From Acidimicrobiia bacterium (lineage in GTDB: Bacteria > Actinomycetota > Acidimicrobiia > Spongiisociales > Spongiisociaceae): DNA of 64,000 bases. Location: positions 3,240 to 67,239 of the forward strand of contig QIDH01000055.1 of the NCBI GenBank assembly GCA_003229305.1. Reading direction: 5' to 3'. The notes under the pieces are model-generated. The model saw nothing but the letters and a program-made list of their open reading frames with translations. It had not been told where the DNA came from and ran no database searches. Each line of letters starts with the position of its first letter. The stretch's first letter is position 1. The translations under genes were made by a program, and so were the position numbers. Shown here piece after piece: positions 1 through 64,000 of the stretch.

Positions 1-464
1 CCTTCATGCGGTCGTTCCGGTTCGGGGCAATAAGCGTGGTCCCGATATTCATGACCGTGATATTGCTCTATGCATTCATGTACATCGCCGACTTCTCGAT
101 CAACCTCGTTACAGCCACCATCGGGGCCATCTCGATCGGCATCGGTATCGATTTCGCCATCCATCTGGCGATGCGCTACCGCGAAGAGTTGGCGCGCCAC
201 GGTGACAGGCTGACCGCGGTCAGCAAGGCGGGCGAAGGTACTGGGGTCGCGCTGCTGGCCTCCGCGGTGTCGAGTGCGGTCGGGTTCATCATCCTGGCGT
301 TCGCTCCCATGCCGATGTTCGCCAGCTTCGGCCTGCTGACAGCGGTGATGATCTCCCTGGCTGCAATGGCGACGCTACTGGTTCTGCCCAGCCTGCTCGT
401 CCTCGTGACCAGCGACGGTCAGGGCGTTGTGGTGGCATCGTCGCCAGGAGGGGGAGAATCGTGA
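1..464 (+). CDS. MMPL/RND-superfamily membrane transporter, C-terminal fragment (gene begins upstream of window)
   Basis: ORF 6..464 is open to the window edge. It has hydrophobic TM helices and a GIGIDFAIH-type motif typical of the last TM bundle of MMPL/SSD transporters. Confidence 0.7.
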   Translation, partial: FMRSFRFGAISVVPIFMTVILLYAFMYIADFSINLVTATIGAISIGIGIDFAIHLAMRYREELARHGDRLTAVSKAGEGTGVALLASAVSSAVGFIILAFAPMPMFASFGLLTAVMISLAAMATLLVLPSLLVLVTSDGQGVVVASSPGGGES

Positions 465-468
465 CGAA

Positions 469-855
469 CTAGCCGCGATCCAGCCATGTCTCGTGGACCC
501 GTACCCACATCAACCCGTTCGGCGCCGTTTCCGAACGCTCGAACACAACTGTGCTCGAACGTCGCCGAGGGTGATCGCCAGATACATGGGTCTCGACGTA
601 GGAGGCGACCACTGTTTCGCCACTCTCGTGCAGGAGTCGATGGTCTGAGGTCGAAATCACGAGATCTGGGCTCGCCCCTTGGCCACCTGTGACCGACTCG
701 ATTGTGCCTGCCCTGTCCACTTCGGCACCGTCCGGTCCCACGATCGTAAACTCCGTTGCCAGGACCGATTCCATCCGCTCCGTGGAGTCGGTTCTTCCCT
801 GAAACCACGCCTCGAAGAAGGCGTGCATCTCGATGATCTCATCAACCCAGTTCAC
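469..855 (-). CDS. NTF2-like / DUF4440-type small protein
   Basis: 128-aa ORF with an N-terminal FFEAWFQG pattern and a size typical of SnoaL/DUF4440 NTF2-fold proteins. Confidence 0.55.
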   Translation of the reverse strand: MNWVDEIIEMHAFFEAWFQGRTDSTERMESVLATEFTIVGPDGAEVDRAGTIESVTGGQGASPDLVISTSDHRLLHESGETVVASYVETHVSGDHPRRRSSTVVFERSETAPNGLMWVRVHETWLDRG

Positions 856-960
856 TTGGGCGATCGTAGTCCTGGTGCCGCGACTCGCAGCGTTGTGTCA
901 GCCGACTACACGCGGCGAGTTCAACGATGCGATCCAGATCTTCCGTTCGCAGTGACTTGG

Positions 961-1470
961 CTAGTTCGGTGGAGCGTCGAGGCCGTGGGCGGCGATGACC
1001 TTGTGGAGGCCGCCTGTGATGGAAAGCTGTTCGGCAGCAGTCAGGTGGGCGCTGAAATGTCTTTCGATTCCAGCTAGGTAGATGGGCGCAGCCGATCTCA
1101 GGGCGGTCGTTCCGTCTTTCGTGATCTTTGCCAGGGTCGCCCGCCCATCATCCGGGTCGGGTTGGCGGGCTACCAGGCCTTGGCGTTCGAGCTCGTCGAC
1201 GAGGCGGCTTACCCTGGTTCGAGATAGCACCACCCGCTCACCGAGGTCCTGCATTCGCAACCCGTGCTCTGCCGCCCTGAGTTCGAGCAGGACGTCGTAC
1301 CAGTTGAGCGGGATCACGCCGGCTGCCGCGAGGTCGGCTTCGATGGCCCGTAGGGCGCGGTTGTGGGCGAGCAGCATTGCACGCCAGGGTGCAACCGGGT
1401 CGAGCGGATCTGTCGGTTCGCTGTCTTGGCGTGCCACGACCACACGATACTCATTTGTGTGCATGCACAC
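961..1470 (-). CDS. MarR family transcriptional regulator
   Basis: 169-aa ORF with a winged-HTH core (LRMQDLGERVVLSRTRVSRLVDELERQGLVARQPDPDDGR). It is divergent from the yceI-like gene. Confidence 0.85.
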   Translation of the reverse strand: MCMHTNEYRVVVARQDSEPTDPLDPVAPWRAMLLAHNRALRAIEADLAAAGVIPLNWYDVLLELRAAEHGLRMQDLGERVVLSRTRVSRLVDELERQGLVARQPDPDDGRATLAKITKDGTTALRSAAPIYLAGIERHFSAHLTAAEQLSITGGLHKVIAAHGLDAPPN

Positions 1471-1514
1471 ATAACCCTAGTCTGTGCGTACGCACGTATT
1501 TATCGGAGGTCATC

Positions 1515-2083
1515 ATGACGAGTCCTGTTCGCACTATCAATGGCGTCGAGTTGCCGTCGGCAGGTACTTGGACGATCGACCCAGGACATGCCCAGGTCGG
1601 CTTTGTCGGCCGGCACTTCGGGCTCACCAAGGTCCGTGGTCGTTTCACCGGCGTTGAAGGGGCTCTGGTGATTGCCGAGGCCATCGAGGACTCCACGGTT
1701 TCTGTGGACATCGAGATGGCAACGGTCAGTACTGGGGATCAAACCCGCGACGACCACCTGCGGTCGAGCGACCTGATCGACGTCGCCGAACATCCAAACG
1801 CGAATTTTCGATCGGTCCGCCTGAACACAGAAGGGGCCACCGCCACGCTGGTTGGGGATCTGACGGTCAAGGGAGTCACCAAGCCGGTCACCCTCGATAT
1901 CGAGTACTCGGATACGCCAAGGACCCATGGGACAACGAGCGAGCCGTCTTCAGTGCGGAAGGCCAGATCAACCGTGAGGACTGGGGCCTGACCTGGAACA
2001 TGATTCTCGAGACCGGCGGGCTGCTCGTATCCAGGGAGATCCGCCTCGAGATCGAGGTAGAACTTATCCGCCAACAATCGTGA
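1515..2083 (+). pseudogene. yceI: YceI family polyisoprenoid-binding protein, interrupted by a 1-nt frameshift near 1905-1910
   Basis: ATG at 1515 follows GGAGG. The YceI motifs (TWTIDPGHAQVGFVGRHFGLTKVRGRF) run in frame 1 up to LDIEY. The conserved C-terminus (LGYAKDPWDNERAVFSAEGQINREDWGLTWN...IRLEIEVELIRQQS*) continues in the +2 frame to the TGA at 2081-2083. Total length is 569 nt, one base short of a multiple of 3. Confidence 0.75.
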
Positions 2084-2534
2084 GACTCGATGTAATCGCC
2101 CCTTCGAGGGAACGACAGGGGGCGTCCCGGTTTTTCTGGATCACATGGAAGAGGCTGGCGATGGGCTGCACTTGGATCGGCGTCGGCAGGTGGCTCGCCA
2201 GCCGCGTGATATCGCTGTAGTCAGACGTCAGGACCGCTGAGCCTCGCTGTGCTGCCGTCAGGGTGACGTGGGCGTCGACCACGTCGGACATCTCGGCCTT
2301 CGCCAGGAGTGATCCCACTTCGTGAGCCTGATCAGCGCTGAATGCGGCCACCTCGCAGCCGCGCAGGAATCGCCGCAGTTGCACTTGGCGAGCACTCCTG
2401 CTGGTTTGGGCAACAACTGGAGCGGTGGTCGTCGGTACGACTCCGAGTTCTAAGCGAATTCCATGATCCGCCCAGACTTGCCGATCGTTCCGGTCGGCCG
2501 CGACCAGTACGCCCGCGTCGTAGACCATGCTCAC
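2064..2534 (-). CDS. vapC: PIN-domain ribonuclease toxin (VapC-like)
   Basis: 156-aa ORF with an N-terminal VYDAGVLVAADRND acidic motif and a later DAHV acidic residue. Its start overlaps the upstream antitoxin stop by 4 nt. Confidence 0.7.
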   Translation of the reverse strand: MSMVYDAGVLVAADRNDRQVWADHGIRLELGVVPTTTAPVVAQTSRSARQVQLRRFLRGCEVAAFSADQAHEVGSLLAKAEMSDVVDAHVTLTAAQRGSAVLTSDYSDITRLASHLPTPIQVQPIASLFHVIQKNRDAPCRSLEGAITSSLTIVGG

Positions 2535-2800
2535 GTTGAGCGAGGTGGCTTTGTCGATGAGGCCTCCGCAGCGATACGTCGACGTGCTGCCGCTAGCTCG
2601 CTTTCGGTCAGCGAGCCGTGTTCACGCTCCCACTCAGCGACCGCTTCCAAGCCGTCGCGCAACAGCAGGGCCCTGCGGGCCGCTTCGGTCATCCAAGCGG
2701 AGACACTCATCCCGTCGGTCGCTGCGGCGATGAGGACGCCTTCGTGCACTTCGGGATCGACGGTAATTGCGAGTTTTGGCGAAGGGTTACCTCGTGGCAT
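2531..2800 (-). CDS. vapB: Ribbon-helix-helix type antitoxin (VapB-like)
   Basis: 89-aa ORF translationally coupled (4-nt overlap) to the PIN gene. It has a small charged C-terminal tail. Confidence 0.6.
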   Translation of the reverse strand: MPRGNPSPKLAITVDPEVHEGVLIAAATDGMSVSAWMTEAARRALLLRDGLEAVAEWEREHGSLTESELAAARRRIAAEASSTKPPRST

Positions 2801-2881
2801 GGCCCGAGTTTACCGCCACACAGGGGGAGAATGAAGAGGCTTGTTCGTGTCCTTCGATACGCGTTGTGGTGATTGGGATCG

Positions 2882-3379
2882 TCAGCGGCCTTTGGCAACT
2901 TCGAATTCTCGGGCTTGATCAGCCAGTACCCCGTACAAGTATTCGCCGAACGATCGTGATGCAATCAGCAGATAGGACGGCTCTGCGCCCTTGTCGTCCC
3001 TGACCACCTCGGTTGCGGTCGCTGCGACGGACGTGCGGGCTGCCGATCCGGGAGGGAACATCCGGTCATCGAAATCGAGTGCGCAGACCTTGGCCAGCAG
3101 CGCTTTCGCTTCTGAGCCTGTGATTCGGATGGCCGCCCTGACGTGAGTGAGGTCGATCGATCGTTTGTCTGGCGGTGGGTCTGCGTCGAGAAGGGTCCAC
3201 TCGTTCGGGCTGGTGGAATAGGCGAGCCCATCGCCGATTCGTTTGGCGTGACCTGTCTCGATGCCTTCGAAGCTGGCTCCGACGATTCGCGTCTTTCGGG
3301 ACGATGTCTCGTCAGAGATCCGAATGTTGGGGCCCGCCAATTCCGCTCCGACAGGGCTTGCGAACGTTGGCTCAGCCAC
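2882..3379 (-). CDS. soxG: Sarcosine oxidase subunit gamma
   Basis: 165-aa ORF, last gene of the soxBDAG order, overlapping the soxA stop by 8 nt. Its composition is SoxG-like (TLLDADPP...LAKVCALDF). Confidence 0.8.
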   Translation of the reverse strand: MAEPTFASPVGAELAGPNIRISDETSSRKTRIVGASFEGIETGHAKRIGDGLAYSTSPNEWTLLDADPPPDKRSIDLTHVRAAIRITGSEAKALLAKVCALDFDDRMFPPGSAARTSVAATATEVVRDDKGAEPSYLLIASRSFGEYLYGVLADQAREFEVAKGR

Positions 3380-6206
3380 GGAGACGCTCTCCCTGCGGAT
3401 CGAAATGGGCGTGATGCTCCATCACCGTGGCCTTGATGATCTCGCCGTCGGTCAGCCGAACGTCCACGATCGTTCCAGGATCCTTAAGATGGTCCGCAAC
3501 AACGCCAAGGCAGATCGATTTGTTCAGGGTTGGCGACATCCGGCTCGAAGTGATCCGCCCAACGATCTCCGTGCCCTCGGTGATCTGGCTTGCCTCTTTA
3601 GGCACCACTGTTGGGTCAACCGGCTGGAGAGCGACGATCCGGCTTCGCGCCCCGTCAGCCAACTGCCACTCCAGCTCCGGCTTGCCTGCGAAGTCGTCCT
3701 TGTCGAGCTTGATCGCCCAGTCGATGCCGAGGCTGAACCCCTTTGTCAGCCCATCTGTGTCTTGGCCGACGATGAAGTGACCCTTCTCCAGTCGCATGAT
3801 GCGCTGCGCCTCGACTCCGAACGGGGCCACGCCCAGGTCTTGGCCTGCCTCCATGAGGGCCTCCCACAGGTGCAGGGCGTATCCGGCCTTGACGTGCACC
3901 TCGTAGCTGAGCTCGCCGGTGAATCCGATGCGCCAGATGACGCAGTCCTCGATGCCGGCCACTGCACCCTCCCGCACCTTCATGTAGCCGAAAGTTTCCT
4001 TGTCCAGGTCGACCTCAGTGAGCCTGCTCAGCAGCTCGCGCGACTTCGGGCCGGCGATGTTGATCGAGGCGAATCCGTCGGTTACGGCGGTCATCGTCAC
4101 GTCCCATTCGGGGTGAGCGGTCTGGAGCCAGTCGTCAATCCAGTTCCACACCCCGCCTGCGCCGCCAGAGGTGGTGGTCATCAGATAACGATCCTCGCCG
4201 AGATGGCCGACTACTCCGTCGTCCATGACTACCCCATCTTCAGCACACATCACCCCGTATCGCACGGAGCCGACCGGGAGCCGCGACCACTTGTTCGTGT
4301 AGACGAAGTTGAGCAGCTTGGGCACGCCCTCGCCTCGCAGGTCGAGTTTGCCGAGCGGGCTGACGTCGATGATGCCGACGTTGTTGCGAACGTTGCGAAC
4401 CTCTCCGGCCGGATCTCCGTAGTGCTCTGGGCGGATCCACATGCCGGCGACCAGCGCAGTCGCCCCTTTCGCCACATGCCAGCGGTGCATGGGGGAGTAG
4501 CGGACCGGGTTCATCTCGGCTCCGCTCAGCGCGCCGAGGCTGGTTGGCGCGTATGGCGGCCGCCACGTGGTGGTGCCAGTGTCCGCGATCGACCGCCCGG
4601 TCGCTTCAGCATGGATGGCCACTGCATTGCCCACCTCCAACTTCCCCTGCATCGGGCCCATCGTGACCGTGGTGTATCGCTTGTTGAGCTCCATGAGGTC
4701 ATATCCCTCGTTGGCGGCCGAGATGAGATCCTTCGACTTGATGTCCTCCGAGTAGTCGACGAAGCCGTGGGTGGAGGCCCGGTACAACTCCATGTGGGCT
4801 TCCGGTTTCAGGTCAGGTACGGAGCCTTCGGCTGTATCCGCCGTCTCTGGTGGGAGGGCGGACGGCGTGAGACGCTGCCACCTCGCTCTGATCTTCATTG
4901 CTCTGGCTGCGGCGTTTGCCCCGATGGCTGACCCGTGGGCCACGAGTTGTTCGGTGGTTCCGTCGCCGACCATGCCACCTGTCACCAGCACCTCGTCCGG
5001 CAGGTCGCCAGGGAGGAATCGGGCGGCCCCTTCGCTGTAGACGGGCCTGGAGCCCGCCATATTGAGTAGCGAGGTGGGCGTGGTCCACCCGACCGAGGTG
5101 ACCAGCAAGTCCGCGTCGATTGATCGGCCCCCGACCTCGACGGTCGACAACTTGGTCCTGCCTTTGGCACGAACCAGATCGCCGCCCGCCCTGGCGTCAA
5201 CTATTTCCGCGACTTCTACGCCGGCTCCGGCCAGGTCAGCGGCCGCCGACTCTCCCTCGGTGTTGGCGGTGAACACCACAGCTCGCTCTCCGGGTTTCAC
5301 CGCGTAGAGGTTGACGAGGCGCCGGACCGCTCCTGAGACCATGACGCCTGGCAGGTCGTTGCCCTCGAATACATACGGCCGTTCGATAGTGCCCGCCGCC
5401 ACCACCAGCGTCTTGGCGCGAGCCTTGATCAGGCGCTCGCGAACGTGTCCAGGGTCACGCTGGTTGATCATGATCCAGTTGCCGTCGTAGCGGGCGCCGA
5501 CCACCGAATTGGTTAGCAGTTCGATGTTGGTATTGGCCTGCACCCTGGCACTCAGCTCGGCCAATGCAGCGAGGTCGTCGGCCGATCCGTAGCGCAGATG
5601 TCCGCCGATTGCATACTCTTCCTCGACCAGGATGACATTCGCGCCTGCCTCGGCCGCGGCGATCGCGGCGGCCATCCCGGCCGGGCCCGCACCGGCCACC
5701 ACCACGTCAGGGTGGGCGTAGCGCTTGTCATAATGATCGTCGCTCACCCGGTCGTCTATGCGGCCACCATGCGAGAACCGCCGCAGGACCCGCTGATATG
5801 CAGGCCACAGCGGTCGGGGTGAGATGAACGTCTTGTAGTAGAAACCCGGAGCCAGAAAGCGGCCGACGGCCTGATTGGCCGACTTGATGTCAAACTCGAG
5901 AGAGGGCCAGGTGTTCTGGGAAGAGACATTCATCCCGGCTTCGAGGCGGCGGTGCCCGGCCCTGACATTCGGCTCGTCGTTCACCTGGAGGATCGTGTTC
6001 GGGTCGAGATAGTTGGCCGTCAAGATGCCGCGCTTGCGGTGGTATTTCAGGCTACGTGAGAACACCTTGACTCCCGACGCCGCCATTGCCGAAACGATCG
6101 TGTCGCCCTCGTACCCGGTGAGAGGTTTGCCGTTCCAAGTGAAAGACAGTGGTGCGTTCCGGTCGATGATCTCGCCGGGCTGGGGGGGAAGGCGCATCTC
6201 GGTCAT
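3372..6206 (-). CDS. soxA: Sarcosine oxidase subunit alpha
   Basis: 944-aa ORF with an N-terminal 2Fe-2S-like fold (FTWNGKPLTGYEGDTIVSAMAASGV), an FAD/NAD dinucleotide motif (DVVVAGAGPAGMAAA) and a C-terminal GcvT-like folate-binding domain. Confidence 0.93.
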   Translation of the reverse strand: MTEMRLPPQPGEIIDRNAPLSFTWNGKPLTGYEGDTIVSAMAASGVKVFSRSLKYHRKRGILTANYLDPNTILQVNDEPNVRAGHRRLEAGMNVSSQNTWPSLEFDIKSANQAVGRFLAPGFYYKTFISPRPLWPAYQRVLRRFSHGGRIDDRVSDDHYDKRYAHPDVVVAGAGPAGMAAAIAAAEAGANVILVEEEYAIGGHLRYGSADDLAALAELSARVQANTNIELLTNSVVGARYDGNWIMINQRDPGHVRERLIKARAKTLVVAAGTIERPYVFEGNDLPGVMVSGAVRRLVNLYAVKPGERAVVFTANTEGESAAADLAGAGVEVAEIVDARAGGDLVRAKGRTKLSTVEVGGRSIDADLLVTSVGWTTPTSLLNMAGSRPVYSEGAARFLPGDLPDEVLVTGGMVGDGTTEQLVAHGSAIGANAAARAMKIRARWQRLTPSALPPETADTAEGSVPDLKPEAHMELYRASTHGFVDYSEDIKSKDLISAANEGYDLMELNKRYTTVTMGPMQGKLEVGNAVAIHAEATGRSIADTGTTTWRPPYAPTSLGALSGAEMNPVRYSPMHRWHVAKGATALVAGMWIRPEHYGDPAGEVRNVRNNVGIIDVSPLGKLDLRGEGVPKLLNFVYTNKWSRLPVGSVRYGVMCAEDGVVMDDGVVGHLGEDRYLMTTTSGGAGGVWNWIDDWLQTAHPEWDVTMTAVTDGFASINIAGPKSRELLSRLTEVDLDKETFGYMKVREGAVAGIEDCVIWRIGFTGELSYEVHVKAGYALHLWEALMEAGQDLGVAPFGVEAQRIMRLEKGHFIVGQDTDGLTKGFSLGIDWAIKLDKDDFAGKPELEWQLADGARSRIVALQPVDPTVVPKEASQITEGTEIVGRITSSRMSPTLNKSICLGVVADHLKDPGTIVDVRLTDGEIIKATVMEHHAHFDPQGERLRG

Positions 6207-6472
6207 GACACCTCGCCTACGGTCAAAACGGAGGTGATCTCATTTGTCACGGAGTGGCGTTCGATGTTCAGGAACTTGCGACAACCGCTGACGTGGAACC
6301 AGCGTTCGGTTGCGAACCCGGCGTGGTTGTCCTCCTCGTATAGGTATCGGCGCCACTCGGCCCTATCTTCGGGGGCCAAGCCTTCGATCGACGGGCGCGG
6401 CTTGATCGGTCCGGAGTAGGAGAACTCCGAGCTGTTGCGTGGCCCGCAATGCGGGCACTCGATCAATAACAT
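6203..6472 (-). CDS. soxD: Sarcosine oxidase subunit delta
   Basis: 89-aa ORF beginning MLLIECPHCGPRNSSEF (zinc-ribbon SoxD signature). It overlaps soxA by 4 nt. Confidence 0.9.
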   Translation of the reverse strand: MLLIECPHCGPRNSSEFSYSGPIKPRPSIEGLAPEDRAEWRRYLYEEDNHAGFATERWFHVSGCRKFLNIERHSVTNEITSVLTVGEVS

Positions 6473-6493
6473 AGCGTCACCAAATCCGCTCGG

Positions 6494-7828
6494 TCAATGG
6501 CCAACGGCGGCTGCCCCCTTCTCACCCGTCAGGGTGCCCTTTTCGAAACGATCGAGCTGGAAGGCTTCGATCAGTTTCGGTATTCGGCCGGTGGCGACAG
6601 CCTCTGCGGTCTGTTCACCTGCGACCGGTCCTGCCTTGAACCCGTATGTTCCCCAGCCAACATCCACGTAAAACCCGTCAACAGGCGTCGGCCCGATGAT
6701 CGGGGAGAAGTCTGGCGTCATGTCGCACAGGCCGGCCCACTGACGCAGCAGACGCAGCTTGGCAAGGCTCGGCATCAACTGGAGGACGTGGCCTGCCAGG
6801 CTCTCGATGAACTCGAGCGAGCCGCGGGTCGAGTATGAGGCGAAGGGGTCGGTGGCAGCACCGAAGACGAGTTCGCCTCTGGCGGTCTGGCTGACGTAGA
6901 CGTGTAACGACCCGGAGACGATGACTGGGTCCAGGAACGATTTGACCGGCTCGGTTACAGCGGCTTGCAGCGGCCTTGTGTGGATCGGCATCTTGACCCC
7001 AACCATGTCCGAGATGATCGAACTCCAACCGGCAGTGCAGTTGATCACGATCGGTGCCGAGACGTCTCCCCTCGACGTACGCACCCCTACGACCTTGTCG
7101 CCCTTGACGTCGATGCCGGTGACCTCTGTGTTCATGTGAAGGTGAACGCCTTGCGCGTCTGCCGATCTGGCGTACGTCCAAACCACCGCGTCGTGGCGGG
7201 CGATGCCGCCTGGCGGATGCCACAGCGCTCCGAGGATTGGATAACGAGCTTGGCCGCTGACATCCATTAGCGGGACGAGTTTCTGTATTTCTTCTGGGGT
7301 GATGACTTCGCTGTCGATGCCCTGCAACTTGTTTACCTCGGCCCGCCAGCGCATGGTCCGCAGCGAGGCGTCGCTGTGGGCCAGGGTCATGTGGCCCCGC
7401 TGTTCGAACATCACGTTGAAATTGAGATCCTGCGACAGGCGTTCGAAGAGGTGAACGGACCGGTTGTAGAAGGCCACCCCCTCTGGTGTGAGGTAGTTGG
7501 ATCGAATGATCGCCGTGTTGCGTCCTGATCCACCGCTGCCGATGTATGACTTCTCGATGACCGCAACGTTGGTGATGCCATGGTTCTGTGCCAAGTAGTG
7601 GGCGGTCGCCAGGCCATGCAGACCGCCACCGACGATCACGACGTCATAGGTCGGCGCCAAATCGTGATGGCGCCAAACCCGTGGCCAGTCTCCGCCCCTC
7701 ATCCCCTTGCGTATCAGGCTCAGGGCAGAGAACTTGCGCCCGGTTCGACCGGCTTGTTTGGCCAACGTGGGTTCTCCTTGGCGCATCGTGTGACCCCACC
7801 TCGGACGTGCGATCTGATCGTGCGACAT
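6494..7828 (-). CDS. soxB: Sarcosine oxidase subunit beta (start uncertain; alternative ATGs at 7786 or 7702)
   Basis: YDVVIVGGGLHGLATAHYLAQNHGITNVAVIEK FAD motif with a SoxB-like body. The maximal ORF is 444 aa, and 7786 has a better GGTGG upstream. Confidence 0.9.
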   Translation of the reverse strand: MSHDQIARPRWGHTMRQGEPTLAKQAGRTGRKFSALSLIRKGMRGGDWPRVWRHHDLAPTYDVVIVGGGLHGLATAHYLAQNHGITNVAVIEKSYIGSGGSGRNTAIIRSNYLTPEGVAFYNRSVHLFERLSQDLNFNVMFEQRGHMTLAHSDASLRTMRWRAEVNKLQGIDSEVITPEEIQKLVPLMDVSGQARYPILGALWHPPGGIARHDAVVWTYARSADAQGVHLHMNTEVTGIDVKGDKVVGVRTSRGDVSAPIVINCTAGWSSIISDMVGVKMPIHTRPLQAAVTEPVKSFLDPVIVSGSLHVYVSQTARGELVFGAATDPFASYSTRGSLEFIESLAGHVLQLMPSLAKLRLLRQWAGLCDMTPDFSPIIGPTPVDGFYVDVGWGTYGFKAGPVAGEQTAEAVATGRIPKLIEAFQLDRFEKGTLTGEKGAAAVGH

Positions 7829-7912
7829 CCTAGGCCCAGATCAACGAGGTGTTTCCGCTCGTCCGAGGACTCGGACGGAAATGTTGGGTCGGCGCGCGGG
7901 TAGCGTGGCCTG

Positions 7913-8311
7913 ATGGATGTCACAGGCAATATATCGAAGCCAAACCGAGTCGCCTCCGTCCGATCGGGAGGCGTGGTCGAGGTCACATTGGCAGCGCTCG
8001 TATTCGTCGGCGTGTTGGCTCAAGCGGCCCTGGCTGGGCAGCACATAGCCTTCGAGTCGTCGATCACGCTTCACGGCGTGATCGGCAACGCAGTGTTTGC
8101 CTTCCAGGCTATCTTGGTCGCAAGCGCCGTCTTCAAGAAGATGAGCAGCGAGGCGAAGCTGATTGTCGCCGCGATGTTGGTCCTGCTTGCAGCCCAGACC
8201 GGACTCGGTTATGCGGGCCGAGAGGCGGAGGGTTTGGTCGCATGGCACATTCCCCTTGGGGTCGCGTTGTTCGGCTTGGCTACATTGCAGCTGGCTCGGA
8301 TTCGCAGCTAG
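7913..8311 (+). CDS. Small integral membrane protein, unknown function
   Basis: 132-aa ORF with four predicted hydrophobic helices. Confidence 0.5.
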   Translation: MDVTGNISKPNRVASVRSGGVVEVTLAALVFVGVLAQAALAGQHIAFESSITLHGVIGNAVFAFQAILVASAVFKKMSSEAKLIVAAMLVLLAAQTGLGYAGREAEGLVAWHIPLGVALFGLATLQLARIRS

Positions 8312-8354
8312 TGCAGTCTGGTTCGGTGCCTCTTGGTCTCCTGGTGAGCAACGG

Positions 8355-8948
8355 TTGACGAAGCCGGATGAGAGTCTCGCCGATCTGTTGGTCAGGGTCC
8401 GGGCGTGCACCGTGTGCGCGGACGATCTGACGGCCGGTCCGAGACCGGTCGTGCAAGTTGGGGCTACGGCGGGGGTGGTCATCATCGGCCAGGCTCCAGG
8501 GCGCCGGGTGCACGAGAGCGGAGTGCCGTGGGACGATCCGAGCGGGGAGCGGTTGCGGTCGTGGCTTGGCGTAGATTCTGAGGCGTTCTACGACCCCGCC
8601 AGGGTTGCGCTGATCCCGATGGGCTTCTGCTACCCGGGGACGGGGCCTTCTGGTGATCTCCCGCCCAGACCCGAATGTGCGCCGCTGTGGCATGAACCGC
8701 TGCTCGGCCACCTTGGCGACGGGGTGGTGAAGGTGATCATTGGAGCGTATGCCCAGAAGCGATACGTCCCAGACCGAAAAAAGTCGCTGACCGAGACGGT
8801 ACGCGCCTGGCAGGACTACGCGCCCGACACGTTCGTATTGCCCCATCCGTCACCACGGAACCAGCGGTGGTTCAAGCAGAACCCCTGGTTCGACACAGAA
8901 GTCATCCCGGCCCTGAGGAGCCGCATCAATTCCATGCTCGGGAACTGA
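8355..8948 (+). CDS. Uracil-DNA glycosylase superfamily protein (start uncertain; TTG at 8355 proposed)
   Basis: GQAPG motif followed by HESGVPWDDPSGERLRSWLG and a C-terminal LPHPSPRN motif, both typical of UDG-superfamily members. The upstream part of ORF 8163..8948 overlaps the preceding gene and lacks an ATG. Confidence 0.75.
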   Translation: MTKPDESLADLLVRVRACTVCADDLTAGPRPVVQVGATAGVVIIGQAPGRRVHESGVPWDDPSGERLRSWLGVDSEAFYDPARVALIPMGFCYPGTGPSGDLPPRPECAPLWHEPLLGHLGDGVVKVIIGAYAQKRYVPDRKKSLTETVRAWQDYAPDTFVLPHPSPRNQRWFKQNPWFDTEVIPALRSRINSMLGN

Positions 8949-9049
8949 ATCGGGGGGCGTTGACGTCACAGGTGAGTGTGTTCAGGCCTGGGGATTCTGC
9001 GCCGATCATTGCGTTCGACGAGTCTGGGCCGACGTAGGACGAGGGGCCT

Positions 9050-12000
9050 TTGAAACCGATGACGAGGACATATCCGACCAGGTGGCTTTCGATCTTGTTG
9101 GCTCTGATGCTGGTTGCTGCGGCCTGTACTTCGAACAGCGAGATTGCCGAGCCAGACGGTGTCGACGCCAAGCCGACCCAGGTGGATGTTCCAGGTCCCC
9201 TCGCAGTCGATGGGACGCCCGCCTTACTGCAGACGAGCGGTCCGCTCACTCTGACGTTGAGTGCCGGCCAGGGGTTGGCACCTGAGGCGGAAACGCTCAC
9301 GGTCGTCGACGGGCAGTCTCTGACAGACTCTCAGGTTCAGGCGATCGTCGACCGCCTGCCGACTTGGGCGCCGGACTCCGAAGACCAGGAGGACTTCGAC
9401 AGGCCGGCAGAGACCTTGCCACCGCCCCGCACCGGCGAGACGATCGAGTCCACCTTCCCGGTGTCGCTCGAAGCGCCAGGACCCGAAGCGGTACCGTCTG
9501 GTCCGCTGGAGGTACTCCGATTCCAACCAGACGGCGACGTGGATGTGGCCCCATCGATCAGCGTCACTTTCAACCAGCCGATGGTGCCGGTCACAACCCT
9601 GAGCCAACTCGATGCGCAAGACGTACCGGTCACGATCACCCCTGACTTGGTTGGCACCTGGCAGTGGATCGGCACCCGCACACTGCGGTTCGAGTACGAA
9701 TCCGACCTGTTCGATCGGCTCCCCATGGCCACCGAATACACGGTCGAGATTCCCGCCCGGACAACCTCGCAGTCCGGTGCAGAGTTGACCGAGACAGTTA
9801 CCTGGCAGTTCCAGACTCCAACGGTCCAGATCATCGATTTCTACCCCGAACGTGAGGGCCTTGCCCTCAACCCGATCTTCGTGGTCCGCTTCGACCAGCG
9901 GGTAGATCCGGCCGAGGTGCTGGAGACGGTGACCATGCGAGCCGACGGTGAAGTTCGGGCGATCCGGCTGGCCACCGAGGACGAAATAGCCGACGACGAA
10001 GAATTAGCTCGCCGAGTTTCGGCAGCGCTGGAGGGACGCTTTATCGCATTCCGTTCAGAAGAACCCTTTGACCCAGACACTCGCATTGCAATCACCTTCG
10101 GCCCAAACGTCCCCTCGTCTGAGGGCCCACGTACCTCTTCATCCACGCAGAGGTTCTCCGCCAGCACCTTCGCGCCGCTTCAGGTCGAGAATCAGAACTG
10201 CCAGGGCAGCGAGAGTTGTTATCCGCAGAGCCCTCTCAACATGTGGTTCAACAACGAACTCGACCTCGACGCCTTCTATCCGGCTTTGATCGAGATCGAA
10301 CCCGAGCTGGCCGGCGCAGTGATCAGCGCACAGGGCTCGTCGATCCTCATCCGGGGAGCGACCCGTGGTGCGACGACATACCAGGTGACCCTGCCGGCCG
10401 GTCTGAGGGACGTGTGGGGTCAGACCCTCGGTGAAGACGTGACACTCAGCTTCAAGGTCGGGCCCGCCCAACCACAGTTGATCGGGTTCCAGAGGGAACT
10501 ATTGACCACCGACCCGTATTCGGAGTCCCCCTCGGTCTCGGTCACTTCGGTCAACCACGAACGGCTCGATGTCGAGATCTACCGGGTCGAGCCATCCGAC
10601 TGGCCGAAGTACATGACAGCCCTGGAACGGCAGTATGACGAAAGCCGGTCGTTCAATTTCTCCGTTTGGGATCGGGTTGTCGACAGAGCAGTGGACGTGG
10701 GAGGCGAAGACGATCAGTTCACCGAAACGACGATCGACCTCAGCGACGCCCTGAACGGGGACACCGGCCAACTGGTGGTTGTTGTGTCACCAGAGCGACA
10801 GTTTCGACAGGACGATCCCCTCTACTGGTCGAACCGTCCGACGATGGTGTGGGTGCAGGTGACCAACATAGGCCTCGACGTGTTCACCGACCGTGATGAA
10901 ATCGTCGTGTGGACCACCGACCTTGCCACAGGAACGCCGCTGGCCGGCGTTGAGGTGAGTTTGGTTGGCGTCGGCACATCGTTGACGACCGGCGCAGGCG
11001 GCCTCGCGACCGCCGAGCTGTCGGCTGCGCGGACCGAGGTTGTCGTCGCGACCGACGGCACAGACGTAGCCATGCTGGCCTCCCCGTACGACAGCTTCGG
11101 GCGTGAACAGACCGATGATGTGGTGCTGTTTCACGTCTTCGACGACCGTGCCATCTATCGTCCAGGCGAAACCGTGAACGTCAAGGGTTGGGCCAGGCGC
11201 CTGAACATCAGCACCGACGCCCAGATAGCCCTCATCGGAGACAGTGCCAATCTCACCTACAGGGCATATGACTCCGTAGGCAACGAGATCGCAACCGGTA
11301 CCACCACGGTCAGCCGCCTCGGTGGTTTCGACTTCGCCTTCGACATCCCGGCGCAGGCCAATCTCGGTTTCGCGTACATCGACCTGTCGCTCGATGGAGT
11401 TTCTGGGATCGGTGGACCCCGCTCGACCTCGCAGCCGTTCCAGATTCAGGAGTTCCGGCGGCCCGAGTTCGAAGTGACGGCTCGCAACGAATCACCTGGC
11501 CCATACCTGCGGACCGACCCGGCGACGGTCGCCGTCGACGCCGCCTATTTCTCTGGTGGACCGCTCCCCAACGCTGAGGTGAACTGGGTCGTGACCACCC
11601 GCAATGCCATATACAGCCCTCCCAACTGGGATGAGTTCACCTTCGGGACGTGGGTGCCATGGTGGATCGGTGGACCCTTCTACGACGACTACTCATACGG
11701 CCGCGAATTCGGATACGCCGACGCGTATTTCGAAGATAGCTACTACATAGGCGATGGATTCTCAGGCGTCCCAGGGTTCGATCCGGGCGAGGTGAAAGAG
11801 TTCTCAGGCTTCACGGATGCCAACGGCTCGAACTTTCTCCAGATCGATTTCGGCGGTGACGAGACTGACCAGCCGGTGACGGTCAGCGCCCAGGCCACCG
11901 TGTTCGATGTCAACCGGCAGGCGTGGGCTTCGGCGACCGACCTGCTCATCCACCCCGCCGACCTGTACGTCGGCTTGCGCGGCGAGCGAACCTTCGTCCG

Positions 12001-15000
12001 CCAGGGTGACCCTCTCGAGATTTCGACGATCGTCACCGACATCGCCGGCAACATCGTCGCCGACAAGGCAGTGACGGTCGTGGCCGGCCGCCTCGAGTGG
12101 CGTATCGAGAACGGCATCTGGGACGAATTGGTCGTCGCCACCCAGACCTGCCAAGTCCGCAGCGAGACGGGCCCGGTGTCTTGCACCTTCGAAACCGATG
12201 AGGGCGGTACCTATTCGATCACAGCGACCGTGACAGACGACGCGGGTCGCAGCAACCGCAGCGAGCTGACCCGGTGGGTGAGCGGAGGCAATGCCAGGCC
12301 AACGCGCAATATCGAACAGGAACAGGTCACCCTCATTTCCGACAAGGCCGAGTACGCGCCAGGAGACACCGCTCAGATTCTGGTGGAAGCGCCATTCGCT
12401 GGTGGAAAGGGCATTGTCACCGTCGCTCGCAACGGCATCGTCTCGACCTCGCCCGTGGAGTTCGATGGTTCGACCGCCGTGTTGAGCATCCCCATTTCCG
12501 AAAGCGACATTCCGAACCTGCATGTCCAGTTCGATGTGGTCGGGGCGTCTGAGCGGCTGGCCGACGACGGAACCGTCCTGCCGGGAGCGCCTGATCGACC
12601 TGCGTTCGCGGTCGGAAATCTGGTGCTGGCAGTGCCCCCGACATCTCGAACATTGTCGGTGGAGATCGAACCGGCGGCCGCCACCATCGAGCCCGGCAGC
12701 CGCACCTCGGTTGCCGTGACGGTGACAGACGCGGCCGGCCGACCGGTCCAGGATGCAGAGCTGGCCGTTGTCGTGGTAGACGAGGCTGTGCTGGCTCTCA
12801 GCAACTACGAGTTGCTGGATCCGGTGAGCACCTTCTACCGCCAAATCCCCGCCGAGCTTCGATCCCGCTACGGCCGGTCCAGCCTGGTTTTGGACAATCC
12901 GCAGGACTTCGAAAAGGCAGGCATCGAGAACGCCGAGTTCAGTGGGGCCGCACGGGCCGGGGGAGACGACGTAGGGGCCGAGGGCCCGTTCGCTGCCGAC
13001 GGTGGCGAAGCCGCAGCCGGGTACGCAGGCAGCCAAGGACAGGCCTCCACCCCCACCATCGACGTTCGCACCAACTTCGATGCGCTGGCGGTCTTCGCCC
13101 CAGAGGTCACGACCGACGCAGATGGCCTTGCCACGATCCGAGTGCCGTTGCCGGACAATCTCACCCGCTACCGAGTGATGGTGGTGGCCGTTGACGGGGA
13201 CGACCAGTTCGGCTCGGCCGAGTCGAATATCACCGCCCGCCTGCCTCTGATGGTCCGCCCATCGGCACCACGTTTCTTGAACTTTGGTGACGAGTTTGAG
13301 CTCCCGGTGGTGGTCCAGAACCAGACCGACCAGCCGATGGATGTGGACGTCGTCCTCCAGACCGCCAACCTGGTAATGGCTGATCGCAGCGGGACCACGG
13401 TCACCGTTCCGGCCAACGACCGCATCGAGGTGCGCTTCGAGGTAGCGGCCGACCGCTCTGGCACCGCCCGGTTCAGGGTTGCGGCAGTCAGCGGAGGCGC
13501 ATCGGACGCGGCGGCCGTATCGCTGCCTGTGTACACCCCGGCCACGGCCGAAGCCTTTGCCACCTATGGGGTGTTGGACGACGATGGGTCGATCTCTCAG
13601 CCGATCCTCGCACCTACCGAGGTCTGGCCGCAGTTCGGAGGGCTGGAGATCAATACGTCCTCCACCGCCCTTCAGGCTCTCACCGATGCGGTGATCTACA
13701 TCAACGACTATTCCTATCGCAGCGCAGACGGTCTCGCCTCGCGCATCCTGGCCATCGCCGCGCTACGTGACGTGCTAGACGCCTTCGACGCAGAGGGCTT
13801 GGCGAGTCCTGCGCTACTCGATGCGACCGTTCAGGCCGACCTTGACGACCTGCGTTCGCTCCAGAACCCCGATGGCGGGTTCCCGATCTGGCGCCGGTTC
13901 GACATCTCATGGCCTTACCACTCTGTGCAGGTCGCCCATGCCCTGGTGGAGGCGAAGAACAACGGCTACGCCGTCCCAGCAGACACGCTGAGCCGAGCCT
14001 TGGACTATGTCCGGAACATCGAGAACTTCTACCCACCGACCTACGGCGAAAGAACCCGCAACACCATCAGCGCATACGCGCTCAACGTTCGCTATCTGGC
14101 CGGCGACACCGACTCTGGCAAAGCGGCCGATCTGTACCGGTCGGCCTCTGCCTCTGACATGCTGAGCCTCGAAGCCGTGGCCTGGCTGTGGCCGGTCGTC
14201 GACGATGCGTCGATCGAGCGGGAGATCGAGCGGCTGTTCAACAACCGGGCGACCGAGACAGCGGGAGCGGCCACCTTCACCACCAGCTACGGCGAGGATG
14301 ACTACCTGGTCCTGAACTCGAGTCGACGAGCCGACGGGGTAATCCTCGACGCGCTGATCGCTGAAGCGCCAGACAGTGACCTGATCCCGAAGGTCGTGGC
14401 CGGGTTGCTCGGAAACCAGACGAGAGGTCGCTGGGCCAACATGCAGGAGAACATGTTCATTCTCCTCGCCCTGAACAACTACTTCGACACCTTCGAATCC
14501 GAGGATCCCGACTTCGTGGCCAGGGTGTGGCTTGGCGATATCTACGCAGCGGAAACCACGTTCGAGGGACGATCAACCGATCGCAATGAAACTCTGGTGC
14601 CAATGGCCGACCTCATCGCCCAGGGTGACAGCGACCTCGTGGTGGACAAAGACGGTGCAGACGGCCGGCTCTACTACCGCCTTGGTTTGCGCTACGCCCC
14701 ATCAGACCTCGACCTCGATCCACTCGACCGAGGCTTCGTAGTCTCTCGCACCTACGAGGGTGTCGACGACCCTGATGATGTCAGGCTCGGCGACGATGGT
14801 GTGTGGCGCATCAAGGCTGGGGCGCAGGTCCTGGTCCGCCTGATGATGGTGGCCGACAGCCGCAGGACCCATGTTGCTTTGATCGATCCGCTCCCTGCCG
14901 GCCTCGAGTCGCTCAACCCCGCCTTGGCGGTCACACCGGACATCGACCTCGACCCGACCGTGGATCGCTCGTCGTACTACTACTGGCGTTGGTTCAACTA

Positions 15001-15193
15001 CCAGAACCTGCGCGACGACCGGGCCGAAGCCTTCGCGACGATCGTCTATGCGGGCACATACGAATACACATACGTGACCAGGGCCACCACCCCTGGAGAA
15101 TTCGTTACCCCACCAACCAGGGCCGAGGAGATCTACGCCCCGGAAACCTTCGGCCGCTCCGGCACCGACATCGTGGTCGTGGTCGTGGAGTAG
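9050..15193 (+). CDS. Alpha-2-macroglobulin family large lipoprotein, thioester-less (MagD/YfaS-like)
   Basis: 2047-aa ORF. The signal peptide has a lipobox-like LVAAAC. Repeated beta-sandwich (MG) regions are present, followed by a C-terminal A2M/TED-like region (GLLGNQTRGRWANMQENMFILLALNNYF). The position equivalent to the YPYGCxEQ thioester reads YSYRSADG. Confidence 0.85.
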   Translation: MKPMTRTYPTRWLSILLALMLVAAACTSNSEIAEPDGVDAKPTQVDVPGPLAVDGTPALLQTSGPLTLTLSAGQGLAPEAETLTVVDGQSLTDSQVQAIVDRLPTWAPDSEDQEDFDRPAETLPPPRTGETIESTFPVSLEAPGPEAVPSGPLEVLRFQPDGDVDVAPSISVTFNQPMVPVTTLSQLDAQDVPVTITPDLVGTWQWIGTRTLRFEYESDLFDRLPMATEYTVEIPARTTSQSGAELTETVTWQFQTPTVQIIDFYPEREGLALNPIFVVRFDQRVDPAEVLETVTMRADGEVRAIRLATEDEIADDEELARRVSAALEGRFIAFRSEEPFDPDTRIAITFGPNVPSSEGPRTSSSTQRFSASTFAPLQVENQNCQGSESCYPQSPLNMWFNNELDLDAFYPALIEIEPELAGAVISAQGSSILIRGATRGATTYQVTLPAGLRDVWGQTLGEDVTLSFKVGPAQPQLIGFQRELLTTDPYSESPSVSVTSVNHERLDVEIYRVEPSDWPKYMTALERQYDESRSFNFSVWDRVVDRAVDVGGEDDQFTETTIDLSDALNGDTGQLVVVVSPERQFRQDDPLYWSNRPTMVWVQVTNIGLDVFTDRDEIVVWTTDLATGTPLAGVEVSLVGVGTSLTTGAGGLATAELSAARTEVVVATDGTDVAMLASPYDSFGREQTDDVVLFHVFDDRAIYRPGETVNVKGWARRLNISTDAQIALIGDSANLTYRAYDSVGNEIATGTTTVSRLGGFDFAFDIPAQANLGFAYIDLSLDGVSGIGGPRSTSQPFQIQEFRRPEFEVTARNESPGPYLRTDPATVAVDAAYFSGGPLPNAEVNWVVTTRNAIYSPPNWDEFTFGTWVPWWIGGPFYDDYSYGREFGYADAYFEDSYYIGDGFSGVPGFDPGEVKEFSGFTDANGSNFLQIDFGGDETDQPVTVSAQATVFDVNRQAWASATDLLIHPADLYVGLRGERTFVRQGDPLEISTIVTDIAGNIVADKAVTVVAGRLEWRIENGIWDELVVATQTCQVRSETGPVSCTFETDEGGTYSITATVTDDAGRSNRSELTRWVSGGNARPTRNIEQEQVTLISDKAEYAPGDTAQILVEAPFAGGKGIVTVARNGIVSTSPVEFDGSTAVLSIPISESDIPNLHVQFDVVGASERLADDGTVLPGAPDRPAFAVGNLVLAVPPTSRTLSVEIEPAAATIEPGSRTSVAVTVTDAAGRPVQDAELAVVVVDEAVLALSNYELLDPVSTFYRQIPAELRSRYGRSSLVLDNPQDFEKAGIENAEFSGAARAGGDDVGAEGPFAADGGEAAAGYAGSQGQASTPTIDVRTNFDALAVFAPEVTTDADGLATIRVPLPDNLTRYRVMVVAVDGDDQFGSAESNITARLPLMVRPSAPRFLNFGDEFELPVVVQNQTDQPMDVDVVLQTANLVMADRSGTTVTVPANDRIEVRFEVAADRSGTARFRVAAVSGGASDAAAVSLPVYTPATAEAFATYGVLDDDGSISQPILAPTEVWPQFGGLEINTSSTALQALTDAVIYINDYSYRSADGLASRILAIAALRDVLDAFDAEGLASPALLDATVQADLDDLRSLQNPDGGFPIWRRFDISWPYHSVQVAHALVEAKNNGYAVPADTLSRALDYVRNIENFYPPTYGERTRNTISAYALNVRYLAGDTDSGKAADLYRSASASDMLSLEAVAWLWPVVDDASIEREIERLFNNRATETAGAATFTTSYGEDDYLVLNSSRRADGVILDALIAEAPDSDLIPKVVAGLLGNQTRGRWANMQENMFILLALNNYFDTFESEDPDFVARVWLGDIYAAETTFEGRSTDRNETLVPMADLIAQGDSDLVVDKDGADGRLYYRLGLRYAPSDLDLDPLDRGFVVSRTYEGVDDPDDVRLGDDGVWRIKAGAQVLVRLMMVADSRRTHVALIDPLPAGLESLNPALAVTPDIDLDPTVDRSSYYYWRWFNYQNLRDDRAEAFATIVYAGTYEYTYVTRATTPGEFVTPPTRAEEIYAPETFGRSGTDIVVVVVE

Positions 15194-15270
15194 GGGAGTT
15201 CGGTGTCAGATATCGGCTGCGAACTCAAAACCTGAGGCAAAAGGGCAGTTCTTGGGCCTACTTGCGAGTC

Positions 15271-15681
15271 CTACGGCCGCAACTCGACGAACCCGGCCGC
15301 GGCGAAATCCTGATCGAATGCGAACGCTTCGCGAATACGTCTGGATCGCATCACCTCGAAGCTCGTCGCATCTACAAACGAGTAAGACCTCTCGTCGTGC
15401 TTACGTAACCACCCCCACGCTTTGACTTCTTGGTCGGCTGTTACACCATGCATCGTCAGCTTGGCTTGCGTTTGCAGAGTGCCGACGCGATCAAGAAAGG
15501 CAACCGCAGCGTTGTGCCCTGCCTTGCGGCTCAGGAAAGTCCAGGTCTCGCCGACAATGAGGTTTGTTGTCAGCGTCTGTTCGGAGCCTCTTAGGTGATT
15601 GACTATCGCGAGAGCATCGTGGTGACGCTGGTCGCTGGGGAGTGACCAAGCCACCCACCAGCTCGTATCGACAAACTTCAA
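15271..15681 (-). CDS. vapC: PIN-domain toxin (VapC-like)
   Basis: 136-aa ORF with MKFVDTSWWVA (N-terminal Asp), a later FVDATSF acidic motif and FDQDF. It overlaps the upstream antitoxin by 4 nt. Confidence 0.75.
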   Translation of the reverse strand: MKFVDTSWWVAWSLPSDQRHHDALAIVNHLRGSEQTLTTNLIVGETWTFLSRKAGHNAAVAFLDRVGTLQTQAKLTMHGVTADQEVKAWGWLRKHDERSYSFVDATSFEVMRSRRIREAFAFDQDFAAAGFVELRP

Positions 15682-15923
15682 GGCCGGTAAACCACTTCAT
15701 CGATCTCGCCCGGATCGGCGGTCAGATTATGCGGAGCGAAACCAGCCAGTTCCTGCCACGGGCTCAGTACTCCCGCAGTCGACTTTTCGGGAAGGACCGC
15801 AGCCAGGCCCCTGCGAATCAATTCAGATTTGGAGATACCGCGGCGCCGAGCCTCGGCTGCTGCCTCTGCATCGAGCTTCTCAGGAATCGTGATCGTGATC
15901 GATTTCATTCCCCCATAATACAT
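15678..15923 (-). CDS. vapB: CopG/RHH-family antitoxin (VapB-like)
   Basis: 81-aa ORF with an ITITIPEKLDAEAAAEARRRGISKSELIRRGL ribbon-helix-helix signature. Confidence 0.75.
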   Translation of the reverse strand: MYYGGMKSITITIPEKLDAEAAAEARRRGISKSELIRRGLAAVLPEKSTAGVLSPWQELAGFAPHNLTADPGEIDEVVYRP

Positions 15924-16057
15924 ATGTTTCTACGCGTTGCCTACATAGTATTGGGGCCACGCCCTGAGGCGAAATCTGCGTTGGCGATTGAACGACAGAC
16001 ATCTGGGCGGTGGACCGAAGAATTCGAGATCTTCGCCGTCGGACCACGATTGCGAGG

Positions 16058-16879
16058 TCAGTCGCCGAAGATCTCGTACTGGCCGGAGTGGATCAGGGTG
16101 TGGATTCGCTGGGCGATGTGGTCCGGTGCGGAGTATTCGGGGTGGCTTCGCATCAGTCCGGCCGCGTCTGAGAGTTGCTCCATCTCTGCCACGCCCTTCG
16201 TGGCAGGATGCTCTGCATAGATAAGACGATCTGGATTGATTCGGCCGAGAGCCAATGCCGGCTTGATCCGTTTCTCACAGCGGCATCTGGCGTATTCCGG
16301 GCTGACCAGACCACAGTTGTCTCCGACGAAAGATCTCACTCTTGACCGAGCGCGGGACAGGCGCTTGCGGTAGGTGGCAGGAGCGACATCGCAGATGTAG
16401 GCCCCGTCCTCTGAGGACACCTCGAAGATCTCGCCGAGGATGTAGGCCACCCGATGATCACGATCGAGGCAGGTGAGCATCGCCTGAGTGCAGGCCAGGC
16501 GCACTTCGGTCGCCAACAATTCGGCAGCCGGGTCAGAATTTGGCGCGGCGTCTGCCAGGCCGGCCACCAGATCTTCCCCGTACAAGTCGAATGTGAGTTC
16601 CATCCTCTCCACTGCGGATTTCTTGCGATCCATCAGATGGTTGACTGCAATGCGGTGGACCCAGGTGCCGAACTTGGCCTCGCCCCGGAACGTGGAGATG
16701 CGAGTCATCACGCGGATCAGGATCTCCTGAGTTGCGTCTTCCGCCTCCACCGGCTGGGTGACCATTCGCAGCGCGAGGCGGTAGACGTTGTCGCGCACTC
16801 CGCTGACTAGATCGCTGAGGGCGTCCGCGTCGCCACCTTTGGCGGCCTCGACGAGACCCCGCTCGTCGACCTCCGTCAT
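16058..16879 (-). CDS. ECF-type RNA polymerase sigma-70 factor with a ~95-aa Cys-containing C-terminal extension
   Basis: Region 2 (DATQEILIRVMTRISTFRGEAKFGTWVHRIAVNHLMDRKK) and region 4 (YICDVAPATYRKRLSRARSRV) are recognisable. An extra C-terminal domain follows, carrying C-x10-CRC. Confidence 0.85.
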   Translation of the reverse strand: MTEVDERGLVEAAKGGDADALSDLVSGVRDNVYRLALRMVTQPVEAEDATQEILIRVMTRISTFRGEAKFGTWVHRIAVNHLMDRKKSAVERMELTFDLYGEDLVAGLADAAPNSDPAAELLATEVRLACTQAMLTCLDRDHRVAYILGEIFEVSSEDGAYICDVAPATYRKRLSRARSRVRSFVGDNCGLVSPEYARCRCEKRIKPALALGRINPDRLIYAEHPATKGVAEMEQLSDAAGLMRSHPEYSAPDHIAQRIHTLIHSGQYEIFGD

Positions 16880-17301
16880 GCCGGAAGCGGCGTACCGCGA
16901 GGCTGATCGATCATGACCAACCAGCTCCCGTCGCTCTGGCGGCGGACCACGTCAGCGCTGCGGCCACCGTCTCCGACAGCGGTGCCGTCTGGTGCGACGC
17001 CGGTCATCTTCCACTCGTTCGAGACGAGCGCGAGCTCGCCAACCGTCAACACTTTCTGTTCGGACACGTACTCGATTTGCGGCTTCAGGGCCAAGAATTC
17101 GCTCAACGCTTCGCGGATCTGGTCTTTACCGACCAGGACGACACCGGTCTGTGGCTCGAACACCGCGTCTGGTTCGTACAGCTCCATCAACTTGTCCAGG
17201 TCGCCGGTGGCTGCCCGCTCTGCGAACAGTTCCATCAGGTGTGTCGGCGAGGTCGCCTTCATTTCGGTTGTCATTTCTACTCCTAAGGATCGTTGCTTCA
17301 A
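16876..17301 (-). CDS. SnoaL/NTF2-like protein, translationally coupled to the ECF sigma gene
   Basis: 141-aa ORF with a 4-nt overlap to the sigma gene start. It has the DKLMELYEPDAVFEP pattern of SnoaL-like folds. Confidence 0.6.
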   Translation of the reverse strand: MKQRSLGVEMTTEMKATSPTHLMELFAERAATGDLDKLMELYEPDAVFEPQTGVVLVGKDQIREALSEFLALKPQIEYVSEQKVLTVGELALVSNEWKMTGVAPDGTAVGDGGRSADVVRRQSDGSWLVMIDQPRGTPLPA

Positions 17302-17361
17302 GGAGTTAGACGGTGAGGCGGGGTCAGTTGTGACTGGAAACTTGTACGTGTTTGTGAAGCG

Positions 17362-17757
17362 CTACGAGGAGGGGGTGATCACCACACCGCGGTCACCGTA
17401 TGGAATCCGGTTGCGTTTGATGATCCCACCTATGGTCCCCAGCGCCTTGGTGAGCTTGGTGATGAACCCGTACTTGGCCTTCACCTTGACCCTGATCGCA
17501 TCCAGTTCCGAACCCTGTACCAATCGAGCCGTTCCATCGGTTGGCTCGCTGCCTTCCGTTACTCGACCGCGCACGTCGCACGGTTGAATGGTTACCCGTT
17601 CGGTATGGGCGAGCCGCTTGGCCTTGCCCGATCCCGAGCTGGTCCAGAACGCGATGTCACCACCGTCAAGAGGCACAGCCCAGACAGTTGTCGGCACAGG
17701 GGTGCCATCACGGCGAAAGGTAGTCAGGAGCAGGTACTTCTCATCAGCAAGAGTCAT
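17362..17757 (-). CDS. PPOX-class (pyridoxamine 5'-phosphate oxidase-like) probable F420/FMN-binding protein
   Basis: 131-aa ORF with the KYLLLTTFRRDGTPVPTTVWAV motif typical of the PPOX split-barrel family. Confidence 0.7.
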   Translation of the reverse strand: MTLADEKYLLLTTFRRDGTPVPTTVWAVPLDGGDIAFWTSSGSGKAKRLAHTERVTIQPCDVRGRVTEGSEPTDGTARLVQGSELDAIRVKVKAKYGFITKLTKALGTIGGIIKRNRIPYGDRGVVITPSS

Positions 17758-17766
17758 GGCGCCACA

Positions 17767-18567
17767 CTAGATGCCGAGTCGAGGTGGGCACTCGACTATC
17801 TGGTAGCCGGACCATTCCGCCTCGAGGTTGTTGGACATGACCGATGCCTTCTTGGCCGTTTCGCCCAAGTCGATGTCGATCAACCCGAGAGCTTGGCCGT
17901 CACCGGCGGGGATGAGCACGGTTCCGTCCGGGGTGATCACCCGGCTGTCCCCTCGGAAGGTGGCCTCGACCGAGGCGAGTTGTTCGTGGCCGATTCGGTT
18001 GGCGACAATCACGAAAACCCGGTTTTCGAGGGCGCGCACCTTGAACACATCGAGGCTTTCCGGCCCGCCAAAGTTCGATGGGCAGCACAGGATCTGGACT
18101 CCGCCTTGCGTGAGGATCCTGCTTCGCTCCGGGAACCAGGCGTCGAAGCACATCACAGCCCCGATGGTCGCCTCTGGTACCTGATGGGTCGTGACCTGGC
18201 CGCCGACCGAGAACAGCGGTTGTTCGAGCCTGGTGAGGTGCCGCTTGCGCTGGCTTCGGACTGCTCCGTCCGGCGTGGCGATGACCGCGGTGTTGAACAG
18301 CTCGTCTCCATCTCGCTCGGCGACACCAAACACCAGCGTGGTTTCGGTGCTGCTGGCCAAGCTTGAAAGCCTGGCGACGGTCTGGCCGTCGAGAGGTTCC
18401 GCGAACTCTGCGAGCGCATCGGCCGATTCGAACAGGTAGCCGGTGGTACACAGCTCCGGCAAGACGATCAGATCGGCCCTGGCCCCATTGAGCGCGGCCT
18501 CGATGATGGAGACGTTGGCATCCGGGTCGCCTCTGACGACATCAAACTGGAAGTAGCCGACTCGCAC
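17767..18567 (-). CDS. Carbon-nitrogen hydrolase (nitrilase superfamily) protein
   Basis: 266-aa ORF with candidate E-K-C triad contexts (LIVLPELCTTGY; RKRHL; AVMCFDAWFPE). Confidence 0.85.
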   Translation of the reverse strand: MRVGYFQFDVVRGDPDANVSIIEAALNGARADLIVLPELCTTGYLFESADALAEFAEPLDGQTVARLSSLASSTETTLVFGVAERDGDELFNTAVIATPDGAVRSQRKRHLTRLEQPLFSVGGQVTTHQVPEATIGAVMCFDAWFPERSRILTQGGVQILCCPSNFGGPESLDVFKVRALENRVFVIVANRIGHEQLASVEATFRGDSRVITPDGTVLIPAGDGQALGLIDIDLGETAKKASVMSNNLEAEWSGYQIVECPPRLGI

Positions 18568-18701
18568 GACGACACCCTACCGGAGCTCGACCTTGATCTC
18601 CCGTGCCCGAGTGAAGGCGCCATCGAGGAGATCGAATTCCCAACACTCTGCTCGGGATAAACAGGCTGCGGAGGTTCTTTCGTCAGGCCACAGGCGATAT
18701 T

Positions 18702-19217
18702 TTGGACGTCGCCTGTGGCACTGGGGAGAATTTCGAATACTTGACCGAGGCCGACAGTGTCGTCGCAGTCGATCTTTCGCAAGAAATGGTGGCCGAGTCT
18801 GCCAAGCGGGGGAACGGATTCGGGGTCGTCGTAGCTGACGCCGAAGATATGCCATACCCGGATGACAGCTTCGACACCGTGGTTTCGGCGATGTCCTCTT
18901 GCACCTTTCCGGACTATGTGGCTGCTTTCAGAGAGATGGAACGGGTCACCAAGCCTGGCGGCCGCATCCTTCTGTTTGAACATGGCCGCTCTTCGTTCGG
19001 TCCGATCGCCAGGCGGCAGCATCGCAGGTGGGTTCACAAGACACTGCGCTCCTTCGCCTGCCGTAGCAACAGGGAGGTCGCATCCGACCTGGCCGAGGCC
19101 GGGCTCACCGTCGAGTCCCATGTCAGGAGCCACCTCGGCATGATCACCGAGTCGTTGTATCGGTGTCTTGATCTCTTGGTCGCGTCTCGTCAGCTGAGGG
19201 TTGCGTCTTCGCCATGA
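18702..19217 (+). CDS. Class I SAM-dependent methyltransferase, apparently N-terminally short (TTG start inside motif I)
   Basis: The (I)LDVACGTG motif I lies at the very start, with motif post-I VVAVDLS and KPGGRILL. An in-frame TGA at 18612 has no ATG/GTG/TTG between it and 18702. Confidence 0.7.
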   Translation: MDVACGTGENFEYLTEADSVVAVDLSQEMVAESAKRGNGFGVVVADAEDMPYPDDSFDTVVSAMSSCTFPDYVAAFREMERVTKPGGRILLFEHGRSSFGPIARRQHRRWVHKTLRSFACRSNREVASDLAEAGLTVESHVRSHLGMITESLYRCLDLLVASRQLRVASSP

Positions 19218-20161
19218 GCCTGCCGGTAACGCTCCTGCGCGTATTCGCGATAGGTGATCGGCTCGTATCTCGCAGGATTCTCCGAATCGCTGAAGCCAGG
19301 CAGACACTCGATCATCGCGTCAGCGTCCGGGTTGCTGAAGTACGCGATCGATTGCCTGCGGGTCGATCCCTGGCTATCAGGTGGTGGGTTGATCACTCTG
19401 TGGAGCGTCGACACCCAGCGATTGTTGGTCCATCTCATCATCGCATCTCCGATGTTCACGACGAATGCGTCTGCGACTGAGACAACATCCATCCACGTGC
19501 CGTCCTTGGCCTGTACCTGTAGTCCGCCTGGCGAATCCTCGGTGTAGAGGATCGTGAGGACCCCGTAATCCGCATGCACCCCGGCCCGGAGTTGGCCAGG
19601 CGCAGGCAGATCGGTGGGTTCTGGATAGTTGAGAATCCGAAGCGAGGAGAGGTCGGTGCCGAATCGACCTTCGAGGTAGTCCTCCGGCAATCCGAGGGCG
19701 GCCATGAAGATCTTCCTCAGGCGCCCAGCCAACCTGCCAAGCGCTGCGTTGTAGGCGAGGCATGCGTCTTGGAGGTCTGGCGGATCAAGGGGCCAGGCGT
19801 CGCCAAGGAACCTGAGGCCGAAATCAAGGGTTTCCTTCAGGTCCTCAGGAGCGTCTTCGCCTGCTGCGGCTCCGAGACTCTCCGCTCGGAACGGAAAATA
19901 CATCAGACCCCCCATGGAATCACCGGTTCGGCCTACATCCATCTTGGTCTTGTCCGGCAGGTCGAAGAAGGTCCGGGCTGAGGCCTTCAGGTGGCCGATC
20001 AGGTCTTTGGGGATCCCGTGGCCAACGATGACGAAGAATCCAATCTCCTCACACGCTCGGGAGATCTGCTCAACGACCTCGCTGAGTGCGCTGCCCAGAC
20101 CCGATTCGAACGGCGAAATGTCGATGATCGGTATTTGAACCCTGTCGTCTTGTCTGCGCAT
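19190..20161 (-). CDS. 2-oxoglutarate/Fe(II)-dependent oxygenase (isopenicillin N synthase-like family)
   Basis: 323-aa ORF with an N-terminal IPIIDISPF plus GFFVIVGHGIP (DIOX_N) and a candidate H-x-D...H facial triad (GVHADYG ... STLHRV). Confidence 0.85.
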   Translation of the reverse strand: MRRQDDRVQIPIIDISPFESGLGSALSEVVEQISRACEEIGFFVIVGHGIPKDLIGHLKASARTFFDLPDKTKMDVGRTGDSMGGLMYFPFRAESLGAAAGEDAPEDLKETLDFGLRFLGDAWPLDPPDLQDACLAYNAALGRLAGRLRKIFMAALGLPEDYLEGRFGTDLSSLRILNYPEPTDLPAPGQLRAGVHADYGVLTILYTEDSPGGLQVQAKDGTWMDVVSVADAFVVNIGDAMMRWTNNRWVSTLHRVINPPPDSQGSTRRQSIAYFSNPDADAMIECLPGFSDSENPARYEPITYREYAQERYRQAHGEDATLS

Positions 20162-20475
20162 CAGACCAGGACTCCTTGGTCGGCGTCTACCGCGGGCCCT
20201 CAGAAGCTGCTGGAGAACCTCGATTTTCGGACTGTACCCGTGCCTGCCATGGCGTCAACTTGTGGTCGATGTTCGTTGGCCGAGAGCCGGTTGCAAGAAG
20301 TCGGGCCACACCTCGTGCGCATGGGCTCGATCTTTCTGGTACAACCGGCTGGCAGGCGGAGGCTCTTCGGTTCGGACGAGACAACCCGGGGCCGGCGTTG
20401 TGGCCGGCGGTGAGGTTGGTTCCCTATCTTGTCGCGGCCGGAAACGATTGCGTTGTGGCACCAGGGTTTGTCTGC

Positions 20476-21204
20476 ATGACGCTTGAGCGAGTCGACTTTG
20501 CGACCGATAGAGGCACAGATGGGTACCAGATGACACCGATTCTCCTAACTGCTGACGAAAGCCCCGCCGGCCACCCGTGTGCGTCCACCAAGCACTACCG
20601 GTCCGACCTCGCCCTCTTGAACTACCTTCTCCAAGACCTGCGCGCCCTTGTTCGCAAGGCGGTCTATGGAGACATCGCCCTTACCGCACACGAGACCTTG
20701 ACGTGGGAGGTGCACGGTCTCCGCAGGCGGACCGTCATTTGCGATCCGAACCGACTGTCAGGACGCACCGACTTCAGCATCGTCGGATTCTTTGGCGACA
20801 GGAGGCCGGAGTCCGACGACGAGCCGATTGAGGAGGTGGAGGTTGGACTCCTTGCCGAGTTCAGGAACTACCCGGGAATACTGAGCTACAGCTCCGTGGA
20901 GTTGGTCGACAAACATTGGGCCAATCTCGTGGTCCACACCGAGCCCGCGGATCGCGAAGCATGGAGGAACAGCAAGATCCACGTGCACGCTGCTGAGGTG
21001 ATGGCCCCAGAAATCTACCGGAGCGTTCGAATCAACAACGGTTCTCTGTACGACGGTGTGATCGGTTCGGAAACGATTGTCATCGAGAGCACCAAATATT
21101 GGGATTACGACTACAAGCCGACCTGGCACGGGCTCCGGACACTGCTGGGAGGAGCTACCGAGAAGGTCGAGGCCCCATTCGCCGAGGGGTCGGAAACTCC
21201 CTGA
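20476..21204 (+). CDS. Hypothetical protein (242 aa)
   Basis: Long ORF with coding-like composition. ATG at 20476 is chosen because the upstream 100 codons look non-coding (Arg/Gly/Pro shadow). No family recognised. Confidence 0.45.
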   Translation: MTLERVDFATDRGTDGYQMTPILLTADESPAGHPCASTKHYRSDLALLNYLLQDLRALVRKAVYGDIALTAHETLTWEVHGLRRRTVICDPNRLSGRTDFSIVGFFGDRRPESDDEPIEEVEVGLLAEFRNYPGILSYSSVELVDKHWANLVVHTEPADREAWRNSKIHVHAAEVMAPEIYRSVRINNGSLYDGVIGSETIVIESTKYWDYDYKPTWHGLRTLLGGATEKVEAPFAEGSETP

Positions 21205-21232
21205 GGCCGGTCGCCCTAAATCCGTCAAGAAA

Positions 21233-21466
21233 ATGTCGCGACAGACGAAACTGTTGGGCATGGAACGCCAACATGTGCTCAGCGCGGTGCGTGGGATGAA
21301 CTCGACCGACGTCCGCTGCTGCGAGTGCGGGTATGCATACCGAGAGATAACCCAGGATCGGACCATGACCCGGTTGGCGCGACGCCAGTGGATAGATCAA
21401 GGCGATCCGAATGTAGTCCACCGCGGCGTCAACAACGCAGATTATCGCCGGGCCGACTCGGCCTGA
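21233..21466 (+). CDS. Possible small hypothetical protein (77 aa)
   Basis: ATG at 21233 in an otherwise empty 310-nt gap. No recognisable motif apart from a CCECG cluster. Confidence 0.2.
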   Translation: MSRQTKLLGMERQHVLSAVRGMNSTDVRCCECGYAYREITQDRTMTRLARRQWIDQGDPNVVHRGVNNADYRRADSA

Positions 21467-21517
21467 CGGCCTTCTAGAGCCCAGGTCCTGAATCTTCGCG
21501 AAGTACGCTGCGCGTCC

Positions 21518-22255
21518 ATGTCGATCACTCAGGCTTTGATCTTGTATGCAGCGGGAGTCGGTGCAGGCTTCATCAACGCGGTCGCGGGCGGAGGCTCGGC
21601 GATCACCTTGCCGGTGTTGGTAGAACTGGTCGGCGAAACTCTCGCAAACGGAACCAACCGTGTGGCAATCATGATCTCCAATGTCGTCGCAGCCTACGGA
21701 TATGAAAAGGACAAGAAGGTTCCCTGGAAACTGACCAGAACTCTGATCCCGCCTGCGGCGGTCGGGGCAGGACTCGGAGCCTGGGTCGCCACTCAACTCT
21801 CCCCAGGAGCCATCCGGACGGCGTTCGGCGTTGTGCTGATATTGATCGCTGTTTCCGTGCTGGCCGGGCCAAAGGTCTGGCTCGAAGAAGTGGAGCCGCG
21901 GCTGCGGCAACCCTGGACAACGCTGGTGTTCCTGGGAATCGGATTCTATGGCGGCTTCGTTCAGGCGGGGGTCGGGTTCTTGTTATTGGCTGGGCTGATT
22001 TTCGGAACAGGCGTCGACCTTGTCACGGGAAACGCTGCCAAGGTCGTGATCGTGGCCGGATACACCTGGATCGCGCTGTTGCTGTTCATATTCGCCGGGC
22101 AGGTCGATTTCGGTCTTGGACTGGTGCTCGCAGCCGGCAACTCGAGTGGCGCATATGTGTCTGCGAGACTCGCCGTGAAGAAGGGAGCAGGCTGGGTCCG
22201 CTGGGTTCTGGTGGTCGCTGCCCTGGCCGCAGCAGCCCGGATGCTGTTCGCCTGA
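21518..22255 (+). CDS. TauE/SafE family sulfite/organosulfonate exporter-like membrane protein
   Basis: 245-aa polytopic ORF with AGVGAGFINAVAGGGSAITLPVL and a repeated second half typical of TauE/SafE. Confidence 0.8.
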   Translation: MSITQALILYAAGVGAGFINAVAGGGSAITLPVLVELVGETLANGTNRVAIMISNVVAAYGYEKDKKVPWKLTRTLIPPAAVGAGLGAWVATQLSPGAIRTAFGVVLILIAVSVLAGPKVWLEEVEPRLRQPWTTLVFLGIGFYGGFVQAGVGFLLLAGLIFGTGVDLVTGNAAKVVIVAGYTWIALLLFIFAGQVDFGLGLVLAAGNSSGAYVSARLAVKKGAGWVRWVLVVAALAAAARMLFA

Positions 22256-22279
22256 TCGGTTCGGGCCAGGTGCCAGCCG

Positions 22280-22870
22280 CTACGCCTCTTTCGCTACCGG
22301 GCCAGGAGAGCGGGCCTCGCGCACTGTGGCTCCGGTGAAGCGAGCTCTGATGTCTGCTTCGTATCGGGCATCGACGATTGATCGCCAGACCGGCGCAAGG
22401 ACGACGCCGAGTCCAGCCAATCCGATGGACAAACCTGTGAACCACACAAGAGATGCGATCCCGTCTGAAAGATCGACGAGACCCCATCTGCCCAGCAGAA
22501 AGGCCCAATCATGTTGGCCTCCAATCAGTGGGAGGTCCTGAAAAGGGGCGTCTGCGATGTAGATCGAGACGTTCTGCGCTGCTGTTGCCGCCCACCCCAG
22601 CATCAGGCCGCTGGCGATCTCGTCACGTTGGCTCAGCCAGAAGTATGCGCCGAGCCCGAGCGGCACGGATATCTGGGCCACCGAACCGGCCAAGAACTGG
22701 GGGACGACACCGAAGCCCGATCCGAGAAGATGTCCTAGTTCGTGAAAACCGAGATCCACCAGGCTCAACAGGGGAATGCTCCGTCCGGCGGCAAATGCTG
22801 CGCCGATTCCGAGCGCGACGATCAACGAAACGATGATCGAAAGTGCGTTGGCGCGGAACTCGGTTGTCAT
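22280..22870 (-). CDS. Polytopic membrane protein with an HExxH motif (putative intramembrane zinc metalloprotease)
   Basis: ATG at 22870 (MTTEFRANALSIIVSL...). A GFHELGHLLG motif lies at the end of TM helix 2, followed by several further TM helices. Confidence 0.5.
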   Translation of the reverse strand: MTTEFRANALSIIVSLIVALGIGAAFAAGRSIPLLSLVDLGFHELGHLLGSGFGVVPQFLAGSVAQISVPLGLGAYFWLSQRDEIASGLMLGWAATAAQNVSIYIADAPFQDLPLIGGQHDWAFLLGRWGLVDLSDGIASLVWFTGLSIGLAGLGVVLAPVWRSIVDARYEADIRARFTGATVREARSPGPVAKEA

Positions 22871-22970
22871 ATGGCGGTATCGACATTTGGAGGCCGAATC
22901 TGGAATTCGGGCGGCTAATTGGGTACCGGGACCCAGCGGCGACATCTTTGGGGCGCTGTAATCTCAACCT

Positions 22971-24101
22971 GTGACGAACTCTGCACCCGATGATCGTTCA
23001 AGGCGTCTGCTGGCTTTCGGCTTCGGTGTGGTCGCATTGATCATCGGCGTCGCGGCTTTCCTCATGATCAGAGGCGGAGGTCCGGCCCTGTTGCCGGATC
23101 TGGAATCGTTGCCGCCGGGCGCGCCGGCCTTTGCTGTCGTCGAATGGCCGCCGGATTCCGGGAATCTCGGTTTGATGCTCCGGTTCGACGGCGTGATTGC
23201 CAACGTCGGGGAGGGGCCTCTGTTTGTGGACGGGGATCCGAGCGGACTGTCCCAGACCGCGGACCCGATCGCCCAGGTCCTGTTTGACGCGTCTGGTTCG
23301 ATCGTTGACCGGCTGCCCCTGTCAATCGGATCCTCAGAATCCGATGTGCGCTTCGAGAACTCCGATGGTCATGGCCACTGGCATCTCATGAGTGTGGCCG
23401 AGTATTCGCTTTGGTCGGACTCTGAGGACCTGCGATTAGTCGCAGGATCCAAGATCGGATTCTGTTTGGCGGACGTACAGCCGGTCGATGACTACGAGGG
23501 GGAGTTGACGACGGCCGTCTATGACGCCGCCAATCAGTGCGCGCCGGGAGATTCAGAGGCAGCGTTTCTGGCAATGGGGATTTCCGCCGGCTGGGCAGAC
23601 GTGTACTCGTTCTCGATCGCCCTGCAATGGATCGATGTGACCGACGTGGCACCTGGCGTCTATCGACTGGCAGGCGTGGCAGACCCAGGCGGCGTGCTGG
23701 CCGAGTCCAATGACAACAACTTGCTCGTTTTCAGGCCGGAACCGGTGATTGTGCCGGGCTTCCTGGCTGTCGAGGCTCAGGTCGACGTGCGTGGTAGCAC
23801 TGCATTCCGGCTGTCCGCTGACGCTTTCCAAGGCGACCTCGACCTCGGCCTCGAAGGCGAGGACGCGCAGGATCCCGTGGCGGTCGCCGCAGGTTCGCCT
23901 CGGTTCGTGGTAGTGGAGCCGCCAAGCAATGGCTCGCTCAACGTGGAGGTCGGAGTCGAATTCGAAGCCCCAGACATCGTCTATACGCCGGCGGTCGGAT
24001 TCGTCGGTGTCGACTCGTTCACATTTGTCGCGATCGATCCCGGTTTCGACGATCCGCGGCCGCCGAATACTGCGGTGGTCACCCTCAACGTGGTTGGTTG
24101 A
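22971..24101 (+). CDS. Lysyl oxidase-like copper amine oxidase with N-terminal membrane anchor and C-terminal Ig/cadherin-like domain
   Basis: HGHWH copper-binding His triad. SKIGFCLADV aligns with the LTQ lysine context of animal LOX (HKASFCLEDT). GWADVY aligns with the LTQ tyrosine. QWIDVTDVAPGVY matches LOX QWIDITDVKPGNY. Confidence 0.75.
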   Translation: MTNSAPDDRSRRLLAFGFGVVALIIGVAAFLMIRGGGPALLPDLESLPPGAPAFAVVEWPPDSGNLGLMLRFDGVIANVGEGPLFVDGDPSGLSQTADPIAQVLFDASGSIVDRLPLSIGSSESDVRFENSDGHGHWHLMSVAEYSLWSDSEDLRLVAGSKIGFCLADVQPVDDYEGELTTAVYDAANQCAPGDSEAAFLAMGISAGWADVYSFSIALQWIDVTDVAPGVYRLAGVADPGGVLAESNDNNLLVFRPEPVIVPGFLAVEAQVDVRGSTAFRLSADAFQGDLDLGLEGEDAQDPVAVAAGSPRFVVVEPPSNGSLNVEVGVEFEAPDIVYTPAVGFVGVDSFTFVAIDPGFDDPRPPNTAVVTLNVVG

Positions 24102-25461
24102 CGGACGCGCCATCGGGGGACGACGACGCCAGTCCGTGTTCAGTCGCCGTTTGGTCTTCGTAGAACCGCCAGGCCAGCAACATCGCGACCGATGTCGAGA
24201 CCAATGCAATCAAAGTAAGGCCCTGGTAGGTACTCAGTATGGCTTCGGCTCCCGACTCGACGGCGAGCCTTTCCTCAAATCGACGAATGAAGAATGTGAG
24301 CAAAGGCACGGCGGTCATCAGCGCGGCCACCGCGAGACTGAAACCAAGCAATCCGCCGGCGATACCCAGCCTGGCGGGTTCAACCGATCCCATGATGAAG
24401 GTGTAGTTGGCGGCAAGGAAGGCTCCGGCGCCGATGCCGATCATGGCCCCAGCCGAGAGACCGAGCCACAGCCCGGTGTCCGTCCCCAAAGCCTGGGTGG
24501 CAAGGAATCCGACGACCAGCAGCGCCAACCCTTTCAAGGCGACCGGTCGAGGTCCGGACCGATCGACCACCCGACCGGCAATGGCGGCGCTGAGGAGCCA
24601 GGTTATCGCCACGGCAAGGGGGAGGACATCGTCGAAGACTGCGCCGAGCAGGTAGGCCTGGTCCAGACTGGCCAGCGTCGCAGCGAACAAGAAGCCGTTG
24701 AACAACGCCGCGCTGAAACCTCTGGACTTGAAAATCTCGGGGTTGAGCAGCGGACTGTCGACTCTTGACTCTATCCAAACGAAGTTGACCATCAGAATGG
24801 CCGACATCGCCAAGAGGACCAGTACCCATCCATTGGCGAAACCGTTCTCGTAGCCGAAAACGAAGCCCAAGATCAGGCAAACGGTCGAACCGGTGAACAC
24901 GGCGGCTCCTACCCCGTCAAAGCTCTCTTCGCTCGACCTGGGTGAAGAAACAATAAGCCGCCGGGAAGCGACCGCGCCGATCACGGCGACGGGCAGGCTG
25001 AGCAAAGAGACCCATTGCCAACCGACCGCATATGTGAACAACCCCCCAACTACCGATCCGATCAATCCGGCCGACACCAAGATCCCAAAGGCTCTACCCC
25101 GCTCCGACGGCGGAGTCGCTTCGACCAAGAGGCCCAGGCCCAGCGATAGCAATAACGCGGCGCCGACGGCCTGGAATGCCCGGAACACAACCAGCAACGA
25201 GAAGTTGGGAGCCAGACCGTACAGGGGAGAGGCGACTGCCAGGATCACGAATCCGTACGGAAAGAGCTTGTTCCTCCCCTTCAGATCTCCGAGTCTGCCT
25301 GAGATCACCAACAACGGCGTCGATACCAACAAGAAGGCGACGCGCACCCAGCCGACCGAACGAATCCTGACGAGGTCACTGACAATGAACGATCCCACCG
25401 AATCCGTCGCCACCACGGCATTGATCGCGACCAACACAACTCCGAGAGCGACGATGGCCAA
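24085..25461 (-). CDS. MFS transporter (DHA2-like, about 14 TM)
   Basis: 458-aa polytopic ORF with the GRLGDLKGRNKLF MFS loop 2-3 motif. Confidence 0.85.
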   Translation of the reverse strand: MAIVALGVVLVAINAVVATDSVGSFIVSDLVRIRSVGWVRVAFLLVSTPLLVISGRLGDLKGRNKLFPYGFVILAVASPLYGLAPNFSLLVVFRAFQAVGAALLLSLGLGLLVEATPPSERGRAFGILVSAGLIGSVVGGLFTYAVGWQWVSLLSLPVAVIGAVASRRLIVSSPRSSEESFDGVGAAVFTGSTVCLILGFVFGYENGFANGWVLVLLAMSAILMVNFVWIESRVDSPLLNPEIFKSRGFSAALFNGFLFAATLASLDQAYLLGAVFDDVLPLAVAITWLLSAAIAGRVVDRSGPRPVALKGLALLVVGFLATQALGTDTGLWLGLSAGAMIGIGAGAFLAANYTFIMGSVEPARLGIAGGLLGFSLAVAALMTAVPLLTFFIRRFEERLAVESGAEAILSTYQGLTLIALVSTSVAMLLAWRFYEDQTATEHGLASSSPDGASVNQPR

Positions 25462-25523
25462 TACGAGCCACTTCTGGCGGTCGTCCGCGAGTGGGGGAGT
25501 GTCGTTTGGTTCGGGATCTAAGG

Positions 25524-25745
25524 CTATTTATATCTCCAGACGATGCGTCCGCGGCTCGGGTCGTAAGAAGACAGCTCGAGATCGACCTTGTCACCGGGAA
25601 GAATGCGGATGAATCGGCCTCGCCGCATCTTTCCTGATGCACGGGCCAAAACTTCCAACCCCCCGTCGATTTCTACTTTGAACATTGCGTTCGGCAGGGT
25701 TTCAACAATTGTTCCCTGTACACGAAGGACGTCGTCCTTTGGCAA
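25524..25745 (-). CDS. infA: Translation initiation factor IF-1
   Basis: 73-aa ORF reading [26 protein letters not shown]...[35 protein letters not shown], the canonical IF-1 S1 fold sequence. Confidence 0.97.
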
Positions 25746-25919
25746 TAGGTTTCCTTTGGTATGACAGTGTTACGGCCAGCGCAGACGTTGTCGTGCGACG
25801 GCTCGGAGAGGGTACCGTACCTGACGCAAAGGCGTCATTTCTAGTGGCCCGCGACTTAGCTGGCGCGGGCGCCACGGTCCTGAAGCCTCCCAGGACACAG
25901 AACGGGCCCAAGGCCTGGA

Positions 25920-27341
25920 CTATTCCGCCGTCTTTGAGCGCGCATTCAACGTCGCATGCACCTGATCGATGTCATTGGCGCACGTCTTCGACGCCTTCCA
26001 ATACAAATAGCCGGTCGGCAAGAAGAAGATTTGGAACATTGCGAGCCCCAGGGAGTAGTTGGTCGGCACACTGAAACTGGATGCAAGCCTGCCGGCGGCG
26101 ACCCCGGTGAGTCCCTGCCCGATTGATCGCCCGACGCCGTTCACCAGATTCCCGAGACCGAAGATGGTGCCCCTGTGCTCAGGAAGGTTCACATCCGTGA
26201 GAAGGGCGAACCAGTTCGGTGAGTCCGCCGAGGTGAAAGTGAGAGCAACCAATGCGACGACGAAACTGGCCGCCACGAAGGGGTTGGTGAACACGCTTCC
26301 GAACGTTGCCAATACCACCGCCGTGGCATCACCGTCCGTAGGAACGTCGAGTCCATTCAACGGAATGAAGAAGAAGACGACAAAGAACGGCACGGCGGCC
26401 AATATGCCGGTCGCAGAGATGAGAGCCCTCGCCCTCGGCGTCCGCTTTTGCAACCGGTCGCCAAGCCACCCTGACGCGATTGAGGTGATACCGCCGAGCT
26501 GGAACATCACCCCGAACAAAGCCCCAACCGTTGTCGCAGTGACGATGCTGTAACCCTGCGCCTCGACTTTGGCTTGGTAGAGCAACGGCACCCAGATCAG
26601 CGAGCCGTAGGCGATCTGCGCCGAAAAACCCTGGAGGATCAGCCAGCGGTTGGTCGGCTTGTCAATCAGCATCTTGACGTCCGCCAGGGCGATCGTGTGT
26701 TCGTACTCGGAGCCAGAGTCGAACAGGGGGGACAGTGCAGGTTCGGCCCTGCCCCTTGGAGGATTGAAAGTGGTGAGGAAAGCCAGTGCGACGACCACCC
26801 CCGTGCCGGCCACCACGAGAAACGCCTTGCGCCAGTCCTCGGCCCCAAGCAGCCCGCCCGCTGCCAGCCCAACAATGCCGCCCGCGCCTTGTGACAGACC
26901 CCAGAAACTCATCGCGACGCCCCTCCTGGCCGGCGAGATGAAGTCAGAGATAACCGAAAACCCTACAGAGGCGATCGAGCCCAATCCGATTCCGGTGATG
27001 ACCGACCAGCCTGCAACACCCAGGAGCGAATCGGCCGTGGTGGTGAGGAAAAGCCCCGCCGACCATACGATCGTGCCCCAGAAGAGCAGGTTCTTGCGGT
27101 TGCCCTTGTCGCCGAGATATCCCCAACCGACGGCCGTCAAAGCTGAGACGAGAATGGTCAAAGCCGTGACCCAGCCGAGGCTCCCGACGTCTGTGCCTAT
27201 GTCTTGTGCCATCACTCTGAGTAGGGCCGGGTACAACGCACCCGCCGCATTGTCGAGTGAGGCCAAGAGTACGAAGATGACGACCGTGTAACGAACGTGG
27301 CCGACCCCGCCCCAGAAGGCCGGGCGCCTGGTAGAAGACAT
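25920..27341 (-). CDS. MFS transporter
   Basis: The ATG at 27341 (MSSTRRPAFWGG...) precedes the first TM helix. The protein is polytopic with a GYLGDKGNRKNLL MFS motif. The 5' part of ORF 25920..27548 looks non-coding. Confidence 0.8.
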   Translation of the reverse strand: MSSTRRPAFWGGVGHVRYTVVIFVLLASLDNAAGALYPALLRVMAQDIGTDVGSLGWVTALTILVSALTAVGWGYLGDKGNRKNLLFWGTIVWSAGLFLTTTADSLLGVAGWSVITGIGLGSIASVGFSVISDFISPARRGVAMSFWGLSQGAGGIVGLAAGGLLGAEDWRKAFLVVAGTGVVVALAFLTTFNPPRGRAEPALSPLFDSGSEYEHTIALADVKMLIDKPTNRWLILQGFSAQIAYGSLIWVPLLYQAKVEAQGYSIVTATTVGALFGVMFQLGGITSIASGWLGDRLQKRTPRARALISATGILAAVPFFVVFFFIPLNGLDVPTDGDATAVVLATFGSVFTNPFVAASFVVALVALTFTSADSPNWFALLTDVNLPEHRGTIFGLGNLVNGVGRSIGQGLTGVAAGRLASSFSVPTNYSLGLAMFQIFFLPTGYLYWKASKTCANDIDQVHATLNARSKTAE

Positions 27342-27508
27342 CTCGGGGACGGTAGTGCCAAGTCCGGGGTCCTCCTGGCAGATCGAGCTGACGTCTGCTG
27401 AACAGCGATAAGGCGAGATCGGGTCGTAGCATCTGGTTATGAGTCTCCACAGCTTGAAGGGTCTGGTCGGAAGTCCACCGGTCGCGGTCCATCGGGAATG
27501 CCCGCGCC

Positions 27509-29842
27509 TTGACCAGGTTCGTGGCAGGTCCGGGCTGGGTTTCAGCAACGAATTCGGGCCGACGCCTGACTCTCGTCATCCGCCAGTCGCCCGATTCGGG
27601 TGGTCCGCTTTTGGCTGAGACGAGACGGCCCCCTCGCACACTGATCTTGGCATTGGCTGCGGCCGCAGCCATTGCAGTCATCTTCCTCACCCGATCCATT
27701 TCTGGCACAGACGAGAGCGATGCCGGGCAGATCCTGGCCGCCGGCGCCGAACAGGCCGACCCGGCTTTGCTTGATGGTGGATGGGTCCAGATCGACCTCC
27801 CAGGTACGGCGCAGTTGCGGAACGTTTGGGATGTTGAGGGGATTCTCTACGCGGCTGGCCGAATCCCTCAGACAGGCGAAGCTGTCCTGTGGAGGAGTGG
27901 GGAGGGTCGCGATTGGCTCCAGATAGGTGCGTCTGACGGTTCGTTCGCCGGCTCGTCCATCAACTCGATAGTTGTGTTCGCCGGCGAGGTTCTCGCCCTT
28001 GGTACGAGGGCGCTGGAGGCATCGGAAGGGTCTCAGATGATCGTGCCGGCCGTTTGGCGCTCGGCAACGGGAGAGGAATTCACGCTGTCGCAAGACCCAT
28101 TGTCGGTCGACGATGTCACGGCGAGTTCCGGAGGAGGCTTCCTTGGTGCGGCCGTCGCAGAAGGCCGGTTGGTGGTTGTGGGCTGGTCGGGTGGTTCAGG
28201 CACCCTGGACGGTGAGGGGGCAGCAAGGGGAGCGGTATGGATATCGGAAGACGGGTCGTCCTTTATCTCCGTCGAGGATGAGCATTCCTTCTCCTCGACG
28301 GGGACTGTTATCAGAGACGTGGTCCGTGTCGGAGATTCCGGGCTGATAGCAGTTGGGGGGAGTGGGGGCTCAGCCGTCGTCTGGCAATCGGCCAACGGCG
28401 ACGCCTGGGAAATCGTGTCCGAGGGCAGCGGGCCGGCCGACGGTGGTGGCGCTTGGTCCGCCGACCTGCTGGTCAGTGGACCGAACGGCGTCATTTCGTA
28501 TGGCGTATTCCGGCCGGACGCGGCCGAGGCCCTAGGAGACGGGTCCCTTTATTGGTCAGGCTCGGGAGAATGGGAGAGAGTCGATGGAGCCGTCTTCGGC
28601 GGAGGCATCCCTAGCGGTGTCGATGCGGACGCGGTCGGTTATGTGGCTGTCGGCGAACAGGACATCGGGGACGGTGAGTCTTCTGGAAGCGCATGGGTGT
28701 CTCGCGATGGGGCTACTTGGAACCAGTTGACAGTCGAGGGCCTTTCGGGCGGCGTCTCGAGTGCCAACGCCGTGGCGGTATCTGACGACGGAGTGGCGAT
28801 CGTCGGTTCGGCCTATGCGCAACCGGCCATCTGGTTCCGTCCGGCGGGCGATCTCGATCAGAACCAGCCGGTGGCAGCCGCCGGGCCTTTGGCCCCGCCC
28901 GCCTGGGCGACGGTGTTTCAAGAACAGACGGCTTCGGATGCCAGTCCCGTTTCGATATCTTCCGCCGGCGGACGGTTCTACGGGTTCGCGGCGGAGAGGG
29001 TTATTTGGACCTCGGTCGATGGGAGGGAATGGTCGCCAGCCCTTTTCGATGACGTTGGCCTGGGTGACGCCTCTGCCATCATTTCGGTCGTCGAGGCCGG
29101 GGACGTTTCCGTGGCCATAGGCGAGGCTGACGGAAGCGGGCTGTGGGTCTCTACCGACGGCAATCAGTGGGGGAGGCCGGCATCGAAACTCCCTTGTTGC
29201 GCTGAGGCTCTCTTCACGGATGGCTCCGGTTTCACGGCCCTCTTTGCCGCTGGAGACGCCTGGGTCACGGCCGGATCTGCTGACGGCCTGATTTGGGCAG
29301 TCGTTGACGAGAACTTCGACTTTCCCCTCGACGATCTCTGGGAGAGCGCCGCGCTAGGCCCGTCATGGTTCGTTTGGGGCTCAGAAGAGGGCGGCGAGGA
29401 TATTCGGATGTGGGAATCTGTCGACGGAGGTGGCTGGGTCGAGGCCAAGGGTCCTGACGGAGACTTTGGCGCCGTGGCGTGGGAAGGAGTTTGGCAGTTC
29501 CAGGGCCAGATCGTGGTGGCAGGCACGGTCGGTGAGCGCACCGTCGTGTTCACGACGGTCGATGGGCTGACTTGGACGCCGGTACCGCTCCCCGATATCG
29601 ATGTCACTCCCACGGTCAGGGACGCGGCCCCGGTTCGAGAGGGGTTGGCTTTGTTGCTGGTTCTGGACGGCAGGCGCCTGGCCGTGTCACAGGCGGTCGG
29701 AGGACGATTGGAGGAACTCGTGCTCTTGTCACCTAGCGACGGCTTCGGTGGCCTGCGGGCGGTGTTGGTGCCAGGAGCAGACGCGTTACGAACGGTCGGT
29801 CCCGACCACGGACGGATGACCGTCTGGGAGTGGATCCCCTAG
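27509..29842 (+). CDS. Membrane-anchored beta-propeller protein with about 9 degenerate BNR/Asp-box repeats (start uncertain)
   Basis: An N-terminal TM segment (LILALAAAAAIAVIFL) is followed by recurring W-x-S-x-D-G-x-x-W/F units: WRSGEGRDW, WISEDGSSF, WQSANGDAW, WVSRDGATW, WTSVDGREW, WVSTDGNQW, WESVDGGGW, TTVDGLTW. Confidence 0.7.
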   Translation: MTRFVAGPGWVSATNSGRRLTLVIRQSPDSGGPLLAETRRPPRTLILALAAAAAIAVIFLTRSISGTDESDAGQILAAGAEQADPALLDGGWVQIDLPGTAQLRNVWDVEGILYAAGRIPQTGEAVLWRSGEGRDWLQIGASDGSFAGSSINSIVVFAGEVLALGTRALEASEGSQMIVPAVWRSATGEEFTLSQDPLSVDDVTASSGGGFLGAAVAEGRLVVVGWSGGSGTLDGEGAARGAVWISEDGSSFISVEDEHSFSSTGTVIRDVVRVGDSGLIAVGGSGGSAVVWQSANGDAWEIVSEGSGPADGGGAWSADLLVSGPNGVISYGVFRPDAAEALGDGSLYWSGSGEWERVDGAVFGGGIPSGVDADAVGYVAVGEQDIGDGESSGSAWVSRDGATWNQLTVEGLSGGVSSANAVAVSDDGVAIVGSAYAQPAIWFRPAGDLDQNQPVAAAGPLAPPAWATVFQEQTASDASPVSISSAGGRFYGFAAERVIWTSVDGREWSPALFDDVGLGDASAIISVVEAGDVSVAIGEADGSGLWVSTDGNQWGRPASKLPCCAEALFTDGSGFTALFAAGDAWVTAGSADGLIWAVVDENFDFPLDDLWESAALGPSWFVWGSEEGGEDIRMWESVDGGGWVEAKGPDGDFGAVAWEGVWQFQGQIVVAGTVGERTVVFTTVDGLTWTPVPLPDIDVTPTVRDAAPVREGLALLLVLDGRRLAVSQAVGGRLEELVLLSPSDGFGGLRAVLVPGADALRTVGPDHGRMTVWEWIP

Positions 29843-29896
29843 GACAGACGGGTGTTCCTGTTTCCGCTTGCAGTGGCGACCAGGCCACATCGACAA

Positions 29897-29923
29897 GGGA
29901 GCGGCACGAAAGATGCCGCTCCC
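29897..29923 (+). terminator. Stem-loop downstream of the propeller gene (GGGAGCGGCA-CGAAAGA-TGCCGCTCCC), weak U tract
   Basis: A perfect 10-bp GC-rich stem lies 54 nt after the stop at 29842, followed by TTGAGG. Confidence 0.45.
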
Positions 29924-30063
29924 TTGAGGAATGTTCTAGTCGTGTTCCGCACGAATGATCGTTACGTCTTTTCGGCTCGAACCCGAAGGGTTCGTGATGA
30001 CCGCCCGTGACTGGGAGACACGCTGGCACCAATTAGGCGACCAACAACTAGTTGTTGTCGGTA

Positions 30064-30351
30064 TCAGGCTTCGGAGACCACGCCACGATTGCGGGGGAAA
30101 CGAACTGGGCTGTGGTTGTAGCAAAAGGGTCCATGGTTGTAGCGCGACAGCTTCGTTTCGCAGTCGTTTGTCGTGCAAAACCTGGTGTCTTCGATGGTTT
30201 TGGGCCGACGACCCTTCATTCTCCGCCATGCCCGCAGAGTTGCCTGGCTCTCCATTACCGCTCCGTTCCGCCTTGTGGCGAGTAGTCCCTGTGCTGGTTT
30301 CGAACGCCTAGCTGTAGCCCAGCCTCCCGCTCTTCCAGTTGTGTACATCAT
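30064..30351 (-). CDS. Small basic protein with C-x4-C...C-x2-H zinc-ribbon-like motif (internal ATG alternatives)
   Basis: 95-aa ORF with the C-terminal half RFCTTNDCETKLSRYNHGPFCYNH. No family name recalled. Confidence 0.4.
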   Translation of the reverse strand: MMYTTGRAGGWATARRSKPAQGLLATRRNGAVMESQATLRAWRRMKGRRPKTIEDTRFCTTNDCETKLSRYNHGPFCYNHSPVRFPRNRGVVSEA

Positions 30352-30501
30352 CGGTAATTTGCGTCGATCTGTGGAGCCACAATTAGAAGACCCCCAGAGT
30401 GGCTAGTTTGCCACTCAGGGTGGTGATATTTGTTCAGATGGTCTCTCAGGGATTAGAGGCCGGCGATCCCTATGAGATACGCGGAAGGCTTGGGCTCGCC
30501 A

Positions 30502-31092
30502 TCAGCCCAGAATGTGATCGACCGTGGCGCGCAGGTCTTGGATCCCAGTCCTTTTCGCAGCGCTGACCCAGACAATCTCTGCTTTGTCTACTTCGAGGCG
30601 CGAGGCGAGTTCTTCGCTCCTGCGGTGGCGCTTGGAGGGCTTAACCTTGTCCATCTTCGTCGCCACAAAACGGTAGGAGCATTCAATGTGCTCCAACCAT
30701 TCGACGGTGCTCAGGTCGAGTTTGGTTGGGCCGATCTCTCCGTCGATCAAGACAAGCGTGGCCGCCAGAGTTTCCCGTTCGATCAGATACGTCTCAATCA
30801 TCCCGGACCAACGGCGTTGCTCGGATTTCGAAGCCGTCGAGAATCCGTACCCAGGGAGATCGACCAGCCATCGGCCTGATCCGGTCGGCTCACGTTCGTA
30901 GACATTGATCAACCTGGTGGCGCCAGGGGTCTTGGACGTTCTGGCAAGGTTGCGCCGGTTGGCAAGTGCGTTGATGAGCGACGATTTGCCTACGTTTGAT
31001 CGTCCGACCATCGCCACTTCGATGACAGAGTCCGGTAGTTGTTCCATCCTCGCGGCGGATTGGACGAAGTTCAGTCTGAGGGGTTCGGCCAT
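30502..31092 (-). CDS. engB: Ribosome biogenesis GTP-binding protein YsxC/EngB
   Basis: G1 GRSNVGKSSLINAL, G3 DLPGYG, G4 TKMDK. 196 aa. Confidence 0.92.
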   Translation of the reverse strand: MAEPLRLNFVQSAARMEQLPDSVIEVAMVGRSNVGKSSLINALANRRNLARTSKTPGATRLINVYEREPTGSGRWLVDLPGYGFSTASKSEQRRWSGMIETYLIERETLAATLVLIDGEIGPTKLDLSTVEWLEHIECSYRFVATKMDKVKPSKRHRRSEELASRLEVDKAEIVWVSAAKRTGIQDLRATVDHILG

Positions 31093-31128
31093 CGCGGTCC
31101 GCCGCCAGGGTGCTTCACGGGCCCGGTT

Positions 31129-31638
31129 TCACAGATAGGTGCCGGAGTACTCGCCTGGTTCTTGGCCCGGCTCTATCGCTCCTCGCGCCCGCATCTCGGC
31201 TAGCTGAGATTGAGCCTCTACCTGTTGGCTCACAAGGGAGGCTTGGATGCCGTGGAACAGACCCTCCAACCAACCGACCAACTGAGCTTGTGCGATGCGG
31301 ATCTCCGACTCGGAAGGCGCGTTTTCCCCGGCCGCGAGAGGTAGGAAGATGTCATCCATTTCGTTTCTGAGTTCGGTCGAGATGACATCTCGCAGCTGAT
31401 CCAGCGAGCGCTCGTGAACCTCGAGCAATCGGCGCCTGCCTGGCTCATCAGTAGGTGCTTGGCGGACCTCGTCGAGCATTGCTCGAGTCATCGACGCCAT
31501 CCGGATGAGCTTGGTCGGCTGAGATATGGCCGGTTCCTCCGCCGCTCTTTCGCTTCGTTGGGCGGCTCCTGGCTCGTCGCCTACCACCTCTGGCTTTACG
31601 GCCTGTTCGTCAGAATTCTTCGGATCTGTCACCCTCAC
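31129..31638 (-). CDS. bpa: Bacterial proteasome activator (Bpa/PafE family)
   Basis: 169-aa ORF with a disordered N-terminus, a helical core (LIRMASMTRAMLDEVRQAP...LVGWLEGLFHGIQ) and a C-terminal GTYL, comparable to the GQYL proteasome-docking tail of mycobacterial Bpa. Confidence 0.8.
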   Translation of the reverse strand: MRVTDPKNSDEQAVKPEVVGDEPGAAQRSERAAEEPAISQPTKLIRMASMTRAMLDEVRQAPTDEPGRRRLLEVHERSLDQLRDVISTELRNEMDDIFLPLAAGENAPSESEIRIAQAQLVGWLEGLFHGIQASLVSQQVEAQSQLAEMRARGAIEPGQEPGEYSGTYL

Positions 31639-31946
31639 AGCCTAGGGCAGGTACGAGGCAGTGACCGCACCTATGCGCGACTCCGAGGGCTGGTGGCCCC
31701 TGGCCATGTGCGGTTTCGTGCTGGCGCGTATGGGAGGGATGCTTGACCTGTGGCAGGCGCAGCCGTCTTCTTCAACACGTAGTCAGAGTTGAAACACTGG
31801 TTATCCAGTCTGAAGTGCGCTAAACTAGCGTTGAGCGTCGCTCTGAGCGGACCACCGCACGGTGTGACGACGCCGGGTCTGGCCAGGGCTCGCAGGCCGA
31901 GCAAGGCTACAACAAGCAGGAGACGCACGCCAAGGGAAGGGACCCG

Positions 31947-32201
31947 ATGGCGACGATGAAGGTGAGCGATATGGCCGAGGACTTTCCACCGATTCTCGAC
32001 GCGACACATGTTGCCAAGCTATTGGGGATGAATGTGCAGATGGTGCGCAAGTACGCACGGGAGGGCCGGATTCCCGCATACAGGCTTCCGGGGGGAAGGA
32101 CCTTCAAGTTCTTTCGGGATGAGGTTTTTGAATTCCTCCGCAAACACCCGGTCACGGACGAAATCGATTTGAATGAGAGTGTTGAGGCCGACGCCGACTG
32201 A
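31947..32201 (+). CDS. Excisionase/MerR-like helix-turn-helix DNA-binding protein
   Basis: 84-aa ORF reading LDATHVAKLLGMNVQMVRKYAREGRIPAYRLPGGRTFKFFRDEV, an HTH_17-type signature. Confidence 0.75.
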   Translation: MATMKVSDMAEDFPPILDATHVAKLLGMNVQMVRKYAREGRIPAYRLPGGRTFKFFRDEVFEFLRKHPVTDEIDLNESVEADAD

Positions 32202-32241
32202 GAATTATGCTGAGTCAAGCCCCGCAGCGTGTGGCAGGTGT

Positions 32242-33060
32242 TTAGACCGCTACGCGGTCATTGTGGGCGACTACCGCATCGAGACTCATCGCAACGTAGC
32301 CGGCGCTCCTGTAGCGCTCGTTTTGGGAAGTAGCGATCATTCCGTTGAGCACGGCTGCGGCTGCCGGCGACAGATCACCTTGGGACCTGATCGGCAATGC
32401 AGAACCTCGGCGGTGGGCGATCGCCACGTCCAGAGGGTTCATACCGTCGAACGGTTTGGCGCCGCTGACCATTTCGTAGAAAGTCACTCCAAGGCCGTAG
32501 ATGTCGCATTGAGGAGTAGCCGGCGCGCCAGCGACCCGCTGCGGCGACATGTAATGGATCGAACCGAACACACCGTCAGGCGAAGGTCCGCCGACCTCGG
32601 TTGCGATCCCAAAATCTGAGAGTTTCACGCCACCATCGTTTCGGATGAGGATGTTGCTCGGTTTGATATCGCAATGGACTACGCCGCGGCCATGGATGTG
32701 ACCGAGTGCCCTTGCCAGGGCTCCGACAATTCGGATCGCGGTCGCAGGAGGAAGGTGGCCGCGGCGTAGAATCTGGTCAAGTGCCTCTCCAGGCACAAAC
32801 TCCTCGACGAGGTACGGTCGAGGCCCGTCATGGTCGGCATCCAGAAGCTTCACGACGTGTTGGTGGTCAATGCGGGCTGCCAACGAGATGCCTCGAGTGA
32901 ATCGGGCCCTGGCAACCGGGTCACCGGATGCTCTCTTCGACAATCGTTTGACTGCCACGAACCGGCCCAAACGCAGATCACGCGCTAGCCACACCGCGGC
33001 ATCTCTGCCGGCGGAAAGACGTCGCTCGAGGCGATAGCGCTGATTCCCCACGGTCGTCAC
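32242..33060 (-). CDS. Soluble Ser/Thr protein kinase-like protein, catalytic domain only, several canonical residues substituted
   Basis: VAVK, HCDIKPSNILI and DFG are present. The Gly-loop reads LSAGRDAAV, the alpha-C RE position reads RG, and APE reads SPQ. There is no TM or sensor domain (272 aa). Confidence 0.8.
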   Translation of the reverse strand: MTTVGNQRYRLERRLSAGRDAAVWLARDLRLGRFVAVKRLSKRASGDPVARARFTRGISLAARIDHQHVVKLLDADHDGPRPYLVEEFVPGEALDQILRRGHLPPATAIRIVGALARALGHIHGRGVVHCDIKPSNILIRNDGGVKLSDFGIATEVGGPSPDGVFGSIHYMSPQRVAGAPATPQCDIYGLGVTFYEMVSGAKPFDGMNPLDVAIAHRRGSALPIRSQGDLSPAAAAVLNGMIATSQNERYRSAGYVAMSLDAVVAHNDRVAV

Positions 33061-33198
33061 AAACTCTCCCTGTAGCTGTGTTGATAGTCCGACGGATCAT
33101 GTAGAGCAAGGGGTTGTTGCCAGAATACAAGGGAATGGTTCGTTCGACCTAGACAGAATCGCGCCCAAAGTGATCGAAACTACGCACCGTGAAGTAAT

Positions 33199-33233
33199 CC
33201 GCTTTCCGCTTTCCGCTTTCCGCTTTCCGCTCT
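33199..33233. repeat. Heptanucleotide tandem repeat (CCGCTTT)x4 plus one imperfect unit
   Basis: Read directly: ccgctttccgctttccgctttccgctttccgctct. It is intergenic, about 140 nt upstream of the kinase start and about 130 nt downstream of the M23 peptidase gene. Confidence 0.9.
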
Positions 33234-33364
33234 GCTGTCCGGTCGTCGGCCTCCGCTACCTCCACTGTCAGCCGCCTGATCGATCTACGGTCCATTCCGC
33301 CACACAACCTCGATTCGACCCAAGGTGGCGACCGATAGCGGATGGCTGGAGGCGGATGGCCCTT

Positions 33365-34519
33365 CTACCCGCAGGCCTTGGCGAGGAGTGGATAGGGATT
33401 GATCGGCTCTATGCCTCTCGGATGGACCTCGAAGTGCAACATGGGCCGAGCCCCTCTTGCGTTGCCGCTGTCTCCGACGTAGCCGACAACGGTCCCGGCA
33501 GCCACCTGGCCGCCCGCCCCGAACGAGTCGAGATGGGTGCCCCAATAGACGGTGCCTTCTGCCGTAGTGAGACGGAACTGAATCCCGCCGATGGTTCCCG
33601 TGATCTGCTCGACGAATCCTGCTTCGGGGGCTCGGACCGGAGTACCCCTTGGAGCGAAAAGGTCGTTCCCCTCGTGATACCGCCCGCTACTTCTCGGGAA
33701 ACCCCAGTCGTTGAAGAATGAGGCTCCAGGAACAGGGCAGACCCATCCGCCTCCACCTGGCACTGTTAGACGCTGGCCGACGGTTATCAGGTTGGCGCTC
33801 GGTAGCGCATTGATTTCCAGCAGGCGATGCACGGATGTCCCCTGATTCGCCGCGATCCCGCCAAGGGTGTCGCCTCGAGCCACTACGTACACACTGGAAT
33901 GGGCATGTTCCGGCGAAAAGCTGGGGGGCGGAGGAGAGATTCTCAGCCTGGTCGTCTCAAACACGGTCGAGGTCGTGGACATGCCGTTGGCGCTCGCGAC
34001 GCTGCTTACGCTTACTCCGTATTTCGCCGCTATGGATGCGAGGGACTCGCCCCGCTGAACCACGTGATTCAGCGGGGCGGATCCACCGGTGGTGCCTGCG
34101 CCGGGGACCGAAAGAACTTGTCCAACCCTGATTTGGCTCGAGTTGGAGATGTCGTTTGCGCTGATGAGGGCGCTCAGTGAGACATTGTGGGACACCGCGA
34201 TTCCACTGAGGACCTCTCCGTACCTGACGGTGTGGGTACCTGAAGCGTGGCCTCCCGTGGATCCGGTGGATGTGGTGGATCCGTGGATTTGCAAGGTCTG
34301 GCCGACGACGATCCAGTCGGGATTCGAAATCTCGTTGTGGCTGACGATCGCCGACACGGTTGTGTTGTTGGCCGACGCGATCTCACCAAGGGTCTCGCCC
34401 GGTTTGACCACATAGGCGGCGGCGCTGGCCGCGGCTGCCAGACCCATTACGAGGAAGAGAACAGCGGCGGCCCTAATGGCACGCCGCGTACGGTCGTCGA
34501 AACGAATGAACGCGGGCAT
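33365..34519 (-). CDS. Secreted LysM-repeat M23 family metallopeptidase
   Basis: Signal/anchor helix, then four LysM units (e.g. YVVKPGETLGEIA..., HTVRYGEVLSGIA..., HVVQRGESLASIA..., YVVARGDTLGGIA...). The C-terminal M23 domain carries HEGNDLFAP and LHFEVH motifs. Confidence 0.9.
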   Translation of the reverse strand: MPAFIRFDDRTRRAIRAAAVLFLVMGLAAAASAAAYVVKPGETLGEIASANNTTVSAIVSHNEISNPDWIVVGQTLQIHGSTTSTGSTGGHASGTHTVRYGEVLSGIAVSHNVSLSALISANDISNSSQIRVGQVLSVPGAGTTGGSAPLNHVVQRGESLASIAAKYGVSVSSVASANGMSTTSTVFETTRLRISPPPPSFSPEHAHSSVYVVARGDTLGGIAANQGTSVHRLLEINALPSANLITVGQRLTVPGGGGWVCPVPGASFFNDWGFPRSSGRYHEGNDLFAPRGTPVRAPEAGFVEQITGTIGGIQFRLTTAEGTVYWGTHLDSFGAGGQVAAGTVVGYVGDSGNARGARPMLHFEVHPRGIEPINPYPLLAKACG

Positions 34520-34654
34520 TTACCCTCCACGGCTCCGCCCGCGGTTTGCCAACCTACATCGAATTCTCAGTTTGGCAAGACCCAAACGCAACTCAGAGGG
34601 TCGCCAGTTGGTCGCCTTCGATGGGTCAGGGCAGGTGACACCAAGACTGGAGAG

Positions 34655-35251
34655 TCAGTTCGCCTCGGTCGGAGTCCGGTTCAGATGCTGGCGGTACTCT
34701 CGCTCCAGTAGTCCCCAGACCGAGTGATCAAGCCATTGATCCCTTACTTTCAATTCTTCGCGAAGCACCCCTTCCTTCGTGAAGCCGAGCTTGATGGCAA
34801 CCCGCTCGCTCGGTGCGTTTCCGACCGCGATTCGCAGGATGATTCTGTGCATGTGCATTTCGTCGAAGCCCACTTCGAGGATTCGGCGAGCCGTCTCCGT
34901 GGCCACTCCGCGGCTCGTTACAGATGAATTGATCCAATACCCGACTTCACCGGTCCGGAACGCCCTGGAGGTGAACCAGATGGACATGTTGCCGACGTGA
35001 TTGTCTGGTGCGCCGTCGGCCCTGATCGCGAAATCGTATGCCCTGCCCTCTTTCCAGGCCCGCGTTGAATCCTTGACGAAATTCGTGGCGTCGAGTCGTG
35101 AATACCGTTTGTTGGCCCACGGCAGCCACTCATGAAGTTCATCGAATGATTCGACGACCGCGGCATGAAGCGGTTCGACGTCACGACGTCGAAACGGCCT
35201 GAGGGTGAACCGCTCCGTATTCCGGTTGTGAGTGTCGAGAGGGCCGTGCAT
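34655..35251 (-). CDS. GNAT family N-acetyltransferase (RimJ/RimL-like)
   Basis: 198-aa ORF with the RGVATETARRILEVGFDEMHMHRI acetyl-CoA binding motif region. Confidence 0.85.
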   Translation of the reverse strand: MHGPLDTHNRNTERFTLRPFRRRDVEPLHAAVVESFDELHEWLPWANKRYSRLDATNFVKDSTRAWKEGRAYDFAIRADGAPDNHVGNMSIWFTSRAFRTGEVGYWINSSVTSRGVATETARRILEVGFDEMHMHRIILRIAVGNAPSERVAIKLGFTKEGVLREELKVRDQWLDHSVWGLLEREYRQHLNRTPTEAN

Positions 35252-35302
35252 TGGCTGCAGACTATCCTGAATGGCGGATTGAGGGCCGGCCGCTCGTGGA
35301 AG

Positions 35303-35893
35303 ATGCCGGTCGTCGTGTGTCCGAACTGGGAAGAAACGCCGGCCCCGTATGATGCGGTGATGCTCGATTGGGACCTTCCTGGATTATCGTCCGGCCCGCC
35401 GGCCGGCAACGGCGAACCAAGGGCGGCGGTGCTCGCGGCGCTGTTCGAACAAGACGGCGACATCCGGTTGGTTCTGACCAAACGGCCCATGCACATGCCG
35501 ACCCATCCCGGCGATCTCGCCTTTCCCGGCGGCAAACCCAAACCAGGCGAGTCCCCGGTGGAGACAGCCCTGCGCGAGGCCAGAGAAGAGGTCGGAATTC
35601 TTCCGGAATCGGTCGAGATAATTGGGTTCCTCGACCAGATTCACACCGTGTCGTACGAGCGCATGGTCGTGCCGGTCGTTGGTCGTTTGGCCGAGGTTCC
35701 CGAACTGGTTCCTGATCCATCCGAGGTCGCCAGGATCCTGCTGCCCACTCTCACAGAGCTGCGAGATCCAACGAGATGGAGACAAGAGGACTGGGACGGG
35801 CACATGTTGGATTTCTTCGAGCTCGAGGACGAGATCCTCTGGGGAGCAACCGCCCGCATGGTGAGGCAGATGTTGGGCCTGAGCCTGGATTGA
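35303..35893 (+). CDS. NUDIX hydrolase, CoA pyrophosphatase-like
   Basis: Nudix box GGKPKPGESPVETALREAREEVGI. ATG at 35303 is chosen to avoid overlap with the GNAT gene. Confidence 0.8.
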   Translation: MPVVVCPNWEETPAPYDAVMLDWDLPGLSSGPPAGNGEPRAAVLAALFEQDGDIRLVLTKRPMHMPTHPGDLAFPGGKPKPGESPVETALREAREEVGILPESVEIIGFLDQIHTVSYERMVVPVVGRLAEVPELVPDPSEVARILLPTLTELRDPTRWRQEDWDGHMLDFFELEDEILWGATARMVRQMLGLSLD

Positions 35894-35900
35894 GTGCCTC

Positions 35901-36671
35901 TCAAAGCCCGGTGACGATGTGCAAGATTTCGTCGTGTCGCGTCCCGTTGGACGCGACCGCATTCCCGGACCCGTACTCGGCCTGGCCTGAGAAATCGGTG
36001 AACACCCCACCCGCCTCCTGGATGATGATGCTCACCGGTGCCACGTCCCAAACGAAAACTATTGGGTCGATCATGACCTCGATTCGACCGGTTGCCACCA
36101 AGAAGTAGCCGTATCCATCACCCCAAGTCCTGAGCCGCATCGGACTTGCATGCAAGCGGTCGAGCATATCTTTTGGCAGGTATCCGTATCCGCTTGCCGA
36201 CAGGACGAACTCGCTCAGTTCGGATCTGGTCGACACTTCGGTCTTGGTTCCGTTGTGGAAGCAGCCGAGGCCCCTGCCCGCGAATACGGTCTCACCCAAT
36301 GCCGGCAAGTGAATTGCCCCGGCAGCAACCCCATCCTGGTCCTCGACCGCAACCAGAGTGGAGTACAGGGGCACGCCTCTGACAAAGGCTTGCGTACCGT
36401 CGATTGGATCGATGATCCAGCGGCGCCTGCCAGAACCCTCGGTCGCGCCCTCCTCCTCGCCGACGATTCCGTCGCCTGGATATCGATCAGCGATCGCCTT
36501 TCTGATCGTCTGCTCGGCGGTTCGATCTGCGACGGTCACCGGTGTGCCGTCAGCCTTCACGACAACATCGAGGTCCGGGTTCTGAAACCATTCGAGCGTG
36601 GCATCGCCAGCGGTCCTGGCCATGGCCACGACGTCTTCCAGGAGTTGTTCTGCGGATGGATCCTTGGACAT
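35901..36671 (-). CDS. hisN: IMPase-family phosphatase, HisN-type histidinol-phosphatase likely
   Basis: ATG at 36671 (MSKDPSAEQLL...). Motifs: PVTVADR, GEEEG, WIIDPIDGT, WDVAP. The C-terminal NAVASNGTRHDEIL resembles actinobacterial HisN. Confidence 0.7.
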   Translation of the reverse strand: MSKDPSAEQLLEDVVAMARTAGDATLEWFQNPDLDVVVKADGTPVTVADRTAEQTIRKAIADRYPGDGIVGEEEGATEGSGRRRWIIDPIDGTQAFVRGVPLYSTLVAVEDQDGVAAGAIHLPALGETVFAGRGLGCFHNGTKTEVSTRSELSEFVLSASGYGYLPKDMLDRLHASPMRLRTWGDGYGYFLVATGRIEVMIDPIVFVWDVAPVSIIIQEAGGVFTDFSGQAEYGSGNAVASNGTRHDEILHIVTGL

Positions 36672-36934
36672 TTTGCAATCGTACCGACGGTCGATGTTGT
36701 CCTGTGCCTCATGCCTGCCAGGCGACCTTTTGAGAAAGTTTTTGTCGCGGTAAACCCGAATGGGTGTCAGGAGCGATATGTGGGTATGTAGTCGAGCAAT
36801 CCCCTTGCTCGGTGTTTGTGGGGGAATGGTTCGGTCCCCTGGCCGGAACCATTCAGGTCGAAATTCGTGCCGGCCGGCATTGCCTCTCGTCCGGTCGGCA
36901 CCATCGACCCACCTGACCCACGGAGGTTCCGCCT

Positions 36935-36984
36935 CCGAAACGCCGGTGTATTCCGTCCTCGGGCGGAGGACACCGGCGTTTCGG
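36935..36984 (+). terminator. Long hairpin CCGAAACGCCGGTGT-(20 nt)-ACACCGGCGTTTCGG followed by TTTTT on the + strand
   Basis: 15-bp perfect stem with a T5 tract only in the + orientation. It sits 37 nt downstream of the minus-strand cimA stop, so it could also act as a U-less terminator for cimA. Confidence 0.5.
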
Positions 36985-37020
36985 TTTTTCTCCTTCGTCG
37001 GAGAACGCAGCGCGGGCTGT

Positions 37021-38592
37021 CTATCTGCTTTCCGACCGGAGCAGGCCGACGACAATGCCATCGGCCAGCGCCTGCCATGACGCCTCGATGATGTTCTCGT
37101 GCACCCCGATGGTGCCCCAAGACCCGACATGGTCCGCTGTCTCGAGCAGCACACGCACTCTGGCTCCCGTCGATTCTCCAGAGTCGAGCACCCTGACTCG
37201 ATAGTCGATCAGTCTGAGGTCGGCCACTTGGGGGTACTCGATCTTCAACGCCGTTCGCAGCGCTTGATCGAGAGCATGGACCGGGCCGACGCCCTCTCCT
37301 GTGGTCACGACCCGAGTCCCGTCCACCAGCACCTTGACCGTAGCTTCCGCTACGACCTCTTCGTTCCTGCGTCGCTCGGTGTAGACCCTGAACGACTCGA
37401 GTTCGAAAAAGTCTTGCTCCCAGCCCCCTGCAGATCTGACCAGCAGTTCAAATGTGCCGTCCGCAGTCTCGAAGTGATGACCCCGGTGTTCGAGGTCTTT
37501 GATCTGTCCGATGATGACCTTGGCCTGGTCGTCGCTCAGGCTCAGGCCCAGCTCGGAGGCCTTCGATTGAACCGAGGCCTTTCCGGCCAATTCGGAAACG
37601 ACCATTCGGGTTTCGTTTCCCACCTCCTTGGGATCCTGGTGCTCATAGGCATCTCGACGTCTGGCCAATGCCGAGGTGTGGAGCCCAGCCTTGTGGGTGA
37701 ACGCAGACGTCCCGATATAGGGCCGATGGGGATCGAGGGAGATATTCACCACTTCGGCGATGTGGTGGGCGATCGGGGAGAGGCTGGCCAGCCGCTCCTC
37801 ACTGAGTACAGGGATGCCCATCTTCAGCACCAGGTCGGGCAAAATTGTCGAAAAGTCTGCGTTGCCGGTCCGCTCCCCGTATCCGTTGATGCAGCCCTGG
37901 ACCTGTTTGACGCCTAGTTCAACCGACGTGAGAGTCGAGGCTACAGCGCAACCGACATCGTTGTGGAAGTGCACCCCGATTTGCGCGTCGGGGAGAAAAT
38001 CTTGGACGGCTTGGACCGTTACCGCCACCTCTCCAGGAAGCTTGCCCCCGTTGGTATCGCAAAGAACGAGGCGCTCCGCTCCCGCTTCAAACGCGGCCTT
38101 CAGAACTCTGAGGGCGTAGGCCGGATTGGCGGTGAACCCGTCGAAGAAGTGCTCGGCGTCATAGAACACCTTCCGCCCCTTGCCCTGGAGATAGTCCACC
38201 GATTCGGCGACCATCGCCACGCCCTCGTCCAGGTCGACCCGCAGGGCCTCACGCACGTGGTAGTCCCATGCCTTGCCGACGATGCAGATGACCTCGGTCT
38301 CTGCGTCCAGCAATGCGCTGAGCTGTGCATCGTCTGCCACGTTTCCGTTTGGACGCCTTGTCGAACCGAAAGCCGTCAGGGTGGCATTCGAGAACGACAG
38401 CTCGGTTTTGGCACGCTCGAAAAACTCGTTGTCCTTCGGGTTGGCTCCCGGCCAACCGCCTTCGATGTAGCCGACTCCAAGATCGTCCAACAGTCTGGCA
38501 ACCCGTAGTTTGTCCCCGACCGTGAGGGAGATGCCCTCCTGCTGCGATCCGTCTCTCAATGTCGTGTCGTAGATCTCGAGTTCGGGTTTCAT
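37021..38592 (-). CDS. cimA: (R)-citramalate synthase / 2-isopropylmalate synthase family (CimA-type, 523 aa)
   Basis: ATG at 38592 preceded by GGAGAG. IYDTTLRDGSQQEGISLTVGDKLRVARLLDDLGVGYIEGGWPGANPKD is typical of the long CimA clade, and a C-terminal LeuA-dimer regulatory domain is present. Confidence 0.85.
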   Translation of the reverse strand: MKPELEIYDTTLRDGSQQEGISLTVGDKLRVARLLDDLGVGYIEGGWPGANPKDNEFFERAKTELSFSNATLTAFGSTRRPNGNVADDAQLSALLDAETEVICIVGKAWDYHVREALRVDLDEGVAMVAESVDYLQGKGRKVFYDAEHFFDGFTANPAYALRVLKAAFEAGAERLVLCDTNGGKLPGEVAVTVQAVQDFLPDAQIGVHFHNDVGCAVASTLTSVELGVKQVQGCINGYGERTGNADFSTILPDLVLKMGIPVLSEERLASLSPIAHHIAEVVNISLDPHRPYIGTSAFTHKAGLHTSALARRRDAYEHQDPKEVGNETRMVVSELAGKASVQSKASELGLSLSDDQAKVIIGQIKDLEHRGHHFETADGTFELLVRSAGGWEQDFFELESFRVYTERRRNEEVVAEATVKVLVDGTRVVTTGEGVGPVHALDQALRTALKIEYPQVADLRLIDYRVRVLDSGESTGARVRVLLETADHVGSWGTIGVHENIIEASWQALADGIVVGLLRSESR

Positions 38593-38619
38593 GTTCTCTC
38601 CGTGGCGGGGCTGGGCAGC

Positions 38620-38644
38620 AAAAAACCCCTTGCTGGGCAAGGGG
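38620..38644 (-). terminator. Intrinsic terminator inside the cimA leader (CCCCUUGC-CCA-GCAAGGGG-UUUUUU on the minus strand)
   Basis: 8-bp GC-rich stem plus a U6 tract, ending 27 nt upstream of the cimA ATG. Confidence 0.8.
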
Positions 38645-38675
38645 TTCGGGGCGCATACGGTTGTTGCGTATGCGC

Positions 38676-38711
38676 CTAGGTGATGATGACGATCATTTCG
38701 ACAACAGTCAT
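38676..38711 (-). CDS. Leader peptide MTVVEMIVIIT (11 aa) of the cimA attenuator
   Basis: ATG ACT GTT GTC GAA ATG ATC GTC ATC ATC ACC TAG read on the minus strand. 7 of 11 codons are Ile/Val. It lies between the promoter and the terminator. Confidence 0.7.
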   Translation of the reverse strand: MTVVEMIVIIT

Positions 38712-38720
38712 AGGGGTTCG

Positions 38721-38749
38721 AGTATGACCTGAGCCGCCTCGACCGTCAA
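38721..38749 (-). promoter_or_regulatory. Sigma-A type promoter TTGACG-17 nt-CATACT for the cimA leader transcript
   Basis: The -35 element is at 38749-38744 and the -10 element at 38726-38721. The -10 element ends 9 nt before the leader ATG, implying a nearly leaderless leader-peptide mRNA. Confidence 0.6.
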
Positions 38750-38813
38750 CATTTTCGCGCTCGCCGGCGATTATCAACGCCAGGCGGCCGTCCACTCGCT
38801 ACCGTCGTAGACC

Positions 38814-39887
38814 ATGTTCGCTCAATCTCTGGCAGGTGCCTGCGGCTCCGATCCCGGAATCATCTGTGAGTTGGTCTTCAACCTGACCGGTAGTGAGTCG
38901 GTCGCCTCGCTATCTGAGTCTCTGACCAAGCCTCTCAGGGTCGCGGTGATCCTCATAGTTGCCTGGGTTCTGGCGAGACTGGTCCGCAGGGCCATCCACC
39001 GGACGACGGAGAGTTGGGTCACAGGCCAAACGACCAGGTTGGAGGCGGCCAAGGCGACGCCACAAGAGGGTGGCCGAATCGAATCTGCCAGACGGCGGAT
39101 TTCGCAGACGGCCATCAAGGCGGAAAGAGGGCAGCAGCGGGCGAGGACGCTGAGCGACGTGCTGGAGTCGACCGCTTCGCTCGTCATCTATTCGATTGCT
39201 GGGATGATCGCCCTCTCAGAGTTCAATGTGAACCTTGGTCCCCTGATCGCCGGCGCAGGAATCGTCGGGGTGGCAGTCGGATTTGGGGCACAGAGTCTGG
39301 TCAAGGACTTTCTGTCTGGCATCTTCATGTTGCTGGAGGATCAGTACGGCATCGGAGACATCGTCGATGTGGGCGATGCTTCGGGTGTCGTCGAAGAGGT
39401 CAGGCTGAGGACCACTCAGATCCGCGATGTGGAGGGAACGCTCTGGCACATCCCCAACGGCGAAATTCGCAGGGTCGCCAACAAGTCCCAGGATTGGGCG
39501 AGGGCTGTGATGGACATCGAGGTCGCATACGACACCGACCTCCGCCACGCAATGGCGACCATCAAGGCTGTGGCGGTCGATGTCTGGAACGATCACCTCG
39601 AGAATGCGACGATCCTCGAAGAACCGGAGATATGGGGAGTCCAAGAGTTCGGGGCTTCTGCCATTGTCATTCGCCTGGTGGTCAAGGTAGAGCCGGCCGA
39701 ACAGTGGTCGACTGCCAGGGAGATTCGCAAGCGCCTCAAGTGGGCTTTCGACGAGGAAGGCATCGAAATCCCCTTTCCCCAGCAGACTGTTTGGTTGCAC
39801 AACGAGCCAGGGGAGACCGAATCAGGAGCTAAGCCACCTCCCGCCGAGAAGTTCCTGCCGAGGGGCGGCGTGGAAGGCGAGATGTAG
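38814..39887 (+). CDS. Mechanosensitive ion channel (MscS family)
   Basis: GFGAQSLVKDFLSGIFMLLEDQYGIGDIVDVGD... is the MscS TM3/beta-domain signature. 357 aa. Confidence 0.9.
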   Translation: MFAQSLAGACGSDPGIICELVFNLTGSESVASLSESLTKPLRVAVILIVAWVLARLVRRAIHRTTESWVTGQTTRLEAAKATPQEGGRIESARRRISQTAIKAERGQQRARTLSDVLESTASLVIYSIAGMIALSEFNVNLGPLIAGAGIVGVAVGFGAQSLVKDFLSGIFMLLEDQYGIGDIVDVGDASGVVEEVRLRTTQIRDVEGTLWHIPNGEIRRVANKSQDWARAVMDIEVAYDTDLRHAMATIKAVAVDVWNDHLENATILEEPEIWGVQEFGASAIVIRLVVKVEPAEQWSTAREIRKRLKWAFDEEGIEIPFPQQTVWLHNEPGETESGAKPPPAEKFLPRGGVEGEM

Positions 39888-39902
39888 TGACCCTGATGCG
39901 AC

Positions 39903-41708
39903 TCAGCGGTTTGCCTGAGCCCCTGACAGCGTGCGGTCGTCGAGTGGCTCGTCTGCCAACAGTCGAAATCTGAAGACAGTCCAGCCGTCGACCCGCATCG
40001 ACTCCACGTCGCCATTCATCAGTCTGGCGAGCTGACGGGAAACTGACAGACCGAGACCCACCGCTCCAGGGCCACGATCCGTCCCCCGCGTGAAATATGG
40101 CTCGAAGAGGCGAGCAGCTACCTGGCCAGTCACGGCCGGGCCGTTGTCTGCCACATCGATGGTGGCCGATTCCCCTTCGCTGTTCAGCCTCACTTCGATC
40201 AGCGAGCCTCCATATCGAAGGGCGTTCGAGATCAAGTTCCGAACTATCTGTCTTGCCCGCACAGGATCACAGAAAGCCTCCGTTTCCTGTCCAGAAACCG
40301 AAATCACACTTGAATCGGTCAGCGACTGTATCCGGGAAGATTTGATCACCGAGTCGATCAGAGGTCGCAGTTGGGTTTTGGTGTTGAGGATCGCCAATCC
40401 CCCGCTCTCGACGCGTGCGGAAGTCAAGAGATCTTCGACGATTTCGGTCATATCTCTGCCCTGCTCTGCGATCAACGCCAGATATTCGTGTTGTGGCGTT
40501 CGCGGGCCCTCGAGCATCGCCTCGGCGAATCCCAGAATTCCGGTCAGTGGCGTCCGCAGTTCATGGCTTACTGCTGCGATCAGAGAGTCCTTTGAGGCGA
40601 TATTCTCCTGAATCTGTTTGTGCTCGTTCTGTCGGTTCCAGAACAGACGTATCAGCTCCGCCATAGACTGGAGAGCGAGTTCGATGGCGTCGTCTATGAC
40701 GAAATCGGTCGAGCTGCTCGCAACGCCGATCGTGCCCTCCCATGCGCCTTCTAGGATGATCGGGGCCAGTAGTCCAGAGCCGAGGTTCCATTCCGCCGCT
40801 TGACTAATTTCGGGTCCTGACAGGGACCTTGCGTCGAACCTGTGAGTAAGTCCCTTGGCGAGGTCGTCGTGAGCCAGTTGGAACTTCCACCACCTCATCC
40901 CGTCCGGGGAGACGTATGGCGCCCCGATGGCATGCTCACGAATGGGAGTAGGCGGAGAAAATCCGGGCCGCGCTTTGCGGGTCAGAAAAATGGAGTCCGC
41001 GCCAGTTGCGTGCAATACATGGGAAAGAGCGCGCCCGGCCTCGTCTTCATTGATAGTTGTAAGGAAGTGCCGGCTGGCTGTATGCAGGGCAGTCTGCAAT
41101 CGAGCCCGCCTTGCGTTCGCCTCAGCCGCCTCTTGGTATTGGCGTATCAACCCGACCGTGAGCCAGGACATCAGGCCCAAGGCCACCGCGGGGATTCCGG
41201 CCCTGAGGACTACGTCCTGGGTCACGACCCCGTCTTGGACAGCGGACCAGGCCCCCCATGGCGCCATGAACGCGACGACTCCTGCGATCGTCCACGGCCA
41301 CTTGTCTCCTGCCTTGATGGCCAGAACCAGGCCGATCACGAACAAGACGATCAGTGTGATCACCGAGTCGCTCCCGCCCACCTGCATGCCTTTTAGGTTC
41401 TCCAGGACATTGAGGGTTATGACCGTCCCCGCCGTAGGGATCAGGAGCCATGTCGAGTTGGGTTTGGTGCGACAGAGTTGCCAGATCGTGATGGTCATCG
41501 TCAGGACGTATGGGATGCGGGGTTTCGTTATGAGCGAATCCCCTGTCGTCGCAGAGACCAATGCGTCCACGATGAAGACGATCGGGACCGTGAACAGCGA
41601 GGCCCTGAGAACGGCGCGATCTAGACGTTCGAGGATAGATCGGCTGACAGCCGAGGACGGATTGCTCACGACACCCCCTGAGAAGTTGACTACCCGCGCC
41701 TCGGTCAA
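39903..41708 (-). CDS. Orphan sensor histidine kinase (multi-TM N-terminus, GAF-like, HisKA, HATPase_c)
   Basis: H-box AAVSHELRTPLTGILGF, N-box IVRNLISNALRYG, G-boxes DNGPAV and GLGLSV. 601 aa. Confidence 0.9.
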   Translation of the reverse strand: MTEARVVNFSGGVVSNPSSAVSRSILERLDRAVLRASLFTVPIVFIVDALVSATTGDSLITKPRIPYVLTMTITIWQLCRTKPNSTWLLIPTAGTVITLNVLENLKGMQVGGSDSVITLIVLFVIGLVLAIKAGDKWPWTIAGVVAFMAPWGAWSAVQDGVVTQDVVLRAGIPAVALGLMSWLTVGLIRQYQEAAEANARRARLQTALHTASRHFLTTINEDEAGRALSHVLHATGADSIFLTRKARPGFSPPTPIREHAIGAPYVSPDGMRWWKFQLAHDDLAKGLTHRFDARSLSGPEISQAAEWNLGSGLLAPIILEGAWEGTIGVASSSTDFVIDDAIELALQSMAELIRLFWNRQNEHKQIQENIASKDSLIAAVSHELRTPLTGILGFAEAMLEGPRTPQHEYLALIAEQGRDMTEIVEDLLTSARVESGGLAILNTKTQLRPLIDSVIKSSRIQSLTDSSVISVSGQETEAFCDPVRARQIVRNLISNALRYGGSLIEVRLNSEGESATIDVADNGPAVTGQVAARLFEPYFTRGTDRGPGAVGLGLSVSRQLARLMNGDVESMRVDGWTVFRFRLLADEPLDDRTLSGAQANR

Positions 41709-41737
41709 GTATTTGGCTCACAGTATCGCCGCCCCGC

Positions 41738-41860
41738 ATGGATTGCGCGGTATCTGCGAGGTGTTGGCCACGGCCCGGCCAGTCACCTGTGATAGTCTCG
41801 CGAGCGATGATTGCGAGGGCTCGTTTGCCCGTCTCCTGGTGGCAAGCCCACTTTTCATAG
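41738..41860 (+). CDS. Candidate trpS leader peptide ending ...LPVSWWQAHFS* (40 aa from ATG 41738, or 17 aa from ATG 41807)
   Basis: Small ORF in the 229-nt trpS upstream region with tandem TGG TGG codons at 41837-41842, five codons before its stop. Confidence 0.55.
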   Translation: MDCAVSARCWPRPGQSPVIVSRAMIARARLPVSWWQAHFS

Positions 41861-41880
41861 CCGCGCGCCAACCTTGTCAG

Positions 41881-41905
41881 ACGCCGGCGCAAGTCGGCGT
41901 TTTTC
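41881..41905 (+). terminator. Intrinsic terminator in the trpS leader (ACGCCG-GCGCAAGU-CGGCGU-UUUUU)
   Basis: 6-bp GC stem plus a T5 tract, 33 nt upstream of the trpS ATG. An alternative outer pairing CAGACGC/GCGTCTG (41878-41912) overlaps it. Confidence 0.65.
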
Positions 41906-41937
41906 GCGTCTGCAACCGATTTCCTAGGAGACAGACC

Positions 41938-42915
41938 ATGACCGAAAACCGACTCTTCTCAGGCATCCAGCCAACGGGCGAGATCCACCTCGGCAACTAC
42001 ATCGGAGCGCTTCGCAACTGGGTCTCGATGCAGGAGGAGTATGAAGCCATCTACTGCGTCGTCGATCTGCACGCGTTGACGGCCCCCCAAGGACCTGCCG
42101 AGCTTCGGGAAGCGACCATCCGCACTGCCAAGGCGCTCCTGGCAGTCGGTATCGACCCGGATCGGTCGCTGCTCTACGTCCAGAGCCACGTCCCTCAACA
42201 TGCAGAGTTGGCCTGGATTCTCGGGACTCTTGCCTCGATGGGTCATCTGAGCCGGATGATCCAGTACAAAGAGAAATCTGAAAAGGGCGGCCAGAACCTA
42301 GGCCTGTTCGCCTACCCGGTGCTCCAGGCGGCCGACATCCTCATTCATCGTGTGCACGTCGTTCCGGTCGGAGATGATCAATCCCAGCACCTCGAATTGA
42401 CCCGCGAGTTGGCAGAGCGCTTCAACACTCGGTTCGGAGAGATTTTCCCCGTGCCGGCGACGATCACCCCGAAAATCGGGGCGAGAGTGATGTCTCTCAA
42501 GGATCCGACGGCCAAAATGTCGAAGTCGGATCCTGACCCCAAGAGCCGGATCGATATCACCGATTCGGCGGACCTGATACGAAAGAAGATCAGATCGGCG
42601 GTCACTGACTCCGGGATCGGAGTGCGATACGACACCGAAGACAAGCCGGGGATCTCGAATCTGTTGGACATCACGGCTGCGATGTCTGGACGAGCGATCG
42701 ATGAGCTTGTCGCCGAGTACGCCGACCTGCAGTACGGATCGTTCAAAGATGCCGTAGCTGACGCCGTCATAGACGGGCTGGAGCCGTTCCGTTCGGCGTA
42801 TTCTGCGATGACCGACGACTATGTGCGCGACGTAATGGCCTCGAGCGCAGAGCGGGCCATCGACTCCGCCGCCGCCAGTTTGGCTGGGATCCGCGAGGCA
42901 GTCGGCCTCAGCTGA
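41938..42915 (+). CDS. trpS: Tryptophan--tRNA ligase
   Basis: GIQPTGEIHLGNYIGA (HIGH-type) and KMSKS motifs. 325 aa. ATG preceded by AGGAGA. Confidence 0.95.
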   Translation: MTENRLFSGIQPTGEIHLGNYIGALRNWVSMQEEYEAIYCVVDLHALTAPQGPAELREATIRTAKALLAVGIDPDRSLLYVQSHVPQHAELAWILGTLASMGHLSRMIQYKEKSEKGGQNLGLFAYPVLQAADILIHRVHVVPVGDDQSQHLELTRELAERFNTRFGEIFPVPATITPKIGARVMSLKDPTAKMSKSDPDPKSRIDITDSADLIRKKIRSAVTDSGIGVRYDTEDKPGISNLLDITAAMSGRAIDELVAEYADLQYGSFKDAVADAVIDGLEPFRSAYSAMTDDYVRDVMASSAERAIDSAAASLAGIREAVGLS

Positions 42916-43720
42916 TCAGGTCCACTTCGGATGCAAAAAGAAGCGCCATCACCTGGATGAGGTTGAAACTGCTGTGGAGCAAGATCGGCGCAGACAGCGA
43001 TTTGGTCTTCAGTCTGACAAGGGCCAGGACCAACCCCACTCCGAACAGGACGATCAGGGGAGGGATGACGAGCCGGACCGCCTCTACAGCTCCGCCCTCG
43101 ACGGATGGGTTGAACCCGAGGAGGTGGGGGAGTGAAAAAGCGACCGAAGAGGCGACGACCGCCACAGTGGTGGAATTTCGCTGAAGGATCGTGTCGTACA
43201 GGAGGCCCCTGAACAGCAGCTCCTCGATGATCGGCCCGAATATCCCGATGCCTGCCACGATCGCGAACGCGGTGATACCTGCCCCCGATCCTGCCACCAT
43301 GTCCACGAGTGCCTGAGCGTTTTCGTCTCCCGCTCCGAACAACGGTTTCAGGACGAGAGTGAGGCCCGCGGACCCGGCCACGAGCGGTGCGCCGGCCAAG
43401 ACCCACGGCCAATCCCTTGGGTTCACTTCGAATGAGAAATCGCCGGCGAAGTTGCCGGTTCCATGTCGGTGACTGAGCCAACGCAGGACCAGGAAGTTGG
43501 CGAGGAGTTGGACCGGCAACAAGAACCAGAAGGTCCATTCGTTCGAGATCTCGACATTCACGCTCCCGGATTCGGCGTCGAGGCTCGCCCCGCCGACGAT
43601 GATGAGCACCAAGACTGACGCCACCAGACTGGCGCCGACGCCTGCCCCGAACACTGCAAGGCTGTGCCAATATCGCCACTCCGGCCTGGCAGCGCTGCCT
43701 TCGATATCTACCCGATCCAT
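42908..43720 (-). CDS. CPBP family intramembrane glutamic endopeptidase (CAAX protease/Abi-like)
   Basis: EELLFRGLLY motif 1 and FSLPHL / HSSFN motifs. Polytopic, 270 aa. Confidence 0.85.
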   Translation of the reverse strand: MDRVDIEGSAARPEWRYWHSLAVFGAGVGASLVASVLVLIIVGGASLDAESGSVNVEISNEWTFWFLLPVQLLANFLVLRWLSHRHGTGNFAGDFSFEVNPRDWPWVLAGAPLVAGSAGLTLVLKPLFGAGDENAQALVDMVAGSGAGITAFAIVAGIGIFGPIIEELLFRGLLYDTILQRNSTTVAVVASSVAFSLPHLLGFNPSVEGGAVEAVRLVIPPLIVLFGVGLVLALVRLKTKSLSAPILLHSSFNLIQVMALLFASEVDLIS

Positions 43721-43924
43721 AGACGCAGCAGAGTAGCGAGCCGGTTTCGGCCTGCGGTCGGAAGCCCGCCGGTTTCGGCCTGGCGGCCGAAACCCTAAGA
43801 GAGTTTGCGCCGTTCGCTGCGCCCACTAACCGCAAACTCTCGGGGTGTAGGCCGATCGACCGAGCTCGATCGCTGTGGCTGTGGCTGGTAGCGTTGCCAG
43901 GCGCTGGTTCTTCGGAGGGTTTGG

Positions 43925-45082
43925 GTGGATATCGATATTGGCATTGGCAAATCAGGAAGACGAGCCTACGGATTCGACGACATTGCGATCGTTCCCAGCC
44001 GACGCACGAGAGACCCAGAAGATGTCAGCTTGGCTTGGGAGATAGACGGATTCCGTTTCGCGCTTCCGATGATGGGATCTGCCATGGATTCGGCGATTAG
44101 TCCAGCGACAGCGGCTCTCATCGCGGAATTGGGAGGCCTTGGAGTTCTGAACCTCGAGGGCCTGTGGAGCCGCTACGAGGACCCGGCTCCATATTTTGAT
44201 GAGATTGCTTCTCTGCCACCAGAGAAAGCGACTCGGCGGATGCAGGAGATCTACCTCCAGCCGATCGACGCCGGCCTCATGCGGGCGAGGATCGAACAGA
44301 TGGGGGCATCCGGATCAGTCACCGCGGCCTCTCTGACCCCTCAGAGGGTGCGGCAGTATTCGGACACAGTTCTCGAAGCCGGCTTGAACATGCTGGTCAT
44401 CCAGGGGACGGTCGTGTCCGCCGAGCATGTTTCCAGCCGTGACGAACCGCTGAACCTCAAGAACTTCATCGCGGAGTTCGAGCTGCCAGTGATCGTGGGC
44501 GGATGCGCGTCCTATTCCACTGCCTTGCACCTGATGCGGACTGGTGCAGCAGGAGTCCTTGTCGGCGTCGGACCAGGCGCTGCGTGTACGACAAGGGGGG
44601 TGCTCGGGGTTGGTGTGCCCCAGGCCACCGCGATCGCAGACGCGGCGGGCGCGAGAATCCAATACTTGGATGAGACAGGACGTTATGTTCACGTCATCGC
44701 CGACGGTGGCATGCGGACAGGTGGCGACGTTGCCAAGGCAATCGCTTGTGGAGCAGACGCAGTGATGATCGGGTCACCGTTGGCGTCCGCAGATGAAGCT
44801 CCAGGCCAAGGTGCGCATTGGGGCATGGCGACCTTCCATCCGACCCTGCCAAGAGGCGCAAGGGTCATGACCGGGACACTCGGCAGCCTCGAGGAGATCT
44901 TGGTTGGACCTGCTCACGAGAACGACGGGCGCCGGAATCTGTTCGGCGGGTTGCGGGTATCCATGGCGACCACCGGATACGCAGACCTCAAGGAGTTCCA
45001 GAAAGCCGAAGTGATGGTGGCTCCTTCGCTGAAGACGGAGGGCAAGGCCCTTCAGCTTTCCCAGAACGTCGGGATGGGGTAG
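43925..45082 (+). CDS. guaB3: GuaB3-family IMP dehydrogenase-related protein
   Basis: GTG start. [20 protein letters not shown] with a TIM-barrel body lacking a CBS insert, as in actinobacterial GuaB3. Located directly upstream of guaA. Confidence 0.85.
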
Positions 45083-45103
45083 GCCAGTGTTCGGCTCGCT
45101 GAC

Positions 45104-46645
45104 GTGAGCTTCAAGAGGCGCGGGGCGGTGCTGGTCGTCGACCTCGGCGCCCAATACGCCCAATTGATTGCGAGACGGGTCAGGGAAGCACACGTCTATT
45201 CAGAGATAGTTCCCCGCAGCATCACAGCACTGGAGATCCGTGAACGAAACCCGATCGGCGTCATATTGTCCGGCGGTCCTGCCTCTGTGTATGCCGACGA
45301 CGCATACGAAATAGACGAAGAAATCCTGGCGCTCGGCGTTCCGATTCTCGGTATCTGCTACGGACATCAGGTAATTGCTCACAGTCTTGGCGGTACCGTC
45401 GCCAAGACCGGGACTGCCGAGTACGGGAGAACGGAGATGGTCGGCACCGGCGCGGGGGTCCTTCTTGACGGGTTGCCCGAACACCAATCAGTCTGGATGA
45501 GCCACGGCGATTCGGTGACGACTGCGCCAGATGGGTTCACGGTCACGGCGTCAACCGAAGGTTCACCCGTCGCTGCGATGGAGAACCGCTCGGCCGGCAT
45601 CTTTGGGGTGCAATACCACCCTGAGGTAGCCCATACGCCTCGCGGCGACGAGGTGTTCAAACACTTCCTGTACGAAGCTTGCCAGGCTCCGCCCTCTTGG
45701 ACTCGCCATTCGATAATCGAAGAATCGTTGGCCGCCGTCCGTAGCCAGATCGGTGATTCTCAGGTCATCTGCGGGTTGTCCGGCGGTGTCGATTCGTCGG
45801 TTGCCGCTGCCCTGGTGCACGCGGCGGTCGGTGATCAGCTCACCTGCATTTTTGTCGACCATGGCTTGCTGAGAGCAGGCGAAGGCGTACAGGTCGAGGA
45901 GACTTTCCGGCGCCACTTCGACATCAACCTGATCCATGTCAAGGCTCAAGACCGCTTCTTGGATGCGCTGGCGGGTGTGACCGACCCGGAGGCCAAACGC
46001 AAGATCATCGGCGAATTGTTCATCAGAGTTTTCGAAGAGATCGCCGCCGAAATCTCCGATGCCCAGTTTCTGGTTCAGGGGACCTTGTATCCAGACGTGA
46101 TCGAGTCAGGGACCGGTACGGCCGCGAAGATAAAGACGCACCACAACGTTGGGGGCCTTCCTGACGACATGGTGTTCGACCTCGTGGAGCCCTTGCGAGA
46201 TCTTTTCAAGGATGAGGTGAGGGCCGTCGGTGAAGAGTTGGGTCTACCCGCCGAGATCGTCTGGCGCCAGCCATTTCCCGGTCCCGGTCTGGCTGTGCGC
46301 ATCATCGGTGATGTGACATTGGAACGTCTCGAGATACTTCGGGCCGCGGACACCATCGTCGTGGATGAAATACGCAAGGCTGGGTTGTACGGAGAGATTT
46401 GGCAGTCGTTCGGCGTGCTTCCGGCGATCCGGTCTGTGGGAGTGCAGGGCGATGAGCGCACGTACGCATACCCGTTGATCGTCAGAGCAGTGATGTCCGA
46501 AGATGCGATGACCGCAGACTGGGCGCGGCTTCCGTATGACGTCATGGAGGCAATATCGAGTCGGGTGATGAACGAGGTGCCAGGCATCAACCGGGTCGCC
46601 TATGACATATCGTCGAAGCCCCCTTCGACGATAGAGTGGGAATAA
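45104..46645 (+). CDS. guaA: Glutamine-hydrolysing GMP synthase
   Basis: GATase domain (ICYGHQ, HPE), ATP-PPase SGGVDSS motif and a C-terminal dimerisation domain ending PPSTIEWE. Confidence 0.96.
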
Positions 46646-46711
46646 CGGCCTCAAGTGGCCATTCACAGTGGTCGAAACCCTCAAAGAGGCTGACGAACCC
46701 CTGGGATATCC

Positions 46712-48868
46712 ATGGATTGGGGAGACAACACCGAACTGCAGGACATCTTCAGAGCCGAGGTGGTCGAAATGGCCGGCCGGTTGTCGGGAGGTGCCGACAG
46801 CATCATCGACGATGTCTATTCAGCCTCGCCTACCAGCGATCTCGCCAGAGCCGCCCACACCATCAAAGGTTCAGGCAAGGTAATGGGTTTCGAGTACGCG
46901 GCAGACGCCGCGATCGACCTGGAGGGCGTGTGGAAGGCGATAGAGGCAGGAACCCTCAGGCCTACCGGTGCCCTTGGTGCACATCTCAAAGCCGTTGCCG
47001 AGGCCTTGCCGACTGCGGTGAACAGCGGCTCTGAAGCGGACAAAGCCGCACTCAGGGCCGCATCCGAAGGACTTAGGCGGCATCTGGAACACGATCTTCC
47101 CACCAGCCCGCCACCGAATGGCCCTCCTAGAAAGCCTGAGGTCGATTCGGCCAAAAAGCCCGGCCCACCAGATCCTCCAAAGCCTGCCGAACCGCCGTCC
47201 GCCCACCTGGCAGACAATCCGGAGCCCCAGGTCGACCTCGGTGGACTCCTGTCGTCTCTTCACGACCGAATGGCAGGGACGACCACCAGGGTCGAGGTAC
47301 AGCGCCTTTACCAGCTGATCAACCGGGCAGTCGAGGCAAGACTCGATGCGAGCGTCCTGAGCGCGAGCCTCACACCAGACGGAACCTTCGATTCCTCGGA
47401 TGAGAGCGCCACCGACGCCGTTGCTGCTTGGCGCATGGCGACCGAGGTGCTCGAATCTGCCCTCTTGGATGTCGAGCGGCAGGCTCTGGCGCTGTCGAGT
47501 GGCCGGCTCCGCGAGTTGACCAGCGCCTTCCCTCAGCTGCTGCGGTTCATCTCGAGGCGTACTGGCAAGGAGGTGCGATTCGAACTTGTTGGGGACAATC
47601 TCGACATCGATCGCCAGATCCTCGAACGTCTCCAGGAGCCACTCCGCCACCTTCTGGTCAACGCCGTCGACCATGGTATCGAGTCTGCCGAAGAACGGCT
47701 TGCCGCCGGAAAGACACCCACCGGCAACATCGCCTTGCGTGCAATGGTGAGCGCCCACCGGTTGCGGATCACAATCGAGGATGACGGGCGAGGAATCGAT
47801 TGGGCTGCTGTGGCCAAGGAGGGGTTGAAGCGAAATCTTCTCACGCCCAGCTCGACGCACGACTTTGCCGAACTCTCCGCGCTTCTGTACCAATCGGGGT
47901 TTTCGACTCACGACGTGGCCAACGATCTGAGTGGCGACGGACTCGGATTGTGGGCGGCTGCCCAGGCCGCCGAGCAACTAAACGGGACGCTATCGGTTGA
48001 ATCGAATCCTGGGCGCGGTACCACCATCACCTTGACGCTCCCTTCGTCCCTCGCCCTCCAAGACCTTCTGCTCGTCGAATCCGAAGGCCAGCGTTGGGGC
48101 ATTCCGGCCACTGCGGTGGAAGCCACGATGGATCTCGCCGGTTCCGGGATTGAGGACGAAGGCAACCAGCAGGCAGTGTTGTACAACGGCGAGAAGATCC
48201 CGGTCGCGAGCTTCGCTACTGTCGTCGGTTTGCGCGAAGCAGACGATGCCACCCAACTCGTCGTCCTGTCGACCAGGACAGGACCGGTTGGATTGACGGT
48301 GCCAGTCGTCATCGGTCGCCGTCAGGTTGCCGTCAAAGGCATAGGTCCGATGCTCGGTGGGGTGGAGCATCTGACAGGTGCGGCGATGCTGGGTGGCGGC
48401 CAGGTTGTGGTGATCGTCGAACCGAACCGCCTTGGTGAGTTGGTCAGGGTCAGGCCAACTGAACTCACCAGCCGCCCAAGGGTTCTTGTGGTCGATGATT
48501 CTGCGGGTGTGAGGCAGCTGGTCGCCGCTGCCCTATCCAGTAGTGGGTTCGAGGTGGTCTTGGCAGGCGAGGCCGACGCAGCCCTCGGACACCTCGAAAG
48601 GGAGCACTTCGACGCTCTGGTGGTCGATTACCTGATGCCAGGATCCGACGGTGTTGAACTGGTGCGCGATGTGCGAAGGACTCAATCCGCGCTAAGGATC
48701 GTCATGGTTTCGGGTGTTGCGACCGATGAAGACAAGGAGAGAGCATGGTCGGCGGGCGTAAATGCCTATCTCGACAAGTTCGATCTGCGGCAGGGCGTGC
48801 TCGTGCAGACGCTTCGTTCGCTGCTCAGACTTGCCGCCGAACCTCTCCCGACGTTGAAGGAGGTGTGA
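46712..48868 (+). CDS. CheA-like hybrid histidine kinase (Hpt-P3/P4-CheW-like-REC)
   Basis: Hpt AAHTIKGSGKVMGF, a Pro-rich linker, N-box HLLVNAVDHGIE, G1 DDGRGID, a CheW-like P5 region and a C-terminal receiver (VLVVDDSAG...DYLMPGSDG...K). Confidence 0.85.
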   Translation: MDWGDNTELQDIFRAEVVEMAGRLSGGADSIIDDVYSASPTSDLARAAHTIKGSGKVMGFEYAADAAIDLEGVWKAIEAGTLRPTGALGAHLKAVAEALPTAVNSGSEADKAALRAASEGLRRHLEHDLPTSPPPNGPPRKPEVDSAKKPGPPDPPKPAEPPSAHLADNPEPQVDLGGLLSSLHDRMAGTTTRVEVQRLYQLINRAVEARLDASVLSASLTPDGTFDSSDESATDAVAAWRMATEVLESALLDVERQALALSSGRLRELTSAFPQLLRFISRRTGKEVRFELVGDNLDIDRQILERLQEPLRHLLVNAVDHGIESAEERLAAGKTPTGNIALRAMVSAHRLRITIEDDGRGIDWAAVAKEGLKRNLLTPSSTHDFAELSALLYQSGFSTHDVANDLSGDGLGLWAAAQAAEQLNGTLSVESNPGRGTTITLTLPSSLALQDLLLVESEGQRWGIPATAVEATMDLAGSGIEDEGNQQAVLYNGEKIPVASFATVVGLREADDATQLVVLSTRTGPVGLTVPVVIGRRQVAVKGIGPMLGGVEHLTGAAMLGGGQVVVIVEPNRLGELVRVRPTELTSRPRVLVVDDSAGVRQLVAAALSSSGFEVVLAGEADAALGHLEREHFDALVVDYLMPGSDGVELVRDVRRTQSALRIVMVSGVATDEDKERAWSAGVNAYLDKFDLRQGVLVQTLRSLLRLAAEPLPTLKEV

Positions 48869-48869
48869 C

Positions 48870-49859
48870 ATGCGAATACTCGTAGCCGATGACAGCCCGG
48901 TGATTCGTGGCGCGGTGACCGAACTCCTCACAAAGAACGGTTTCGAAGTCGTTCAAGCTGCAGACGGAATCGAGGCGGTGCAGAAGTTCTACTCTGAGCT
49001 GCCCGATCTGGTGTTGCTCGATCTTCAGATGCCGGGTCTCAACGGTTACGTCGCGTGCCGATTGATAAAGGAAGATTTCAAGGTCGCTCATATTCCGGTC
49101 ATCATTCTGACGGCGCACCAGACGGCCGAAGACCGCTACTGGGCACACAAGTCGGGCGCTGACGCCTATATCACCAAAGACCACCTCGGCTCAGATCTGC
49201 TCGCAGCGATCCGGTCCGCGAGAGCCTCGCGGGCGCTGGCGGAATTGACGGGAGGCGAGGAGCGTGAGCCGCTCGATCAGGTTGGCGTTATGAGTCGAGT
49301 TTGCGAAATGCTCGATCGTCAGTTGCTGGAAGCGTCGATCGTCAACGACATCGTGACCCTCGCCACGAAGACTCTCGACCTGCGGTCAACCGTGCAACAG
49401 GTGCTCCAGATCGTCAGGCGTTTTGTCGAGTACGACGTCGCCGGGCTTGCCCTACGGGAGGACAAAACCCTTGGCATTCGGGCGTCTGGGCCCCTCAGCC
49501 GGGACGACATCAATCAGTTCAGAGGTCTGGTTGCCGGGCACTTCGAGCAAGCCATCTCGGCCCCTGTCGAGCCATCGGGGTTGACGGTCTGGTTGGATGA
49601 GGATGCCGTGGTCGACAACGATTCGGATACCGGGGGTCTGCCCTCCTTCTGGACACTGGCTCTGCGTTCCAGGAGCGAAGTATTGGGCATGTTGGCTCTC
49701 GGGAGCGCCAAACCCGGTCTGTACACCCCCCAGATCGTTCGCACACTCCGGATGGTCGAGTTCCCCATGTCGATGGTGGTTGAGTCTGCATACCACCATC
49801 AAAAGATGCTCGAGCAAGAGGCCAGGATGAGCCTCTCGTCCCTCTATCAGCGCTCCTGA
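48870..49859 (+). CDS. Response regulator: REC domain fused to a GAF-like C-terminal domain
   Basis: MRILVADDSP...LLDLQMPGLNGY...ITKD receiver, then an approximately 190-aa alpha/beta domain with no DNA-binding motif. Its start is 2 nt after the CheA-like stop. Confidence 0.8.
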   Translation: MRILVADDSPVIRGAVTELLTKNGFEVVQAADGIEAVQKFYSELPDLVLLDLQMPGLNGYVACRLIKEDFKVAHIPVIILTAHQTAEDRYWAHKSGADAYITKDHLGSDLLAAIRSARASRALAELTGGEEREPLDQVGVMSRVCEMLDRQLLEASIVNDIVTLATKTLDLRSTVQQVLQIVRRFVEYDVAGLALREDKTLGIRASGPLSRDDINQFRGLVAGHFEQAISAPVEPSGLTVWLDEDAVVDNDSDTGGLPSFWTLALRSRSEVLGMLALGSAKPGLYTPQIVRTLRMVEFPMSMVVESAYHHQKMLEQEARMSLSSLYQRS

Positions 49860-50149
49860 CCGGCACCCCGCTTTCAGCTTCGTGAGGATTGGATCCCTCG
49901 TCCAAGGTGACCTCCGATCCGGTCGCCGACTACTAGTCGCCACCCTGATCTAGCGGTCCGGCAGGGGCAAGTGTCCCAGCCGCGGAGCCCACATCTCCTG
50001 GCGCGGCGTAGGACGCGGCCCTCAACCACAACGTGATGCCGGCCGATACCACAATGAGCGTTCAAAACGGTCGGGTGCCGGATCCTCAGACCGTTTCTGA
50101 GGCGAAGGTAGCCAATAGGAGAATCTGTTCTAGTGGAGATGGTGGCCAG

Positions 50150-51016
50150 ATGAGTGGCTCGGACTATTTCGTGCCATTGGTTGGGGGGTTTGTCACGGTC
50201 GTCGCCGTGTTCCTTTCTGTGCGAGCTGTTCGAGTGGCCAAGGATCGGGAGAATTCTGCCAAAGAGGCCGCTGATTTCGCAAACCAGATGAAGAACGAGT
50301 TCGTGGCGATGGTCAGTCACGAGCTGCGGACCCCTCTGACATCCATTGCTGGTTTCTCAGACACGTTGCGAGCGAGCTGGAGGACTCTGCCTGCCGAGGA
50401 AGTCGACGAATTCTTGAGGATCATCACCGCTCAGTCTCACCATCTAGGCGAGCTGGTCGAGGACGTGCTGGTGATTCCGAGGCTCGAGGCCGGCCGACTC
50501 CATCTCGACATGAAACGTTTTCAGCTCTCCGAAGTAGTCCAGGAGGTCACAGACACAGTGTTCTCTGCGCCGGGGAGCCGCGAGGCAGCGGTGGCCATCG
50601 GTGGATCCATCGCGCCGTTCGCCGATCGCAAACGTGTGCAGCAGGTCGTTCGGAACCTCTGCGAGAACGCCAGAAAATACGGTGGCGAGCAGATCCTGGT
50701 CGAGGCCAGCCCCGTCGGGAACTTGGTGATGGTCGTTGTCTCTGACGACGGGCCTGGCATCCCGCCCGCCGACCGCACCCGAATCTTCGAACACTTCGAA
50801 CAGCTGACCAAAGGTGACTCCCGCAGTGAGAACGGGATTGGGCTCGGGCTGCCGATCGCCAGGCGCCTGGCCAGATCCATGGGCGGCGATCTCTGGTACG
50901 AAGATCGTTTCCCGACAGGCAGCCGGTTCTGCTTCACCCTTCCCGCCGGTCCGCCTGAGCCGGATCCTTTGGAGATCGAAACGTTCGCCGAGGAGCCGGA
51001 GCGCAGGGCGAGCTAG
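50150..51016 (+). CDS. Small sensor histidine kinase (one TM, HisKA, HATPase_c)
   Basis: ATG at 50150. H-box MVSHELRTPLTSIAGF, N-box VVRNLCENARKYG, G-boxes DDGPGI and GIGLGLPI. Confidence 0.85.
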   Translation: MSGSDYFVPLVGGFVTVVAVFLSVRAVRVAKDRENSAKEAADFANQMKNEFVAMVSHELRTPLTSIAGFSDTLRASWRTLPAEEVDEFLRIITAQSHHLGELVEDVLVIPRLEAGRLHLDMKRFQLSEVVQEVTDTVFSAPGSREAAVAIGGSIAPFADRKRVQQVVRNLCENARKYGGEQILVEASPVGNLVMVVVSDDGPGIPPADRTRIFEHFEQLTKGDSRSENGIGLGLPIARRLARSMGGDLWYEDRFPTGSRFCFTLPAGPPEPDPLEIETFAEEPERRAS

Positions 51017-51939
51017 TCGAAGGCGAGTGTCCGTCGCAGCTTCGCGTGTTGGTTCGTCGCTCGACCGCGCAGGTCTAGCCATGCCTGCCAGCCGGGTCTT
51101 GGCGTACCATCTGACCTCTACAGGTCCATTGAGGCGAACGGCTCTTCGTTCACCAGGTCTGCCGAAGACAAAGGTCCAGATTCGCAGTGGAGCGTCAATG
51201 CGATCGAGCTGTTCGAAGATCAAGGCGATGAAATCGTTCTGCTCAGCTTCGGACCCTGGCAGCAGGGCGAGGTCGGGGTCTGCGATCCATCCGATCTCGG
51301 TGAAGAACGCAGGGAGACCCACTCGATCCGTGATCTGGGTGTAGTGGTCGGTCGGTAGATCAGAAGGGTCCTCGGGCACGAGGCTCGGGGTATGTCGTGA
51401 AACCCACGGCGTCCGCGCCGGCGAAACGATCGATGATGTCCCCGGCTTGACGACGGATCCGCCAAACCACCCGTCGCGACGACTCAGCAGCCGCTCGTAC
51501 TGGAACGTGACGAACAACTTTGTCTCCGGAGACTCCCGACGGACCACCGAGAGGGCCTCGTCTCCCATAGAGCGACGGTGGCCTCAAACCCGGCTGAATC
51601 ACCGGAGGCCAGCATGTTGACCTCGTTGGCGAGGCCGAGGTACGCAGGGCGGTGCTTGGCGACGAAAGCCCCGAGCGACTGGAGGTAAGCGGTCCTGGTT
51701 GGCTCGTCGATCGGCCTGATCAGCTCGCCTGCTGGACTTGCGCTCGCGACCGCCGTGAAATCAAGGCTGCGTTGGTCGGCCAGCGTTGCTGCTACATCGA
51801 AAACCGTGCCGTCCAGCTCAGCCCAATCGCTCGCATGGAACAGAACGTCGAAATTTTCTTCGCCAACGTGATTGGACAGGGCACTAGCGTCGGGCTTGAT
51901 GAACAGAACCCGCGGAGGCTGGGAGTATGGACAGAACCG
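51013..51939 (-). pseudogene. Decayed clan GH-A (TIM-barrel) glycoside hydrolase-like gene: no start codon, at least 2 frameshifts, one internal TAG
   Basis: The minus-strand reading gives ...AYLGLANEVNMLASG (acid/base NE motif) in one frame, open only from the TGA at 51940. ...LPAFFTEIGWIADP (nucleophile TE-G-W motif) lies in a second frame. ...ADLVNEEPFASMDL*RSDGTPRPGWQAWLDL lies in a third frame with a TAG at 51118-51120. Confidence 0.55.
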
Positions 51940-52550
51940 TCACGATCGAGGTGTTTGCGGACATCAACTGTCCGTTCACCCATGTTGGCCTCGAGCTCGT
52001 CACTTCGGAACTGGCGAGCCATGAAATATCGTTCGAGTGCTGGGTCCGCGCCTGGCCACTCGAGTGGGTAAATGGTCTTCCACTCGACGCTGAATCAGTG
52101 CGATCCAAAGCTGATGTCTTGCGGGACGAGCTGGGAATCGAACGATTCTCAGGGTTCAGGACAGATCGATGGCCTGCCACCACGATTTCGGCGCTCAATC
52201 TGGCAGCTGACGCATACCGCGTGGGCCCCCAGGTGGGTCTGAGCGTTAGCCTGGGCCTCCGGGATGCTCTTTTCGAGCGCGGTCGAGATATCAGCGACCC
52301 ACAGGTCCTGGCCGGCATCGCGGCTGCCAACGACCTGCCTGCGCCTTCCGCCGAGCCGACCGAGGCCGTGCTTGGCGACTATGCCGAGGGCCGGCGTCGT
52401 GGCGTCAGGGGTTCTCCTGACTTCTACGTTGGAGACGAGGAGTTTTTCTGTCCCTCACTGGAACTCGGCCATGACAGTTCCGGTCATCTGACGGCCAGTT
52501 TCGACATTGCCGGTCTCAGGCGCTTCGTGGCCCGCGTCGTCGACCCCTAA
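51927..52550 (+). CDS. DsbA/FrnE-like thioredoxin-fold protein with monothiol CPFT motif
   Basis: MDRTVTIEVFADINCPFTHVG in the typical DsbA_FrnE N-terminal arrangement, but with C-P-F-T instead of CxxC. 207 aa. Confidence 0.7.
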   Translation: MDRTVTIEVFADINCPFTHVGLELVTSELASHEISFECWVRAWPLEWVNGLPLDAESVRSKADVLRDELGIERFSGFRTDRWPATTISALNLAADAYRVGPQVGLSVSLGLRDALFERGRDISDPQVLAGIAAANDLPAPSAEPTEAVLGDYAEGRRRGVRGSPDFYVGDEEFFCPSLELGHDSSGHLTASFDIAGLRRFVARVVDP

Positions 52551-52685
52551 GCCCAGTGGGTTCGGCCGCCCTGTTCAGCAATCTCGGGGCCAGTCTCTGC
52601 GGTGTTGCGATTGACTCGCTAGGCAGGGCGACGAATCACACCCGCGTGATTCGATGCCTGCGAAGCAGGTACCATCCGCTCTGTT

Positions 52686-55600
52686 GTGCACGTTTTTGAT
52701 ACCGAGCCGGACCAGGGCGCCGTTCCAGCGGAATCGCCTCTGTTCGCTGACCTGAACCCTTCCCAGCGCGAGGCGGTGGCCGCCACCGAGGGACCGGTGT
52801 TGGTGGTGGCGGGGGCGGGGTCGGGCAAGACGAGGGTCCTGACCTATCGCATCGCCCATCTGGTTCGTGACCTGAACGTGCCTCCATCCGCGATTTTGGC
52901 GATCACCTTCACCAACAAGGCTGCGGACGAAATGAGGGAGAGGGTTGCGGCCCTGGTCGGCGGTGCAGTCCGCAACATGTGGGTTTCGACGTTTCACTCT
53001 GCTTGCGTTCGGATCCTGAGGCGCGAGGCGTCCAGGCTTGGCTATCGATCGTCCTTCACGATCTACGACGCCCAAGACTCGTTGCGAGCCATCACTCTGG
53101 CCATCAAGGATCTCAACCTCGACCCCAAGAAATTTCCGCCGCGCACGATCAGGGCCACGATCTCGGCGGCCAAGAACGAGCTGATCGACTACGAGACGTT
53201 CGGCGGCCAGAACAACGGCTACTACAACGAGAACGTGGCAGACGTGTACCGGCTGTACCAGCAGCGCATGGTCGAGGCCTCGGCGATGGACTTCGATGAC
53301 CTGCTGATGGTCACCGTCGAGCTGTTCGGCGCCTTCCCAGACGTGCTCGAGTACTACCAGGAACGATTCCGCTACGTCCTGGTCGACGAATATCAGGACA
53401 CCAATCGGGCGCAGTATCAGCTCGTCAAGATGTTGGCCGCCCAACACCGCAATCTGTGCGTTGTGGGTGACAGCGACCAGTGTCTCCCTGCCGACGTGCA
53501 GATCAGCACGCTTTCGGGTTCGGTCCGGATCGCCGACCTGGCGGAGGGTGACCGGGTGCTTGGAATCGGCGGCGACGGATCGGCGACTGAGGCAAGGGTG
53601 GCTGCGGTCAGGTCGTCTACCTATGCGGGCCGCCTGTACAGGGTGTGGGCCGGCGAGCGGACCATCGAGGGCACTCCCCACCACATCTTGCCGGCCCGCC
53701 TCGACAACCTTTCTGGGTCGCACATTGTGTACCTGATGTATAGATCTGACAAAGGATTTCGCATCGGCCTCACGCAATCCTTCCGTCAGAGCAATCGCGG
53801 GAAACGAGATATCGGGTTGAGGGTCCGCTCCAATCAGGAGCACGCTGACAAGGCATGGATTCTCAGGCTGTGCGACTCGCGGGCTGAGGCAAGTTTCTGG
53901 GAGGCGAAACTCTCAGCAGAGTACGGCCTTCCCACTACGTGTTTTCATTCGGTAGGGCGCGAGCTGACAATGGACCAACCCTGGATCGACCGGCTCTACG
54001 ACGAGCTCGATACGGTCTTGGCGGCAAAATGGCTCATGCACGACTTGGATTTGCACACTGAATACCCCCACCACCTTGCACAGAACGGGTATCGACGCCG
54101 AACGCTCAATTTGACGATGTTCTCAGATCGCCGGAACGCCGACATCGGCTATCACCGAGTCCAATGGTCCTCTAACCGTGCCGATGTGGCCGAACGCCTT
54201 CGCGAGGCAGGCTTTCCCATTCGGCCAGGCAAGTTGGACGGGACCTGGCGGTTGGAGACTTCACGCAAGAGCTACCCGGAGGCCCTTCAATATGCAAAGA
54301 GGGCCGCCGGGGCGGGCGGCCTGCAGATCGCCAGGCGGCTTTGCATCGACCGGATCATGTATCACTACACGCCGCTCTCCCATCTCCGGCCGGGGATGAC
54401 CATGCTCGAAGTCGTCGACGGTCTGGCAGTCGAATCAAGTGTCGACCGGGTCGAAATCGGCGACTGGCACGGCGAAGTATTCGACATCGAGGTGACGCCT
54501 CATCACACGTACGTGGCGAACGGGCTAGTCGTTCACAACAGCGTGTACAAATTTCGGGGCGCGGACATTCGCAACATTCTGCGCTTCGAAGAGGACTACG
54601 AGGACGCTCGGATCGTGGTGCTCGATCAGAACTATCGGTCGACCGAGACCATCCTCGACGCCGCCAACGCGGTCATCTCCAACAACGCGCAGCGCAAGCC
54701 CAAACGTCTCTGGACGGATCTCGGTGTCGGCGTGCCGATTGTGCGTTTCGAGGCGGAGGACGAACACGACGAGGCGGGATTCATCGCTGACACGCTTAAC
54801 CAGTTGGACGATCAGGGCGAGCCGGTGTCGCGCGCCGCGATTTTCTACCGGACCAACGCCCAGAGCCGAGTCGTAGAGGAGGTGATGGTTCGCTACGGCA
54901 TCCCATACAACGTCATAGGCAGCGTCAAATTCTACGAGCGGCGCGAGATCAAGGACGTGCTCGCCTATCTGCGGGTCATCGCCAACCCAGACGATCCGAT
55001 TTCCGTCAAGCGAGTGGTCAACGTTCCCAAGCGCGGGATCGGAGACACCTCGCTCGGCCATGTCGATCGGCACGCCGAAAATCAGGGCATCACCTTCTTT
55101 GAGGCCTTGCGGGCGGCAGACGACATTCCTGCCCTGAACAGTCGGGCAGCGAATGCAATCAGAGATTTTGTGACTGTGATCGATGAACTTGGCTTGGTTG
55201 CGGGTGAGTCTGGACCGACCGCCGCGGTTCAGGCCGTATATGACATGACCCAGTATCTCGCCAACTTCGAGATCGAAAAGACAATCGAGTCGCTCGGCAG
55301 GGCCGAGAATCTGCGTGAGCTGTTGTCAGGCACCGAAGAGTTCGAGAACTCGTCAGAAGGCTCGGTCGTCAACGGCGAAGAGTGGGACGAGATGGACGGT
55401 CGTCGCCGGCTCGAACTTTTCCTCGAATCGGTCAGCTTGGTGGCAGACATCGACGACATGGAAGATGATTCGCACGCCGTCACCCTCATGACGCTGCACA
55501 ACGCCAAAGGACTCGAATTCCCCAATGTGTTCATCGTCGGGATGGAGGACGGGATCTTCCCCCACCTGCGGTCCCTCGGAGATCCGGATGAACTGGAGGA

Positions 55601-55976
55601 GGAGCGCCGCCTGTGTTATGTCGGGTTGACCAGGGCCAAGCAGCGCCTGTTCCTGACCAGCGCCTTCTCGCGCATGCTGTTCGGATCGACCAACTACAAC
55701 CCCGCATCTCGGTTCCTGAAGGAGATCCCCCAGGGTCTGATGGAAGAAGCGGGCAAGAGAACTCGGCGGGCCTCGAAGGAGACAGCCGGCGGCGCGGTTG
55801 TGACCGTGGCCGGAGACGAGATTCAGCCGGGCGACCGAGTGCATCACGCCAAGCATGGCAAGGGCACTGTGCAGGAGGTGAACGGGATAGGTGACCGGGC
55901 TGAAGCCGTAGTCGATTTCGACGACGGAAATGCGCGGCGCCTACTTCTCGCCTGGGCCCCAATGCAGAAAACCTAA
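52686..55976 (+). CDS. pcrA: ATP-dependent DNA helicase PcrA/UvrD, intein-containing precursor (743-aa extein plus 353-aa intein)
   Basis: GTG start. Walker A AGAGSGKT, motif II VLVDEYQDTN, motif III split as VVGDSDQ | intein | SVYKFRGADIRN. Later UvrD motifs follow (QNYRS, TLHNAKGLEF, RRLCYVGLTRAK) and a C-terminal Tudor-like tail. Confidence 0.93.
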   Translation: MHVFDTEPDQGAVPAESPLFADLNPSQREAVAATEGPVLVVAGAGSGKTRVLTYRIAHLVRDLNVPPSAILAITFTNKAADEMRERVAALVGGAVRNMWVSTFHSACVRILRREASRLGYRSSFTIYDAQDSLRAITLAIKDLNLDPKKFPPRTIRATISAAKNELIDYETFGGQNNGYYNENVADVYRLYQQRMVEASAMDFDDLLMVTVELFGAFPDVLEYYQERFRYVLVDEYQDTNRAQYQLVKMLAAQHRNLCVVGDSDQCLPADVQISTLSGSVRIADLAEGDRVLGIGGDGSATEARVAAVRSSTYAGRLYRVWAGERTIEGTPHHILPARLDNLSGSHIVYLMYRSDKGFRIGLTQSFRQSNRGKRDIGLRVRSNQEHADKAWILRLCDSRAEASFWEAKLSAEYGLPTTCFHSVGRELTMDQPWIDRLYDELDTVLAAKWLMHDLDLHTEYPHHLAQNGYRRRTLNLTMFSDRRNADIGYHRVQWSSNRADVAERLREAGFPIRPGKLDGTWRLETSRKSYPEALQYAKRAAGAGGLQIARRLCIDRIMYHYTPLSHLRPGMTMLEVVDGLAVESSVDRVEIGDWHGEVFDIEVTPHHTYVANGLVVHNSVYKFRGADIRNILRFEEDYEDARIVVLDQNYRSTETILDAANAVISNNAQRKPKRLWTDLGVGVPIVRFEAEDEHDEAGFIADTLNQLDDQGEPVSRAAIFYRTNAQSRVVEEVMVRYGIPYNVIGSVKFYERREIKDVLAYLRVIANPDDPISVKRVVNVPKRGIGDTSLGHVDRHAENQGITFFEALRAADDIPALNSRAANAIRDFVTVIDELGLVAGESGPTAAVQAVYDMTQYLANFEIEKTIESLGRAENLRELLSGTEEFENSSEGSVVNGEEWDEMDGRRRLELFLESVSLVADIDDMEDDSHAVTLMTLHNAKGLEFPNVFIVGMEDGIFPHLRSLGDPDELEEERRLCYVGLTRAKQRLFLTSAFSRMLFGSTNYNPASRFLKEIPQGLMEEAGKRTRRASKETAGGAVVTVAGDEIQPGDRVHHAKHGKGTVQEVNGIGDRAEAVVDFDDGNARRLLLAWAPMQKT
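53481..54539 (+). mobile_element. Intein (353 aa) inserted in helicase motif III of pcrA/uvrD
   Basis: It begins with Cys (CLPADVQISTLSG, block A), has block B GTPHHILP, blocks F/G VFDIEVTPHHTYVANGLVVHN, and a +1 Ser. Removing it restores VVGDSDQSVYKFRGA. Length is 1059 nt, in frame. Confidence 0.9.
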
Positions 55977-56010
55977 ACCCTCGAACCCCTACGGCCGTTG
56001 TGGCGCGCAT

Positions 56011-56073
56011 GGAACCCTGGGTTGTACTCGGGGTTCCCACGGTCGCTATAGCGACCCTGGGAACCCACGGTTC
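56011..56073 (+). repeat. Double-hairpin intergenic repeat, copy A (forward)
   Basis: GGAACCCTGGGTTGTACTCGGGGTTCCCACGGTCGCTATAGCGACCCTGGGAACCCACGGTTC, starting 35 nt after the pcrA stop. Confidence 0.85.
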
Positions 56074-56139
56074 GCCAACCGGTCTGAGGCTGTTGCACGT
56101 TCGCTCCTAGGATCGAGCCATGCAGCGGACGGTTCGGAG

Positions 56140-57033
56140 ATGAGAGCAGCGGTCACAATCGGGCCTGGCGAGTTGGAAATCGTCGACACCGATCTAACGA
56201 AACGCAGGCCGGGCGAGGTGGTCGTAAGGGTGCAGCTTTCGATGCTCACCTCAACGGATGCGGCCTGGTTCCAAGCGCCGCGGGTCGATTTACTCCCTAT
56301 GGTCCAGGGTGGTCAGGCGGCGGGAATCTTGGACGCTGGAAGTCAGGGGTCGGGGAGCGGCCGCAATGTCGTGGTCTGGCCGTGGATGAACTGTCGCCGT
56401 TGTCGATCGTGTCGCTCAACGTCTAACGAAGTATGTGAGTCTCGCTCCCGACTCGGAATCGATCGGCCTGGCACGCTCTCCGAGATTGCGATCGTGCCGA
56501 GGGCCAACATCGTGACCGTCCCAGGCAGCGTCGGCCCAGCCGAGGCCCTTGCTGCGGTCGAGTATGCAGACGCATGGCGATTGCTCGCCGACGCGGGCAC
56601 AATTGGCCGACAGTCTCGGATACTGGTCGCCGGTAGCGGTCTACTCGCCGATCAGCTGGTCACCCTGGCCGAGCACATGCACGCCAGCGTGGCGAGGGGC
56701 GTGAGCATCCCCGGTTTGACCTTCACCCACATCTTCGCGATCAACGCGCCAATCGATGGACTCCTGCCAGCCTTGAAACCCGCAGGGACCGTGGTTGTGG
56801 CAGGCCACGGTTTGCCTGTAAGCGAAGTTGATCTGCGCTACCTGACTGCCGCCGAGCTGACGGTCAAGGGAAGCGGGCTTGCCAACACTGGGACCTGCGG
56901 AGATCTGTTGACGTGGATGGGTGAAACAGGTTTCGTGCCTGCGGTAGGTGACATCGTTTCGCTCGATGAGGTGGCAAAAGGTCTGGCCGACCTCGGAGGA
57001 TCGTTTAAGCCACTGCTCGTGTCGATCCGCTGA
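56140..57033 (+). CDS. Medium-chain dehydrogenase/reductase (zinc-ADH-like) family protein with degenerate catalytic zinc site
   Basis: ATG at 56140. GroES-like N-domain, structural-zinc Cys cluster CRRCRSCRSTSNEVC and Rossmann LVAGSGLLA. The GHE catalytic motif position reads QGGQ. Confidence 0.7.
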   Translation: MRAAVTIGPGELEIVDTDLTKRRPGEVVVRVQLSMLTSTDAAWFQAPRVDLLPMVQGGQAAGILDAGSQGSGSGRNVVVWPWMNCRRCRSCRSTSNEVCESRSRLGIDRPGTLSEIAIVPRANIVTVPGSVGPAEALAAVEYADAWRLLADAGTIGRQSRILVAGSGLLADQLVTLAEHMHASVARGVSIPGLTFTHIFAINAPIDGLLPALKPAGTVVVAGHGLPVSEVDLRYLTAAELTVKGSGLANTGTCGDLLTWMGETGFVPAVGDIVSLDEVAKGLADLGGSFKPLLVSIR

Positions 57034-57056
57034 ACGGCTGGTTGGTCCGCGACCTT

Positions 57057-57120
57057 CGAACTCGGGGCTCTGACGGCCGCTATAACGACCCAGGGAACCC
57101 TGGGTACAACCCTGGGTTGC
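57057..57120 (-). repeat. Double-hairpin intergenic repeat, copy B (reverse orientation)
   Basis: The reverse complement GCAACCCAGGGTTGTACCCAGGGTTCCCTGGGTCGTTATAGCGGCCGTCAGAGCCCCGAGTTC aligns along the full length with copies A and C. It starts 24 nt after the MDR gene stop. Confidence 0.85.
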
Positions 57121-57163
57121 AAACGCAGTACCGTTGAGGGTCACGACGGATGGAGTATTGGGG

Positions 57164-58276
57164 ATGTCGAACCTTCACAACCTGGCGGCTGTTGGCCAAT
57201 CGATCTGGATCGATTCGCTGTCGCGTTCCATCATCCAAAGCGGCCACTTGGCGGATCAACTCGAGGTGAACGCCGTGACCGGGGTCACATCCAACCCGAC
57301 GATCTTTGCCAAAGCGATGCTTTCAGGCAACAACTATGACGAGCAGCTGGCCGAGCTGGTGGGCCGAGACGCGTCAACGGACGAGATCTACACGGTCCTC
57401 GTCACCACAGACATTCAGGCCGCCTGCGATGTGATGCGATCGGTCTTCGATCGCACCGGCGGCAAGGACGGATTCGTGTCTGTCGAAGTCTCTCCTGAGC
57501 TTGCCCCAGACACGGACGGGACTGTCGCGGAAGCCCGTGATTGGGTCAAGCGGGTCGATCGGCCCAACCTGCTGATCAAAGTGCCGGCAACCGCCGAGGG
57601 AGTGCCGGCCGTCGAAGCACTGATCGGCGAGGGGATCTCGGTGAACGTCACATTGATCTTCTCCCTCGTTCGTTATGGCGAGGTGATGGAGGCGTATCTG
57701 AGCGGACTGGAGCGCTACGCCGACGCCGGCGGAGACGTTTCTACTGTCGCGTCCGTTGCATCGTTCTTTGTATCGAGGTTCGACTCGGAATTGGATGCGA
57801 GACTCGAGGCCCTAGGTACAGACGAGGCCCTGGCCTTGCGAGGGCTCGGGGCGGTGGCCAACGCCAGGGTCGCCTATCTCGATTTCCTCAAGGTTTTTGC
57901 CACGGCTCGCTACCAGAAGCTGGCCAAGCAGGGGGCCGCGGTTCAACAACCGCTGTGGGCCTCGACCAGCACCAAGAACCAGGCCTATTCGGACACTCTG
58001 TACGTCGACACCCTGGCCGGACCGACCACCGTCAACACCATGCCTGAGTCGACAATCGCCGCGTATCAGGACCATGGCCCTGCCTATCCAAAGGTCCTGG
58101 ACATAGAAGACATGACGGACGGCGCGCTGATTCTTGCCAGATTGGTCGATGTCGGCGTCGACTACGACGACGTCACCGACACACTCGAGCGAGAGGGCGT
58201 TGAGAAGTTCATTGTCTCGTTCCGCGAAATGGTCGCCGACATCGAACGCAAACGTAAGGCTCTTCTCGGGGGCTGA
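57164..58276 (+). CDS. tal: Transaldolase (long actinobacterial type)
   Basis: ATG at 57164. GQSIWIDSLSR, TSNPTIF, and the active-site Lys context LIKVPAT. Confidence 0.93.
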   Translation: MSNLHNLAAVGQSIWIDSLSRSIIQSGHLADQLEVNAVTGVTSNPTIFAKAMLSGNNYDEQLAELVGRDASTDEIYTVLVTTDIQAACDVMRSVFDRTGGKDGFVSVEVSPELAPDTDGTVAEARDWVKRVDRPNLLIKVPATAEGVPAVEALIGEGISVNVTLIFSLVRYGEVMEAYLSGLERYADAGGDVSTVASVASFFVSRFDSELDARLEALGTDEALALRGLGAVANARVAYLDFLKVFATARYQKLAKQGAAVQQPLWASTSTKNQAYSDTLYVDTLAGPTTVNTMPESTIAAYQDHGPAYPKVLDIEDMTDGALILARLVDVGVDYDDVTDTLEREGVEKFIVSFREMVADIERKRKALLGG

Positions 58277-58342
58277 CAGAACGGCTTGCACCTCACCCAA
58301 CGTGAGGCTCTACCTTGACGCCAGCCGATCAAGGAGAATGCA

Positions 58343-58828
58343 GTGCCATCAGACGCTTCCCGTCCAGAACCTGTCTCGCTAGGTGAGCACAACGGTTTCG
58401 ACATCTACCCGATGCCGATGTTCCTGACGCTGGCCGTCTCAGAGGTCGAGATGTCCGCCGCCTGGTACCAAAAGGCCCTCGGTTTCGGCACCATGTTCAC
58501 CATGCCAGGAGAAGGCCAGGCCCTCTCTATGGCTCACATCCGACTCGGAAAGTACCAGGACGTGTTGCTTGTGTCGGGTGAGGCAAGTGGCAGTCACGAG
58601 ACGTTCGCGACCCTGACGGTTCAGGATTCGAGTGCGATCGGCGACCTGGCCAGGGCGATCCCGAAGGTGGGGCGGTCCTCGATCGGGGAGACTGCGCAGA
58701 CTCCCTGGAATACGGTCGAGACGATGGTCACCGACCCTGACGGTTACTCCTTCGTGTTGAGTTCGCAAGGGCACGATGAGGAAATGAACAAGGCGATGGG
58801 CGAACTGTTCGACAGCGACGCCGGCTAG
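58343..58828 (+). CDS. VOC (glyoxalase/bleomycin-resistance) family protein
   Basis: GTG at 58343, 6 nt after AAGGAG. Paired beta-alpha-beta-beta-beta pattern with WYQKALGF and DPDGYSFVL. Confidence 0.7.
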
Positions 58829-58865
58829 CCGTTTTTTGGCCTGCCTATCACGCTACATTTGGGGT

Positions 58866-59261
58866 ATGCCACGTCGCATACTCATCGCCAAGCCGGGCCT
58901 CGACGGTCACGATCGAGGGGCCAAAGTCATTGCCAGGGCTCTGCGGGACGCCGGAAATGAGGTCATCTACTCCGGCCTGTTTCAGACACCTGAACAGATA
59001 GTCGAAACGGCGATTCAAGAAGATGTCGATGCAATCGGGCTCTCAGTGCTGTCTGGCGCCCACATGACGCTGTTTCCGAGAGTAGTTGAGTCACTACGTG
59101 AGCGGGATATCGATGACATTGTCGTGTTCGGAGGGGGCATCATTCCTGACGACGACATCGTGGCTTTGACCGAGGCAGGACTCGCAGCCATCTTCACCCC
59201 TGGGGCCCCACTGGGTGCCATCACCGAATGGGTTGATGAACACGTTCCAGATCGGGTGTAG
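58866..59261 (+). CDS. Stand-alone cobalamin (B12)-binding domain protein, acyl-CoA mutase small subunit-like (IcmB/MeaA C-terminal type)
   Basis: [34 protein letters not shown] contains the DxHxxG B12 motif. 131 aa from ATG 58866. Confidence 0.85.
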
Positions 59262-59321
59262 GCCCGGCGGCTGGTTCTACACTCTTTTCGGCGAATCGTC
59301 TCGGCGAAGGAATGTTGACCG

Positions 59322-60470
59322 GTGGATCTCTTTGAATACGAAGGCAAACAGTTTTTCGCGTCCTATGGCATCCCCGTCCCAGACGGCGAGGCGGCCGCGT
59401 CCGTAGAGGACGCCGTAGCCGCGGCCGAGCGGATCGGATTCCCGGTTGTGGTGAAGGCGCAGGTCCACACCGGCGGACGCGGCAAGGCGGGCGGAATCAA
59501 GCTTGCGTCTTCCGAGGACGAGGTCCGCCAGTACGCGTCTGACATTCTCGGCATGGACATCAAAGGCCACACCGTCAACATCGTCTGGATCGAGGAGGCG
59601 TCCGAGATAGCCGAGGAGTATTACGCCAGCTTCACGCTGGACCGCTCGAAGAAGCGGCACCTTGGCATGCTCAGTGCCGAAGGGGGAGTGGAGATCGAAA
59701 CAGTCGCAGATGAGAATCCTGATGCGATCGCCAAGATCTGGATCGACCCGATTGTTGGGCTAACCGATGATCAAACCCGTGGATGGGTGGCCGCTGCGAA
59801 CCTCAACCCGGCTGCGACAGAGGGGGCCGTGGAACTCCTCCAGAAGCTCTACACCGCCTACGACCAGGGGGATGCTGATCTCGTCGAGATCAACCCCCTG
59901 ATTCTCACTCCGAACGGCCAAGTGCACGCTTTAGATTCCAAGGTAAGCCTCGACTCCAACTCGGTATTCCGACATCCAAACTATGAGCGATACGACGCCA
60001 CCCAGCCGAGGGACGAGCGGGAGACCGCCGCCCATGAACAGGGCCTCCAATATGTGGGGCTCGACGGTTCGGTGGGGGTAATCGCCAACGGAGCAGGTTT
60101 GGCGATGAGCACCGTGGACGTGGTCAGCCAGGCCGGCGGGAACGCTGCGAACTTTCTTGATATTGGGGGCGGGGCCAACGCAGAAGTCATGGCAGGGGCA
60201 CTCCAAGTCATCAACAACGATCCCGAAGTGAAATCGATCTTCATCAACATTTTCGGCGGCATCACCAGGGGTGAAGAAGTGGCCAAAGGGATCGTCGGCG
60301 CCCTCGAACAGGTCGACATCGATTCTCCCATCGTCATCAGGCTCGACGGCACGAACGCTGATGAGGGTCGGGCGATCCTGTCGCCCCACCTTTCTGAAAT
60401 GTTGATGGTGGAAGACACGATGCTGAGTGCGGCCGCCAAGGCGGTCGAGTTGGCAGGGGGAGCAGCCTGA
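59322..60470 (+). CDS. sucC: Succinate--CoA ligase (ADP-forming) subunit beta
   Basis: GTG start. MDLFEYEGKQFFASYGIPVP, ATP-grasp domain, C-terminal ligase-CoA domain. Confidence 0.95.
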   Translation: MDLFEYEGKQFFASYGIPVPDGEAAASVEDAVAAAERIGFPVVVKAQVHTGGRGKAGGIKLASSEDEVRQYASDILGMDIKGHTVNIVWIEEASEIAEEYYASFTLDRSKKRHLGMLSAEGGVEIETVADENPDAIAKIWIDPIVGLTDDQTRGWVAAANLNPAATEGAVELLQKLYTAYDQGDADLVEINPLILTPNGQVHALDSKVSLDSNSVFRHPNYERYDATQPRDERETAAHEQGLQYVGLDGSVGVIANGAGLAMSTVDVVSQAGGNAANFLDIGGGANAEVMAGALQVINNDPEVKSIFINIFGGITRGEEVAKGIVGALEQVDIDSPIVIRLDGTNADEGRAILSPHLSEMLMVEDTMLSAAAKAVELAGGAA

Positions 60471-61354
60471 TGAGCATCTTCTTGGACGAAAATACCAAGG
60501 TCGTCTACCAGGGTCTGACCGGTTCGGCCGGGCGTTTCTACGGCCTTCGCAACCGTGACTACGGGACGCAGGTCGTCGCTGGTACCCATCCGAAGAAGGT
60601 GGGCGAGGAGGTCGACGGCATCCCGATCTTCGCGAACGTCGGTGATGCGGTGGAGGCAACCGGCGCCACTGCGAGCTGCCTGTTCATTCCCGCGCCGTTT
60701 GTAAAGGACGCCGTCATGGAGGCGGCCGACGGCGGGGTGAGCCTTATCGTTGTGATCACCGAAGGAGTTCCGGCTCATGATGAGGCGTGGTTCTTCAACA
60801 AACTTGCCGAGGACTACCCGGATGTCCGCCTGCTCGGGCCCAACTGCCCAGGCTTGATCAGTCCAGGCAAGGCCAACGTCGGGATCACCGCAGGCCACAT
60901 CGCCAAAGACGGCGGTCCGGTCGGGATTGTCAGCCGGTCTGGAACGCTGACCTATCAGGCTCTCTACGAGCTCAAACAGCAGGACATCGGGGTCACGACG
61001 TGTGTCGGGATTGGGGGCGATCCGGTGCCTGGCACGTCGTTCATCGATTGTTTGGCGGCCTTCGAGGCTGACCCGGAAACCAAGGCGGTCATGATGATCG
61101 GCGAGATCGGGGGCTCGGCGGAAGAGGAAGCAGCCGAGTTCATCCGTGACCACATGACCAAGCCGATCTCAGCCTACGTTGCAGGCGTGACTGCTCCTCC
61201 CGGTAAGAAGATGGGCCACGCTGGAGCGATCGTGTCGGGCGGAAAGGGTACGGCGGCCGCCAAGATGGAGGCACTCGAAGCGGCCGGAGTCAAGGTCGGC
61301 CAGAACCCAACCGAAGCCGGCGAGCTCATGGTCGACCTGGTTCGCCACCTCTGA
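60470..61354 (+). CDS. sucD: Succinate--CoA ligase subunit alpha
   Basis: Overlapping TGATG junction with sucC. GLTGSAGRF, SRSGTLTYQ and the phosphohistidine loop MGHAGAIVSG. Confidence 0.96.
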   Translation: MSIFLDENTKVVYQGLTGSAGRFYGLRNRDYGTQVVAGTHPKKVGEEVDGIPIFANVGDAVEATGATASCLFIPAPFVKDAVMEAADGGVSLIVVITEGVPAHDEAWFFNKLAEDYPDVRLLGPNCPGLISPGKANVGITAGHIAKDGGPVGIVSRSGTLTYQALYELKQQDIGVTTCVGIGGDPVPGTSFIDCLAAFEADPETKAVMMIGEIGGSAEEEAAEFIRDHMTKPISAYVAGVTAPPGKKMGHAGAIVSGGKGTAAAKMEALEAAGVKVGQNPTEAGELMVDLVRHL

Positions 61355-61362
61355 GCATTTCT

Positions 61363-61425
61363 GGAACCCTGGGCTGTACCCAGGGTTCCCTGGGTCGCCA
61401 GAGCGACCCTGAGCGCCCGAGTTCG
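61363..61425 (+). repeat. Double-hairpin intergenic repeat, copy C (forward)
   Basis: GGAACCCTGGGCTGTACCCAGGGTTCCCTGGGTCGCCAGAGCGACCCTGAGCGCCCGAGTTCG, starting 9 nt after the sucD stop. Confidence 0.85.
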
Positions 61426-61467
61426 ACAAGTTGCTCCTCGTGGCAACCCTATGTGTGCTGAACGTTC

Positions 61468-61499
61468 GGCTCTGGCGCGGGTATACCCGCGCCAGAGCC
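61468..61499. repeat. Perfect 32-nt palindrome GGCTCTGGCGCGGGTA|TACCCGCGCCAGAGCC
   Basis: Read directly. It lies 25 nt upstream of the folD ATG, with no flanking T tract. Confidence 0.9.
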
Positions 61500-61523
61500 T
61501 AAGGTTGCCGACCTGGAGGGCTG

Positions 61524-62375
61524 ATGGCGGCGAAAGTACTTGATGGCAAGGTGGTGGCGGCGGCGGTTCTCGACGAGACTCGGGAGCGGGTGGAGGCCCT
61601 TGATCAACGGGGGATAGTTCCGGCCCTGGCCACTGTGCTAGTCGGTGCTGACCCGGCATCGCAGAGCTACGTCGGTTCGAAGCGGCGACGGGCCGGTGAG
61701 GTGGGTATCCGCTCTGTGCATCAGGAAATAGGTGCAGACGCTTCGCAGGATCAGGTCCACGACACCCTGCATCGGCTGAACCGCGATCCAGAGATCGACG
61801 GAATCCTGCTCCAGCTTCCGCTGCCCGAAGGGCTGGATGGTGAGCGGGCGACTCTCGAGATCGATCCCGCCAAGGACGTGGATGGGCTTCATCCGACCAA
61901 CCTGGGGCTGATCGTGCTCGACCGGCCAGGACTGGTACCAAACACACCGGCCGGCTGCCTACGAATTTTGGACTACTACGACATCCCGATTCGAGGTGCC
62001 AACGTTGTGGTGGTCGGGCGATCGTTTCTGGTCGGTAGACCTCTCGCTCTGCTTCTGGCCGCCAGGGGAGCGGACGCCACGGTCACCATTACTCATTCTC
62101 GGACCAAGGACCTCGCTGGGATTGCTCGCCGAGCCGATATCGTGGTAGCTGCGATAGGGCGGCCCGGCATGATCACACCAGAGTTCATCCGACCGGGCGC
62201 CACTGTGATCGACGTGGGGATCAATCGGGTGGACGGCAAACTGGTTGGCGACGTCGATCACGACTCGGTTTCGGAAATAGCCGGAGCTATCACCCCCGTC
62301 CCAGGCGGGGTTGGACCGATGACCGTCGCCATGCTGATGCGCAACACCGCCATCGCTGCCGAAATGCGCCACTGA
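61524..62375 (+). CDS. folD: Bifunctional methylenetetrahydrofolate dehydrogenase (NADP+)/methenyl-THF cyclohydrolase
   Basis: SQSYVGSKRR (active-site Lys region), ILLQLPLP, VVGRSFLVGRP, TPVPGGVGPMT. Confidence 0.95.
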   Translation: MAAKVLDGKVVAAAVLDETRERVEALDQRGIVPALATVLVGADPASQSYVGSKRRRAGEVGIRSVHQEIGADASQDQVHDTLHRLNRDPEIDGILLQLPLPEGLDGERATLEIDPAKDVDGLHPTNLGLIVLDRPGLVPNTPAGCLRILDYYDIPIRGANVVVVGRSFLVGRPLALLLAARGADATVTITHSRTKDLAGIARRADIVVAAIGRPGMITPEFIRPGATVIDVGINRVDGKLVGDVDHDSVSEIAGAITPVPGGVGPMTVAMLMRNTAIAAEMRH

Positions 62376-62587
62376 GTTCCCGTCACCTGTTCCTTGCCTG
62401 CCGGGACAAAGGGTGGAGCAAGTGTCCTGTCCGTCTGATCAAGTCGTGAATTCAGCAGGTTTGACAGCGGCTCGCTGCATTCTGCATCCTCGACGTCGGG
62501 GTATTGCTATTCATCGACGCTCAACTATTTCTGTGTCAAAGGTCTAGAGGCCCTATGCGCTGTCCTGGTCGCGGGTGTTGACTATCT

Positions 62588-63163
62588 GTGATTCGACGAA
62601 GGGGGATCATCGTGCGTCGAACAGGACGCAAACTCTTGGGTGTAGCTGTTGCTTTCGCTATGGCAATCGGAGCGCCCGCTAGCGCCGCCATGTCTTCAGG
62701 AGACCTCGCCACTGAGGCGCCGGAGCCGATGGAGGTCACGTTCAACGCTGTCCGGATCGCCAATGTGGACGACTCTGATCTGCCGGTGTCGCTGCGGCCC
62801 GCCTCGGTGGAGGTGATACCGGGTCGTGTCGAATTGCTTGACAGCAAAGATGCTGACCACGTAGCGGCCGCTGCGACGTCATATGGCTACACTTTCGGCC
62901 GCAAAGTCAAGAACGGGTTTGGCACGACGCTGTACATCGTCTACGAACGGATCGAGTGGACTGGGACGACAATCAATACCCACTCATGCTGGGGCAAATC
63001 TGGCCTGGCCACCTATAGAAGCTGCAGCAAGTGGACCGGTTCTTCAACATTTGGAGCAAGCTGGATCTTCTCGGTTGGGCCCTGGGGTTGGCCACAATAT
63101 GACCCATGGACGAGCGGTCGCGTGTATAGCAACGGCGCGATCACGATCACGTTCACGTACTAG
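62588..63163 (+). CDS. Secreted hypothetical protein (191 aa), Trp/Gly/Thr-rich C-terminal half
   Basis: Signal-like N-terminus (RKLLGVAVAFAMAIGAPASAA). No recognisable family. Sits in a stretch that looks lower in GC. Confidence 0.5.
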   Translation: MIRRRGIIVRRTGRKLLGVAVAFAMAIGAPASAAMSSGDLATEAPEPMEVTFNAVRIANVDDSDLPVSLRPASVEVIPGRVELLDSKDADHVAAAATSYGYTFGRKVKNGFGTTLYIVYERIEWTGTTINTHSCWGKSGLATYRSCSKWTGSSTFGASWIFSVGPWGWPQYDPWTSGRVYSNGAITITFTY

Positions 63164-63166
63164 ATC

Positions 63167-63430
63167 GTGTTTGAGGATTTGAGACACGCCACGGACAAGG
63201 CGCTGCTTGCTCGCTTCAGCGTGGCCCGGAGCTTGCGTCTCATTGAGTGGGGCCTCTTCGGACTGGCGATTGTGTCGGTATCACTTTGGCCGGTGCCAGC
63301 GGTAGTTATTCTCGCCGTCGCCTGGATGATCGTCCTGGCACATCGGATCGACGGGGACCGGGTGCTCGCTGCAATGCTGTTGAGCCTTGCGTTCGCCGCG
63401 CTATACATCTTCGTATTGACGCCCGTATGA
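63167..63430 (+). CDS. Small two/three-TM membrane protein, hypothetical
   Basis: The GTG start is 3 nt after the preceding stop. Hydrophobic helices follow (LFGLAIVSVSLWPVPAVVILAVAWMIVLA...). Confidence 0.4.
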   Translation: MFEDLRHATDKALLARFSVARSLRLIEWGLFGLAIVSVSLWPVPAVVILAVAWMIVLAHRIDGDRVLAAMLLSLAFAALYIFVLTPV

Positions 63431-63708
63431 GCCGAGGGCCCCGGAGGATGGTGGAGTTGGCACTCCCTGATTCTCCGGACCCCGGCCCCGTGTCCGGCAC
63501 GATCCGGTCTCGACAGATCAGCCAGCTTCGCGGGGCCACAGCCAATCGAGTCAGGAGGTGTTTCGTGTGGAGGCGATTCAGGCTGTTTTGAGACATTGAG
63601 GAAACGCGTAGGAATAGGCTATATGTTCTGATCGCTGCGGCCGTCGCCGTTCCGCAAGCGAATCGCCCTGCAACGCGATGCAGCTCGAACAGTTGTTGCC
63701 TTCGGCCT

Positions 63709-63770
63709 AACTCGGGGCGCTTGTAGTCGCTGTAGCGACGACAGGAACCCAGGGTTGTACCCTGGATTCT
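63709..63770 (-). repeat. Double-hairpin intergenic repeat, copy D (reverse orientation)
   Basis: AACTCGGGGCGCTTGTAGTCGCTGTAGCGACGACAGGAACCCAGGGTTGTACCCTGGATTCT aligns with copy B. It abuts the stop codon of the minus-strand gene at 63770. Confidence 0.85.
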
Positions 63771-64000
63771 TAGGCCGGGCGGCCGCCTTCCAACTCGTCC
63801 TGGAGGACTTGCAGTTCGCTCCATTTCTCATCGGCCGCCAGCCTGGCCTGTTGTGGCCAGGTTCCAGGGTCGTGCGCCCGGAAGGGCTCTCCGCCGGCCA
63901 TCAAGAGTTCCTTGATGCGGTCTGGCTGAGTCTCGGCGAGTTCAGTGAAGGTGTAGATGCCACCCATGTTGAGCAGCTCGGCGATCTTTGGGCCTACACC
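63770..64000 (-). CDS. C-terminal fragment of a helix-hairpin-helix domain protein (gene continues beyond window)
   Basis: The reading frame is open to the window end: ...GPKIAELLNMGGIYTFTELAETQPDRIKELL...PGTWPQQARLAADEKW. This is an HhH-type motif followed by a conserved-looking tail. Confidence 0.5.
   Translation of the reverse strand, partial: GVGPKIAELLNMGGIYTFTELAETQPDRIKELLMAGGEPFRAHDPGTWPQQARLAADEKWSELQVLQDELEGGRPA

Follow-up and report, generated by a model that had tools for sequence, protein, structure and literature searches.

What are the four copies of a short double-hairpin repeat that lie between genes within 7.8 kb of a marine Acidimicrobiia genome, and what brought them there? 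Few non-coding features of bacterial genomes are as common as REP-type repeats. To our knowledge, the RAYT tyrosine transposase is the only known partner enzyme of REPs, and for many repeat families, including all those of Actinomycetota, we know of no partner. The four repeats, which lie in the stretch of 64,000 nt analysed here (the window), belong to a family of short repeats scattered over the genome, undescribed so far, which we call family A. We read them as lineage-restricted, REP/REPIN-like, non-autonomous elements of ~63 nt with a partner nuclease, in a relationship resembling that of REPINs and RAYTs but based on a different class of enzyme, and we put the probability of this reading at roughly 0.6.

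The four copies in the window

All four repeats of the original prediction are present, and taking the conserved block from GAACCC to GTTCG as copy bounds moved their coordinates by 1–3 nt. The building block of every unit is a 13-bp palindromic box (GAACCCWGGGTTC), which is split and duplicated as a first hairpin (hp1) and recurs as a third, degenerate copy at the 3′ end of the element (GGAACCCCGAGTTCG). The second hairpin (hp2), GTCGC-TATA-GCGAC, sits between hp1 and the degenerate 3′ box. The copies and two neighbouring features are:

55985-56011, minus strand: immediately upstream of copy 1, a weak candidate for a degenerate mirror half of the element
56012-56074, plus strand: family-A copy 1, about 35 nt past the pcrA stop (55974-55976), with hp1, hp2 and a box-like tail
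57057-57119, minus strand: family-A copy 2, degenerate, inverted relative to the upstream ADH_N/MDR gene
61364-61425, plus strand: family-A copy 3, 9 nt past the sucD stop (61352-61354)
61461-61505, plus strand: member of another palindromic family, B (CGAACTTTCGGCTCTAGCGCGGGTATACCCGCGCTAGAGCCTAAGGAACG), located 35 nt 3′ of copy 3
63707-63769, minus strand: family-A copy 4, immediately past the stop codon (TAA, 63770-63772, minus strand) with which a small membrane/HhH-like gene ends

The consensus and the two hairpins proposed earlier proved correct: hp1 pairs GAACCCWGGGT with ACCCWGGGTTC across a loop of 3 nt, and is flipped in copy 4 (loop TACAA). In many copies, pairing of GGGTTCC with a downstream GGAACCC lengthens hp2 and competes with hp1. 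RNA folding showed copies 1, 3 and 4 to be far more stable than shuffled sequences (z = -4.2, -5.9 and -4.7), while copy 2 reached z of about -2.1 on either strand. The possible mirror half was indicated by a minus-strand nhmmer match of 21 bits (contig positions 59224-59275). Judged by sequence, copy 3 and the adjacent B copy form a BIME-like mosaic. The source genome contains 14 B copies.

Pfam assigned the neighbouring genes to the PcrA/UvrD C-terminus, ADH_N, transaldolase, SucD and FolD. The earlier claim that each copy begins 0–35 nt after a stop codon stands for copies 1, 3 and 4, whose hp1 ends lie about 35, 9 and 0 nt past the stop, but not for copy 2, which faces the MDR stop with its tail instead of its start. 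The tail of this one oppositely oriented copy among the four lies 23 nt past the ADH_N/MDR stop, and about 14 nt separate its hp1 end from the transaldolase start that follows. The window cluster is dense, with 4 units per 7.8 kb versus 0.14 expected (Poisson P ~1e-5); in agreement with the reported absence of copies from the first 56 kb, nhmmer found no additional copy across the 88-kb contig.

Size, range and structure of family A

The source genome (G000) is a 1.95-Mb metagenome-assembled genome (MAG) that is 72% complete. Genome-wide, nhmmer detected 33 loci in it, and the full units number 34 at 31 loci, many more than the four seen at first. Moreover, a pattern of 21 specified bases gave 44 matches versus none for the reversed control, and family A is therefore not a product of chance. 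The copies are not the ends of any known IS. The sister species G001, the only congeneric genome (assembly 78% complete), carries about as many A copies, and among 61 relatives the family is confined to these two genomes. A search of 185,579 species genomes revealed no other carrier, save one chance-like site in Nocardiopsis, and viral contigs contained no family-A copy.

The family-A consensus is nCGAACCCTGGGTnGTACCC...GTCGCTATAGCGAC...CCCCGAGTTCG. Most units are singlets, accompanied by three head-to-head doublets (two on C8, one on C24) and two tail-to-tail pairs (C79 and C89). In three copies, a 19-nt mini-hairpin lies exactly at the CCC/W/GGG centre, a position that, from the sequence, would be consistent with breaks there. 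Support from RNA-structure covariation is modest: the hairpin pairing is mostly invariant instead of covarying, and the central W-W position pairs in 33 of 50 copies. A terminal stem of 5′ CGAAC with 3′ GTTCG was considered and rejected by alignment inspection, not by a pair count, since GAGAACG, a frequent variant of the tail, disrupts the stem with no compensating change.

Placement at the 3′ ends of genes

All 34 units are intergenic. The regions that hold them are about 12 convergent, 16 tandem and 1 divergent, compared with a genome-wide background of 235, 832 and 266, respectively, although gene calls are imperfect and missed, for example, the Lrp-like gene ending at the C21:9494 copy. 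Per kb, and by the same gene calls, convergent intergenic DNA carries family A at roughly 24 times the density of divergent intergenic DNA. By-eye classification found the hp1 end directed toward the stop codon in 19 cases versus 5 in the opposite direction (binomial P = 0.003). A scan of the region against Rfam returned nothing relevant, with a single chance-level miRNA match elsewhere in the region (E = 0.54). The initial description of a REP/MITE-like, unnamed element 3′ of genes thus holds for a family of 34 intergenic units with 3′-end bias and no Rfam match.

This placement could mean that the repeats are 3′-end elements selected by the host, such as U-less terminators, RNase barriers or ribosome-stalling elements, and that a link to a nuclease is incidental. 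The strong 3′-end and orientation (19 to 5) biases, the several copies only 0–9 nt from a stop codon and the stable hairpins would all fit, as would the observation that orthologous copies keep a level of conservation like that of coding DNA although the sequence around them decays. We nevertheless consider this account improbable. A scan for canonical terminators and promoters found neither, and no U-tract, at the four window copies, terminator-like sites in the region are not more numerous than in shuffles, and no copy of the family has a U-tract or canonical terminator. Five copies are inverted, three lie in promoter-side regions, and the pairing is mostly invariant, with W-W pairs in only 33 of 50 copies. 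Host selection also leaves unexplained why a nuclease gene is bracketed by the same repeats in four lineages and why other genomes show this arrangement with different repeat families.

A nuclease gene bracketed by family-A repeats

The source genome contains a single gene for an AbiEi-wHTH plus DUF559 (Vsr-fold) nuclease, at positions 46928-47854 of contig C2 downstream of dapB. It is bracketed by an A copy on the plus strand (46813-46879) and another on the minus strand (47911-47977), with their box ends pointing outward; for the only homologue in the genome, such bracketing has a chance probability of ~5e-4. The gene stands free in the intergenic DNA that separates dapB from a convergent neighbour, and is embedded in neither a self-splicing intron nor an intein at a target of its own. 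It lies on a different contig from the window, and its pairing with the repeats was not part of the original prediction.

Pfam recognised AbiEi_4 and DUF559 in the protein, the latter with 31.4 bits (cut-off 20.6), whereas a sequence search against PDB chains gave only chance matches to antibodies. In Foldseek comparisons of an AlphaFold2 model (pLDDT 91.8), the N-terminal ~200 aa resembled AbiEi (6Y8Q, E = 1e-6), and the C-terminal ~100 aa resembled the catalytic domain of I-Bth0305I (3R3P, E = 7e-4, TM 0.79) as well as NGO0050 (3HRL). D236, E247, D249 and D263 are invariant across 48 homologues and H254 is present in at least 90% of them, so that the protein has both the predicted fold and the residues of Vsr-fold/EDxHD homing endonucleases. 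A search for RAYT/Y1 transposases (PF01797) gave no match in the 72% complete genome, and the gene bounded by the A repeats belongs to no known transposase family.

The direction of the association could also be the reverse of the one that we favour, in that the gene homes into the repeats, and autoregulatory operators could account for it as well.

Turnover between the sister species

At the orthologous dapB site, G001 lacks precisely this cassette of 1159 bp and retains one intact palindrome, GAACCCTGGGTTC; at the cassette junctions there is an overlap of 5 bp (TGGGT). By DapB identity, G001 is the sister of G000, and the cassette-bearing metagenomic contigs are more distant, which indicates that in G001 the cassette either left this very box or did not enter it again. 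A paralogue of the nuclease in G001 is bracketed by two inverted family-B copies.

At least 8 A sites are common to both species, while three solo A sites and the cassette occur only in G000 and two sites only in G001. The common copies are 75–97% identical although their flanks cannot be aligned. Copy 1, for example, matches its G001 orthologue at 61 of 63 positions within intergenic DNA that is otherwise unalignable, and the element therefore has sharp boundaries at GAACCC...GGTTCG. None of the five solo presence/absence differences showed a precise empty site or target-site duplication, because the intergenic DNA of the two species has diverged too far for the junctions to be visible.

Three further observations on cassettes and repeats speak against our preferred reading. 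No A-flanked gene was found in G001 (78% complete), which is rich in A copies, and no B-flanked gene in G000 with its 14 B copies. Simple internal deletion of a cassette is expected to give the two tail-to-tail pairs but not the head-to-head doubles.

A selfish homing-type gene that inserted at the box within pre-existing repeats, without mobilising them, would likewise leave an empty site of one intact palindromic box with junctions inside it, as in G001. The gene-less tail-to-tail A pairs at C79 and C89 and the homing-endonuclease-like fold of the C-terminal domain point in the same direction. Such a gene would hardly be expected to remain single-copy, syntenic and vertically inherited over 55–58% protein divergence, which is unlike active homing with about 30 targets on offer. 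Furthermore, complete units flank the gene instead of the halves of one unit, and how the 34 repeats arose and spread would be left without a cause, so that we regard this reversed order of events as quite improbable. Its synteny and vertical inheritance indicate that the gene itself is not hopping; under our preferred reading it would be the resident partner of elements that move.

Nuclease–repeat pairing across the order

The same layout is found well beyond the two sister species. The three closest homologues of the nuclease, on contigs from three metagenomes (55–59% identity), show the same A-gene-A geometry, and two of the three also have the dapB synteny. A broader scan of metagenomes for DapB yielded only distant relatives (25–41% identity and one 58% fragment) with no repeats or boxes. 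Of the 30 homologous genes in the order, 21 stand between inverted repeats (score 34–74 versus 15–29 in displaced controls), most of which bear a ACCCNGGGT-type box. In all five genomes tested, the flanking arm belongs to a dispersed family (6–76 hits) restricted to its own genome. Among 101 genomes, 22 contain at least 6 copies of the exact 13-mer, and the gene is present in 20 of these 22 (Fisher P = 2.6e-5, without correction for phylogeny). Against a general pairing, homologues in genus g7 have neither flanking repeats nor boxes. Genus g21 provides a second, real case of cassette presence/absence (G061 versus G042), which says nothing about the box because the G042 site holds a different tandem repeat; a comparison within genus g13 was uninformative owing to a rearranged left flank.

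In over half of the loci with flanking repeats, ~60–90 nt, typically ~70 nt, separate the start codon from the inner end of the repeat upstream of it. AbiEi regulates its own expression by binding to inverted repeats in its promoter. This spacing and the AbiEi antitoxin-like fold of the N-terminal ~200 aa would suit boxes that are operators or binding sites of the AbiEi-like domain, serving autoregulation and, as a dispersed set of sites, for example nucleoid organisation or self-marking, and spread by recombination or slippage independently of the nuclease. Yet the repeats stand at both ends of the gene and not on the promoter side alone, the residues of the nuclease do not vary, gain or loss of the entire cassette takes place precisely at a box, and copies avoid promoter regions genome-wide. 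Taken together, these features make an operator role a very improbable explanation of the family.

Proposed mechanism and implications

If the repeats are elements mobilised by the nuclease, as their arrangement in the sequence suggests, a nuclease dimer would bind the box or hairpin and cut at or near the CCC-W-GGG centre. Cutting followed by host repair could then lead to copying or excision of cassette ends and of gene-less derivatives, with repeats mobilised in trans in analogy to RAYT and REPINs. Copies would persist mainly just past stop codons, where they are tolerated, and would be transcribed as 3′-UTR hairpins, with a block to 3′ exonucleases or read-through as a probable secondary effect. 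A wider version of this proposal, to which we give somewhat less than even odds, is that AbiEi-wHTH/Vsr-fold (DUF559) endonucleases are the resident partners of box-carrying hairpin repeats throughout Acidimicrobiia. They would represent a second, mechanistically unrelated solution of the REPIN-RAYT type, in which the enzyme recognises a double-stranded 13-bp palindrome (GAACCCNGGGTTC or variants), cuts it centrally and drives copying or precise excision of the repeats.

The DUF559 family is very abundant and, as far as we know, functionally unassigned. A nuclease of this family may fill the role of a REP partner; if so, DUF559 proteins would gain a function, the origin of repeats in a whole bacterial class would be explained, and a new module for site-specific DNA cutting, with a simple 13-bp palindrome as its target, would become available. 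For annotation, the pairing would account for MAG contig breaks at these repeat sites in this group and for ~1-kb contigs with lone DUF559 genes.

Comparison with known systems

Like the Correia/NEMIS or ERIC MITEs, family A is small, structured, intergenic and dispersed, with imperfect terminal inverted similarity (CGAACCC... / ...GAGTTCG). It differs from them in having no parent IS with a DDE transposase and no demonstrable target-site duplication of solo units; the parent-IS terminal repeats together with target-site duplications that characterise IS-derived MITEs were not found for family A.

BIMEs and REPs of E. coli stabilise mRNA 3′ ends and affect translation near stop codons. Family A shares with them the position directly past stops, two-family mosaics (A by B) and stable hairpins without U-tracts. 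The likeness is one of sequence features and placement, in a different lineage (Actinomycetota, class Acidimicrobiia) and with no sequence relation.

The partner gene differs from I-Bth0305I in lying outside an intron or intein as a chromosomal, syntenic, single-copy gene, in its AbiEi-like N-terminal DNA-binding module and in the dozens of gene-less repeats that accompany it. Both are multidomain proteins, and the predicted catalytic fold matches (PDB 3R3P, TM 0.79). I-Bth0305I (PMC3239194) is a homodimer whose target, a 14-bp pseudopalindrome, has the cut at its centre and is reminiscent of the 13-bp palindrome that marks the empty site of the cassette.

REP/REPIN elements with RAYT (Y1) transposases have been described in Proteobacteria (PMC2817692, PMC3116915, PMC3337134), where REP palindromes carry a conserved GTAG or CGTC tetranucleotide at one end (PMC3733652). 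The stem ends of the family-A consensus have neither tag, and the A unit is longer (63 nt, two hairpins) and organised around a 13-bp double-strand palindrome, whereas a REP is a single-strand hairpin with a 5′ tag. Moreover, the flanked gene combines an AbiEi-wHTH with a Vsr-fold PD-(D/E)xK-type nuclease, and no Y1_Tnp/RAYT was found. In other respects the two systems agree: both consist of short palindromic extragenic repeats present in tens of copies as singlets and inverted doublets, both place a single-copy, vertically inherited gene between two inverted copies of the genome's own family, both match different paralogues with different repeat families, and in both the repeats persist for long periods at orthologous sites.

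A dispersed double-hairpin repeat

The source genome of the window is a MAG (G000) of 1.95 Mb in 112 contigs, with 61% G+C and a completeness of 72%. All four repeat copies of the original prediction are present on its contig C7 and can be aligned over ~63 nt, from GAACCC to GTTCG (family A):

56012-56074, plus strand: copy 1
57057-57119, minus strand: copy 2
61364-61425, plus strand: copy 3
63707-63769, minus strand: copy 4

The unit consists of two hairpins and a 3′ tail:

Hairpin 1: GAACCCWGGGT, 3-nt loop, ACCCWGGGTTC
Spacer between hairpins 1 and 2: variable, 4 nt
Hairpin 2: GTCGC-TATA-GCGAC
Spacer between hairpin 2 and tail: variable, a second 4-nt stretch
Tail: GGAACCCCGAGTTCG, with a variant ...GAGAACG

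Versions of a 13-bp palindromic box, GAACCCWGGGTTC, form both arms of hairpin 1 as well as the tail, and many copies can form a long alternative hairpin 2, in which GGGTTCC(n4)GTCGC pairs with GCGAC(n4)GGAACCC. As RNA, copies 1, 3 and 4 fold far better than shuffled sequences (z = -4.2 to -5.9), and copy 2 is decayed (z ~ -2). Over 50 distinct copies, hairpin 1 shows 94% pairing yet is almost invariant, with its central W-W paired in 33; the 5-bp core of hairpin 2 is conserved, and its 4-bp extension is paired in about half of the copies, including some double changes. The covariation score of this set lies above all 500 shuffles but is small. Based on folding, pairing and covariation, the hairpins are real, and the evidence for selection on their RNA structure is modest. 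A purely host RNA function of the repeats is one possible explanation.

An iterated nhmmer search of the whole MAG revealed 33 loci with 34 full units, among which are three head-to-head doubles and one copy severed by a contig end. A 21-base pattern matched 44 times in G000 and 39 times in the sole congeneric genome (G001, an uncultured Acidimicrobiia MAG), compared to 0 matches for the reversed control, and was absent from each of 59 other relatives of the same family and order. When 185,579 species, each represented by a single genome, were scanned for exact matches, the A pattern was detected only in G001 and at one palindromic site in a Nocardiopsis; viral contigs carried no copies, and Rfam had no match to the element. 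Contigs C20 (1-27) and C27 (1-49) of G000 terminate in or beside one A copy, which is intact on contig C417 of G001 (locus L023), just upstream of a tRNA-like gene; these assembly breaks are caused by the repeats. Furthermore, C79:779-1032 and C89:387-574 carry tail-to-tail pairs with gaps of only 120 and 54 nt.

Placement and turnover

According to our own dicodon gene caller, which is imperfect (1895 genes, 89% coding), every A copy in G000 is intergenic. About 12 loci are convergent and ~16 tandem, and one divergent region holds two copies, on a background of 235 convergent, 832 tandem and 266 divergent intergenic regions. The nearest stop codon is faced by the hairpin 1 end in 19 cases and by the tail in 5 (binomial P = 0.003, classified by eye), and eight copies begin within ~7 nt of a stop. 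The proposal that the window copies directly follow genes holds for copies 1, 3 and 4, which lie in sense orientation after pcrA, sucD and a small membrane/HhH-like gene, and needs revision for copy 2, which has the opposite orientation to the ADH_N/MDR gene. A terminator scan identified no U-tract or terminator-like tail in any copy. Copies may be found behind stop codons, and with a biased orientation, because they are tolerated there, because they bring an RNA-level benefit, or both.

The coding DNA of G000 and G001 is 79–87% identical. Both genomes carry A at the same site for copy 1, the double unit at C8:52799, C80, C21:9494, C21:10415, C10:823 and the C20/C27 junction. Copy 1 and its orthologue are identical at 61 of 63 positions and both intergenic flanks are unalignable, which fixes the boundaries of the element; the remaining shared copies are ~75–85% identical. 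In the orthologous double unit (C8:52799-52902 versus L010 1479-1578 on G001 C264), the central hairpin (hairpin 1) is flipped, with the loop TTGTA versus TACAA and swapped W positions, which, judged by these two sequences, indicates inversion of the palindrome at the DNA level. Among the solo sites, three are occupied in G000 alone (C21:7644, C10:13132 and C2:7818) and two in G001 alone (on C446 and C362); the flanks of these five are too diverged to show junctions, and no target-site duplication is readable.

A nuclease gene bracketed by the repeat

G000 encodes exactly one partner gene, for a protein of 308 aa with the Pfam domains AbiEi_4 and DUF559 (a match to MTES_1575 is under the curated cut-off):

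C2:46813-46879, plus strand: A copy
C2:46928-47854: partner nuclease gene
C2:47911-47977, minus strand: A copy

The tails point towards the gene and the box ends outward, and the probability of such bracketing by chance is ~5e-4. The closest homologues (55–59% identity) come from three unrelated metagenomes and all have the A-gene-A arrangement, two of the three also sharing the Rhomboid / Peptidase_M16 / DapB neighbourhood of the G000 gene. Many homologues are found alone on contigs of 1–1.7 kb, a pattern that assembly breaks at the flanking repeats would produce. The tail-to-tail pairs on C79 and C89 look like cassettes minus the gene, resembling MITE/REPIN-like derivatives. In the window (56012-57119), the ADH_N/MDR gene is bracketed by copies 1 and 2, tails inward, with the geometry of the nuclease cassette; the arrangement may have arisen by chance or may represent a cassette carrying another cargo.

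An AlphaFold2 model of the partner protein from a 48-sequence alignment has a mean pLDDT of 91.8. In Foldseek searches against the PDB, residues 1 to ~200 matched an AbiEi antitoxin (6Y8Q, E = 1.3e-6) and the last ~100 residues matched the catalytic domain of I-Bth0305I, a homing endonuclease (3R3P, E = 7e-4, TM 0.79); the C-terminal region also matched the DUF559 protein NGO0050 (3HRL). D236, E247, D249 and D263 are invariant in the alignment and H254 nearly so. The Vsr-fold enzyme I-Bth0305I is a homodimer, and its specificity centres on a pseudopalindrome of 14 bp where it cuts (PMC3239194), which fits the 13-bp box as the putative target of the nuclease. Alternatively, it is possible that the boxes are operator or binding sites.

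At the dapB locus of G001, both sides match G000, the 1159-bp cassette is absent, and the left and right matches have 5 bp in common. The empty site reads ...TAG ATCCG GAACCCTGGGTTC GCCTGG... and the filled site of G000 ...TAG TTTCC GAACCCTGGGT / cassette / TGGGTTC GCCAGA..., placing the entire cassette within one copy of the box. DapB is 86.6% identical between G000 and G001, and its identity to that of two cassette-bearing metagenomic contigs is 71–75% for G000 and 73–75% for G001. In light of these identities, the simplest history is an ancestral cassette at this site that was precisely lost in G001, the alternative being repeated insertion into the same box; the event is site-specific either way. 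Another possibility is that the gene is a homing gene and that repeats already in place are its target.

A 19-nt mini-hairpin, GGCAACTCTTCGAGTTGCC, exactly splits the CCC/W/GGG centre of a hairpin 1 arm in the right end of the cassette and in two more copies, and lies in the hairpin 2 loop of a fourth. Its sites in G000 are outside the window:

C2:47966
C27:31457
C9:8199
C18:19150

The variant at the right end of the cassette recurs in G001, which has the mini-hairpin variant on C202, C63, C558 and C633. The mini-hairpin may mark the place of breaks. In the repeat-plus-nuclease system proposed below, the nuclease would recognise the box, cut at its centre and mobilise the repeats in trans.

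Relatives and a second family

Homologues of the nuclease were detected in 53 of 101 relatives (1–7 each). Inverted repeats flank the gene at 21 of 30 fetched loci, with local-alignment scores of 34–74 compared to 15–29 in displaced control windows, and loci without them belong mostly to one genus of the same family, g7. Most flanking arms contain a ACCCNGGGT-type box, and at 19 of 33 loci each end of the gene has a box of this type no more than 260 nt away (expected ~0.3% per flank for the narrowest among the box patterns scored). In all five genomes tested, from four genera, the arm is a dispersed family of 6–76 copies specific to that genome. Of the 101 genomes, 22 contain the exact 13-mer 6–37 times (0–1 for the reversed control), and 20 of these 22 carry the gene (Fisher P = 2.6e-5, overstated since relatives are not independent). 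The g7 homologues (L036, L039-L042, L048, L049) lack flanking inverted repeats, with at most two perfect boxes per genome, and may be domesticated or orphaned. At locus L157 (G042:C1 ~760878-761086), a structured repeat with no relation to these, GTTGTGCAACCACGTACCYGTGAGGYAC.TATCTGCACAA, occurs twice in tandem at a position where the congeners G061, G070 and G079 carry a nuclease cassette.

A second group of homologues is associated with a CCTNAGG box and includes a 37%-identical paralogue of the nuclease in G001, which sits between a pair of inverted copies of another palindromic repeat (family B, consensus CGAACTTTCGGCTCTAGCGCGGGTATACCCGCGCTAGAGCCTAAGGAACG). Family B has 14 copies in G000, often adjoining A copies in BIME-like mosaics, including:

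Window 61461-61505
C2:7895
C2:21070
C6:17475
C10:13233
C11:36855
C13:31875
C19:14440
C19:14565

Comparison with known systems

In the openly searchable literature, we found no paper joining DUF559 with RAYT, DUF559 with AbiEi, or Acidimicrobiia with 'repetitive extragenic palindromic'; judged by their titles and abstracts, the open papers that mention DUF559 with palindromic and repeat, or Vsr with REPIN, deal with other subjects. A PD-(D/E)XK survey only places Vsr, DUF559 and 3R3P/3HRL in one group.

The partner enzyme is not a RAYT, the Y1 transposase partner of REP/REPIN repeats: no PF01797 gene was found in the 72% complete MAG and, unlike in REP/RAYT systems, A lacks a GTAG or CGTC tag and its recognisable signal is a double-strand palindrome. 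Family A nevertheless resembles REPs and REPINs in being dispersed, palindromic and extragenic, in persisting at orthologous sites and in occurring as singlets and inverted pairs. The likeness extends to the single-copy, vertically inherited gene bracketed by copies of its own repeat and to separate paralogues matched with separate repeat families. Given this REP/REPIN-like behaviour and the non-RAYT enzyme, we interpret family A as the non-autonomous members of a system that combines repeats with a nuclease.
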